A stretch of 64,000 nucleotides of DNA from Leucoraja erinacea. Its lineage: Eukaryota. Location: NCBI RefSeq assembly GCF_028641065.1, contig NC_073380.1:32798001-32862000 (forward strand), given 5' to 3'. The translations under genes were made by a program, and so were the position numbers. Below are positions 1 through 64,000 of this stretch, piece by piece; within the stretch, counting starts at the first letter, position 1, and each line of letters begins with the position of its first letter. The notes under the pieces are model-generated. The model was given only the letters and a program-made list of their open reading frames with translations, had not been told where the DNA came from and made no database searches.

Positions 1-78
1 CTGAGCCGAAACGTCACCTATTCCATTTCTCCAGCAATGCTGCCTGACTCGCTGAGTTGCTCTAACTTTTTGTGTCTA
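1..78 (+). mobile_element. Penelope-derived terminal-repeat fragment, truncated by the window edge
   Basis: CCGAAACGTCACC...TGCTGCCTGACTCGCTGAGTT...TTTTGTGTCTA matches the module attached to the GIY-YIG remnant at 31878-32765. Confidence 0.7.
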
Positions 79-1587
79 ACTCCACCATTGACTAAATTCC
101 ACAATTTAGGAATCTGCAGATGGTGGTGCAATTCTGACTATTGTTCATTTCTGCATCAACTTACTCAAATGTAGTAAAAGCATTGTACTTTTGAATCAAT
201 TGATTAAATAATACAATCATAATTTGAGGCTGCCTTCCGCGTCAATTTGTATGTGCTCCTTTTTTGCAACGGGATCTCATTCCTGAAAGAGTTTTTTCTG
301 CCTTGTATTTTTGAAAATAATGCAGCACATTCAAGGACATTAAGCACAACATCAAAATTGATTTAACATTGTCCATTGTGTGTATGAAAACACCCACTTC
401 TGTCCATTATGTTGCTTCCTCGGTCCATCTTGCTCTAAATTTCTTAAGTCATTGTCACGTGAACAGTTGACATCTGTACATTTCTGGTCGGCCGACAAAA
501 CTGCATTAACTTTATTACAATTAAAACTACTCTCTTTATCCTGTTTTCACTGACTGATAAAGTCTCGCATTATCACAGACTAAAAGTCTCCTTTTTGTTG
601 TTCAATTTCTGTAAAGAAATAAGTTAGTTCAGGACCATCATTGGCTTAGATCAAGGTATCATCTATGTATTAGTGAGATTTTTTGCCTTGGGACATGAAA
701 TCAAGTGCTACAAGATAAAATAGCATTGCGTCCAGTTGAGCTGACAGTTCACAATGACATGCAGACTCGTAAACTTGTAGTTCAAAGATGAGTGGAGATG
801 AAACTGGACAGAAATATGAGAACGAAGCATCTTTCATTTAAGCAGCAATAATGTTTTGACAAAGACATCAACTTAGGATAAAACCCAACAAGATATGTTT
901 ATACTCACATTGTAAACCGAGGTTTTAACTATCAATAAATATTTTGAAATATCTTTGGCATAACTCCTTCTGTTCAGCTCAAAGAAACCTAAAGTTCAAA
1001 CCAAAATTCCCAACCAAAATAATTTGGACACCATGATAGATTTGAATGTCAATAGTCCACCGCAGTGTGAAATAATATTTACATGTTTGTCATTCAGTTG
1101 TTTTTCAATGTGGATCTGATTGCAAATTAGAATAACTATTTTGTAGCGAAAAAGGTGAGTGACAGAAGAGCAAGCTTCTTGGATTATGGTTTGTCATTTA
1201 TAAAATATAATGTAAAACAAAGAAGTGAAGCACATCATTTAGTTTCCTCAGGGGTTCTTTGTAAAAATTAGGCAGAATTCTGCAATGTTGATTCAACTGT
1301 TGATGCAAACTATTTGTAAATGTTGGGGTTTAAAGAAAAATATATTTATACTTTTTTTTTAGAAAGGCGCGTCATGATAAAATGTTGCTAAATACATATA
1401 GCTGCTTTGCTCCTCTTTTAGCCTATTTATATACTGCTAATACATTTTGCATATTATTTGTCATCTGATAATGATTGAAAATTTTAGCAGATTGCTGCCG
1501 GTTCCCAATTTCAAATCATTTATTTATATGGTAAAGTGCAAAGGTCTGGCACACCATGCTTTAGTTACCACTCCATGTTTTCTGTTT

Positions 1588-2212
1588 TAGACAAAAATGC
1601 TGGAGAAACGCAGCGGGTGAGGCAGCATCTATGGAGCGAAGGAAATAGGCAACGTTTCGGGTCGAAATCTGCCGACAAGGGAGATGCCGTGGTAGTCTGG
1701 CGCGCTGATCTCTACAAGGCTGAGGCCATGCGACAACTCTCAGACACCTCCTCCTACTTATCCTTGGACCATGACCCCACAGACGAACACCAGGCCACTA
1801 CCTCTAGCACCATCACTGACTTCATCAACTCTGGCTCCCTGCCCTCCCAAGCCTCCAACCTCATCATTCCCCAGCCCCGCACGGACTGATTTTACCCTCT
1901 CCCCAAAATCCTCAAACCTGACTGTCCTGGCAGACCCATTGTTTCTGCCTGTTCGTGTCCTACCGAAATTATTTCCACATACCTCGACTCCATCCTACCC
2001 CCCCTGGTTAAATCCCTCCCTACCTATGTTCAAGACACCTCACACGCTCTTCATTTACTCTAGGACTTCCGTTTTCTAGGCCCCCATTAAAAAGGGTTTT
2101 GACCCGAAAGTTGCGTATTTCCTTCGCTCCTTTGATGCTGCCTCACTCTCTGAGTTTCTCCAGCATTTTTGTCTACCTTCAATTTCCCAGCATCTGCAGT
2201 TCCTTCTTAAAC
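1588..2212 (+). mobile_element. Penelope-like element: inverted terminal repeat, RT fragment, terminal repeat
   Basis: ORF remnant ADKGDAVVVW...YKAEAMRQLSD followed by the frameshifted ccccaaaatc/ggcagacccattgtt (PKI, GRPIV) region typical of PLE RT. 1588-1668 is an inverted copy of 2090-2180. Confidence 0.8.
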
Positions 2213-2479
2213 ATGTTTTCTGTTTTGTTGTCATTGAATTAATTTAACCAACTGGCCACTGAATCTCCATTTGTTTCATTTCTTTACTGTGACATTTGAA
2301 AAATCTCAATGTTACACAGATCTCACCTGGTTTTCTGTTTCTTAGCCCATTAATTCAATAATGTTGCATAAGATGAGCTTGATTTGGAACCTCATTGGCT
2401 CTTTATTTATATTCTCTGTCTTTGTTCTGTTCTATAATGTTAGCAACGATCTTGGTATCTTCTCTACCATTTGCATTAA

Positions 2480-2680
2480 CTCAATATTTTCCTGAGCTAT
2501 TAACAACTCTCTTTTGAACTAGTCAGTCTTGCACTAAACCTTATCATGTATCTGTACACTGTGAATTACTCGATTGTAATCATGTGTTGTTTTCTGCTGG
2601 CTGGTTAGCATACAACAAAAGCTTTTCACTGTACCTCGGTACATGTGACAATAAACTACACTAAACTTAACTACTAAACC
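2480..2680 (+). mobile_element. Rex1/Babar-type LINE 3' end
   Basis: CACTGTACCTCGGTACATGTGACAATAAAC plus an (ACTAA)-like tail. The same end is seen reversed at 27660-27960 with ORF end SRFTDNFFPVVIKQLN. Confidence 0.6.
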
Positions 2681-2737
2681 TTTCTCAATGGATTTTCTTA
2701 ATTCATACATGGTGTCACAATTATCTTTGGACTAATT

Positions 2738-4557
2738 ATTGGCACTAAAAAAACTCAAGAGTAAGAAATCCACAGATTGTCATGATATTGACATGTTTAC
2801 AGTTAAAAACATTATAGAATGCATAGCAAGACCTCTGACTCACATTTGTAATCAGTCCCTTCAAACCGGTGTATTTCCCAACAAAATGAAAACAGCTAAA
2901 GTCATACCAATATATAAAACTGGAGACAAACATGTACTTTCAAATTACAGACCCATTTCATTGCTTCCACAGTTCTCCAAAATACTGGAAAAAATATTTT
3001 GCACAAGACTGGACGAATTTATCACCAAACATAACATACTGTACGAACAACAATATGGTTTTAGAGCTAACAGAACAACTTCATTTGCAATTATTGAATT
3101 TATAGAAAAAATTACTAAGGCAATAGAAAATGCAGTATGCAGTAGGGATTTTTTTGGACTTAAAAAAAGCATTTGACACCGTAGACCACGAGTTATTAAT
3201 AAAGATAAGGAAACTACAAAGATATGGCATTAGAGGCATCGCACTATCATGGCTATCCAGCTACCTACAGAACCGGGAACAATATGTCGAAATACAAAAC
3301 CATAAATCACAATTACTGCAGGTTACGTGTGGGGTGCCCCAGGGCTCAGTGTTAGGGCCATTATTATTCATTTTGTATATCAATAATATATGTGAAGTGT
3401 CAAAAACTCTTGAAACTATTCTCTTCGCTGATGATACTAACTTACTCTGCTGTGGAGACAACTTGGAACAGCTCCTGGATAGTATGGAAAAGGAATTGAG
3501 CAGGATGAAGATCTGGTTTGACGAAAATAAACTCACATTGAATTTAAGTAAAACAAAATTCATAATATTTGGAAATCGATCAACCAACACAGAGAAAAAG
3601 CTCATGATAAATGGCACAGAAATAGAAAGAGTATCTGAAATAAAATTTCTTGGAGTATTAATTGACAACAAATTAACTTGGAAACCTCACATAAATTATA
3701 TTAAAGCCAAAATATCCAAACCAATTGCAATACTGAATAAAGCCAGAGACCTACTAAATCAAGCCTCCCTGTATATGTTGTACTGCTCCCTCATACTCCC
3801 ATACATGATCTACTGTGTGGAGGTATGGGGGAACACATACAAAACAAATACACATCCAATCTTCATCCTCCAAAAAAGAGCAATACAAATTATACATAAA
3901 ACCACCTACAGACAATCAACAAAACCATATTTATCAGACTAAAAACATTAAAATTTCAAGATCTGACAGATTATAAAACTATCCAAATTATGTTCAAAGC
4001 AGCTAATCAGCAATTGCCTTGTAATATCCAGGGGTTGTTCCAACGGAGAGAAAGCAAACAAAACCTGAGAGGAACCTATATATTCGAAAAAACGGCAATA
4101 AGAACTAATGCAAAACTCCATTGTGTTACAGCAAAGGGTGTTAGTCTCTGGAATAACTGCCATGATGAGCTGAAAAAATGTAAGACTCTATTCAAACTAA
4201 AAACACTCTTCAGAAACAAAAGATTGAATGGTTATGAGCTGGACCAGTGATTTTCTTTTCTTTTCTGTTTGGTTATTTCTTGTGTGTTGACTGTTCAACA
4301 GATTGTGGGTCCATTTGTTCCCATTATTTTGTTTTTCCATGAAAATGTATAGAAAATAAGAGGGGGTAGGATCAGAAAAGTTTTCGAACTTCTTCTCCCC
4401 TTTTGAACATGAACGATATTATTTGTATTATTTGAGTTACTTATTTGTTTGTTTTCCTTTGTGTTTTATTTTCTTTTTTTATTGCTTACAAGTTTATTTG
4501 TGTTTGTATTTTTTAACATGTTCAATAAATTAATAAAGTTAAAAATAAGTAAAAAAG
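2738..4557 (+). mobile_element. 5'-truncated L2-group (Crack/Daphne-like) LINE; RT pseudogene with two frameshifts
   Basis: [48 protein letters not shown] and LFADDT in ORFs 2739-3176, 3130-3942 and 3990-4250. T-rich 3'UTR and A-rich tail ending near 4557. Confidence 0.85.
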
Positions 4558-4880
4558 TAGATGCAGTAGTACGCCATTCGGCCCTTCGATCCAGCACTGC
4601 CATTCAATGTGATCATGGCTGATCATCCCCAATCAGTACCCCGTTCCTGCCTTCTCCCCATATCCCCTGACTCCGCTATCTTTAAGAGCCCTTTCTAGCT
4701 CTCTCTTGAAAGTATCCAGAGAAACGGCCTCCACCGCCCTCTGAGGCAGAAAATTCCACACTCACAACTCACTGTGTGTGAAAAAGTGTTTCCTCGTCTC
4801 CGTTCTAAATGGCTTACCCCTTATTCTTAAACAGTGGCCCCTGGTTCTGGACTCCCCCAACATCGGGAACATGATTTCTG
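4558..4880 (-). mobile_element. CR1 (HER1-type) LINE 3' end
   Basis: GGCCCTTCG...CCATTCAATGTGATCATGGCTGATC tail and the reverse of the RTRGHSLRIRG / LWNSLP C-terminal coding region. Confidence 0.85.
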
Positions 4881-4904
4881 CACATTGGCCTTCATCAGTC
4901 AGAG

Positions 4905-5490
4905 TAGTTCATAAGTTCTAGGGGCAGAATTAGACCATTCAGCCCATCGTGTCCACTCTGCCATTCAACCATGGCTGATCTATCTTTCCTTCTCAATCTC
5001 ATTTTCCTACCTTTGCCCCATAACCCCTGACACCCTTGAGTATTGAGTATAGAAGTTGGGATGTTATGTTACAATTGTACAAGATGTTGGTAGGTCCCAT
5101 TTGGTTTATTGTGTTCAGTTATGGCCAGCCTGCTATAAGAAAGACGTTGTTACACTGGAAAGAATGTAGAGAAGATTTGCCAGGACTTGAAGGGCCTAAA
5201 CCATAGAGAGAGGTTTGGCAGGCCAGGACTTTATTCCTTGGAGCCCAGAAGGATGAGGGGTGATCTTATAGAGGTGTATAAGATTTGAGGGGGCTAGATC
5301 GAGTAGTTGCACTGAATGTGTAGGAAGGAACTGCAGATGCTGGTTACATCGAAGATAGACACAAATAGGGGCTCGACCCATTCCTTCTCTCTGGAGATGT
5401 TGCCTGTCTCGCTGAGTTACTCCAGCTTTTGTGTCTATCCTTGAATTGTTGCAGTCTTTTACCCAGAGTAGGGGAATCAAGAACCAGAGG
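4905..5490. mobile_element. CR1 3' tail (-) plus CR1 ORF2 fragment (+), interrupted by a Penelope terminal-repeat fragment (about 5318-5440)
   Basis: Degraded CR1 coding sequence (GGGTGATCTTATAGAGGTGTATAAGAT, GAATCAAGAACCAGAGG) split by the AAGGAACTGCAGATGCTGG...GCTGAGTTACTCCAGC module. Confidence 0.65.
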
Positions 5491-6433
5491 ATTATTGTGC
5501 TGGAAATGTCTTCAGAGCTAACATTGACTATGTTTGATAATGGAATGCAATCAAATATGTTTTAATTCCCAATGTTATTATTTGTTTTAATCCATAAAGA
5601 TGGATTAATTAAATTTTGAACACGTGAAACATTAAAACCGCAGTGTTCGATTGTCACTGACACGTTATTACAGAATAAATTTTAATGGCAAATCAATGAT
5701 GTTAATATGGAGTATCAGTACTGTAGTTATTTAATGAGCAACATTCACAACTATACGCTGGATTTATCCAGGGTTTACTTCTACAGTCAGTCATATACAT
5801 CACAACTTTGGTCAGGAGATATTTCAGTTGAAATTTTAACGTTAATTCTGAAGTGGGAATGATGGAAAAAGCATTTATCAACAATTTATTTTTAAATGGT
5901 GCTTACAAACTGGGGATCTTCATTGCCACATACATCTAATCTGAATGTCTGGTAATGTGGCGTCTTGACACCTTTAAATATATTACCAAACATTTGCTGC
6001 ATTTATGTCCTTTGGCCATCTCTTGTTAGTTAGTGTAATGTTTAACCTGCCAGATAGGTATAGTCAGTTTTGTCAGCTATTATCATAAAATACCTTTAGA
6101 AAATTCCTTGCATCCTGTATATTTTGTTGTGGATAAATTATGTGGGAAGCGAGAGTGTTTCTGTACCAATAGCAATAGTGACCCATGTTATGGCCATGTC
6201 ATGATAATTTTCGGTCCTTCACAGAAAACATGCTTGCATCAATCTGCAGTGTGCATGGTTAAGCATATATGTTATCAAGGTCCAGGATTTATTGACACAA
6301 GTTGATCATACGCTGAATAATCCAACCACATTTTTGTTTGGAAGTGGAAAGAAATAATAAAAATTGCATTAAATGCAATGTGTAAAAAGAGTTGAGATAC
6401 CGTATTATAATTTTGCTGCATGTCATTGTGGTA

Positions 6434-6586
6434 CAGGTGCACAACCTTTTATCCGAAAGCCTTGGGACCAGACACTTTTCGTAATTCAGAATTTTTCGGC
6501 TTTCGGAATGGAAGATTTTTAGCGTAGATTTTAACGGCTGGCTCAGTGGTAGAGTGCTCGGCTCATATCCGCTAGATCGCGAGTTT
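6434..6586. mobile_element. Truncated copy of the TA-targeting non-autonomous DNA transposon at 16555-18234, including the tRNA-like module
   Basis: TA|CAGGTGCACAACCTTTTATCCGAA; near-exact reverse complement of 18082-18234. Confidence 0.85.
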
Positions 6587-6689
6587 AAGGTGAAAATTTA
6601 AGGCCCGGAAAATCGGACATAACTGGCTAACTTATCCATGTGCTTGGTTGTACTTATCCAGTAAGGACTGCATGGGATTTGACTTGTAA

Positions 6690-7110
6690 AGGGCCTGTCC
6701 CACTTTCACGACTTAATTCAAAACCTCTGCCGTGTTTAAAGGACCTAAAAAAAAATCAAGATCGTGGTAATCTATGAACTCCTACGACCTTCCACGACTA
6801 TGTTCACAAACTCATACGAGTATGTCTACGAATTCACACGACTATTTCGATGCCCTCCTTACGAGTAAAAAGTTGCAATTTCTTTCATCCCGACAATTAG
6901 TTTACTCGTGGACATTTTTTATCGGGCTGGAAAAAATGTCCCAACTTACCTGATGCCACAAGTACCTACGGATAGCATAACAAGCCGCTACGATATATCT
7001 ACGAACTCCTACGGCCTCCTACGAACTCGTTACGAACATTCTGTGAGTTTGAATCAAGAGGAAAACTCGGGAGAATTCGTGAATTACCTCGTGAAAGTGG
7101 GACAGTCCCT
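6690..7110. mobile_element. PIF/Harbinger MITE
   Basis: TIRs AGGGCCTGTCCCACTTTCACGA and TCGTGAAAGTGGGACAGTCCCT, flanked by TAA on both sides (3-bp TWA TSD); internal TACGA-rich subrepeats. Confidence 0.85.
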
Positions 7111-7739
7111 TAAAGCCTTCACATCAGGATGGGATTAGTTGCAGATGCATGCTTCTGATGCAAGCATGCTATTTCCCTTGTGACTGTGCTACCAGTAGCG
7201 GTCAGTATTACCTTCTCCATCATTTTGTTTTGTTTTGCTTGGGTTCCTTTTCAGGAAATCAAGGGATCATATGCGATATCTACTGACTAGCTGTACAAAC
7301 ACATCAAACATTATGGCTAACTAAGCATGACCAGTAGTTTTTGAATGCTTATTCAATGTAGAACGACATTGTGCTACATTTAGCATGACTGCTGCATTTT
7401 TATAAATGCAGGAATAACCTGATGAATGGTGAAATTCATCTCATACCTTAACTACTGCTGGAATATCATTTCAATTATTTCTTTGTTTTTAGCTTGTGAG
7501 AAAATAAGAGGTGAGAAAATAAACAATTATTTCCTTCTCTGATGAGATGGAAAAGAATAGGTTTTAGTTGAGGAAAAGAATACGATACAGCACTCCATGG
7601 CACTCTACATGAACCCATGTTTTAATGGCCCTCTTTATAATGGATTTCGGTTGTAGCGGACAGACGTACCGACAGCTGCCCGCACCACCCACATCTTCCC
7701 CGGCAACTAGCCAGCTCCACTTGCTACCTCTGGCAAATG

Positions 7740-8055
7740 CAAGAGCTTATGCAGCAACCAGGGTTCAATCCTGACTTCTGGCACTGTCTGCGTGAGGTTC
7801 ACATGTTCTTCCTGTGACTGCATGGGTTTCCTCCGGGTGCACCAGTTTCCTCCCACGTTGCAAAGATACGTAGGTTAATAACCTGCTTGGCCACTGTAGA
7901 TTGTCCCAGCTTGTAGGTGAGTGGTACAATCGATGGGAATGTGGGAAGAATTAAATTGGGATCAGTGTGAGGTTAGTTTAAATGGGTGGTTAACGATCGG
8001 TGTAGGCTCTGTGGGCCAAGCGGCCTGTTTCCATGCTGCATCTGTCTGTGACTCA
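7740..8055 (+). mobile_element. tRNA-derived V-SINE (HE1-like)
   Basis: B-box GGTTCAATCC, V-core GGGTTTCCTCCGGGTGCACCAGTTTCCTCCCAC, CR1-type tail GGGCC...GGCCTGTTTCCATGCTG. Confidence 0.8.
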
Positions 8056-8242
8056 GTGAAATGCTGATGTGTTCTTTGGGGTAGGGTCTGGCGTGTTGGA
8101 TGGAGTCATACAGCACAGAAACAGGCCCTTCAGCCCAACTCGTCCGTGCCATCCAAATGCCCCATCTTACCTGGTCTCATTTGCCCACATTGGTTCCCGT
8201 CCCTCTTAACCTTTCCTATCCATGTGCCTGTCTAAATGCATT

Positions 8243-9146
8243 TGGGGGGGGGGGGGGTGAAAAAGGGCTTTCTGTCTCTCCCTTCGGGGGAATGTGACTT
8301 TCTTGTCGTATCCCCCTTCTCTTCCCCCCGTCTGAGCTGAGGCCTAATGGCAGAGCTGGCGGCCTCCAACCTGCGACCGACCTCGAGGATCCGGAGGTAG
8401 ACCCAGCCAGGAATTACCAACGCGAGGCTGGCCGTCTTCGAGCTGCGGCGGCATTCGGGCAGCCCGGTGTGGCGCTGGGACGCTCCCGTGAGGGCGGCCC
8501 GGTGCGGGGCTGGAAGGCGCTCCCGTGTGGTTGGCCCGGCTCCCGGCTGGAAGGCGCTCCCATGTGGGCGGCCCAGCTTCCGGCTGGAAGGCGCTCCCGT
8601 GGGGGCAACCCGGTGCGGGGCTGAGACGCTCCCGTGTGGGCGGCCCGGTGCAGCGCTGAGACGCTCCCGTGTGGGCGGCCCGGTGCGGGGCGGAGACGGT
8701 GCTCCGTCGGCTGAGGCGGCGTTCTGGCGGCGGCGACCCGAATCCGGGGCTCGGCCGCGGGCCAGTGGATGACATCGTCGGGAGCTCGCGGGTCGCAGGT
8801 TGATGCCTGTTTTCCGGAGCTCCCGTGGCAACAACTGCGTCCACTGGACTGGAGGGCGGCAGCTTCGACCACCCCCGGGCAGCGGAGCTTGAACCGCGGG
8901 ACTGACTTACCATCGCCCGGTGGGGTATCGTCTCAGCGCAGACGGAGAAGAGGAAGGAAGAGACAGCAACCCTAAGACTTTTGCCTCCATCACAGTGAGG
9001 AGGTGCTTGGTGAACTCACTGGTGGATGTTAATTTGTGTTTATTGTGTGTTGTTTATTATTACATGTATGGCTGCAGGCAACGACATTTCGTTCAGACGG
9101 AAAGGTCTGAATGACAAATAAAGGATTCAATTCAATTCAATTCAAT
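8243..9146 (+). mobile_element. GC-rich non-coding retroelement with a Rex1-type 3' tail, inserted in a CR1 tail (8100-8240 / 9150-9220)
   Basis: Internal ~36-bp GC-rich tandem repeats at about 8460-8700; ends CATTTCG-hairpin-TGACAAATAAA-(ATTCA)n. Confidence 0.65.
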
Positions 9147-9494
9147 TTTACATGTTGTCATTCTACCTGCCACAACTACTTCCTCTGGCAACTTGTTCCC
9201 GACATCCACCCTCTGTGTAAATAGAGCAGAAGAAGAAAAAAATGGGCATATTGAGACTGAAAGCTTGAGACTGTAGGTCTTTCTATCCATTGCATTATTG
9301 GGCTCAGTACCTTCATGCCATCATTTTAAATAAAATGATTCAACATACTGAAGTGTGCAGTTGCAATGGTTTTAACAGGAGGTTAATCATGGGCCCCATG
9401 ATTTCCATATCTTCTCTCTGTGGGCTGGGTTCATCCCAGGTCCGTGCAAATAAAAAGTTAATCGTGATAAAGTTATGAATAAACACGTAATGAA

Positions 9495-9620
9495 ATTCAG
9501 GGGTTATGGGGAGAAGGCAGGAGAATGGGGTTAGGAGAGAGAGATAGATCAGCCATGATTGAATGGTGAAGTAGACCTGATGGGCAAAATGGCCTAATTC
9601 TGCTCCTATCACTTATGATT
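9495..9620 (+). mobile_element. CR1 3' tail
   Basis: GGGGTTATGGGGAGAAGGCAGG...GATCAGCCATGATTGAATGG...GGCCTAATTCTGCTCCT. Confidence 0.75.
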
Positions 9621-10162
9621 TTAAGATTATGAAATTACTTGACTACAATATGATGTTTATGATATTAATTCAATAACTGATTTAGATCCATTCTTGGAGT
9701 ATGACTGGTGTACCGAACATTAAATAAACATAACCAAATAGATAATTGAGGCAGACAACAGGACTTGAATAAAATTCTAAAAATCTCAAAAGAGTAACTA
9801 AATGTCAAAAAATAAGAAAAAAATTACCTGAAACTCTGAGGAGTTAACCAGGGACTCTGAAACCAAGAATCTCGGAAACATTGTGAAAAGTAGAGGATTG
9901 CTAAGGAGACCAGCTCTTTTTGATACTTTTTGTCTCTAGAATATATGACAAGCTGTCATATACTTACAACAACAGTAACATTCTCAGATAATTGGAACCC
10001 TATTGACTGGCCATATAACTGAATTCGCCATTTCTTTTGGGGTTTTTTATTAACATTCCTTTGGGATTGAGCTATTAATGCCAGTAAAACTAGAGAGCAT
10101 GCATTTTACTATTGGCATTACAATGCAGAATTGTGCTCTATCTGTACTTCAGTTTATCCATA

Positions 10163-10925
10163 TTCAGATTCAGATTCAGATTCAATTTTAATTGTCATTG
10201 TCAGTGTACAGTACAGAGACAACGAAATGCATTTAGCATCTCCCTGGAAGAGCGACTATAGCAAACGATTTGAATAAGTTAAAATTCCTTTTGTACGGGG
10301 GGGGGGGGTTGATTGCTCTTGTTGCCAAGGTACACAGTTGATAAAGTAAAAGCCGCCGGAATTTTAGATGTTCCTCGACCTGCTTTTCGTCAAGGAGAGA
10401 CCTGTAGCGGTCCCGGATGGTCCACGTGAAATAGACAGTCCATGTAATGGGGTGAGAGCAGTCCTTGGCGGGCTGAGCGCCCTCCGCAGACAGCGCTTGC
10501 GTTTGACAGACTCAATGGAGGGAGCGTGGCAAGATGTGATTCGTTGGGCAATTTTCATAGGGTCTGCAATGCCTTCCGGTAGTGAAAAAAAGCAGCAGAG
10601 AGCATATAGAATACTGTCATGAAGTAAGTAGGACTCTCGATGGTGCAGCAACAGAAGTTCATCAGGATCAGTGAGTGGAGACAGATGGACCTTCAACATT
10701 TTGGTTCAGGGCCGAGAGAGAGAAAGATGAGCCTTCTTGATCAGAGTGCGAGAGTATTGTGGGTCCAAGAGAGGTCACGGAGATGTTGACAATAGGAGAG
10801 GATGAAGCTATGCCTCACCTGGAAGGGCTCCGTCCAGTTATTGTGGATGGGGGTGTGCGTGCAGCCTCTGGATTTCCTGAAGTCTACAATGACACTCCTT
10901 GGTATTCTCATGTAGAGTGTGGATT
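10163..10925 (-). mobile_element. Rex1/Babar LINE 3' fragment, decayed
   Basis: Minus-strand ORF remnant KIAQRIT...PSIESVKRKRCLRRALS, a VDFRK-type RT remnant near 10880, and tail CATTTCGTTGTC...GACAATGACAATTAAA(TGAATC)n. Confidence 0.75.
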
Positions 10926-12859
10926 CCTGAGTGCTTGAAACAGATATGCAAATGAATTATAAAATACAGCAGCATTCCATTCCACTTTGCTATATGATCA
11001 GTTAGCTATCATGGTCCTGAAGTGTGGGGCTGCATAACCATTGGAAGTGTTGGCGAAGTACACAGTATCAATGCAGACTATCATAAATTCTGAGAATAAT
11101 TTTTTTAGTCAGAGGATATAGATGGGTCTAAATTTATTTAAATAGACAGTGTAATGGGGATCTCAATCATCAGACTCCCCATGCAAACTAGTTGAAGAGC
11201 ATTAATTTATTTGGTAGAGCAAGCCTAGATTTTATTCTTTCCACATAGGGTTTCCTTGATTCACGCATGTGGCTCAAAAAATTCCCGGAGAAACCTTAAT
11301 AAAAATCCCTCTCAGTTAAATGCAGTCTACTAGTTGTTGTGGCAACAAGTTGCATCAGGAGAAAATCAGAGTGGAAATTCATGGACAGTCAACATTTTGG
11401 TTCATGTCTTAGAAAGCCACTAAGGACCTCTGGATATGAGGTACGAGCGACTGTGGCCTAGCTGAGAATCTGATGCTAAAATAAAGAGTGTTGGAAGAGG
11501 AACCTCAGGAAGAGCTGAGCAGCATCCTGTATGGGGAAATGGACAGTCAGTGTTTTGGATCTGGACCCTTTAGCAAAGTTGGTAGAACTCTGGAAAGACT
11601 TTACCACTAAAAAGGGCTATATCAGTGCATCATGCCCTTTAAGTGGGGGCTACAGACCATGGAAGTGCAGGTGAAACAGTTGAATGCAGTACTATCCAAG
11701 CTTCTGGAATAAGGTGCCTGTGCTGATGTAGATGGGCTGTATTTATCTTCATGGGGGCTGATATCTCAATGGTCAGGAGCCCCATGCAATGTACTGTAAG
11801 TCATTTATTTATTGCACTGCCTCACTTGGTCACTTGGGCACATGTTTCCTTACACACACGCACAATTTTCACGAATTTTCCACAAACCTTAATAAAATTC
11901 CCTGTTCGATACTGCATCTACCAATGTGTGGAATGTTGCACTTGAAAATCTGAGTGCCAATTCATGACCATGTTTTACCATGTCTTAGAAAGCCACTAAG
12001 ACCTCTGGATATGAGGTACGAGTGACTGAGGCAGCTGGAATCTGATGCTAAAACAAAGAGTGTTGGAAGAGGAACTCAGCAAGTTGAGCAGCATCAGTAA
12101 GGGAAATGGACAGTCAGTGTTTTGGATCTGGACCCTTTAGCATGATTGGTATCCTCTGGAAAGACTTTCACCACTAGTTCCGGCTATAGTGCATCAGCCC
12201 TTTAAGAGGGTACAGACTGGCTTAAACCACTTGAATGGTAGTAGGCCACCTGTGGAATCGAACCCTGTGCTGATGCCCAATGCGCCGTGTTGTTAGCAGG
12301 GGCTGATTGCAGAAGTCATGGTCAGGAGCAGACTGAATGTACTGTATGTCATGTGTTTCCTGCACTACATCAAATGGTCAATTGGGCACATGTTAATTAC
12401 ACCGTACAATTTTCACGAACATTTTCCAGGGCCCTAATTAGATTAATTTGTAGATTATACTGATTAATTTAGCTTCATCACCTTCGGAGTCCACACACAA
12501 TGACCTAAAATAACTGTTTTTCCCCTGTTCTGACATGATGTTGTTCCGATGTATTTTGGAACATCAAAATTTTTTTTGCTTTTTTTCCACAGTGATGAAT
12601 CTATTTAAATGTTTATGTCTACATGTTGTCACCAGTCTGCGACATTTAGACTGATATTTTTTTATTTTGTTGCTGAGCATCCCCCATCTTTATGCTTACA
12701 CATGGAAATCTAGATTTTTAAACAGAGGGGAGCACTTTGGCTGTCAGCTGCTAACAAACTATAAAGAGAGATGCTATATAAATAAAAACCAAAAATTAGG
12801 GTGGTTTATTGTATTATATTATTATTTATTAGTAACTCATTGGGGCAGGCAAGACCTCT

Positions 12860-13262
12860 AGAAAAGAAGAATGCGAAATTTCAGGTCGAGACCCTTCTTC
12901 TCGACTCCAGAGATGCTGCCTATCTGGCTGAGTTACTCCAGCATTTTATGTCTATCTTTAGTGTTCCTCCCTACAGCTTATAAAACATGACACCAAAGAT
13001 AGACGCAAAACGGTGGAGTAACTCAAAACGTTGGGAAGGGGGCGGGCGGGCAACCAGCGGCCTAAATCAGGGACAGACACAAAAAGCTGGAGTAACTCAG
13101 CGAGGTCAGATAGCATCTCTGGAGAAAAGGAATAGGTGATGTTTTGGGTCGAGGCCCTACTTCAGACAGAAAATTAGGGGAAAGGGAAACAAGAGATATG
13201 GTGATAAGGAACGAATAAATGAAAGATATGTAAAAAAAGTAACATTGATAAATGAAACAGTC
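12860..13262. mobile_element. Cluster of Penelope terminal-repeat fragments with degenerate hammerhead cores
   Basis: TTTCAGGTCGAGACCCTTCTTC near 12880, GGGTCGAGGCCCTACTTCAGAC near 13146, and GCTGGAGTAACTCAGC motifs. Confidence 0.7.
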
Positions 13263-14597
13263 ATAAGGTCATAAGTGATAGGTGCAGAATTAGTCCTTTC
13301 GGCCCATCAAGTCTACTCTGCCATTCAATCATGGCTGATCTACCTCGCCCTCCTAACACCATTCTCCTGCCTTCTCCCCAGATCATCTGACATCCGTACT
13401 AATCAAGAATCAACCTATCTCTGCGTTAAATACTGTATATTCACATCTGTTCAAATATACTGTATGTTCATCTCTGGATGAAGTATGACATCAAGGTTGT
13501 GAACAACCTGGTTCATTTCCATTCAGGTGTCAGGGAGCGGGATGGATTTGACTGTGATGGAACAAATTCTCAAAAAACCCCATTCACCTGCCTTCTCCCC
13601 ATAACCCCTGACACCCGCACTAATTGGTCCATTGTTAGCTGTGGGCATCAGGGACTGGATCAGACTGGGAATAAGGTAAGTGCAACGAGTGGCTAGAGGG
13701 TCAGGTTGCCGGAATAATTGGAGCTTGGAATAAGATGACCGAGGATTACTGGAGAGGGAGCCTGGGCAGAACTGCCGGTCGGGGTGGAGGTAGCTGGTCG
13801 TTTGAGGACGAGATCAATAATGGAAGTCTTGGGCTTGTGTCAGGAAGATCTCAGTACATCGAAGAAAGCCTTAAAGGATCAGAGGGAAGTATGATACATC
13901 TTACAAATCCAAATCCAGTCATGTTATGTTAACTGAGCTCCAAGTATGACCAGTCGTGGCTGCTCCCAGGGCAACACGGTCTAATTTCCCTTGCATGGAT
14001 CCCAACAAGGAATTTTTCACAGTGAAAGTTATCATAAATTCATAGAAAATCTACAGAGGATTGGATTTTCTGTGCGGGGCCTGAGTAATGTAAATATTTG
14101 ACTCATAGGAATGTAGGGTAGGTTTCGCAGAGCAGCAAAAATAGTTCAGTATTGTTTTATTACTGTCCGAGATGGACTGTGGAAGGCCATTGTTATAAAT
14201 ATCAGAAATATTCAGAAGGTCAGATATCATGTGTGGCGAGAGTAGAGTCATCAATTTGTGGTTCTAGACTTTTTTTATTTCAGATATCCAGCATCCGCAA
14301 TGTTTATGCTGTAAATGGCGGTACTTCTGATCTTTATTCAGAAAAACAAACTATGTACTGCATACTTAGCATCCTGTTGGAAAATGATACTCTGTATTCG
14401 CTGAGGTAGTTATTATGGATAAAACGTTGTGAATCCTAACGTGTTATAGTTAACAGCACAGATAGACACAAAGTGCTGGAGCAACTCAATGGGTCAGGCA
14501 GCATCTCTGGAGAAAAAGGATGGGTGGCCTTTCAGTCAGGTTTCCAGTCTGAAGAAGGGTATCCTTGGTATAAACCAGCATCTACATTTCTGTGTGT

Positions 14598-14765
14598 ATA
14601 CAATACAATACAATACAATTTATTTGTTATCATTTGAACCTCTTGAGGTTCAAACAAAATTTGGTTTCTGCAGTCATACACACAAGAAAAAGAACCAAGA
14701 CACAACACAATTTACACAAACATCCATCACAGTGAATCTCCTCTTCACTGTGATGGAAGGCAATA
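14598..14765 (-). mobile_element. Short 3' piece of the GC-rich Rex-tailed family
   Basis: (CAATA)n tail and two hairpins; close match to 44281-44455. Confidence 0.7.
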
Positions 14766-16268
14766 CTCTATAGTATATGAATATATAGTGTGTACTTTAA
14801 TTAGGATGTGTTTTCTAATGACTATTTTCTGGATTAGATGTCTAGCACTAGAAATGGTTGTCAGCAAAGCAATAATTCAAGAACAGAATAACCAGAATGA
14901 CAATGATTTGCCTCAATAAATGTACATTTACTTTGCTGATTTTAAACTACATCGTTTTTGGCATAGCTGGTGTATCAGGAGAAAGAAATGTTTGTATTTG
15001 TGGCTAATTGCGACACATAGAAAACTCAGACTGCAAGTTATGGTATTGGTCATTTCCTTTATTAATGACTGTTGTTGCAGTCAGACAGAACATGGCAAAG
15101 TCAGAGAGGAAGTTGGATAACAAGAACACCGAGATATGTCAAAACTTAATGTATTAACCTTGAGTTTGTATGTCCTTCCTGTCTACAAACCTCATGGCAT
15201 TGTCAAGTTTTTGACTATAATACTGATTTAAAGTGAAGACAGTCTATGCAAACCTTATGTGATGTAATTGTATCCTTTGGAGGCAATGCAATTCCTCAGC
15301 ATTGATTGAGCCTGTCAATTTACAAGCCTGCAGAGAAACTCCAATCCTCCAACATGCTCCTTAGATAGCAGGCACTAAGAACAAGGAATGAGAGCATGAG
15401 TAGGCTGTACAGTTCTTTGAGTCTGCTTGGCTGTTCAATGAGATCATTGCCCCAGCTCTACTCTTCCGCTGGTTCCTATGATTCCCCAAATCGACCAAAA
15501 ATCAGTTTTATCTCAGGCATGACTGCTGTATGCAGAATACTCAAGTATAATAAAAACCTCTGCTAACAGCAAAGTAATTCAATGTCTTCAGCTCTCTGGT
15601 GTAGATAATGCCAAAGATTCACAGCACTCTGAGCGAAGAATTTCCTCCATCTTTATCTTAAAAGGTAGACCCCTCATCTAAAACTGATCCCTAGTTTTTT
15701 TAATGTAATGCCATGAGGGAAGATGACCTCTCAGCTACTAACATCTCATGCCCCTATTTTGCTAGCTTCAGCTCTTCTTCTGTGCCAGTTCCCCATAACC
15801 TTCAATTCCTCATGTTCTCAAATGTTTATCTATCTTTATCTTACTATGTATTTAATATTTTGTCCTCCACCATCTTCTGGAGCAGGAAATTCCCGAGATT
15901 CACTTCCTCACGAGGCAAATCCATCATCTCAGCTAATTCAGTACAAAATTAACCTATTTTGTACTAAGTTGTAAAATTGAAACTATAAATTACCATACAG
16001 GCATAGAATGGGTTGCTTTAAAATCTATTTACATGCTCTGCACTAACAACTTACCAGCTCTATTGCCAGTTGCAAGTGAAGGCAATAATATATAACATCG
16101 ATCATATTAACAAAAGCACATGTTACAGGGTAGACACGGATGCGACTAGTTGTTACTAATTTGAAAACATGATTGGACATTTCCTGGTGTATTTTACTAC
16201 TTTTGAGTACCAGCAGTTCTGGCCACTGACACAACATGTTACAAGGCCATCTCTGGAGAGAAATGGGT

Positions 16269-16296
16269 GACGTTTCAGGTCGAGACCCTTCTTCAG
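16269..16296 (-). ncRNA. Minimal type I hammerhead ribozyme-like core
   Basis: Reverse complement reads CTGAAGA-A-GGGTCTCGACCT-GAAA-CGTC. Confidence 0.55.
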
Positions 16297-16554
16297 ACTA
16301 GTCAGGGGAAAGGGAAATGAGAGATATAGATAGTGTTGTAGAGAAATATAAAACAAACGAATGAAAGATGTGCAAAAAAATTACAATGATAAAGGGAACA
16401 AGCTATTGGAAACAAGCCAATGTTTCCTTTTTTATCATTGTTACATTTTTGCATATCTTTCATTCATTTTTTCTACATCTCTCTACAGCACCGTCTATAT
16501 CGTTTGTTTCCCCTTTCCCCTGACTAGTCTGAAGTAGGGTCTCGACCCGAAATA

Positions 16555-18234
16555 CAGGTGCACAACCTTTTATCCGAAGTTCCAAATAACGAAAACCTCC
16601 GAATAGCGACATTTTTTCAGTCCTTGAAGAAAGGTCCTTGAAAACGTTCACCGAGGGCAGCCCGCAGAGGTGACAGCGGAACCTCCGGTCGGTCCTCGAA
16701 GAAAGGGGAACTAAATCCCCATTCATAAAAGAGAAGGTGAGGGTATATTGCGCGGGAGGGTTAATAATTGACAATCTGCTGCTGCCTGCCCGCTGAGTTA
16801 AAGTTCCCACGGTAGACTCACGATACACAGTGTATCGTGAGTCTTGCATGAGAACTTTTAAACTCAGCGGGCAGGCAGCAGCAAATTGTCGCTCCCTTAA
16901 GTTTCACCCCACCTACACCCCTCTGCTTCCAGGCCATGTGTGTGACCCCTTCCCTCCCCTCTCCAGCTCCCCGCCCATTGCACCGGCGCGGGGGTTTTGC
17001 GCTGTCTTCACGTCGGAGCTAGTGCCAGTCACCGGAGACGTCAGGACCAACGGGACACCGGCCCCCAGGCCCACTGTAAGCATGGAGATCCCAGAGACCC
17101 ACAGCCAGCAGCAGCCCAGCCCCGTTCCAATTCCAGAGGAACACACTTCCCGTAGGGACCGAAGCTGATGGTGCAAGGTGCGTCTTGGTCTTGAGGTTGC
17201 GGATGAGGGGGCGCAGCTCGGGCCGTGACGTCTCCGGCCACCCCCCTATACAGGAGCTGAGACTGGGAACTGTGAGGTTGTTTGCAGTTGCAGAGGGAGA
17301 GGGCAAGGGCGGTACAGTTCCCAGTCTCAGCTCCATTCCAGGGGGGTGGCCGGAGATGTCAGGACCAATGGGACACCGACTGCAAGCACGGAGATCCCAG
17401 AGACTCACAGCCAGCAGCAACTCTAGCCCAGCCCCGCTCCAACTCCAGAGGAACCCGGGTCGCGGATGAGGGGGCGCAGCTCGCGCTGTGGGCGAACTGC
17501 CACTTGTCGCTGTAGCGGCGCATCGGGGAGCGGGTTCCTGTTGGTCCTGACGTCTCCGGCCATCCCCCTGGACAGGAGCTGAGAGACGTCAGGACCACCA
17601 GAAGCCGCTCCCCGATGGGCCGCTACAGCGACAAGTGGCAGTTCGCCCACAGCCCGAGCTGCGCCCCCCCACCCCCCATCGGGACAACGACCCCCAGGCC
17701 CACTGCAAGCCCGGAGATCCCAGAGACTCACAGCCAGCTACAACTCTAGCCCAGCCCCGCTCCAACTCGGGTTGCGGATGAGGGGGCGCAGCTCGGGCTG
17801 TGGGCGAACTGCCACTTGTCGCCGTAGCGGCCCATCGGGGAAGCGGATTCCTCTGGAGTTGGAGGGACAGGGAGACACAGCGGCTTTTGAGAATGGTGGG
17901 CAATCACTTCCAAAGTTCTGCCCACACAGTCAGTACACCTCTCCTACACTTGTCTCCCGCACTAAGATCATCTCGCAGAGAATGATCCCAGCCTAACCCT
18001 CCCTATTCTCTCCTATTCTGCAAGAAAAAACTCCATTGAAGACTCAAACTCGCGATCGAGTAACTGCCGGGATCGAGGCGCAAACTCGCGACCTTGCGGA
18101 TATGAGCCGAGCACTCTACCACTGAGCCAGCCGTTAAAATCTACGCTAAAAATCTTCCATTCCGAAAGCCGAAAAATTCTGAATTACGAAAAGTGTCTGG
18201 TCCCAAGGCTTTCGGATAAAAGGTTGTGCACCTG
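16555..18234. mobile_element. Non-autonomous Tc1/mariner-superfamily (pogo/Tigger-like) DNA transposon, 1680 bp
   Basis: Perfect 24-bp TIRs CAGGTGCACAACCTTTTATCCGAA (16555-16578 and 18211-18234); TA TSD at 16553-54 and 18235-36; no transposase. Confidence 0.9.
18061..18136 (-). other. tRNA-like (CAT anticodon) or SINE-head module inside the DNA transposon; probably not a functional tRNA
   Basis: TAACGGC-TG-GCTCAGTGGTAGAGT-G-CTCGG-CTCATAT-CCGCA-AGGTC-GCGAGTTTGCGCCTCGA-TCCCG-GCAGTTA. D-arm and A-box intact, B-box disrupted. Confidence 0.6.
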
Positions 18235-18639
18235 TATCACCCAATCCTTCTCTCCACAGATGCTGCCTGGTCCGCTGAGTTACTGCAGCATTTTGTGTCT
18301 ACCTTCGGTTTAAACCAGCATCTGCAGTTCCTTCCTATAGATGTTACGAGCAGTTAGTACAGTATAAGCTTTGATCAGTTTAGTAATAAGGAGATTGAGT
18401 ACAATGCGGACATTGTCTCTGGAACTGGCGCACTACAATGCTGTGAACTACAAGCTTCACTGTGTATCTTCCCCTTTGCCGCTCCAAATGTACTTTAGTT
18501 TGGCTTAATTGCATTTATGTATAGAATTATCTGACAATTAGCTAGCATATCCAACATAGCTTTTCACTGCACCTTGTTACACGTGAGAATAATAAACATA
18601 AACCAAAAAGCAGGGTGGTTTATTGAACCCCTTTCAAAC

Positions 18640-18855
18640 ATTGGAGTAACTCAGCAGGACAGGCAGCATCTCTGGAGAGAAGGAATGTGTGATGTTTTAG
18701 GTCGAGTTCCTTCTTCGTGGTCAAGACCATTCTTCTTGACCCGAAATGTCACCCATTCCTTCTCTCCAGCGATGCTGCCTGGCCTGCTGAGTTACTCCAG
18801 CATTTTGTGTCTCTCTTTGGTGTAAATCTGCAACTGCAGTTCCTTCCTACACCTT
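18640..18855. mobile_element. Palindromic Penelope terminal-repeat module, degenerate
   Basis: TGGAGTAACTCAGCAGG...CATCTCTGGAGAGAAGGAATG is mirrored by CATTCCTTCTCTCCAGCGATG...CTGAGTTACTCCA. Confidence 0.75.
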
Positions 18856-18962
18856 CAGATTCAGATTCAGATTCAGATTCAATTTAATTGTCATTGTCAG
18901 TGTACAGTACAGAGACAACGAAATGCATTTAGCATCTCCCTTGAAGAGCGACATAGCAAACG
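18856..18962 (-). mobile_element. Rex1 3' tail
   Basis: Near-identical to 10163-10268 (TTCAGA repeats, GAGACAACGAAATGCATTTAGC). Confidence 0.75.
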
Positions 18963-19097
18963 AGGGGATCGTTGCTATTTTTCCCATTCTAGGGAGACAC
19001 AGGGCGTCGCGGTGTGCCCGCGCCGCCGCCATTTTAGAAAACTGTATCTTCTGAACTAACTGAAACATTGTCTGGTCTACATGGAAGATAAACATAA

Positions 19098-19298
19098 GCA
19101 TGTCTGGGGAGAAGGAATGGGTGATATTTCGGGTCGAAACCCTTCTTCAGACCTGAAGACCTTAGACAGTCTGAAGAAGGGTCTCGACCTGAAACGTCAC
19201 CCATTCCTTCTCTCAATATTCTGCCTGTCATACTGAGTTACTCCAACATTTTGTGTCTATTCTCGGTGTTAACCAGCACCTGCAGTTCCTTCCTACAC
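19098..19298. mobile_element. Palindromic Penelope terminal-repeat module with opposed hammerhead cores
   Basis: Minus-strand core at 19123-19150 and plus-strand core at 19171-19198. Confidence 0.8.
19171..19198 (+). ncRNA. Minimal type I hammerhead ribozyme-like core
   Basis: CTGAAGA-A-GGGTCTCGACCT-GAAA-CGTC with a GUC cleavage triplet. Confidence 0.55.
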
Positions 19299-20946
19299 AT
19301 TACCTGATCTACAACTGGTGTATTTCATTATTGTCTCCAGATTTTTGGAGGGTGATGAAGGTCCTAGAAAGGGTTCAGAAGATATTTATTAGATTGGTTC
19401 CAGGGATGAGCTTTAAGGTTAGACTGGAGATGATGGGATTGTTCTTGGAGTAAAGGAGGACAAGATGTGCATGGGATATTGTACAAGGTAAGAGGTATTG
19501 TAAACTGGTCAGTTCAAGGATTTTTCATTGTTCAAAATTTATAGTGTTTGGCATACATGTGAAATGTGATTGTCACATTCAGAAAAAAATTAGTGCCCAG
19601 GCTAATGCTATTTCGTAATGCTGGTTACCATTGAAAAACACAATGAAATGAATTGACTTCACTGCATAGAGCTTTGTGTAAAGACCTTTGCTTCTGACAT
19701 TATTATGTGGTATCCATCAGACATTTCAGCTGATATTGAAATATAATGCAGTTTTGGATATGATTAGGTGTATTATTCAGAACAATTGATTAAAATATGA
19801 CTAGTAATTGTACAACTATTTACACATATCTACTGTATCTTAAAAGAATGCAACACCTTTGAGAATTGACTTAGCTTTAATTATTTCAAATCTGTATTCT
19901 AACAAATACAGCTGTTACAAAGTTGAGAGGGGGTGCAGCTTGGCACAGCCTCAAGATGTTTGTGTTCAGTCAAGTAATTCTTTGTGATGTGATAACTACT
20001 GGCAGGATTTCATGGTGAGTTCTACATCTTTGACAGACATCAGCCCTGTCGACCAGTACTTCTAAATTTTGTTTGAAGGGAATACCGGGAAAGGTTTTTT
20101 TCTTTACCTTCTGCTTTTCCTGTTGCTGGAATAAAACCCCCTGCCAACTACCATCTAAATCAATGCCATGTCAGCATGTTCCTCAGTCCGAAGGTCATTT
20201 CAACATCTGGCCACACAGTCTTGTCCTTTAAGGTTTTTGATTGGACAGCATCTGTTCAGAGGTCCCATTCTCAACCTCCCTTTGATTACTTTGACAGTAA
20301 AAATAAGCTTCTATTACATTTGACATGCTAACAGTCAAACTTCAGAATGTATTTATGATGAGCACAAGGAATGAGTTAAGTAGTTGTTTTACTCTAGTGA
20401 GTAACAGGTTAACAAAATAAGCTATTATCAATTAATCCCTGGAGAGGGCCAAATTATTTTGGGAGGTACTGCTGTCCTTGCAACACAATATACCCAGGTT
20501 TTCATATGAAAAACAAAATTAAAACTAGAAAATATAATGGCAATCAAATTATATAAACATTTAAGCAAATGCTATTTACATTTACAAGAATATTTTTTGT
20601 CTGGGAAGTGGGGAAAACTGGAATATTGTTATTGAGACATTACCTGCTTACATATATCAACACAATTTGCAATGTGACCTCTTGCCTTTAAAACAGATTT
20701 GTCAAGCACTCCTTCCTTGACATTCGTGACTGTCTTGAAAACACGATCTAGGTCCCAAGAGAAGATGGAACGATCTGCAGCACGAGGAAGGCGATGTTAC
20801 TGGCTGTAGGGCTGGAGACATATAAGCCATCAGTGAATTTGCCAGCAGAGCAAGCAATGCATGAAGACTCTCAACACAGTTCCTTCACAGAACGGAGAGC
20901 AAAGGGCCTTATACAGTATTTATAACAAGACCAGAAGAAAGAGTTA

Positions 20947-21768
20947 AGGGCCTGTCCCACATAGGCGATTTTTTTCGGTGACTACAGGCAACTAGGCTGT
21001 TGCCACATGGTTGCGGGGTGATGCCTCTATGTTCGTGAGGTTTCTCCTCAAGTCGCCTAAAGAGTCGTAACTTTTTTCTTGTCGCCGCTGGATTTTGAAA
21101 TGAAAAAAAAAATGTTTCGGCAATTGTAGGTTTGACGTAGCTTATCTTTTGTTGTATGTGCTGTCGTAGGTTATTGCCAGGATGACGCAGGTTGGCGCCA
21201 AGTGATGACTTCACTGAATTCCATTGGCGACTACCTACATCAACCGGCGGCAGGTACCGGCGACTGAATTGTCTTCAGTTGTCGCAGACAGGGTCGTAGC
21301 TTGTTGCGGGTGGACGTAGGTTGACTTCGGTTGTCGTAGGTCGTCGCAGGTGTGGTCGTAGGTGGACGTCCTAATGGGTCGCCGGTTGTTGGTAGCTTGC
21401 CGTAGCTTGATGTTGACTAGGTGGTAGGTTATCCTAGACATTGTCGTTCGGGGGGTCCAGTCGCCGGTTTACGGCAACCTGCTATGACTGTGACTGTCGT
21501 TGACAGTCGCCGAAAAAAAATTCCCCTAAGTCGGACAGAGAGTTGCGAGTCTGTGGAATTTTCTGCTGGAGGCCGATTCTCTGGATACTTTCAAGAGAGA
21601 GCTAGATAGGGTTCTTATAGATAGCAGAGTCAGGGGATATGGGGAGAAGGCAGGAATGGGGTACTGAATGGCAATGATCAGGCATGATCACATTGAATGG
21701 CAGTGCTGGCTCGAAGGGCTGAATGGCCTACTCCTGGATCTATTGTCGATTGTCTATTGACAGGCCTT
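20947..21768. mobile_element. Harbinger MITE with a CR1 3' fragment (about 21538-21758) inserted in its right TIR
   Basis: TTA|AGGGCCTGTCCCAC...TAAGTCGGACAG[CR1]GACAGGCCTT|TTA. Confidence 0.75.
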
Positions 21769-21829
21769 TTAGGGCCAGCCAACACTGATTGATGCGCAGA
21801 AGAATCTATTTGATGCAGAGGCCTTAATA

Positions 21830-22500
21830 TTTGGAAAGGGACATCGGGTCATTTCACCCTTTTGTTATTTTTAGTGTGTCAAAAGTATTGTTTTTAATGT
21901 TTCTTAATCTTTTTTATGTGGGGGTGGGGGAAGGGGGAACCCGGTTTCACAGTCACTTCCTGGTCGAGGATGTTTCTCCGAGTAGCGTCTTTGCGCCCCA
22001 CCCCCCCCCCCCCCCCCATCTGCATCGGGCGCGACCTTTCCTGCCGGAGATCGGCCAGAGCTTCAGCGGCTGCGCAGCACTGGATTCCATCGCGGAGTGG
22101 ATCAATGCCTTATTGGGGATCGCCGGAGCTCCGGAGAGTTGGGCCAGCTGATCAACACCGTGGAGCTGTGTTTTGTGGAGGTTCTAGCCACGGGCGGTGT
22201 TGACTTTAACATCGCGGAGTCCTGGGATCTTTTGCCGAGGGTCGCCAGCGTTGAATCACCGTCCAGTTCGGCCTGTGGACTTCGGGATCCGCTGTCTCCG
22301 GTAGGAAGTGGCCGATTCGGAAACTCCAAGTCGCTGAGAGTGTTCTCCATTCCGACGCCAGTGCTCCGATCATCCCGGCGAGAGGGCCTGAACATCTGGC
22401 CGCCCATAGCAGCAACTGCGGAGAGCTCAAAGGCCCCGACCACGGGTGAACAAAGAGGAAGAGGACTGAACTTTATTGCCTTCCCTCACAGTGGGAAACA
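21830..22500 (+). mobile_element. GC-rich non-coding element related to 8243-9146, 3'-truncated
   Basis: Ends ACTTTATTGCCTTCCCTCACAGTG, which is the start of the family's subterminal hairpin. Confidence 0.45.
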
Positions 22501-22509
22501 TTTTTGTCA

Positions 22510-22645
22510 GTCTCCCTACCTGCTTCCACTACCTGCAACCTCCGGCAACCACCTGCAACCTCCGGGAACCGCACGGAAACCTTTGGTGGGGCTCAAAGTC
22601 TCAAGAGGTTTCCGTTCAGGTTTCCTAAGTGGGACAGGGGCATTA
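22510..22645. mobile_element. Harbinger MITE right end
   Basis: CCTAAGTGGGACAGGGGCA followed by TTA; resembles the TIRs at 6690 and 20947. Confidence 0.55.
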
Positions 22646-22878
22646 GGCTACATGGTCTCAAGGCAGGAATGATAGGGAAAAGTATTGTGGAGAATAGTCA
22701 TGGAAGGATCTCCAGAAACTGCGATGCTGCAAGCAGTGGTTTCTTGGCACCAGCAGATGAGCCTGCCACATGATAGTGATTGTAATAAATGATCGCTCTG
22801 TAAAGATGGTTGCTGACAAGGCCATGGTCTGTTCAAAAATGGGTCAAGACACATGAGCAGATGTTTCTAGTTTACATG

Positions 22879-23060
22879 CATTTCACTCGGATCATGGACT
22901 ATAAACCATTGGTGGCCATTTGTGCACCAAAGTCTATTATTCCAATGATGCCATCTGCAGCACTGCAGTAAAACATTATCTTGTTGCATCTGGGTTACTC
23001 CACGGAATATTAATATTGCAGCAGATTACAGTTGCTGCAGATGTGTTGTTCCAACACCAA
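22879..23060 (+). pseudogene. Gypsy/Ty3 LTR-retrotransposon RNase H relic
   Basis: Translates HFTRIMDYKPLVAICAPKSIIPMMPSAALQ*...ADVL, resembling the FTLxTDHKPLxxI...AAARLQRW...NADxLSR motif. Confidence 0.6.
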
Positions 23061-23507
23061 ATTTTAAATATTTAAAACAAATTCAATCTGTCATCAATGG
23101 TAAGTTCCTACTGATGCGGAATAACTATTGTTTCACAGATTGAAAGATCAAACTAACTTTTAGCTATTTACTAGCTCATACTTAGCTTAGCAAGGGGAAG
23201 GTGTGTAAAAAACAACTTGTTTTTAACACCTAAAAGTTTCATCAGTAAATGAAAACAAATATAGAAACTAACTCTTTAGGTATTGCAAGCAAAATATTAA
23301 ATTAAGGGCATAATCATACATTTTATCAGAAATGTCTTATGTGACTGTATTCCATGTAAAGGAAGGTAAGATGCACTCAATCTCTTTGTTAACAGGTTGG
23401 TGCCCCTTTTTCAATTGAATATTTTTTAAATGAAACATTTCAGGTACTATCACAACGTTTATGAAACATCTAGACAGGTACGTGGATAGGACAGTTTTAG
23501 AGGGATA

Positions 23508-24155
23508 CTAGACCAAGTGCAGACCCGTTGGGTCTGTTTCCTCAACGGCGTTTGGGGGGGGGGGGTTGCGGCATCACACTCACATTAACCACCCCCCAAA
23601 CACACAGGTGGGGGGAGGGGGGGTGAGAAAAGGGGGGAGGGAGGGGAGAGGAGGAGGAGGAAACGGGACAGATTTGGAGGGAAAGGAGAGCGGGGTAGGG
23701 GGTGAGAGATGGGGAGAGAGATGTGGGGGAGGGGGGGATGGGGAGGGGAGGGGAGGAGGGAGAGAGGGGGAGAGGGGGGGGAGAGAGGGGGGAAAGAGTG
23801 GGGAGGGAGAGTGGAGGGGAAATAGGGAGGGAGGAGGAGAGGGGTAGGGGGAGTGATGGAAGAGGGACAGAGGGATAGGGGGAAGGGGCGGGGGAGAGAT
23901 GGAAGGGGGGTGGGGGAGAGAGGGAAGGGGGTGGGGGGGAGAGAGGGATGGGAGAGGGAGAGGGGTGAGGAGGAGGGAGGGGGGAGGACAGAAGGGGGAG
24001 AGAGAAGTGGAAGAGTGGGGAGGGATGGAGGGGGGGAGTGGTGGAAGAGGGACAGAGGGGTAGGGGGGTAGGGGGAGGGTGGGGTGTAGAGAGGGGAAGG
24101 GGGGGGGGGGGGGAGAGAGGGATCGGTGGGAGGGAGAGGGGTGAGGAGAGGGAAA
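23508..24155 (-). mobile_element. Non-autonomous Helitron 3' part with a G-rich polypurine tract
   Basis: Minus strand ends CAGACCC-AAC-GGGTCTG-CACTTGGT-CTAG|T. Confidence 0.75.
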
Positions 24156-24159
24156 CGTA

Positions 24160-24670
24160 AAAACAGAAATTAAGTGCAGGAGTAGGCCATTCGGCCCTTC
24201 AAGCCTGCACCACCATTCAATATGATCATGGCTGATCATCCAACTCAGTATCCTGTACCTGCCTTCTCTCCATACCCCCTGATCCCTTTAGCCACAAGGG
24301 CTACATCTAACTCCCTCTTAAATATAGCCAATGAACTGGCCTCAACTACCTTCTGTGGCAGAGAATTCCAGAGATTCACCACTCTCTGTGTGAATTTTAT
24401 TTTTCTAATCTCTGTCCTAAAGGATTTCCCCCTTATCTTTAAACTGTGACCCCTTGTTCTGGACTTCCCCAACATCTGGAACAATCTTCCTGCATCTAGC
24501 CTGTCCAACCTCTTAAGAATTTTGTACGTTTCTATAAGATCCCCCCTCAATCTTCTAAATTCTAGCGTGTGTACAAGCCGAGTCTATCCAGTCTTTCTTC
24601 ATATGAAAGTCCTGACATCCCAGGAATCAGTCTGGTGAACCTTCTCTGTACTCCCTCTATGGCAAGAATG
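24160..24670 (-). mobile_element. CR1 LINE 3' fragment
   Basis: ORF RGDLIETYKILKRLDRLD...RTRGHSLKIRG...VVNLWNSLPQKVVEA plus tail. Confidence 0.9.
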
Positions 24671-25190
24671 TCTTTGAGCATTGGGCATTGTGACATCACA
24701 CGATGGAACGTTCACCATGGGCTGGGGCTCCTGCAAAGGCATATGTAAATGAATCCATTCCGATTGGACATCTGTGAGCAGCGGGCATTGTGACATCACA
24801 CGATGGAACGTTCACCAGGGGCTGGGGCTGCTTCTATGGGTGAGAAGCCAGTTTATTTTTTGAAATATTGGGGTGGATGGGGGGGGGAGAAGGATTTGAA
24901 TTAAAATGTGTACATAAACACGACAAAATGTAATCAGGAGTTTCTATAAGATCCTCCCTCAATCTTCTAAAATCTAGCGAGTACAAGCCGAGTCTATCCA
25001 GTCTTTCTTCATGTGGAAGTCCTGACATCCCACAAATCAGTCTGGTGATCCTTCTCTGTACTCCCTCTATGGCAACAATGTATTTGAGCATTGGGCATTG
25101 TAACATCACACGATAGAACGTTCACCAAGTGCTTGTGCGTCTGGTTTCGGCGTAGCAAGGAATCAAAGGAAGAAAGGCAGCCGGCAGCCA

Positions 25191-25320
25191 NNNNNNNNNN
25201 NNNNNNNNNNNNNNNNNNNNNNNNNNNNNNNNNNNNNNNNNNNNNNNNNNNNNNNNNNNNNNNNNNNNNNNNNNNNNNNNNNNNNNNNNNNNNNNNNNNN
25301 NNNNNNNNNNNNNNNNNNNN
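25191..25320. other. Assembly gap
   Basis: Run of N. Confidence 1.
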
Positions 25321-27860
25321 AACTGGTGTTGATGGGACATGTTGGCAAATTGGGCCGAAGGGCCTGTTTGCATACAGTATGACTATTAGACAGTTTTGTG
25401 AGGGATAGTTTCAGAGTGCCTATTATGGCCATTGCTGTGAACACAAAAGAGACAGCGGCTGCTGGCATCTGGAACAAGCAACAGAACGCTGGTAGAACTC
25501 AGTGGGTCAAGCAGCATCTGTGGAAGTAAAAGGGGTTTTGACATTGCCATGGTCTGCGTGAATGCAGGAAGCAGCATTGTTGCAATTATCGATGTAGCAG
25601 GGAAAAGCTGGGAGAGGGGTGCTGGAATTGGCTTGCAGCCAACAAAAAAACCAATGTAGGTGAGGCCCAAGTGAGTAGTTGTGGTTCTCATTGGATATGA
25701 TTGTCAAAAGCAGGTTGTCCAACTGTACAGTGTATAACTTTGTCTTATTTTATCATGGACTCTAAAGTACTCAGAATTGCAACATAATGTTCCCAAATCC
25801 CTGGCACAGGGCTTGCATCACTACCCCCAGGCAGTACACTTTACAGAAGCAGTTTATTATACTTTTGAGAAATGTCAAAGATCGCTACGGCAAAAATCAA
25901 ATAGACTATAATTTTTTCCCTACCGTACAAGATTGGACACACACTCATATTTTGTTGTGCTTTCCTTAATACCAGATAATAAAACTTCCCCAGTTTCTGT
26001 TTCATATAATCTCACATATTGGAAAAAATAACATCTTCAGTTAAATAAAAAGCAGTTGAAGTAAGCTAATGATTTTTTGTTTAGTTCAGTTTAGTTTATT
26101 GTCATGTGTATCAGAGGTACAGTTTTCTTCTTTTTGGCGCGTGCTATCCAGTCAGTGTAAAGACCTCTATGATTATAATTGGGCTGTCCAGCAGTGGGCA
26201 TTGTAAACATCACACGTATGGAACGTTAAACCAGGGCTGTCTGCTTAAAGAAAGTCCGAGGGTCTTGAATCCATAGATGGTAGTTCACCATTCTCTAGCA
26301 GCGGGTTCAATTGTGACATCACACGATGGAAGAAATTGTCCAGGGAATGGGGATGTTCTATGGGTTTTTCACACAGTTTGTTTTTAAATATTGTGGGGGG
26401 GGGGGGGGGGGGGGGAGGGGAGAAGGATTTGATTAAAAATGTGTACATAAACACGACGAAATTTTATCAGGGTTTCTATAAGATAATCTTCTAAAATCTA
26501 GCGAGTACAAATGTATTTGAGCAATATCCAGTCTTTCTTCATATGAAAGTCCTGACATCCCAGGAATCTGTCTGGTGAACCTTCTCTGTACTCCCTCTAT
26601 GACAACAATGTATTTGAGCAATGGGCATTGTGACATCACACGATAGAACGTTCACCAAGTGCTTGTGCGTAGCAAGGAATCAAAGGAAGAAATGGCAGCC
26701 GGCAGCCATGGACGAATGCCGACAGGCAGGTTTAGATAGATAGATAGATAGATTGATATCTAGATAGATAGATAGATAGATAGATCGAAAGTCAGACAGA
26801 CAGACACCTTTGCACAGAGTGTTTGACAGACAGACATACTTCAGACAGACAGACCAGAGAGAAACAAACACAACAGATAGATAGATAGATGGGCCAAACA
26901 CAGGCAGGTGCCTGGTGTTCATGGGACATTGGCAAATTGGGCCGAAGGGCCTGTTTGCACACTGTATGACTATTAGACAGTTTTGTGAGGGATAGTTTCA
27001 GAGTGCCTATTATGGCCATTGCTGTGAACACAAAAGAGACAGCGGCTGCTGGCATCTGGAACAAGCAACAGAACGCTGGTAGAACTCAGTGGGTCAAGCA
27101 GCATCTGTGGAAGTAAAAGGGGTTTTGACATTGCCATGGTCTGCGTGAATGCAGGAAGCAGCACTGATGCAATTGTCGATGTAGCAGGGAAAAGCTGGGA
27201 GAGGGGTGCTGGAATTGGCTTGCAGCCAACAAAAAAACCAATGTAGGTGAGGCCCAAGTGAGTAGTTGTGGTTCTCATTGGATATGATTGTCAAAAGCAG
27301 GTTGTCCAACTGTACAGTGTATAACTTTATCTTATTTTATCATGGACTCTAAAGTACTCAGAATTGCAACACAATGTTCCAAAATTCCTGGCACAGGGCT
27401 TGCATCACTACCCCCAGGCAGTACACTTTACAGAAGCAGTTTATTATACTTTTGAGAAATGTCAAAGATCGCTACGGCAAAAATCAAATATACTATAATT
27501 TTTTCCCTACCGTACAAAATTGGACACACACTCATAGTTTGCTGTGCTTTCCTTAATACCAGATAATAAAACTTCCCGAGTTTCTGTTTCATATAATCTC
27601 ACATATTGGAAACGTAACATCTTCAGTTAACTAAAAGCAGTTGAAGTAAGCTAATGATTTTTTGTTTAGTTCAGTTTAGTTTATTGTCATGTGTACCGAG
27701 GTACAGTGAAAGGCTTTTTGGCGCGTGCTATCCAGTCAGTGGAAAGACTATACATGATTATAATTGGGCTGTCCACAGTGTATGCATGATAAAGGGAGTA
27801 ACGTATAGTGTAAGATAAATTCCAGTAAAGTCTGCTTAAAGATAGTCCGAGGGTCTTCAA
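25321..27860 (+). repeat. Near-identical direct duplication (about 25321-26250 vs 26910-27860) next to the gap
   Basis: Duplicated sequence; nearly identical spurious ORFs 25386-25691 and 26973-27278. Confidence 0.9.
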
Positions 27861-28010
27861 TGACATAGATGGTAGTTCAGAACCGTTCTCTAGTTGGTGG
27901 TTCAATTGTTTAATGACAACTGGGAAGAAATTGTCCGTGAATCTGGATGTGTGCGTTTTCACACTTCTGCACCTCTAGCCTGAGGGGAAGGGGAAAAGAG
28001 GGAGTGACGA
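27660..28010 (-). mobile_element. Rex1/Babar-type LINE 3' end
   Basis: ORF end KTHTSRFTDNFFPVVIKQLN and tail GTACCTCGGTACACATGACAATAAAC(TAAAC)n. Confidence 0.65.
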
Positions 28011-28764
28011 GTGCTGTTGCTGAGATTTTATTTTCATGGTTGCCAGATATCTGGAGCTATTTAGCACAAATGTATTTGAGCAATTCATCAGTTTATTAGA
28101 TTTTCGCAATTGACACAAATGACTGCATATTCCAAACTTGTTGAATGTGTCTGTCTTAGGAGTGTGAAGTGTAATTTGATAATGCTGCTGATTAATAATG
28201 AGTGAACATCTTGATATAAATTGTGCTTAATTGTATTATCACATTAACTGAGTTTACTTGCAGTAATGATGTCCACTGATTTCATGCCTTGTGTTCCTGG
28301 AACAGGTTTTCTATTTAAATCAGGTTTTGTCATTTCCTTGATACCTCAGCAATGATTATTACTTCCATTTCCATTGATCGAAAGTCAGATGTTAACAGCA
28401 CCTTTGCAAACTAGTGTTTTGGTTAATTATGTCATACTTCAAATTCTTTGCAGTGTAGAGAAACAAACACAACGAAAACATAGTAATTGGCCAATAAAAT
28501 TATTTCAAACAGAAAGGATGCACTATATATTTGCGATTGCAGTGTAGTACAGTGTAAACAGAAGCTAGAAACCTGGGGAGTTTGTGCTCTCAATGATACC
28601 TTGTTGTCACATGTACTGAGGTACTGTGAAATTCTTTTTTGCATGCAGTTCGGTAAATGTATTCCTATACTTACTATATTAAGTACAAGTGTATAGGAAT
28701 AGTACACTGAGACATTATACAAGATTTTCCAGATTTTTATGCCATTTCCAAGTCCAAGTTGTTA

Positions 28765-29882
28765 TAACCATATAACCATATAACAATTACAGCACGGAAA
28801 CAGGCCATCTCGGCCCTTCTAGTCCGTGCCGAACACGTATTCTCCCCTAGTCCCATCTACCTGCACTCAGACCATAACCCTCCACTCCTTTCCCGTCCAT
28901 ATAACTATCCAATTTATTTTTAAATGATAAAATCGAACCTGCCTCCACCACCTTCACTGGAAGCTCATTCCACACAGCTACCACTCTCTGAATAAAGACG
29001 TTCCCCTTCATGTTACCCCTAAACTTCTGTCCCTTAATTCTCAAGTCATGTCCTCTTGTTTGAATCTTCCCTACTTTCAGTACGAAAAGCTTATCCACGT
29101 CAACTCTGTCTATCCCTCTCATCATTTTAAAGACCTCTATCAAGTCTCCCCTTAATCTTCTGCGCTCCAAGGAATAAAGACCTAAATTGTTCAGCCTTTC
29201 TCTGTAACTTAGTTGCTGAAACCCATGCAACATTCTAGTAAATCTCCTCTGTACTCTCTCTATTTTGTTGACATCCTTCCTATAATTAGGCGACCAAATT
29301 GTACAACATATTCCAGAATTGGCCTCACCAATGCCTTGTACAATTTTAACATTACATCCCAACTTCTATACTCAATGCTCTGATTTATAAAGGCCAGCAC
29401 CAAAAGCTTTCTTTACCACCCTATCTACATGAGATTCTACCTTCAAGGAACTGTGCACAGTTATTCCTAGATCCCTCTGTTCAACTGCATTCCTCAATTC
29501 CCTACCATTTACCATGTACCACTAACTTCCCTCAATGTCCTAGGGAATATCCTGTCGGGACTTGGAGACTTATCCACTTTTATATTTTTCAAAAGTGTCA
29601 GTACTTCCTCTTCTTTGAATCTCATAGTTTCCATAGCTACTCTACTTGTTTCCCTTACCTCACATGATTCAATATCCTTCTCCTTGGTGAATATGGAAGA
29701 AAATAAATTGTTAAATATCTCCCCCATCTCTTTTGGCTCTGCAGATAGCTGTCCACCCTGACTCTAATGGGCCAATTTTATCCCTCGTTATCCTTTTGCT
29801 ATTAATATAGCTGTAGAAACCCTTTGGATTTACTTTCACCTTACTTGCAAAGCAACCTCATATCTTCTTTTAGCTTTTCTAA
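28765..29882 (-). mobile_element. CR1 LINE fragment with an internal deletion
   Basis: ORFs KEEEVLTLLKNIKVDKSPSPDRIFPRTLRE and IERVQRRFTRML...RGDLIEVFK...WNELP; (TTATATGG)n tail. Confidence 0.9.
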
Positions 29883-30631
29883 TAGAAGGAACAGTTAGTT
29901 AGTCAAAATGTTTTGTAAATACTTTTTTTGTGTTGGATTCGGTGGAAAGGACTAGTAAATGTTTCCTGAGACCATTGCCTTCCATCTCATTTGTCTTCAT
30001 CTAATTCAAGAATTTCAGAGAGAATGACAGTGCCCTTAACTTTTGACAGAATTTGAGCACATCTGTAAAAGCATGCTGTTTTCCTAGTCTGTCAATAAAT
30101 AGTTTATCAATAATAACTGTGGATGTTAATCCTTTGGATTCTCACACACCTTCAAAATTCTGACTTCCAAGGAATTACTGATTTTACAAAGGAAGAAAAT
30201 TAAAAGAAAATGGAAAATTAAAAGAAAATGAAAAAAGAGGTATTTAAAAATATATATTTATATGGTGCCTTTTGCACTGGGTATCAAAAAGTTCTGTACA
30301 TCCTATTTTTTTAATATATTGACTGGTCTAGAAGAGGAAACAACTAATTTATACACAAGATGCTCCAACAAATAACAGTAAAATAAGTGCCAGATCATTT
30401 CTTTTAGCTATTTGTTGAGAGTTAAAAATTGAGCTGTATTTATAGAATCTCTTGCATCTTCCTGAGAGAGCGCAGTTGGAATGACTGTTAAGGGCAGCTT
30501 ATTTGACAGTTCAGCGTGCTCTGATTTCTGCACAGAAATGTCACCCAGCATCATGTGCTCGAATCTCCGAAATGAGGCTTCCTGAACCTGCAGTTTTCAA
30601 TTTCAGAATAAAGGTTAATTTACCCCCTGGC

Positions 30632-30845
30632 CACAAAGTGCTGGAGTAACTCAGCAGATCAGGCTTCATCCCTGGAGAACATGGATAGGTGACATTTCGG
30701 GTCAAGACCCTTCATCAGTCTGAAGAAAGATCTTGGCCGGAAACATCACCTTTCCATGTTCTCCAGGGCATGATGCCTGACCTGCTGAGTTACTCCAGCA
30801 CCTTGTGTACTTTTGTGTATTAACCAGCATCTGCAGTTCTTTCTT
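30632..30845. mobile_element. Palindromic Penelope terminal-repeat module (~88-bp arms)
   Basis: 30632-30718 is the reverse complement of 30720-30807; degenerate hammerhead cores meet at the centre. Confidence 0.8.
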
Positions 30846-31644
30846 TCTGCTCTTGCTTTAAATCCTCCAAGCTATGGAGTTCTGCCTCGGCTCGACATTA
30901 TTTCCCCAGTACTCATCCCTTCCACTTTCCAGAGTACAATTTCCAAAATTCTGCCTTCTCATTGTAAGTGGCACCAAACCACATTTGACTATGAGTCCAG
31001 CTAACTTTCAGTCCATTGATTTGAACATTATCATACTTTTCTTCAAATTGCCCTTCTTCCTTTCTATTCCCACCACGTTTGGCTTCACCACCCTCTGTTT
31101 TGCCAAGACATTTCCTCAGGTGAACTGGCACAAAGGGTTGATCTGAATTCCCTGTTTCTAAATCCAGTTCAAATTCTCTCAATCCACTGTCAAGTTCACA
31201 GAATTATGAGGCAAAACGTTTTAGATTATTAACCCAATCTGCAGTGTTCTCCACTGTAGATGCTATTGGTTAAGATGATCGGGGATGCTCTAACTAGGGA
31301 AATATAGATAGGCTCTAATCAACAGCTTTGGTGGTACACATGTGGAGAACAAGACCATGTTAAGCCTCGGCATGGTAGTTAGTGTGCTGTAGATTATCTT
31401 TGAACACACAAAGGAATCTCCATCAGCAGAAAATTGACAGGTTGGCATAGAAGTTGAGATAGGAGTCAAGAAGATGACACTATGATAATAGCATTATTTG
31501 CCTGGGCCCCAGGATGTTATCAAAAACATGAAAGTTGGGCTGGAGATGAGGCTTGAGAACTTCAACAGGATTGAAACCCTGAGAAATGTGTGGCAATGCC
31601 ACAAACAGTACCATGATTTTGCTTGACCTCCTCAAATACTCTGA

Positions 31645-31735
31645 AGATAGACACAAAATGGTGGAGTAACTCAGCGGGAGAGGCAACATCTCTGGAGAGA
31701 AGGAATGGGTGATGTTTTGGGTCAAGACCCTTCTT
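31645..31735 (-). mobile_element. Penelope terminal-repeat fragment
   Basis: TAGACACAAAATGGTGGAGTAACTCAGCGGG...GGGTCAAGACCCTTCTT. Confidence 0.7.
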
Positions 31736-31877
31736 TGGACTCTACAGGATACAATACTCTACAGGAGACAAAGATTCAAGCAATTGAGTGATGAATCTGA
31801 GAGTAGGTATAAATGGCCATTTCTGAGTTTTTAAAAGTTGTGGAAACAAATATACAACACATTTCCAAATATCATGG

Positions 31878-32765
31878 GTAGACAAAAATGCTGGCGAAAC
31901 TCAGCAGGTGAGGCAGCATCTATGGAGCAAAGAAAATAGGCGACGTTTCAGGTCGAGACCCTTCTTCAGACTGATGTGGGGGTGGGGGCTGGAAGAAGAA
32001 AGGAAGATGCGGAGACAGTGGGCTGTGGAAGAGCTGGGAAGGAGAGGGAAAAGAGGGAGAAAGCAGGGACTACCTGAAATTGGAGAAGTGAATGTTCATA
32101 CCTCAGAATGTTCTAGGATGTAAACTAACCAAGCGAAATATGAGGTGCTGCTCTTCCAATTTACAGTGGGCATCACTCTGGCCATGGAGGAGGCCCAGGA
32201 CAGAAAGATCGGATTCGGAATGGGAGGGGGAGATGAAGTGCTGAGGACCGGGAGATCAGGTTGGGTTATTGCGAACCGAACGGAGGTGTTGGGTGAAGCG
32301 ATCACCAAGCCTACTCTTGGTCTCACTGATGCAGAGCAGCTGACACATAGAGCAGCGGATGCAATAGATGAGGTTGGAGGAGGTGTAGGTGAACCTCTGC
32401 CACACCTGGAAAGACTGCTTAGGTCCTTGGATGGAGCCAAGGGGGGAGGTAAAGTGACAAGTGTAGCACTTCCTGCGGTTGCAAGGGAAAGGACCAGGAG
32501 AGGGCGTGGTTTGGATGGGAAGGGACAAATTGACCAGGGAGTTACAGAGGGAGCGGTCTCTGCAGAAAGCCGAAAGGGGAGGAGATGGGAAGATGTGGCC
32601 AGTGAAGGGATCCCATTGGAGGTGGCGAAAATGTCGGAGGGTTATCTGTTGTATGTGACGGCTGGTAGGCTGGAAGGTGAGGACAAGGGGGACTCTGCCC
32701 TTGTTACGAGTGGGGGGATGGGGAGTGAGAGCAGTTACGGGATATAGAGGAGACCCTGGTGAGAG
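31878..32765 (-). mobile_element. Penelope-like element 3' part: GIY-YIG endonuclease remnant plus terminal repeat
   Basis: PCNRRKCYTC...FTYTSSNLIYCIRCSMCQLLCISETKSRLGDRFTQHLRSVR (GIY-YIG with the PLE CxxC/CCHH context), followed by the terminal module. Confidence 0.9.
31942..31969 (-). ncRNA. Minimal hammerhead ribozyme-like core in the PLE terminal repeat
   Basis: Reverse complement reads CTGAAGAAGGGTCTCGACCTGAAACGTC, downstream of the GIY-YIG ORF remnant. Confidence 0.6.
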
Positions 32766-33824
32766 TTCTCCAAATATCTTAGTAGCTTGTCCTTTAAAGG
32801 ACTATTGTTTCCCTTTAATATTAGCTTGGCAATACAGATGATTGTTGTGAAAGTTGGTAAATTGGATTGCGATCAGGCATACATCTATCTAGCAATGAAC
32901 AATAATGTTGTTGATAAACCAATAAAATGCTTCTTCTTTGTTTTTGTGTGGGGGGGGGGGAGTTTGAGAGGAATCATTGGCTTTCTCTTCGAATAGAATG
33001 GGGTCTCTCTCTGAGTCAGAGTCTTGCCAGGTTGATAGGGAGGATTCCCTTATGGGCACATGGATAACCCAGGCCCATGCTAAGAATATAGTGGAAGAAG
33101 CTGTTGGCCATTGTCCTAACCATCTAGATTGGGAATCCTCATCACTCCCTATCTCCTAATGAATTGACCATTCTGCTACATGTAACTGTGCATATAAAAG
33201 TTCACATACTGGTAACACAAGAGCAGGAGAACTCTGTTAAGGACTAAGAAATAAACTACTCACATGAAGGCTTGCATGGATGTAAATCAAGATAGATAGC
33301 ACATTGTCCATTGCTTGACCAAATGCACAAGGTAGCAAGGAAGATGGAAACGCCATTTCTAACCTCTTGCAGGGGAAAGTATAAAGGCAGAAGAGAGTCA
33401 CATCAATCCTGGAGCAAACACATTTTCCCATTCAAGGATCTGGCAACAATTCCATTTTACAACGGGAAGTGGCTTTTGTTTTGGCTTTCTTGATATGGCA
33501 GACTGAGGTCAATCAAAATGTTCACATCACTGCCTAGTCTCTGATTGACCCCATTAAATTGCTGCAGATTGAAGCCTCGGAGCAGGTTGCTGTCTTGAAA
33601 GGACAGTGAGTTGTCATCTGTGAGCAGCTTGCTGCTCTCCAGGAATTGAGTAATTATTGAGTCAATGAGTGAGGGGCGGGGAGAGGCAACTAATTCGCAG
33701 TGAACAGTCAATTGTTCGGCAAACAAAGTAAATTCTGCGCAAAGAGCAGTTATTTAAAGTACAGGTGAAACGGAAAATGGAGCAAATTGTCCCAATTAAA
33801 ACAGTGACAAACAGCTAACAATCG

Positions 33825-34030
33825 CCTGTTTCCTTTATGATCCTTACTTTTTTGCATATCTTTCATTCATTGTTCTATATCTCTCTTCATCATCGTCTAT
33901 ATATCTCATTTCCCTTTCCCTTGACGAGTCTGAAGAAGGGTCTCGACCCAAAACGCCACCCATTCCTTCTCTCTAGAGATGCTGCCTGTCCCGCTGAATT
34001 ACTCCAGCTTTTTGTGAGTATCTTCGACTT
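33825..34030 (+). mobile_element. Penelope terminal-repeat module with a mutated hammerhead core
   Basis: CTGAAGAAGGGTCTCGACCCAAAACGCC at 33930-33957. Confidence 0.75.
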
Positions 34031-34869
34031 CTTCAGCAACAACCATTATGTGTCAGCAACGCATAAGTTATGCATAAAATCATTATCAGTCACTTAAAGC
34101 TTGATTGGCATAGGAATTACCCAATGCGCTCCACTCAATCTGGTCATAGCATTGTATTATACACAGCCCTGAAGATAAACTACTGATGCAGAAAATCCTG
34201 CACCATGTCCTCTGTGATTCCAATTGCATCAGAACTAGCTTATTGGCTCCAGTGAATGAGAACGAATGAACAAGCACAGAAAATATATTTCTGGTCTTAC
34301 CTAAATCATAATTGGCTATGTTAGATAACATTTTTGTTGCTATTTGATAATGGGACCTTTGTTAATTACGAATTTAAATTGCGTGTCCAAATTAGCATTT
34401 AAAATGAAACTGGACTTCCCCAAAGCTTAGTGGGAAGATTTGTCAGTTGATTTTAGCACTAGGAATGCAGCCTGCACTTTGATTCACTGGTCTTGCTGAG
34501 TTAGCTGACTATATCTGCAAAGGGCAGGCTATTGCCTTTCTGATCGCAGGTTAGGGGAAGGAAAGAAAGTACGTGTCTGTGTATCATCAAACAAATCGAG
34601 GAATGTAGACCTGGTGCATTCCTGAAGAGCAATGGTTATGCCTTGCCTCAGAAATAATTGAATTCCCATAATTAATGTACCTGTGCAATCCTACCTTTTA
34701 CCGGCTTCAATAGCAAACTCAACGTATCTGGTAGGAAGTGGTATTGCTACGAGGGAAGTAAATGTATGCTCATCTGAGGTAAAGAATTTCAATACTGAAG
34801 GGCTCAACAGCAGCATCTATGGACAAAGCGAACAGCCATAGGCAACAAGTTCCATCAATAACTTGGTGG

Positions 34870-35170
34870 AACCGAAACCCTTCTTCAGACAACTGATCGG
34901 GGGACCAGACACTTGTCGGATTTCGGACATTTTCGGATTTCCGAATGGAATATTTTTAGGGGGGGCGGAAAAGTCTGGGGACAAGAAAGGGAAAAGGAGG
35001 AGGAGCCCGAAGGCTGGGGGATGGGAGGAGACAGCAGGGGGGCTGAGGAAGGGGAGGAGACAGCAAGGACTAACAAAATTGGGAGAATTCGATGTTCATG
35101 CCCCCGGGATGCAGACTCCCCAAACGGAATATGAGGTGCTGTTCCTCCAATTTCCGGTGCTGCTCGCTGT
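34870..35170 (-). mobile_element. Penelope 3' fragment in a mosaic region
   Basis: Reverse strand EQHRKLEEQHLIFRLGSLHPGGMNIEF; partial CCCTTCTTCAGAC core. Confidence 0.7.
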
Positions 35171-35369
35171 GGAGCATCTGGTAGGAAGTGGTATTGCTAC
35201 GAGGGAAGTAAATGTATGCTCATCTGAGGTAAAGAATTTCTGAATACTGAAGGGCTCAACAGCCAGAATCACACCCTGAAGTCCGACAAAGTTGAGAACA
35301 GCCATGGATTTTAAGAACAAGCTGTTCCATCAATAACTTGCAGTGGAACTCTTTACAGACAAAAGAAAT

Positions 35370-35426
35370 GGCCGGTTTTCGGAGTTTTTCGGTTTCCGGA
35401 ACACCGGATAAAAGGTTGTGCACCTG
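35370..35426. mobile_element. Right end of the CAGGTGCACAACC-TIR DNA transposon family
   Basis: CGGATAAAAGGTTGTGCACCTG|TA. Confidence 0.75.
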
Positions 35427-36019
35427 TACTTTATTTACATTAAAGGGCAAGTTATCGACTTTAGATTGTAAAGAATCTTTTTGTGACTATGGTATCGAAG
35501 GAAGAGACTTTTGTTTATCTGCCTTCATCAGGTGACTTTGTTCCCAACCTGAAGCCTATCACCTTGGGAATGAGAGAGGATGCATTTGATATCACTGCCA
35601 CCTTTCCCCACGAGAGATCCTTTTCTGTTGTTTCCAGCGTAGGATTTTCCTGACTTGCATTAATTCTAAGAGTATCTGCAAGATGAAATAGTTTTTTATT
35701 TGGCCTAGACCAAAGTGCTGGAGAAACTCAGCGGGCGCAACAGCATCTTTGGAGCGAAAGAAATAGGCAAAGTTTTATTTGGCCTCTTCATGAGCCCAGG
35801 TACTCTGCGTGCAATCTGCTTTATATATCACAGTCTGTTTGTCCTGCACCGTGGAACCCACTCCCTGTACCATTGCTGCTCAAATTTCCACTCATTCGTG
35901 GCTTTATAATAGGTTTCCAATAATCTCCAAGAATTTTGCACCCGGATTAATCAAGAATCTATCTCTGCCTTAAATATATCTCTTGACTTGGTCTCTACTG
36001 TTGTAAATGGACCATTGGA

Positions 36020-36890
36020 TAACTGCTATGAGGATGCAGGATAATTTGAACAGGTTGAGTGAGTGGGCAGATACATGGCAAATGCAGTTTAATGTGGATA
36101 AATGTGAGGTTATCCAATATAGTGGCAAAAACAGAAAGGCAGATTATTATCTGAATGGTGTCAAGTTGGGAAAAGGGGAAGAACAACAAGATCTGGGGGT
36201 CCTTGTTCATCAGTCACTGAAAGTGAGCATGCAGGTACAGCAGGCAGTGAAGAAAGCTAATGGTATGTTGGCCTTCATAAAGAGAGGAGTTGAGTATAGG
36301 AGCAAAGAGGTCCTTCTGCAGTTGTACAGGGCCCTACTGAGACCACACCTAGAGTACTGAGTGCAGTTTTGTTCACCTAGACTTGAGGAAGGACATGCTT
36401 GCTATTGAGGGTGTGCAGCGTGGTTGTGTGTGGATGGCTGAACTGTGTGTGTTGATAGAATGGGGTTGTGCTGGTGTGTTGTATGTGTGTGGTGTTTGTG
36501 TGTGTGTTGTGTGTGTGTATGTGTGATTGTTGTGGTGTGTGGACATGCTAGAGGCAGGGGGTGGGGAAAATTTTCCCGATGTCCCCTGCATCCTGAACCG
36601 TGACCTTTCCCTTTAAGAATAAGGGGTTAGCCATTTAGAACAGAAATGAGGATAAACTTTTTCACCCAGAGAGTTGTGAGTGTGTGGAATTCTCTGCCTC
36701 AGAAGTCAATGGAAGCCAATTCTCTGGATGCTTTCAAAAGAGAGATATAGCTCTTAAAGACAGCAGTTGGGGGATATTGTGAGAAGGCAGGAACGGGGTA
36801 CTGATTGTGGATAATCAGCCATGATCATATTGAATGGCGGTGCTGGCTCAAAGGGCCGAAGGGCCTACTCCTGCACTTATTGTCTATGGT
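36020..36890 (+). mobile_element. CR1 LINE 3' fragment with a mosaic centre
   Basis: ORF WADTWQMQFNVDKCEVI...KKANGMLAFI...LYRALLRPHLEY plus tail. Confidence 0.85.
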
Positions 36891-37294
36891 CTACTGCTGC
36901 CATTGTGTATTATTCACAAATCAATTTGTGTGCGGTTTTATTAATTTGTTCCAAACTTTGACCTATTCCTAGCTGTATGAGCAAGCATTCCAGAAATAAA
37001 AGATCCATTCTGCAGTTTATTATTTAAATTCTGCTATAATTTATTTCAAGTGCAGTGGATAAACTATTTTGAAATAGGTGGAAAATGTTGTACATATATC
37101 TCTTGGAAAATAAGTCGGATCTTTTGGTATCAGACTTTACTCTGAATTCTTGCATATATGTATTATGCACGAGTGATTAAGGATGAAGTTGTGGAGAGAA
37201 GAGAAACGGTTTTTTGTGCCTTACATCCCAAAGAATGCATGTGATGGCTTGTCTGTGTAAATTTGAACGAAAAATGTCCATTTTTAATCTTTTA

Positions 37295-37991
37295 TAGATG
37301 ACTGCAGACCCATTGGATCCCAGTCTCACGGGAGGTTCAAGTGACCCAATTGTATTGTATACCCATTCCCCAATGCAATTGTGCAGGGCACTACTGAGAC
37401 CCCCTAGCAGTATTGCGGAGCGTTTTGGTCTCAAATTTGGTGAAGGACATTCTTGCTATCAGTGTGTGTGTGGAGGTTGGGGGGATGTGGGGGAACTGTC
37501 ATATGTTGATAGAATGGGGTAGCTGGGCTTGTATACTCTGGACTTTATCATATTGAAACATATAAGATTATTAAGGGATTGGACATGCTAGAGGCAGGAA
37601 ATATGTTCCCGATGTTGGGGAATCCTGAACCGGGGCCACAGTTTAAGAATAAGGGGTTAGCCATTTAGAACAGAAATTAGGATAAACTTTGAGGGGGGTG
37701 CTTGGGGGAGGAAGAGTGTGTGGGGGAGGGGTGTGTGTGGAGGGGAAGGGGTATGTGGGAGGGAGTTGTGTGGGCTCACCGGTTCCCGGCCCCGTATCTC
37801 CAACCGCACTCACTGGCTCCAGAACCCGGCTCCGGAGTCGCTCAGTGACTCCCGTCCCCAGTGCCTGTCGCACTAACAGCCCCCACATGCAAACACAGCC
37901 TGCCCCCGCCCGCAATATACGGCGCTGTTCTCTCGGAAATCGCAGCACAGTGGGCCAAAAGTGATCAAGATCAGACTTTTAGTAATATAGA
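37295..37991 (-). mobile_element. Non-autonomous Helitron, degenerate and interleaved with CR1 sequence
   Basis: Degenerate GACCCATTGGATCC hairpin at the left, minus-strand 5' end A|TCTATATTACTAAAAG at the right; shares its body with 61250-61400. Confidence 0.6.
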
Positions 37992-38212
37992 TGAATATAT
38001 ATGTGTTTATATATATAAGAAACTAGTGAAATATATATGTGTGTTATATAATTATATACATCTATATCACATTTATATACGTGTGTATATATAATATAAA
38101 TATATACGTGTTTATAATATATAAATATAGGCCAATATATTTGGCTTTATGGCTCATGCTCCTTCTTATATCTTATTGGCAAAAAAAAAGGCAAATATAT
38201 TTGCTTCTATGG

Positions 38213-39547
38213 CTTAGTGGACCCTGGGGGACCCGTTGGGTCCTGTCTCCTCAACGCCCGGATGTGGGGGGGGGGGGGGGGGGGGGGGGGGGGCGGCCTT
38301 CGGCGTCACACACACATACTAACCACCCCCCACACACACACTAACACCCCCCCTCCTTGATATTATATTAATATTATTCATTCACTCCTTTTCCTCCATC
38401 CCCCGCCCTATCCACTCACGCATAACCCCCAACTGTGCAGGCGCAGCTTGAGCGGGGTGGGGGTGGAGAGGGAGGGGGATGGGGGGTAGAGAGGGAGAGG
38501 AAGTGGGTAGAGATTGTGGGTTTGGGGGCACGGCGTCACAGGGGAGGGCTGGTTCCCGAACGCAATACTCCACCACTCACCCATAGGTCCCAATATCCAC
38601 CACTCCCGAGGGGGGGGGGGGGGCAGAGAGGGAGGGAGTGGCAGAGAGGAAGGGGGGCAGAGAGGGAGGGCCCCCTAGACCCCCCTCTCCTCACCCCCTC
38701 TCCTCATCCCCCCCCCTCCCCCCCCTCCCCCCCTCCCCCCCCTCTCTCCCCCCTCCCTCCCTCCCCCTCCGTCTCCCTCTCCCCTCCCCCTTCCCTCTCT
38801 CTCCCTCTGCTCCCCCTCTCTCCTTCCCCTCTCCTTCTCTGCCCCTCCCTCTCTGCCCCCTCTCCTCTCTCCCCCCCCCCCTCTCCACTCCCTCTCCCCC
38901 ACCCCTCTCTCACCCCCTCCCTCCCCCCCCCTTATCTCCCCCCCCCCTCTCTCCCCCCCCCTCGATCAAAAGCAGCAGAGGGCCGGCCAATCATGGCTTC
39001 CGTGAGGGGAAGCCGACGCACCAGCGTGACAGACGGCCAGGCGGGGGAGACGGAGAGGAGGTCGTATCCTGTGATGGCCGCCACGGCCACTTTTCCACTG
39101 CACTTCTCCGAGGGCGCACTGCGATAATGACCGCCGCCGCCATGTTGTAGAACTTCAAGGAGCTCAGCGGAGCGCACAGCACGACTTGAGCACGTGTTTT
39201 GTGGCTTCACTCCAGCAGGAGGGCGGCTGGGCCACTAACTTGCAGCTTGTGGAAGACAGTGCCCAGCAGACTGCGTAGCTGTGCACGAGGAGCAGAGGAA
39301 TTGTGACATCATTCAGCTCGCTTCAGCGCGTTAGATTTTTAAAAAGTTCTCAGATTGGTGAACAATTTTAGTAAAAAATCTTGGGAAATAATGAACCAAA
39401 TTTTCAGACATTTCAGAGATTTTCGACATCATGAGGTAAATCTCTACCGGAATATGTAAACATTTAACCATTAGCGCGTCAGGTTTTCGAGAAGGTGTGA
39501 TTCACAAACGAACAAACAAAAGATCAGATCAGAGTTTTATAAGTATA
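38213..39547 (-). mobile_element. Non-autonomous Helitron with polypyrimidine and GC-rich cargo
   Basis: GGACCCGTTGGGTCC hairpin near 38229 and conserved CATCACACACACTAACCACCCCC-type flank; right end ACAAACAAAAGATCAGATCAGAGTTTTATAAGTATA. Confidence 0.65.
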
Positions 39548-40017
39548 CTAGACCAAGTGCAGACCCGTTGGGTCTGTTCCCCCAATGTGCGGTTGCGGGA
39601 GGGGGGGCTGGGGGAGGCGGCATGCGGCGTCACACACACACTAACTACCCCCCACACACACGCTAACTACCCCCCTTGGAACTATCAATTTAAAAAAACT
39701 GTCTTTGAAATGAAAAGTTAATGTTAAGAAATGTTAGTGACCCGCGGGATTTTCGGAGAGTGCAAGCCAGCGAGGACGGCGAAAAGCAGCAGGGGAGCAG
39801 GCCATCTTTGGCTTCAGCCAGCATGACAGAGCTGGGCCGGGGTGGCGGGAGTGGAGGAAGTGAAATCGCTAGTGAAATGGGAAAAACTTCAACGTTTTTG
39901 GAGGAGAGCCGGGCGGCAGCAGCTGTTATGGTCGCTGGCCAGCAGGCAAAACAATCACACACACACACACACACAAAATCACACACACACGCACACACAG
40001 TTTTAAAAGTATATAGA
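39548..40017 (-). mobile_element. Complete short non-autonomous Helitron (470 bp)
   Basis: Minus strand A|TCTATATAC...CAGACCCAACGGGTCTG-CACTTGGT-CTAG|T, inserted between A and T with no TSD. Confidence 0.8.
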
Positions 40018-41384
40018 TATGATATGACAGATATATGGGAAACTACAAAGAAAAGATGAGGAAAACCTGTTCTAGAATTGCAAATGATTGTCATGAATTT
40101 GCTTTGCTGTGGAATATCTTCTTCCCTGCAGGTATTTTTCTGTGTGAATGTCAGTAATGTAAAGCATTGATTTCTTTCATCGAAATACATAAACATAGCC
40201 ACTAATATTTGATTACAAGATGACAAATTAAGGAAACAATCAATCTTACTAATCATTAACTTAGCCTGAAATGTGGCCCTAATTTCAGTGTGCATTTCTA
40301 AAGCCAATATTAATCCCACCTGCAGGAAAATTGTGTCTGTCTATATTTTCAAATACTGCAAACAGCATTTTGTAATTTATTTTATTTCAGTAAGTACATA
40401 ATTGTTAATTATGACGTTTTTGGGTTGTGTATTAATTGTAACATCAAAAACATGTGAGGAGACAATCTTTTATTCTGCAATAAAAACAGACTTGACAGGT
40501 GACAGCAGTATGTACACTAAATTCCTCGCCCATCGATGTCTTTCTATTCTCGTTCCTTCATTAAATTTAAATTACCCCTGTTAGTGAGAACTTGACAACA
40601 GACTTGAAGTCAGTAAACCCTTCTGAGTATCATTAGATTAAAATTTCTACTGCATGTTACTGGGTAAGTAAAACAGTGGATTGTGCAAATAGGCTTAGTT
40701 CATTTCTAATGAAATCCACAATAGTATAGCATTTCCTAGGCCAGGATTAAAGCATATTCCAATAGTTTGACTCCGTGCTGCTTAAACTAAATTTCTGAAA
40801 CTAATCGGAACCGGCACTATGTAGCAAATTATTTATTTTTAAATTCACATCAGGAATTTGTAAAAGTTATACATTTTTAACATCTGTTAGCTGGCGAATT
40901 AATCTTAACATGAAGTCATTCACATTGAGGACTTGTTTTATCTGTACTTAGAGCCTACCAATTTGAAATATTAATTTCTAGTTTGTCATTGGTGATATAG
41001 CTGAGTTGAAAATACATTTCAGCAGCTGTGATGGGGTCTTACCTCCCACGCCCAGTGTGGCACTCTGGCTGTTCCGTGGTCGGCTGCAAGAGATGTCCCA
41101 GGCACAGAGATTGAGTGGTGGCCGTGTAAGGCAAGGGACGGTCTTCGCGGGTCGATATGTCGGGAGCGAGGTGTCAGTGGAGTGGGCCGTTAGAGGCCCT
41201 GCAGCAGCCTGGAACTCGAATGGATCAGGTGCTGCTCCAAGAGGCTGAGCACACAGATCAGATCCAGCCTGCAATGGCACGGAGAGACGGAACAGCAATG
41301 GAGGACATCAACATATCCTGACCAGGTCAGGACAACGGGCCTTCATTCCCAAGTTAAGACTACATTTATAACAACTTTGACTTT

Positions 41385-41702
41385 AGACTTTAGAGATACA
41401 GTGTGGATACAGGCCGTTAGTCCGCCTAGTCCGCTCCACCCAGTGATCAACCATACACTATCACTGTCCTACACACAAGGGACAATTTATAGAAGCCAAT
41501 TAACCGACAAACCTCTAGGTCTTTAGAGTGTGGGAGAAAACCGGAGCAACCGGTTACTAGCCAGGGGCCACAGTTTAATAATAAGGGGTAAGCAATTTAG
41601 AATGGAGATGAGGAAACACTTTATCACACAGAGAGTTGTGAGTCTGTGGAATTCTCTGCCTCAGAGGGTGGCGGAGGCCGGTTCTCTGGATACTTTCAAG
41701 CA
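41385..41702. mobile_element. V-SINE (-) fragment joined to a CR1 (+) fragment
   Basis: GTGGGAGAAAACCGGAGCA V-core followed by GGGGCCACAGTTTA...CTGTGGAATTCTCTGCC. Confidence 0.7.
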
Positions 41703-42399
41703 AAGATCATAGAGCGGAGCAAGATACTCCTCTCCTGCGTAATCCAATGCACTAAGCTGTAGTTCGTAACGGAGCATAAACGCTGCCATCTTGGAATGCT
41801 CAACCCGACTTCCGTTATGCCTCCCGCAGTGACATCAGTAATGTAGTGGAACAGTGTGTGTGATATTGCTCATCTATCAATTCACATATTTTAGTTAATT
41901 TTATTTTCAAATGTTTTCCCCACTGCTTAATCTATCTGTTTCTGCCCATTTCCCTCCCATCCTTCTGCCCCAGCATATGAATGAATGTGTGTTTGTGTGT
42001 GTGCCTGTGTGTGCCTGTGTGTGAGAGGCAAGATAGAGATAAATAGATCTCAAAGTTCCTTCTCATGCATCAGAAGCAACTTTGATTTAAAGCAACACTC
42101 TATTTCTCTATTTATCTTGTTTGTCAGATGATGTGCATAAACCATAAAGACATTTATATTTATAAATATATACATATAAATATATGCATATATATAAATA
42201 TATTAATTCACAATGGGGGCAAATTTCAAATTCCTTAAAAAAAGTTGACAAGCGCTTTAATGGGTTCATGACTAACATAGTATCAACAGCAAATAAGAAA
42301 AGATAGCATATTGATGGCAAGTTTCTGAAAATTTCATCAGAATACACAAATACATTTTGTGTAATGGTTGTCACGTGGTGTCCACCAGTGACCTGGTTG

Positions 42400-43815
42400 C
42401 AAGCATGTGCCGTGAGTAATTACTCAGGATAGATAGTCAGTCGGCTTTTTAAAAAATAACTTAAACTGCGTATGCGCAGATTGTTCTCTCCGTAAAAATA
42501 AAAAATAAAGACAGTAACAATTCAATTTGCCCAAGGCTTCCAAGACTCCTTGATTCTGAATTACTGAATGGACGGGGGGTGAAGGGTGATGGCAGGTGGA
42601 GAGATGGTGGGAAAAACGGGAGCACACAGTTGTCATCTTATTGAATGACAACACTTGTCCTAGTGACCAATTGGGGGGAGAGTTCTGTTCACAGCATGTG
42701 GAGAGTCTGACCAGGGGTAAAGTTGCGGGGAGGGCAGGAGTGTTGAGAAGCAGGGGGTCAGGGATAATGCCAGTAACTTACTCACTCCAGGCAAGGAGCC
42801 ACCGCATAGTGGCCGGGGAGGGAAGCAGCTTGGGTGGCTGCGAGCGGCCGCCGGGACCCGACAGCAGAACTAGCCGCCACTTCAGCGCCTTCTGCCGGCC
42901 CGCTCACCTTTGGCAGTGCTCTCCGTTTGAAAACCTGTCACCTGCCGCTCGTCGGCTTCGCTCATGTCAGCCGCTTCCCGCAAATCCTTAAATTCCCACA
43001 GCCGAGTAACCTCAATCGCGCTGCCTGAATTTAAAGAATTGCGGGAAGCTGCTGACATGAGTGAGTCCAGCGAGCAGCAGGAGAGAGGTTTTCAGACGGA
43101 GATATGCCAGAGGTGAGCGGGGGACGGCAGAAGGAGCTGAGGTGGCAGTCGGTTCCGCTGTCCAGCCCGACGGCTGCTCGCAGCCACCCAAGCTGCTTCC
43201 CTCCCGACCACAATGCAGTGGCTCCATGCAAGGAGCTTCACAAGTGGGCTACTGGCATTCTGATCCCGTCCTTCACAACGCTCCTGCCCTCCCCGCAACT
43301 TTACCCCGGGTCAGACTCCCCAAACGCTGTGAAAGGAACTCTCCCTTTCTGGGCCCCACCCCGGGAAATACGGTGTTTTAAAACATACAGCACCAAGAAA
43401 TGTACTTACCACATTATCGGTACACAAACTCCATTCTTCTCTCTTTGTTTCTTAAAATACGCTTAAGTTAATGGCAATCCATATTTGGAAAAACCCGCCA
43501 AGAAACTAGTGCTGCACATGCGCAGTAGGCTGCTGCGCCTGCACAGTACAGCAAAGGCACAATTTCAGCTGCCTTCAGCCCCGCTTGCCATTGATGGCTT
43601 CTAGCAGCGCTGACGGCACGTGGGCTGCACAGACCTTCGCGTGTTGCAAGTGCTGCGGATGAAAGGCACGGAGAATTATGCCTACTTAAGAGATCGATCT
43701 CTTAGATAGGCATAATTCTCCCATGCCTTTACTATTTATATTTAGTAATTACCATATTATAATTTTAATCAGGGTAGGCAGTACCTACCTTGCCTATCCT
43801 GACGGCACGTGCCTG
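42400..43815. mobile_element. Non-autonomous hAT transposon (1416 bp)
   Basis: Imperfect TIRs CAAGCATGTGCCGT and ACGGCACGTGCCTG; perfect 8-bp TSD CCTGGTTG at 42392-42399 and 43816-43823. Confidence 0.85.
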
Positions 43816-44280
43816 CCTGGTTGGCACAGTATGTGCACATATTTCTTATTCCTTTCCATGTTTATGAATACCACATGGAACATTACAATTGCAAACACCA
43901 TTTTCACTTCATTCATCTGAATACTGCATCCATCTGAGTGGACACCGCAACGCGCGTTGCACATCATACACACAAATGTATGTTGCGGTGCACACTAAAA
44001 AAAATGTCTGTTTTGGTGGCCCAGAAAATGAACGTTACGTTATTAGCGAAACCCAAGCATTTTCACTGATGTGATCTAAACGGTACATTACCTTATGGAT
44101 CTGAGCGCCATAGATTTGATTTGGGCTGTAAGTTTGGTAAGTGAAATGTCTCCGTAACAGTCGTTGTGGAGCTTCCCGAAGTTAACACGAAGGAATGAAG
44201 TTAGCGACTTGGTCCGTACAAAAGTTAAACAAGATTCAGTGTGTTGCCAAATTGAAGATTGGCTCAGTTTCTTGGTTTTG

Positions 44281-45020
44281 ATACAATACAATACAATACA
44301 ATACAATACAATACAATTTATTTGTCATTTGAACCCCTTGAGGTTCAAACGAAATGTTGTTTCTACAGTCATACACACAAAAAAGAACCAAGACACACAA
44401 TTTACACAAACATCCATCACAGCGCATCTCCTCTTCGCTGTGATGGAAGGCAAAGACTTATCTCTCCCCTGCACTTCCCATTCCCCTCCCGATGTCAGAG
44501 TCAAAGTCAAAGTTAAAGCCCCCAGTGGGCAATGGTAATTGTCCCGCGGCCATTTACGCCGCGCCGGGTGATGCAAGGCCACACTCCGGGTCTTGTTGGT
44601 GGAGCCCCCGGTGGGCGCTAGCAAAGTCCCGCAGCCATTCCAAGCCGCGCGGGGCGGTGATGTAAGGCCCCGCTCCAGGTACTCTTCAACCCCGCAACTC
44701 GGGCGGGTGAAGTCGCCGTTGCGGAAGCCCCGAAAAGCGGTCTCCCAGCAGGGACCCGCGGGCTCCCGGTGTTCCTGTCTGCCAGACCTGCGGTAAGCCT
44801 CCGAATCCCCGGGGTCGGGTCACAGCCGAGCGCCACCATCGCTCCTCCCGCTCCGGACTCGGCCAGCTCCACGATGGTGAGTAGGTCTGCAGCTCCGTGA
44901 CTGGAGCGCCAGGTCGTTCCTGCTGGAGGCCGCTCCACGGTGCTAGGCCCCAACGACAACAGAAACCCGACAGAGAAAAGGTCGGGTTCTCCGTGCAGGG
45001 GATAGATTTTTAAAAGTTTC
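44281..45020 (-). mobile_element. GC-rich non-coding retroelement with a Rex1-type 3' tail
   Basis: (CAATA)n tail, minus-strand CATTTCG-TTTGAACC..GGTTCAAA-TGACAAATAAA, subterminal hairpin, GC-rich body. Confidence 0.7.
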
Positions 45021-45066
45021 ATAAATGACCAATTTATGTCAAAAATATATATATATGTGATATAGA

Positions 45067-45211
45067 NNNNNNNNNNNNNNNNNNNNNNNNNNNNNNNNNN
45101 NNNNNNNNNNNNNNNNNNNNNNNNNNNNNNNNNNNNNNNNNNNNNNNNNNNNNNNNNNNNNNNNNNNNNNNNNNNNNNNNNNNNNNNNNNNNNNNNNNNN
45201 NNNNNNNNNNN
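45067..45211. other. Assembly gap
   Basis: Run of N. Confidence 1.
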
Positions 45212-45880
45212 GAATAAAATATCCATGAATACATGTCAAGTTATTTTTCCATTCTTCCATTCGATATTAGTGTAATACAATGTAGTGAATACATACTTAC
45301 ATATTTAAATTCAGCTGATAAGTTGGTCAAATAACATGGGGACCTTCTTGCTTTTTTTGAGACATGGATTTTTAAAATGTGAATGTCTCATAACGACACA
45401 TTTGTTAGTCAGCAGTATATTAAACCAACCCCCTCAATTTGAAATAATTCTAAATTGAACTTCATTAACAAGGAAAACACATTATTTCCGTCATTCATGG
45501 TGATATTTACATAATTTACATCATTTTGTGTGCGAGGTATACAGGGTTGCAGTGTTTCGTATATCAGCTAACCAATGAAAGTGATGTAAAATTGCAGTGT
45601 AGAAGATCTTGTCAACGAGTATTCTGGACTCACTGTCGACATCTGAAATTACAGAAAATATATATGATTAACTAATAAGAAAACAATGATTATAACTGCA
45701 GAATGGATGATATACCACTTCAGTGCAATTGTTTTCAGTTGTGGGGAGACCTGTATATTGAAGATGCATTTTGCCTCTAATATGTCAATTTACCTTAAAT
45801 GTAGAAGAGCTTATTACAATGTTCTTACATAGACCCTTTAAGTATTTTCTTTCTATCCTCTTTTGGACATAAGACATTAG

Positions 45881-46004
45881 CAGGGCTGTCAACTCTCACG
45901 CAGAGAGAGAGAGAGACAGATAGGGCAGAGAGAGGGCAGAGACAGAGAGAGAGGGCAGAGCCAGAGAGAGGGCAGAGACAGAGAGAAAGGTCAGAGAGAG
46001 AGAG

Positions 46005-46040
<36 letters not shown>

Positions 46041-46396
46041 CACAGAGAAAGTGACACGGCAGAGAGAAAGAGAGCAGAGTGAGGGCAGGCAGAGAGAGAG
46101 AGGGCAGAGAGAGAGGGCATAGAGGGGAGAGAGAGACAGCAGAGAGGAACGATGGCACGTTATAATACACCGCCGACCCATTTTGACTGCCACGTCTCCC
46201 CCCCCCACCATTTCCCCCATCTTCACGGCAGCTCTGTGATGTCTTGGCTCTGACAATTCGAGAGACCTAACTGGTAACAGCACTAAGAGCAGTCCCGGGC
46301 TGCCGCACTCCCTGACTCGAATCGACTTGATGCTGAGCTTGAAAAATCTCGTGGTGGGCCTGATGTGGCCCGCCGGCCATATTTTGGAGAACCCTG
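45881..46396. mobile_element. hAT/Charlie-like termini around a GA-rich microsatellite
   Basis: CAGGGCTGTCAAC at the left; reverse CAGGGTTCTCCAAAATATGGCCGGCGGGCCACATC at the right; no matching TSD. Confidence 0.45.
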
Positions 46397-46804
46397 CCTT
46401 ACAAGAACACAATCAAAAATGTACAAACGTGTAAAAATTGATGATTTTATTATTGTGGTAAGTCTAGATCTATGAAAAAAAATTCTAATAACTTTCTAAT
46501 GTACTGACAAACCTAGTTTCCCAATGACCGTTGATGGGAGAACAGAAAATAACATTTTCAGGACAGAATAATATCGACAAAAAGCAATAATATTTTCTCA
46601 CCTTGCTTTGTTATTGGGGAACCAGAAGAAAGACAGGTTGGGTCATCTACATTGTCGATTACAGCAACTTATAGCAGAACAGTGAGATGTAGATGTAGAT
46701 GTAGATGTGGCTGCCTCGACTACTGTCAAAATGGTATGACAAATCACACATGACATGCAACGCTTTTTCCGCCCAGTGGAGTATCTTGATCCACTATTTG
46801 ATCT

Positions 46805-47385
46805 TTGCTTTCAAGAGAGAGCTAGATGGGGCTCTTGAAGATAGTGGAGTCAGGGGATATGGTGAGAAGGCAGGAATGGGGTACTAATTGTGGATGATCA
46901 GCCATGATCACAGTGAATGGAGATGCTGGCTTGAAGGGTCGAATGGCTTACTGCACAATAGTCTATAATCTATTGTCACCCAGAGAAAATTCGCTGGAAT
47001 TTAGAAGGATGAGATGGGATCTTATAGAAACATATAAAATTCTTGGATTGGATAGGATAGATGCAGGTAAAATGTTCACAATGTTGGGGGAGTCCAGAAC
47101 CAGGGGTCACAGATTAAGAATATAGATAGGCCATTTAGGAATGAGATGAGGAAAAACATTTTCACCCAGAGAGTTATGAATCTGTGGAATTCTCTGCCAC
47201 AGAAGGCAGTAGAGGCCAATTCACTGGATGTTTTCAAGAGAGAGTTAGTTTTAGCTCTTAGGGCTAAGGGAATCAAGGGATGTGGGGAAAAAGCCAGAGC
47301 GGGGTATTGATTTTGGATGATGATCTGTGATCATATTGAATGGCGGTGCTGGCTTGAATAGCCTTCTCCTGCACCTATTTTCTAA
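46805..47385 (+). mobile_element. Two adjacent CR1 3' fragments
   Basis: AFKRELDGALED..GVRGYGEKAG and LEFRRMRWDLIETYKI...RTRGH with tails. Confidence 0.85.
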
Positions 47386-47387
47386 AA

Positions 47388-47522
47388 GCCATGTGGTCTC
47401 AGGGAGAACGTACAAACTCAGTACCGAGAGCTGTACTGGGTACTGGGTCCTGAGCCAACTTGGGTCGAACTTGGGTCCCTGGCACTGTATCAACTCTACC
47501 ACTGTGCCACTGTGCTGCCCTT
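47388..47522 (-). mobile_element. V-SINE 5' fragment
   Basis: Reverse GGGCAGCACAGTGGCACAGTGGTAGAGTT...AGTTCGACCC, a tRNA-derived head. Confidence 0.65.
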
Positions 47523-48124
47523 GAATTATATAAAATGGTTCTGGAAACGTGGAGACTCTTGTGTACTGTCTCAGTACAATCTACTATTCCTACACTCTTG
47601 TACTTAAGAATGATGGTGCTTATGTGGAGTAAGATTTTTTTAATGAACTGTATGCAAAATTGGAATTTCACCATACCTAGGTACATGTGACAATAATGTG
47701 ACATTGAATCATTGACTGTGTCTTTTTGGTTGCACAACACACTTCACTTTTTTTGTATTACGGTTTTACTTTATGATAAGAATTTAATTGTTCCATTTTC
47801 AGTACATTTGACAATTAAACACTCTTGACTCTTGGAATCTGGCAGGCCAATTATTTCAATGGAGCCTTAATGGGTCAAGGAAGAAAGATAAATAATTATT
47901 TGCCATTACAGGTTTCATTTGTTTACCAGTGACCTGTCTTATGGAAATCTAATGCGCAAATTTATCTGTAAAATCACTAAGCATTTTTCAAGCTAGTAAT
48001 AGTAATATAATGTTTCATGGATGTTATTAATGGTACGGTGTATATTTCATTAGTTTAATTATGGGTATTGAGGATATCTATTCGATGAAATGAAAGACAT
48101 GGCTAGTGTACATAGAGTGATACT

Positions 48125-49180
48125 ATAATAATAATAATGATAATAATACATTTTATTTATGGGCGCCTTTCAAGAGTCTCAAGGACACCTTACAAAAATT
48201 TAGCAGGTAGAGGAAAAACATGTAAGGGGAATGAAATAAATAGTAGAGACATGACTAGTACACAGAGTAAAGACAGAATACAATTCAAAACACAATATGA
48301 GGCAATTAATGCACAGATGAAAAGGGAGGGGGACGTGGGGCTAAGGATAGGCAGAGGTGAAGAGATGGGTCTTGAGGTGGGACTGGAAGATGGTGAGAGA
48401 CACGGAATTGCGGATCAGTTGGGGGAGGGAGTTCCAGAGCCTGGGAGCTGTCCTGGAGAAGGCTCTGTCCCCAAAACTACGGTGGTTGGACGTGGATGGA
48501 GAGGAGACCGTGATGTGGATCTGAGGGACCATGAGGGTTGGTAGGGGGAGAGGAGGTCAATGAGATATGGGGGTGCCAGATGGTGGAGGGCTTTGTAGGT
48601 GAGGATCAGGATTTTGTAGGTGATCCGGTGGGAGATGGGAAGCCAGTGAAGTTGTTTGAGGACTGGAGTGATGTGATGCCAGGATTTGGTGTGGGTGATG
48701 AGTCGGGCGGCTGCGTTCTGGACCAGTTGGAGTCGGTTGATGTAGGTGGAGCTGATGCCAAGGAGAAGTGAGTTGCAGTAGTCCAGTCGGGAGGAGATGA
48801 AGGCATGGATGAGTCTTTCAGCAGCGGGAGGTGTGAGAGAGGGTCTGAGTTTGGCGATGTTGCCGAGATGAAAGAAGGAGGTTTTAATGACATGGCGGAT
48901 GTGAGGCTCAAGGGAGAGGGTGGAATCAAAGATCACGCCAAGGTTGCGGGCCTTGGGAGATGGGGAGACAGTGGTGCCGCCGATGGTGAGAGTGGGGTTA
49001 TTGATTTTGCTGAGTGTGGCTTTGGAGCCTATGAGGAGGAATTCTGTCTTATCGCTGTTGAGTTTGAGGAAGTTATGTTGCATCCAGGTTTTTATAGCTG
49101 ACAAACAGGAGTTGATATGGGAGAGGGGGGGCTTGTGGGGGGATTTGGTGCCGAGGTAGATCTGGGTGTCATCGGCGTGT
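48125..49180 (-). mobile_element. L2 LINE 3' portion (RT C-terminal pseudogene)
   Basis: ADDTQIYL, NFLKLNSDKTEFL, RNLGVIFD, SRLDYCNSLL, LQLVQNAAARL, HITPVLKQLHWLP; (TTA)n tail. Confidence 0.92.
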
Positions 49181-51359
49181 AGCTCCAGAAAACTATACAA
49201 TATGTGTAGCTCCAGAAAACAGACATTTCTGACACAGAGAAATCAGCCAACAGACATTTCTCAGGAATAATATAACCCAACACAATAATATAATAATATT
49301 CATTTAAAAGTGCAGAAACATAGTTTTATTTTTTAAATTATGTTTAATTGGTCTCTTTTATTAATATTTTTTTGATGTAATTCTGAATATGACTGACATT
49401 CAGAATCATCAGAAAAGCTTGACAAGTTTGGCTTGCTATCAGGTGAAGTTTGCTGGTAATTTTTCGATGTTCTTTTTTCTTGTTCTGACCTGCCCATGTT
49501 GTCTCTGTCACAATCATGAGGGTCCCTCCTAAGAGGGATTAGCCAGAATCCCGTTATTCGGCTCCAGAAATGGTCTTAAACAGAAAGATTACCTTTACTG
49601 CTGCAGACATTGTGAAGGAATGATAAGGTAGTACCTGTCAGGTCAATGTGGTTCAGCCAATAGTGTCTGCAATAGTGTCTGCAAAATCCAGGCCAGAGTA
49701 TAAAAAACATTTTTATTTCTTTGACATTTCTGCAGAGATATGAAACATTTTCTTTTGTCATACATATCTTTAGGCATGAGTCTTTCAAAGGTTTTGCATC
49801 TGAAACTTATGCTTAAGGGTGTCACATGATATTATGCCATTCATCCATTTCCTTGCAGGCACACGTCAACGTTTCTGCCATAAATGCAAGGTTCTCTCTA
49901 AAAGTAATATTTAGATATCAGACTAAATTGTAAAGATGTCTAAAGCATTCTGTCTGAAATGGCAAATATCACTGAGAAACCAGTGAGGAACAGGGACTAA
50001 TCAGATCACTTCATTTAAATTTTAAATTTAATTAATTCCTCAATGGCTAATCTGAGGAAATACCAAGAAGATCTCATGATTTCTTTCACAAGTTAAGATT
50101 TCTCAAACTGATTTTCTCCACTGAGTCCTGGCTGCTCCCCAGCTGCAGACACCTTCATTCCCTCAATCCAGCTGCACTTCTCATTACTATTTCTGACCTT
50201 GCAATTAACTCTGCCTCTAAGTAGTTCCAAGGTTTCATTTTCAAGTTTGGCTGCTCAAGTATGTGGGAGATTGCTGAAGAATACTCTGGTAATAAAATAT
50301 GCTGTGCATCACTGTATCAAATCATAGTGCTCTGTTGGTAGTGCAGTGTTGGTACCTCAACATTTTGCTTTTGCTATTTGCTTTGTAAAATGAATTGTAA
50401 TTTAGGTTTATTTAATGTGATTGCATTACCGTATTAAGTAACTCATTGCTCTTGTAAAGCATTTCTGGCAATTTGGTAAGCCAAATAGCTCAGTCCAAAA
50501 TGCATCAGAGAACAAACTATCAGATGATACAGAGCCACCTGCTCATAAATCATACCTTCATATTTGCACAAATAATTCATCTACAACTCAAATCAGAGCT
50601 GATTTATTGGTGCAAGGTGCTATTGCCTTGTCTGAAGTGAGAGATGAAAAGGAGGGGGTGGATACCCTGGTACCTTACAGTGCCATTTATCATCCAAGTA
50701 ATAATTTATACTGCGACTTCTTAAACAAAAGGTTATTTCTGCATCACCTTTCTGTCCAAATTCTGTGTCCTTGACATGGGAAAGTAGGTTACACTTTCAC
50801 TGACTTTTTAACTCTTTGAAATTGGAATTGAACTTTCTGCAGTTTATGATCTATTTCCAGATATTTACATTTTGAAACTGTTATCCTGTCAAAGTTTTTC
50901 AAAGGTCTATGATTCTGTTGCTGAATTAGTTGCCCGATATAATGTTAATGTGGCATCAAAATTAAGTTTCATAAATTTATACCATATGAGTGGCAGTATA
51001 AAGGTGTCTTCAGAATTTGTAAGTCAACCTTGGATCCTTGCTTTGACTAATGGAGTGGTTTGGTGGTTAATTAGGTACCATAAATAATCCCCGGTGTAAG
51101 TGATGGCAGGAGAATTGAAGAGGAGTTGATGGGCATGAGTATGAGAGAATAGTTACAGGGAAACAAGTTTGGAAATGGGACTAATAGGAATGCTCAAAGA
51201 GCCATCATAGCCTAAAAGGGCCAAATGGCCTCCTTCCTTGTCATAGGAAAATATGAGATATAAATATTTTTTTATATACCCAACCTTCATTTCATCACTG
51301 ACATTGTTGCTAATGAACTTTTAAAGGTTTAATATTATCAACCTGTCATATTGATTCTT

Positions 51360-51510
51360 TAGTTTAATTTAGAGATACAGCGCGGAAACAGGCCCTTCGT
51401 CCCAGCGATTCCCGTCCACTAGCATTATCCGACAAGCAACAATTTACAATTATACCAAGCCAATTAACCTACCAAACCTATACGTCTTTGGATTGTGGGA
51501 GGAAACCAGA
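51360..51510 (-). mobile_element. V-SINE 3' fragment
   Basis: TTTAGAGATACAGCGCGGAAACAGGCCCTTCG...GTGGGAGGAAACC. Confidence 0.75.
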
Positions 51511-51684
51511 GGTTAAAGCTTCTTTCCACCAAAATTAATGATTTCTCAGGTATATTCGCTTTAATTCATACTTTCCTCGATCTTTGCCTTCACTGCAGTG
51601 AAGTCTCTATTCTGATAGAACTTTATTTGATGGGCAGCTGCACTTTGTCGTGTCCTATACACGTACAAGTCCAATTGTCTTTTA

Positions 51685-51885
51685 AAAGAGTCAAGAGAGT
51701 ATTATTGTCATGTGTCCCAGATAGGACAATGAAATTCTTGCTTGTTGCAGCACAACAGAATATTGTATGCATAAATACAGAGCAGTTCAGTGTGTCTATA
51801 TTGCATAGACCATATATATATACATAAGTAAACAGATAAAGTGCAATAGGCTGTTATAGTTCAGACTTTGGTTGATGTCGTGTTA
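51685..51885 (-). mobile_element. LINE 3' tail (Rex/Babar-type)
   Basis: AAGAGTCAAGAG tail plus TTATTGTCATGTGTCC; the same end appears in plus orientation near 47800-47835. Confidence 0.5.
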
Positions 51886-52136
51886 AAAGATTTTTCAACA
51901 AATTTTGATCAATTGGGATGCAGCGTTTCATTTATCTAAGCTGGAACTGCTTACTCTTCTTGCTATCAGAACCTAAATTAGTTTCTTTAAAGTTTTGGAT
52001 GAAAGAACAATCTTATAAATGGTACTGGTATAAAGGAAAGAAGGGTAAGGTTTGCATTTTATTTGATCATGGTGTCACTGGAATTTTTGTATGTTGGAAG
52101 GAACTTTTTTTTTCAAATGCATGCAGAAACAAAGCC

Positions 52137-53118
<982 letters not shown>

Positions 53119-53223
53119 GTAAAGGGTCTCAATACTTATGTAAATGTGATATTTCAGTTATTTCTTTTTAATTACTTTGCAAACATTTCTAAACACTTGT
53201 ATTTGCTTTTTTATTATGGAGTT

Positions 53224-54598
53224 ATCATCATCGGCGGTCACTCAAAATGAGTGCGACTGTCCTCTCCTCTCCATTGGGTTGTCTATTTGTGGGTCTGCAG
53301 ATGTCTGTCGAGGCCGATCTGCTCACCTTGGTGCAACGTGGACAGTGGAGACTGGCGGTGTTTGTTGTTGAGCCCCCTTCTCTCTCTCCATACGGTGCTG
53401 TCGCTTTGTCTCTGCGACACGGCATACTTACATTTCGTTACTTGCAGCTCCTTCCTGCACGGATTTCCTCCAGGAGAGCCTGTCTAGTGCAATGTGCTCC
53501 CAGTTGTGATGTGGAATTTCTTCAGACTGTTCTTGATGTTGTCCTTGAAGTGTTTCTTCCTTCAATTGAGAGTACAGGATTTGTTTATGGAGGTGTATGT
53601 TGGAAATGTGGATGACATGGCCAGTCCATCGAAATTGTTGCTGCATTATTGTGGTGGTTTATCTGGTTATGTTGGCTTGTCCCAAAACACTGATGTTGGT
53701 GTGTTTGCCCTCCCAGCTGATCCTCAGAATCTTTCGTAAGGATCTTTGATGATATTTTTCCAGAGCAGCAGACATGATATTCACCGCAAGCCAACTCCTG
53801 GAAAAATGCCGTGAACAATGGTAGCCTTGGCCTTCATATACCTGACAAAGGCTTTTGACTCGGTAGACCGCCAGGCTCTTTGGAGCATACTATCAAGGTA
53901 CGGTTGCCATTACAAGTGCATCAGAATCTTGAGGCTTCTACATGATGGTATATCGGTCACAGTGCTCAGCAACTGCAGCTCTGTTTTGAGCCCTTCACTG
54001 TGGAAACGGGGGTCAAACAGGGATGCATCATCGCACCCACCCTGTTTGTCGTCTTCATTGCTGCCATACTTCACCTCATTGGTGAAGCGCTGCCACAGGG
54101 GATTCCAATCTTCTACAGAACTGACGGTGGGCTCTTCAACCTTAATAGGAAGATAGCAAGAGCAAAGTCAGTTACACCGCCATCATGGAGCTTCAGTACA
54201 TGGACGACTGTGCCATTGCAGTACACTCTGCAGAAGACCTCCAGGGCATCCTGAATGCCTTTGCCAAGGCATACAGAGCTATGGGCCTAGCCTTAAATCT
54301 CAAGAAGACACAGGTCCTACATCAATCTCCACCCAACCAGCCGTCTACCCAGCCAACTATAAAAGTGGACGACACCACTCTTGAAAATGTTGACCACTTC
54401 CCCTACCTTGGCAGCATTCTTTCCTCAAAAGCTGACATCGACTCTGAGGTCAACCATTGCCAGCGGAGCACTCAGGAAAAGAGTCTTTGAAGACCGAGAC
54501 CTAAAGGCTCAAACAAAACGGCTGGTCTACAGAGCCATGCTGTTGTATGGAGCCGAGTCATGGACCAGCTACAGCTCCTATCTGCGAGCCCTGGGACA
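53224..54598 (-). mobile_element. RTE (BovB-like) LINE with a 5' inversion
   Basis: Minus segment 53224-53764: EKYHQRSLRKILRISW, QFRWTGHV, WEHIALDRLSWR and a (GAT)n tail. Plus segment 53765-54598: LTKAFDSV, GVKQGCIIAPTLF, QYMDD, LLYGAESW. Confidence 0.88.
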
Positions 54599-55299
54599 AT
54601 TATGGGGTATTCTGTGTAGATTGAAGATAAAACAAAATGAATTTAATCAATTTTAGAATAAGGCCTTAATGTAACAAAATGTGGAAAAGGTGAAGGGGTC
54701 TAAATACTTTCTGAATGCACTGTACATTTCTTAGTGCTGCAGAGACACAGTTTGTTTTGCGTTCACTGTGACCTAAGACACTCCCTTTGGATATTAATGA
54801 ATAAAGTGCTAATTCTATTATTTGAATGAGGATGGGAGTTGATCAGTGGTGAAGCATTATTATCTATAATCTCTCCCACATTACTCATATGCACACAACT
54901 TTGGCATTGAATCTTTTTATTAACGATAATGTGACTTTTGCTTGGGCAACATGCTGGGATATGTTAGGGTGGGTTAGGTACTGCTGGTCCTCCGTCCTGC
55001 CTATCAGATGTGAAGAGCCACTGATTGACTTTTATGGAAACCAGCTTCCAATCTATGGTATTAAGATAAGCTTTGGAAGAAAGTCTTGTGAACACTTGAC
55101 GAGCCCAAATCATGGGAGGACACTTCCTCCTCGTAGTTCCAGTAAGTTAACTTCACTTGCAAAGTCTCTTATACTTTTTACTGAGTTTGATACCTGTGGT
55201 AGGGCCCCAATTTGATTGACATAAATATCTAATTACTACTTGCACTGCGATATAACTATGTCATATTAGGTAGTGTGACATAAAAGTGCTATTTCTGTT

Positions 55300-55480
55300 A
55301 TGGAGCTGAGTCATGGAATAGGCGACGTTTCAGGTCGAGACCCTTTGTCAATCTGAAGAAGGGTCTTGACCCGAAACGTTGCCTATTCCTTCGTTCCATA
55401 GATGCTGCCTCACCTGCTGAGTTTCTCCCATTATTTTTGTCTACCTTGGATTTTTCCAGCATCTGCAGTTCTTTCTTGAG
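55300..55480. mobile_element. Penelope terminal-repeat module with opposed hammerhead cores
   Basis: GACGTTTCAGGTCGAGACCC (-, partial) followed by a plus-strand core. Confidence 0.8.
55353..55380 (+). ncRNA. Minimal hammerhead ribozyme-like core
   Basis: CTGAAGA-A-GGGTCTTGACCC-GAAA-CGTT: intact G10.1-C11.1 pair and a GUU triplet. Confidence 0.55.
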
Positions 55481-56319
55481 CATATTAGGGAGAATCATGT
55501 AATATAAATAGTACTTTTTGGTCACATCATCTAATAGGAATAGCAAAGATTTATCATTTATCTCTTTTATCAGATCAGATGACTTTTGGGCTGAATAAAA
55601 TGACCAACATTGTTGTTTTTGAAAAGTGATTTTCCCACTTGAACTATAAGGTAATATAAGATCATTTTAATTTCAATTGATGAGTTTTCTTGTCGATTGT
55701 TTTATAATAATAAATGCCATGAAATGCTGATATATATTTTCCGAATTGCATTACACAGCTCCAATTATCTTCGTAATCTTGAGATATTAGGCTGCATTTG
55801 TTATTTGGTGGAGAAAATATGTCTGTTCAAAATACAAACTTAGAGGTGCACCTTGAAATTCATCATTGTTAATGTTAAATGCTGAAAAAAAGTTATTGCT
55901 GTGTATTAAAACATACCCAAATTCAATTCCACAGAGCATAAGGCACAGCTGCTACAATTTGGGATTTAGAGCTGCTGTCCAAAGTTCAACCTCGCCAAAA
56001 TTAATTAAAATACATGACATCTTACAACCTAATTACTATTAATTAATTATATTTCATTGCAACAATTAGTGCTACTAATTAATAATACATATATAAATTT
56101 TAACTTTTAACCTTTTGAATATAGATAGAAGGGCTACATTTTCCCGAAATTGAGAAGACTTATCTTTCCCTTTCCCAGTAAGGTGTCTATCTGCTTGACC
56201 TTTGATTGACCTACCAGAAACAAGGTACCAGAGTGGCACCAGCTTCAGGCATCTTCGAGAAGGGAATGACAGTGGATCTTTGGCAGCATTACAAAATCAT
56301 TAGAGACCCTTTTTGGACA

Positions 56320-56640
56320 TAAAAACATAGAAAATAGGTGCAGGAGTAGGCCATTCGGCCCTTCGAGCCTGCACCGCCATTCAATATGATCATGGCTGAT
56401 CATCCAACTCTGTATCCTGTACCTGCCTTCTCTCCATACCCCCTGATCCCTTTAGCCACATGGACCACATCTTAAATATAGCCAACAAACTGTCCTCAAC
56501 TACTTCCTGTGGCAGAGAATTCCAGAGATTCACCACTCTCTGTGTGAAAAATGTTTTCCTCATCTCGGTCCTAAAAGATTTCCTCCTTATCCTTAAACTG
56601 TGACCCCTTGTTCTGGACTTCCCCAACATCAGGAACAATC
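56320..56640 (-). mobile_element. CR1 3' fragment
   Basis: KSRTRGHSLRIRRKSFRTEMRKTFFTQRVVNLWNSLPQ; (CATAGAAA)-type tail. Confidence 0.9.
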
Positions 56641-56729
56641 GGGACCTTGTAGAAGACCCTATCATGTCTCTGGCTTCAGTCAGTAATCCAGAACGGGCCT
56701 TGCCTCAGCAGTAGAAATCAGTCAGGAAA

Positions 56730-56830
56730 CCAAGATAGGACACAAAGTGCTGGAGTCACGAAGCAGATTAGGCAGCCTCTATGGAGAACATGGAATGATG
56801 ACATTTTGGGGCAGACCCTTCTTCGGACAG
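56730..56830 (-). mobile_element. Penelope terminal-repeat fragment
   Basis: GACACAAAGTGCTGGAGT...GGAGAACATGG...GACCCTTCTTC. Confidence 0.6.
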
Positions 56831-58879
56831 GAAACCCAGGTGTGTTTGTTCAACTCCCAAGTCATTCTTTGAATGCTCTGCAATATTTCCTGTGGGAAAT
56901 GTGAACAATGCACATCTGAATCATTAACATCTCTTAGAGGTGACGTTTCTGTATGATCACGGCAAGTTCCCTCTCTCAGCCACTTCTCTGTTGGTTTCAG
57001 ATGGTATCAATACAAGATACCAATCACAACATGCAATTGGGTTGACGTGTTTACAGGACGGGGAAAGATAAGGTTCAGCACACAAGACAGAACAGAGGTT
57101 ACGTCGGGATAATCAGTTGCAAAATTCTTCCATACGGATCAGATTAATGTTTTTTCACATTGGCAGAAGTTCAGATATTTCAAAATATTTTATTTTGCAA
57201 ATTGCTGTAATTGTAACTTCAAAGTAGAAGGTAACTATATGAAAAAGAGAAGTGCATATTTTTTAATAAGCACTTCATTTATATTTAGAGGACAGATTTC
57301 CAAGTAGGATATAATCTACATGAGAAGTGGCAGTTTCTTTGGGATATACTGGAGTGTTCTCATGAGGCTGCATGCATGTCACTTTGTATTTCTTGACACT
57401 TAATGGCATCAGAATGATCTCTTGTTTGTAAAAGGCTGAAAATTGAGCCCTATTTCTTTACTAAGTGAGCATCGTAAGTTGAATTAGCGTTAGATTTTCT
57501 CCTTTGCTACACACAATCTTTGACATGGTGTTTAATAGTGTTAAGCCTACCGCTGCTGATCTAAACGATGACCCTCGCGTCTCCATGATAGCGAAACGTC
57601 TCTCTGATGTGAATTCATGGACCCGGAGCATTAAGTTAATTTTACCCTGGATAGTTGAGTTGCGTCTTTTTTTACCCCGCGGAAATACTGTGAAGAATAC
57701 AGATTTTGACCAAATGACAGAGCGTGGAGGGTACAATTAGGTGCATTAAATTAGAATATGACAAAAAGCCTATCTAAATATTTGTCACAATGTTACCTAT
57801 TCAATGTAATGGTCTGTTCATGAAGTGAAAGCAGACAACCACGGGCACTTAATTTTCTGAATAATAGGTGAGTTTTCATGATCCTTTATCAGCTTTGAAG
57901 GGATAATTGAGGACATGGTGTAAGTTGTCATAGGTCAAGATTTGATGATTTGGTTTATAATCTAGGATTAGACCTTGCTTCATTTCCATTTTACACAGAA
58001 TTAACTCTATGAATACTCAGCATCAACTGCATTTTTTTGACTCAAGACAGGCACCAACAGAGCTCTTGCATTGGATCAAATGCCTGCATTCCCAGCTGGG
58101 GAATGGAAAACAGAAAGATGTGAGGGGAATGCAATATGCTGAATTATTAATAATGCCATTTAAAGTAATAAATAGGTATAATTTATTTCTATAAAGGAAA
58201 CACAGCAGCACTGGGTTAATGTGGCTGTATAAATGTCTGTGCAATGTACAGTAGTAAAACCCCATGATCCTACGATCTTTGATTAGATTTGAGCCAGTAA
58301 ATATCTTGTGATTAATCAAAATGGGTTGTTCTGCATGTAGTATAAGTCACCTTCACAGATGGGATGCAAATGTCTGCATTGTTTGCTGAAATTATTTTGT
58401 CTCTTGTCACCTATTTCCATCGCTGGAAAGGATCGGCAAGAGAAATGAATCATTTGTTATTTCATTGTTCAAACTAGCCAACCATTAAACAAAGCAAAAG
58501 GAAACACCCCCGATGTGATGGGAACAAACCAAGAATGTCAAGCTGAGAAGGGACTGACATGCTTGTACTTGGCACGTATGAATGGCCTTGCTATTACAGC
58601 AGGGTTTCATATGCTGTTGTATGTTTATGAAGTAATCATTAAGAATACCATCATCCATGTTTGTATTACATTAGGTGTAAAATCCTGTAATGACTACATT
58701 GTACATTTTGTTGTTTAGATAAGACTAAAATCCCAGCAATAATTGAGGAAACAATTTTCCCAGTGGGCACTAAAACACCGAAAACTGTTAACCCAATATT
58801 TCTACAGCAGCTGCTTCATTTCGTAGAGGAGTGGAAAGATTTCTTGCTCAATGTTTATTTTCCAATTACTTTGTTGAAT

Positions 58880-59220
58880 GATGCAGTTAGTGGAGCTGCT
58901 GCCACACAACTGCAGCATCCTGTCTTTCATCCTGACCTCTGGCCACTATCTATGCAGAGTTCAAACATTCTCCCTCTGACTGTTGGTGTTTACATCAGGT
59001 GGTTTGGTTTGCTCCGGAATCCTAAAGACGTGTGCTTGTCGATTAATTAGCAACTGTAAATTTGCCCTTGTGTGTAAGTGAGTCGTGGAATCTGTGGGGA
59101 TTGATGAGAATGTGGAGTAAATAATAAAAAAAGGATTTGTGTAGATGAATGTAAACTGGTGTTTACAGTGCAGAATCGATGGGCTAACGGGCGTACTTCC
59201 ATGCTGCATAACTATGAATG
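58880..59220 (+). mobile_element. Old V-SINE
   Basis: Degenerate head, AGAGTTCAAACATTCTCCC, GGTTT...CCTAAAGACGTG, CTGTAAATTTGCCC. Confidence 0.6.
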
Positions 59221-59399
59221 AGTGAATGCTGCAATACTGGGAGGAGTATAAATAAGTGCATGCAGTGGGATTAGAGGAACCTGAGTAGCCTGATGATGAA
59301 CAATGTCTACAGGAAGCATGTTCGTTGTGCATGGAGTCTCTCCAGAGCCAAAGACATGCACTTCTGACAAGACTTACAAGGGAAGACTGAGAATAAGAG

Positions 59400-59570
59400 T
59401 GCAGTCTCCTAGCCTGCTCAATCTCTCCCTATAGCTCAGGCCCTCGCACCCTGGCAATATCTTTGTAAATCTTCTCTGCACTCTTTGAAGCTTAATGGTA
59501 TCTTTGCCATAGTAGGGCGACCAGAATGGGACACAATACCCCACGTGTGGCCTCATAAACATCTTGGACA
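59400..59570 (-). mobile_element. CR1 fragment
   Basis: RPHVGYCVPFWSPYYGKDTIKLQRVQRRFTKILPG. Confidence 0.8.
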
Positions 59571-60679
59571 ATTATACATTGGTGATCATTTTCCAATGTT
59601 CTATAGACTCTAGATCAGTTGCTGTGGACTGGAGGGTAGTTAATGTAACCCCACTTTTTTAAGAAAGGAGGGAGAGAGAAAACGGGGAAATAAAGACCAG
59701 TCATCCTTACATCAGTAGTGGGGAAGATGCTTGAGTCGATTATTAAAGATGTTATAGCAGTGAATTTGGAAAGCAGTGACAGGATCAGTCAGAGTCAGCA
59801 TGGATTTGTCAAAGGGACTTACTTGACTAAGCATGCTTGACGAATCTTCTGGAATTTTTTGAGGATATAACTAGTACAACAGATATGGGTGAGCCAGTGG
59901 ATGTGGTGTATCTAGACTTTCAAAAAGCCTTTGACAAGGTCCCACACAAGAGATTCGTGTGCAAAATTAGAGCAGACAGGAAGCAAAGAGTAGGAATTAA
60001 CGGGTCATTTTCAGAATGGCAGGTAGTGCAGTGGGGTGCCGCAAGGCTCAGTGCTGGGACCAGTTATTTACAATATATATTGATGATTTAGACGAGGGAG
60101 TTAAATGTAACATCTCCAAGTTTGTGGATGAAACAAAGCTGGGTGGCAATGTGAGCTTCGAGGAAGATGCTATGAGGCTGCAGGGTGACTTGGATAGGTT
60201 GGGTGAGTGGGCAGATGCATGGCAGATGCAGTATAATGTGAATAAATGTGAAGTTATCCACTTTGGTGGCAAAAACACAAAGGCAGATTATTATCTGAAT
60301 GGTGTCAGATTAGGAAAGAGGAGGTGCAATGAGACCTGGATGTCCTTGTACATCAGTCACTGAAAGTAAGCACGACTCATTTACACACAGCAGGCAGCTA
60401 GAAAGCAAATGGCCTTTATAGCAAGAGGATTTGAGTAAAGGAGCAAGGAGATTGTACTGCAGTTGTACAGGGTCCTGGTGAGACCGTACCTGGATTAATG
60501 TGTTCAGTTTTGGTCTCCTAATTTGAGGAAGGATATTCTTGCTATCGAGGGAGTGCAACGTAGGTTCACCAGGTCAATCCCAGGATGCCGGGACTGACAT
60601 ATGATGAAAGAATGGGTCGACTGGGCTTGCATACACTGGAATTTAGAAGAATGAAAGGGAATCTTATAGGAACGCTAAT

Positions 60680-61797
60680 AGAGACTAAGTGGGACCCGTT
60701 GGGTCCCAGTCACATGGGCCTGGTCCCCCAACGCAACCCATTCCCCAATGCAACATTCCACCACTCACCTGTTCCCCCCAACGCAACGGCTGGAGCGTTC
60801 TGTAGCCGGGGGATGGGGACGGCTTCAGGCGGGGCCTGTTGGGTGTGGGGGAGGGGGGCTGTGTGAGGGAGGGGGGGAGAGTGTGTGTGGGGGGGGGGGG
60901 GGGGTGTGTGTGTAGATGAGGGGGTGTGTGGGGTTGTGAGAGTAGGGGGGGTGTGCGGGTAGGGGAGGGGGGTGTATGTGGAAGGGGGAGGGGTGGGTGG
61001 GTGGTTAGGGGGAGCGTGGGGGAGGGGGTTTGTGGGAGAGGGTGTGTGGGGGAGGGGGTGTATGTGGGGGGAGGCGTGTGGGTGGTAGGCGTAGTGTGGG
61101 GGAGGGGGGTGTGTGGGGAGGGTGGTGGAGGGGAGAGTGGGGGTGTTGAGGAGCGGGTGTGTGGGGGAGGGGGGTGTAGGGGAGGGGGGGTTGTAGGGAG
61201 AGGGGGGGGGTGTGTGGGGAGGGGGTGGGTGTCGGGGTGTGGGGGGGGGGGTGTGGGCTCACCGGTTCCCGGCTCCAGCACCAACTCCGACACCAACTAC
61301 ACTCCTGGCTCCAGGACCCGGCTCCGGACTCACCCAGCTGCTCCCGTCCCCAGCGCCTGTCGCACTCACAGACCCCGCCTGCGAACACAGCCCGCCCCCG
61401 CCCGCGGAACACAGCTCACACTCCGCTGCTTCAGCTGTATTCTCGGCGGCTTGTGGACGGGCGTGGATGGCGGCTTGTGGGTGGGCGGCTTCAAAAGGTG
61501 CTCACAGACTCAGCCCTGCCTCCGGGACTTTATTCTTCAGCGGGTGCCGGAAGGGACTTTACCTTCATGGTGACTGACAGACAGGCGAGAAGACCAATCT
61601 GCTGATCTCACGATTATTTAAACCTTCATAACTTTTGTAATCTTCCACCGATCGGAACAAAACGTGGTGCGCTTGGAGCAGAGGAGAACGGTGAGTAAGG
61701 TGGCAAGTAATCCTAGCGATTATAGGGTAGCGTTTTTGCTCAATTTTAAAAACATCGCAGGCCAGAAGTGGTCAAGATGAAAGTTTTAGTAATAAGA
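60680..61797 (-). mobile_element. Non-autonomous Helitron followed by (ATAG)n
   Basis: GGGACCC-GTT-GGGTCCC hairpin at 60691-60707; minus-strand 5' end A|TCTTATTACTAAAAC; CTAG terminus degenerate. Confidence 0.7.
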
Positions 61798-61854
61798 TAG
61801 ATAGATAGATAGTTAGATAGTTAGATAGATAGTTAGATAGTTAGATAGATATAG

Positions 61855-62415
61855 TTTAGTTTAGAGATACAGCGCGGAAACAGGCCCTCCGGCCCTCCAT
61901 CAACACTGTCCTACACATACTAGGGTCAATTTGCACATACACCAAGTCAATTAACCTACATACCTGTACTTCTTTGGAATGTGGGAGGAAACCGAAGATC
62001 TTGGAGAAAAACCAAGCTGTCACGGGGAGGACGTAAAACTCCGTACAGCACCTGTAGTCGGGATTGACCCCGGATATCTGGTGCTGCAAGCGCTGTAAGG
62101 CAGCAGCTCTATTGCTGTGCCACCGTGGCCGCACTAAAAGATCCGGTGGCCCACCGAATCCGCGCCGAGCAGCGATCCTCGCACACTAGCACTTTCCTAC
62201 GCATACTAGGGACAATTCACAATTTTACCAAAGCCAATCAACGTACAAACCTGTACGTCTTTGGAGTGTGAGAGGAAACTGGACCTCCCGGAGAAAACCC
62301 ATGTAGGTCACTGGGAGAATGTACAAACTCCGTACTGACACTACCCTTAGTCAGGATCGAACCCGGGTCTCTGGCGCTGTTATGCAACAACTCTACCATG
62401 TGCCACCGTGACGCC
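61855..62415 (-). mobile_element. Two tandem V-SINE (HE1-like) copies
   Basis: Two GTGGGAGGAAAC..GA...GAGAAAACC V-cores, reverse B-boxes (GGATCGAACCC) and GCCACCGTG heads. Confidence 0.85.
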
Positions 62416-62829
62416 CCTGTAAAATTCTTAAGGGATTGGACAGGCTAGATCCAGGAAAAAAATTCACGATGTTGGGGGGGGGGGGGGGGGAGCCCAGAAC
62501 CAAGGGTCACAGGAGCCCAGAACCAAGGGTCACAGTTTTAAGAATAAAGGGTAGGCCATTTAGAACTGAGGTGTGGAAAAACTTTTTCTCGAAGAGAGTT
62601 GTAAATCTGTGGAATTCTCTGCCACAGAAAGCAGTGGAGGCCAATTCACTGAATGTTTTCAAGAGAGAGTTAGATTAGTTCTTACTGCTAATGGAATTCA
62701 GGGATAAGGGGGATAAAGCTGAATGAGGTACTGATTTTGGATGATCAGCCGTGATCATATTAAATTGTGGTGCTGGCTCAAAGGGCCAAATGGCCTACTC
62801 CTCACCTATTTTCTATGTTTCTTACAATG

Positions 62830-63500
62830 ACGTGCCAACATCTGTACTCAATTCCCTGACTCATGAAGGCCACCTTCACCACCTTATCTAACTGATTCCA
62901 CTTTCACGAAACATTGTACTTCCACTCCTACATCCCTCTGCTGTACAAAACTCACCAGGGCCCTAACTATTCACTAAGAATGTCCTGCCCTGATTTGACT
63001 TTCCAAAATGTAACACCCCACATTTATCTGAATTAAACTCCATTAGTCATTACTCAGTCCACTTGTCCAGTTGATCAAGATCTCGTTGAATTCGTAATAA
63101 TAATCTTCACTGTCTACAGTTCCAGTTATTTTTGTGTCATCTGCAAACTTATTGATAATGTCGTGTACATTCTCATCCAAATCATTGACATAGATGACAA
63201 ATAGCGATGGGCTCAGCACTGATTCCTGAGGCATACCACTAGTCACAGGCCTCCAGTCGAAAAACAACACACCATCACCCTGAAGCTATTTCTGCATTCA
63301 GTTTGCTACTTCTCCCTGAATGCCATGCAATCTAGCCTTACAGAGCAGCCTGCCATGTGGAGTCCTTATCAAAGGCCTTTATTAAGTCCATGCTATGACT
63401 ACGTCCATGCCCTCATCAACCTTCCTTCCTGATAACATCTTTAAAAAAACGGAATCAAATTTGTGAGATACAATCTCCCACACACAAAACCATGCTGTCG
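62830..63500 (-). mobile_element. Older CR1 RT fragment
   Basis: DWRPVTSGMPQESVLSPSLFVIYVNDLDENV...NKFADDTKI. Confidence 0.8.
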
Positions 63501-64000
63501 TGGTGAATGTGATTACATAAATGCTACCTTATCCTGATGCACAATGTTTTAATCATTTCTTTGAGTGTTTGCATTTGTCAAACTTGATATTAACTGTAGA
63601 TATCTAGCAGGTAGTGAAATAATTCTAAATAAATCATCATATTTAGCACATGTTTGCAGGAAATGATACCTGTGGATATCTGTTCAATTCCGAAATGCAG
63701 ATATTTTTTTCTTGAAATGATCTGATATATCAAGTTCCACTCAATTCCACTTGTCTTACATCATCCTATTGTAAGTGCAAATTGAGATTCAAAAGGAAGG
63801 ACATGGTGAAAAAATATGTAATCGTGTTAATGCAGGTAATTGTTTTGAGAATTTGTTGCTTTATTCTGCAGCTACAGCAAGATTTGAGTGGTTCTTTTTA
63901 AAATTTATTTGGTGTATGTTATTAATATAATATCACCAATGATTATAGAACTAGTGTCTTAAAATAGTTTACTATACCTTACAAATATGCTGAATCTCAG

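Follow-up and report, generated by a model that had tools for sequence, protein, structure and literature searches.

Most genomic copies of a Penelope-like terminal repeat in Leucoraja erinacea span the predicted cut site of its minimal hammerhead motif

The truncated element and its hammerhead motif

The window (the whole stretch of 64,000 nucleotides of Leucoraja erinacea DNA that was analysed) contains on its minus strand the end of a Penelope-like element (PLE), 5′-truncated at about position 32765 and flanked by target-site duplications (Table 1). What is left of the open reading frame (ORF) comprises the end of the reverse transcriptase (RT) region, a zinc linker of the form C-x2-C..C-x2-C and the GIY-YIG region. 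This piece is damaged: the GIY-YIG motif is mutated, a stop lies at 32256-32258 and a later stop or frameshift follows. Positions in the terminal repeat, or pseudo-LTR (pLTR), are numbered here with C3 of the hammerhead core as 0, the predicted cut falling between +27 and +28. On this scale the pLTR runs to 31878, about +90, which is the earlier of two preferred 3′ ends; the tail of 36-38 nt is missing.

The ORF piece is 75-77% identical to a genomic copy with an intact frame. That copy contains, in one frame, matches to RVT_1 (E=7e-6) and GIY-YIG (E=0.009), both under the curated cut-offs; a homologue, P0001, passes the cut-off for GIY-YIG, and a Pfam search with the window's ORF piece alone returned no match. 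A first, sequence-only reading of this DNA had placed the motif in the terminal repeat downstream of a GIY-YIG Penelope remnant, and the upstream piece, 77% identical to the RVT_1/GIY-YIG copy, upholds that placement. The same reading spoke of an elasmobranch family, and a cartilaginous fish is indeed likely: of eleven longer relatives at the protein level, nine bear the name of a shark or ray protein and two lack such a name, the best being 58-62% identical. The closest genomic relatives of the window element are 88-90% identical to it, and the window element is therefore old and dead. The family as a whole was recently active: open frames of at least 770 aa contain many of the RT matches, and a 38-mer typical of the youngest subfamilies occurs in the genome 46,046 times without mismatch.

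Full units measure about 3.9-4.0 kb and bear the motif in both flanking repeats. Among 40 loci selected by their RT match, seven have a motif at either side of the ORF; in six the two motifs are 3.7-4.0 kb apart, and one unit is shortened. A Cys-rich zinc linker lies between RT and EN, as in Neptune elements, and would make the element Neptune-type; this linker marks Neptune and Nematis elements alike (bioRxiv 2021.04.23.441226). [quoted passage not shown] Unlike them, the present element has a long proline-rich N-terminal region in its protein and a motif outside the ORF, the latter because the first ATG lies about 164 nt past C3.

Table 1. Features of the truncated element, its hammerhead motif and further copies of the terminal repeat in the window
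Feature	Position	Strand	Remarks
Target-site duplication, 5′ copy, 10 bp	32769..32778	-	same 10-mer on both flanks of the element
Broken 3′ piece of PLE ORF	32076..32735	-	tblastn to residues 835-1051 of the intact-frame copy
Pyrimidine-rich 3′ UTR / upstream part of pLTR	31972..32075	-	from sequence; common to long copies; ends TCAGT
Stem I 5′ arm (GU)	31970..31971	-	2 bp only; partners 31940-31941 (U.G, G-C)
Minimal hammerhead motif	31942..31969	-	from sequence; anatomy set against PMC4209133 (parts available)
CUGAAGA of the motif	31963-31969	-	
Extra A after CUGAAGA	31962	-	
Stem II arms	31958-31961 with 31950-31953	-	4 bp
GAAA of the motif	31946-31949	-	
C17	31942	-	follows loopless palindromic stem III (ACGU)
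3′ part of pLTR	31878..31941	-	
Target-site duplication, 3′ copy	31864..31873	-	
Two opposed older-subfamily copies	16244..16554	.	16244-16299 on -, 16526-16554 on +
Inverted pair	19097..19259	.	both cores intact
Head-to-head inverted terminal-repeat pair	30630..30808	.	joined at TCAG-T-CTGA palindrome
Solo decayed copy	31648..31742	-	starts just before core
Older-subfamily copy	33870..34020	+	own upstream UTR; GAAA mutated
Inverted pair	55308..55443	.	joined just before core
Solo decayed copy	56739..56829	-	9-bp target duplication

The letters first taken for a hammerhead core are there exactly: the minus strand reads CTGAAGA-A-GGGTCTCGACCT-GAAA-CGTC at 31942-31969, which is a minimal type I hammerhead motif, and with up to three mismatches the motif matches 8 times in the window as against 0 in 100 shuffles. 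The cut is predicted between 31942 and 31941, after GUC. Minimal hammerheads (min-HHRs) are a known feature of PLE pLTRs in metazoans (Cervera and De la Pena 2014, PMC4209133). As described in the available parts of that paper they resemble the present motif in having CUGANGA, an extra base between positions 9 and 10.1, the pair G10.1-C11.1, GAAA, NUH and a palindromic 15.2-16.2 with no loop III; they likewise occur in both pLTRs and in the genome mostly as dispersed single motifs or opposite-strand pairs. The extra A had at first been excused by a viroid precedent, which is superfluous because the consensus of PLE minimal hammerheads has it (PMC4209133).

With a helix II of 4 bp and a helix I of 2 bp the motif stands at the weak end of the published range, helix I usually having 3-5 bp and in few cases 2 bp (PMC4209133). 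The pairing check confirms an early caution that stem I is only about 2 bp long. This is also its length in 85 of 91 intact long copies, and the duplex is predicted to be unstable (+0.8 to +1.4 kcal/mol). Stem II of the window copy contains a G10.1.U11.1 wobble that stems from CpG decay; standing alone, with stem II so weakened, this copy is likely inert. The palindrome ACGU could form a dimeric helix III (predicted duplex -3.1 kcal/mol). For monomer and dimer alike the lowest-energy fold is not the hammerhead (z -0.07 to 0.91), and the 5′ arm of stem II is predicted to be able to pair instead with bases past the cut site. A scan with curated hammerhead models, suggested at the outset as a check, did not recover the motif: Rfam gave no hammerhead match in the window at E up to 10.

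Copy number and conservation of the motif

A profile built from 10 window copies (nhmmer) found 28 copies in the 64-kb window and 293 in 800 kb of sequence drawn at regular intervals from 15 large contigs, with none in the same 800 kb reversed. Extrapolated from 800 kb to 2.19 Gb, the genome holds about 0.8 million copies; one 28-letter pattern has 21,757 exact genome matches and its reverse has none. The very high copy number supposed from the sequence is borne out by these counts, which are far above the roughly 4,000 of coelacanth and 9,000 of Xenopus (PMC4209133). All 18 further sites at which the motif had been noted in the window have a blastn or nhmmer match, several of them being partial (near 5, 1655 and 34875) or decayed. 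Core, 4-bp stem II and palindrome are kept in only 6 of the 28 window copies, and the even sample has 33 intact motifs among 292 hits.

Copies are found solo (95-135 nt in length), as part of longer insertions, or as inverted pairs. The even sample yielded 137 anchored copies (73 solo, 33 long, 31 inverted); all loci together, which were partly picked for long or young copies, yielded 480 (192 solo, 186 long, 102 inverted). That solo copies outnumber long ones in the even sample, and have target duplications of their own, is what would be expected of a separate family, SINE- or retrozyme-like, propagated by masters of its own. We give this explanation very little credence: in every large sequence cluster the same diagnostic bases recur in solo, long and inverted copies alike, solo copies have no common flank of their own, and the tandem arrays that were observed, with a 66-nt unit, lack CUGAAGA.

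The unit of these arrays (L003:1-300, L018:2300-2630 and L019:860-1060) comes from +20..+85 of the terminal repeat, so that they constitute a pLTR-derived minisatellite lacking the ribozyme core. Several further arrangements were seen in the window. A rearranged insertion at 1588-2176 consists of an inverted terminal repeat (1588-1676, minus strand), a PLE RT piece (1665-2087, plus) and a terminal repeat (2086-2175, plus). A short PLE piece at 35056-35165 (ORF end, minus strand) lies between copies of a ~65-bp direct repeat (about 34725-34810 and 35175-35265); a fragment of the core occupies 34873-34890. Identical partial repeat copies at 25481-25526 and 27068-27113 are ~1.59 kb apart, as are similar twin matches at 26000 and 27587, a spacing that suggests a local tandem duplication. 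By eye, window ORFs of at least 110 aa look like repeat remnants; LINE reverse transcriptase remnants and one Tc1-like transposase piece were made out at 2736-4250, 28847-29365, 36007-36360, 48415-49242, 51909-52397, 53815-54490 and 60001-60363.

Conservation was assessed on seven subfamily consensuses of 3-20% mean divergence, two of nine clusters having been dropped for too few in-register members. The core CUGANGA...GAAA...NUH is invariant across all seven: 0 of 14 core positions vary, versus 18 of 59 downstream (p=0.012). The proposal that the core is better conserved than its flanks is supported to this extent, with few independent lineage changes and with one downstream block of the terminal repeat as invariant as the core. 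In all consensuses the extra A is followed by a 4-bp helix II closed by G-C. Changes within the motif affect loop II, convert U-A to U.G both in stem II and in the closing pair of stem I, or replace C17 by U17; the youngest subfamilies have stem I closed by U.G. As for stem II covariation, a check suggested at the outset, the changes are one-sided (U-A to U.G), and no two-sided change separates the subfamily consensuses. Contigs of two other organisms, set against the repeat, showed the same subfamily differences only. At 27 metagenome loci found by protein (22-53% identity) no clean motif with a stem I of at least 2 bp was detected downstream; two of them have a loose core 530-620 nt downstream of the protein match. 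Judged by sequence conservation, the motif has probably been maintained by selection in active lineages.

It is possible that what is maintained does not now cut at all, and owes its retention to a role as promoter sequence or as a site bound by the element's protein. The 2-bp stem I with its U.G closing pair in the youngest subfamilies, the alternative pairing open to the 5′ arm of stem II and the equally invariant downstream block all fit such a role, which we nevertheless hold to be rather unlikely, since the changes within the motif (in loop II, twice from U-A to U.G, and from C17 to U17) are ones that a hammerhead can accommodate. Moreover, PLE motifs with a 2-bp helix I have been published from Culex, three Drosophila species and Oikopleura (PMC4209133 Fig. 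S3), and the motif of PAc, a Poseidon element of the green anole, cuts on addition of protein (PMC11167929).

Where copies begin and end

To locate the ends of insertions, 116 young copies were picked solely by a 38-mer at +42..+79, downstream of the cut site; most come from a single contig, within its first 5.5 Mb. The 5′ ends of these copies lie at -13 or beyond in 28 instances, at -6..+2 in 61, at +3..+11 in 18, at +22 in one and at +31..+41 in eight, with none at +27..+30; these counts take in inversion junctions, and two of the 61 resemble diverged long copies. Not one of the 116 starts at the cut site. Genome-wide, 54,830 of the 60,041 copies with post-cut sequence (91%) keep the four bases before the cut. 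The fact that most copies start just before the motif and span the cut site indicates that they were likely copied from uncut RNA.

Stem II served as a genome-wide anchor: TGAA at +1..+4 accompanies it 27,917 times, TCAG at -5..-2 14,859 times and CCCNNA at -11..-6 9,495 times, the anchor alone having 47,440 matches. TGAA is present in 54-59% genome-wide versus 80-83% where contig C1 begins, a difference that suggests a local surplus of 9-14 thousand anchor matches. These exact matches to stem II and the bases downstream, without TGAA at +1..+4, are possibly a young local array or a duplicated block with a core-less piece of the repeat.

The RNA data are raw-read runs from fragmented libraries, dominated by copies inside other transcripts: 86-97% of bulk reads continue into unlike sequence and therefore come from copies carried within other transcripts. 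Read depth rises about tenfold at the 5′ edge of the core, and reads pass through the cut site, where neither a drop in depth nor a pile-up of read ends was found. Nor, in these fragmented libraries, was there a pile-up of read starts before the core.

The copy ends and the RNA do not support the initial proposal of a ribozyme family that processes PLE transcripts, as far as processing for transposition is concerned. A specific version of that proposal, in which the hammerhead as a dimer actively cuts PLE transcripts to unit-length templates, we regard as very doubtful. All min-HHR features are present and conserved across subfamilies, full units hold two motifs in tandem, and Schistosoma min-HHR dimers do cut, if weakly (PMC4209133). 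Yet young copies do not start at the cut site, the great bulk of copies span it, stem I and the predicted folds are unfavorable in monomer and dimer, no RNA reads end there (a weak test), and eight of nine Xenopus retrozyme dimers remained uncut in vitro (bioRxiv 2026.07.22.740005, parts available).

The 5′ edge is sharp at -5/-6 and coincides with TCAGTCT; 5′ ends spread over about 17 nt and are blurred by target microhomology. TCAGT, or TCAGTCT, at this edge resembles the initiator consensus. Exact duplications of at least 9 nt flank 46 of 192 solo copies, versus 0-7 in 20 shuffled pairings. The 3′ duplication copies of solo inserts cluster at +87..97 and +123..131, and copies have two fixed 3′ end points with a spacing of about 36-38 nt. 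Of 36 solo copies, 16 show at -4 the additional G that a cap would be expected to leave (p=0.006 against a single-base background, p=0.16 against a trinucleotide background). According to folding predictions, the tail base-pairs with +51..+58 of the repeat (L054:2442-2580); the long hairpin so closed would lie between the two preferred 3′ ends and around them, and with z about 0 this pairing alone is not significant.

A fixed 5′ edge could also arise on a long RNA if reverse transcription stalled or switched template, either at the TCAG-T-CTGA palindrome or at the C-rich tract upstream. Inverted pairs are often joined at this palindrome, breakpoints trail into the core up to +11, and the cap-G signal is not significant on the trinucleotide background. 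We nonetheless consider stalling improbable, given the sharpness of the edge, the many solo copies with plain target duplications and no fold-back, and the roughly quarter to third of young copies that cross the C-rich tract. Splicing at the AG just before the core, joining an upstream exon that completes stem I and turns the ribozyme on, is barely credible: one full unit has no donor-like site whose exon end would lengthen stem I, no such joint was seen among the matches listed from two raw RNA runs (low depth on the unique 5′ region), and solo copies share no common upstream exon. What speaks for it is a pyrimidine tract and CAG directly before TCTGAAGA, and an intron end in D. virilis that maps at helix I (PMC4209133).

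On balance, and with modest confidence, we favor the reading that the stretch is the dead, 5′-truncated end of a Neptune-type PLE with a hammerhead motif, and that most dispersed copies are short solo inserts, likely made from uncut RNA and likely by run-off from a start just before the motif. The element's protein would prime reverse transcription internally at the tail, as in PAc of the anole. Priming on the 5′ end of the mRNA would give run-off copies of 95-135 nt, and priming on read-through tandem RNA the longer 5′-truncated copies, such as the window element. Transcription likely begins at TCAGTCT; no more than 2-5 nt would then remain for the 5′ arm of stem I, a possible reason for its 2 bp. 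The motif itself likely cuts slowly and only when dimeric or in the presence of the element's protein, not at the step in which the template is made. Counting against this run-off reading, cut RNA might leave no trace among the copies if it were degraded or could not be primed.

A bolder form of the run-off reading, which we put forward tentatively and as somewhat short of an even chance, is that hundreds of thousands of solo inserts, 95-135 nt long, arose by run-off copying at the capped 5′ end of uncut mRNA. The genome would then map both RT starts as well as a transcription start 2-5 nt before the core; that start would clip stem I and leave the ribozyme nearly off, at most a protein-triggered switch acting after, or apart from, copying.

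Relation to known elements

The closest experimental parallel is PAc (Frangieh et al. 2024, PMC11167929), whose two RT start sites flank the tail and are matched here by the two fixed 3′ ends. In PAc, HHR mutants still insert, the HHR cuts only with protein and uncut RNA is the main template, with no RNA-seq ends at the cut site in the data presented (PMC11167929). PAc differs in belonging to another clade and in having an ORF that begins inside the motif, and the available parts of its description include neither solo run-off copies nor a fixed 5′ edge before the core. Penelope of D. virilis has a different layout, with a start ~120 nt upstream of the motif and an intron between (PMC2377424; PMC4209133).

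Non-LTR retrozymes are likewise pLTR-derived and hammerhead-bearing, and are reported in one cartilaginous fish, with monomers evenly dispersed (bioRxiv 2026.07.22.740005). They form tandem arrays with the motif in each unit, whereas copies here are solo or inverted and the arrays seen have no core. Tandem units with a complete hammerhead were sought in the 800-kb sample and not found as such: only 4 of its 33 intact copies have a same-strand intact partner less than 5 kb away.

The minimal PLE hammerhead is already described as a kind and is expected in Penelope elements (PMC4209133); no cartilaginous fish appears among the entries covered from Table S1 and Fig. S3 of that paper. The literature covered, which excludes most subscription journals, Repbase and Dfam and includes the retrozyme preprint with its one cartilaginous fish, contained no description of the motif letters, of shark or ray PLE hammerheads or of solo run-off copies. 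The role of PLE hammerheads has been called unclear (bioRxiv 2021.04.23.441226). What is added here is scale, together with a record of copy ends: young, nearly identical insertions in the tens of thousands, with ends that accord, in vivo, with the uncut main template of the sole in vitro system (PMC11167929), and which predict an exact RNA start for the element.
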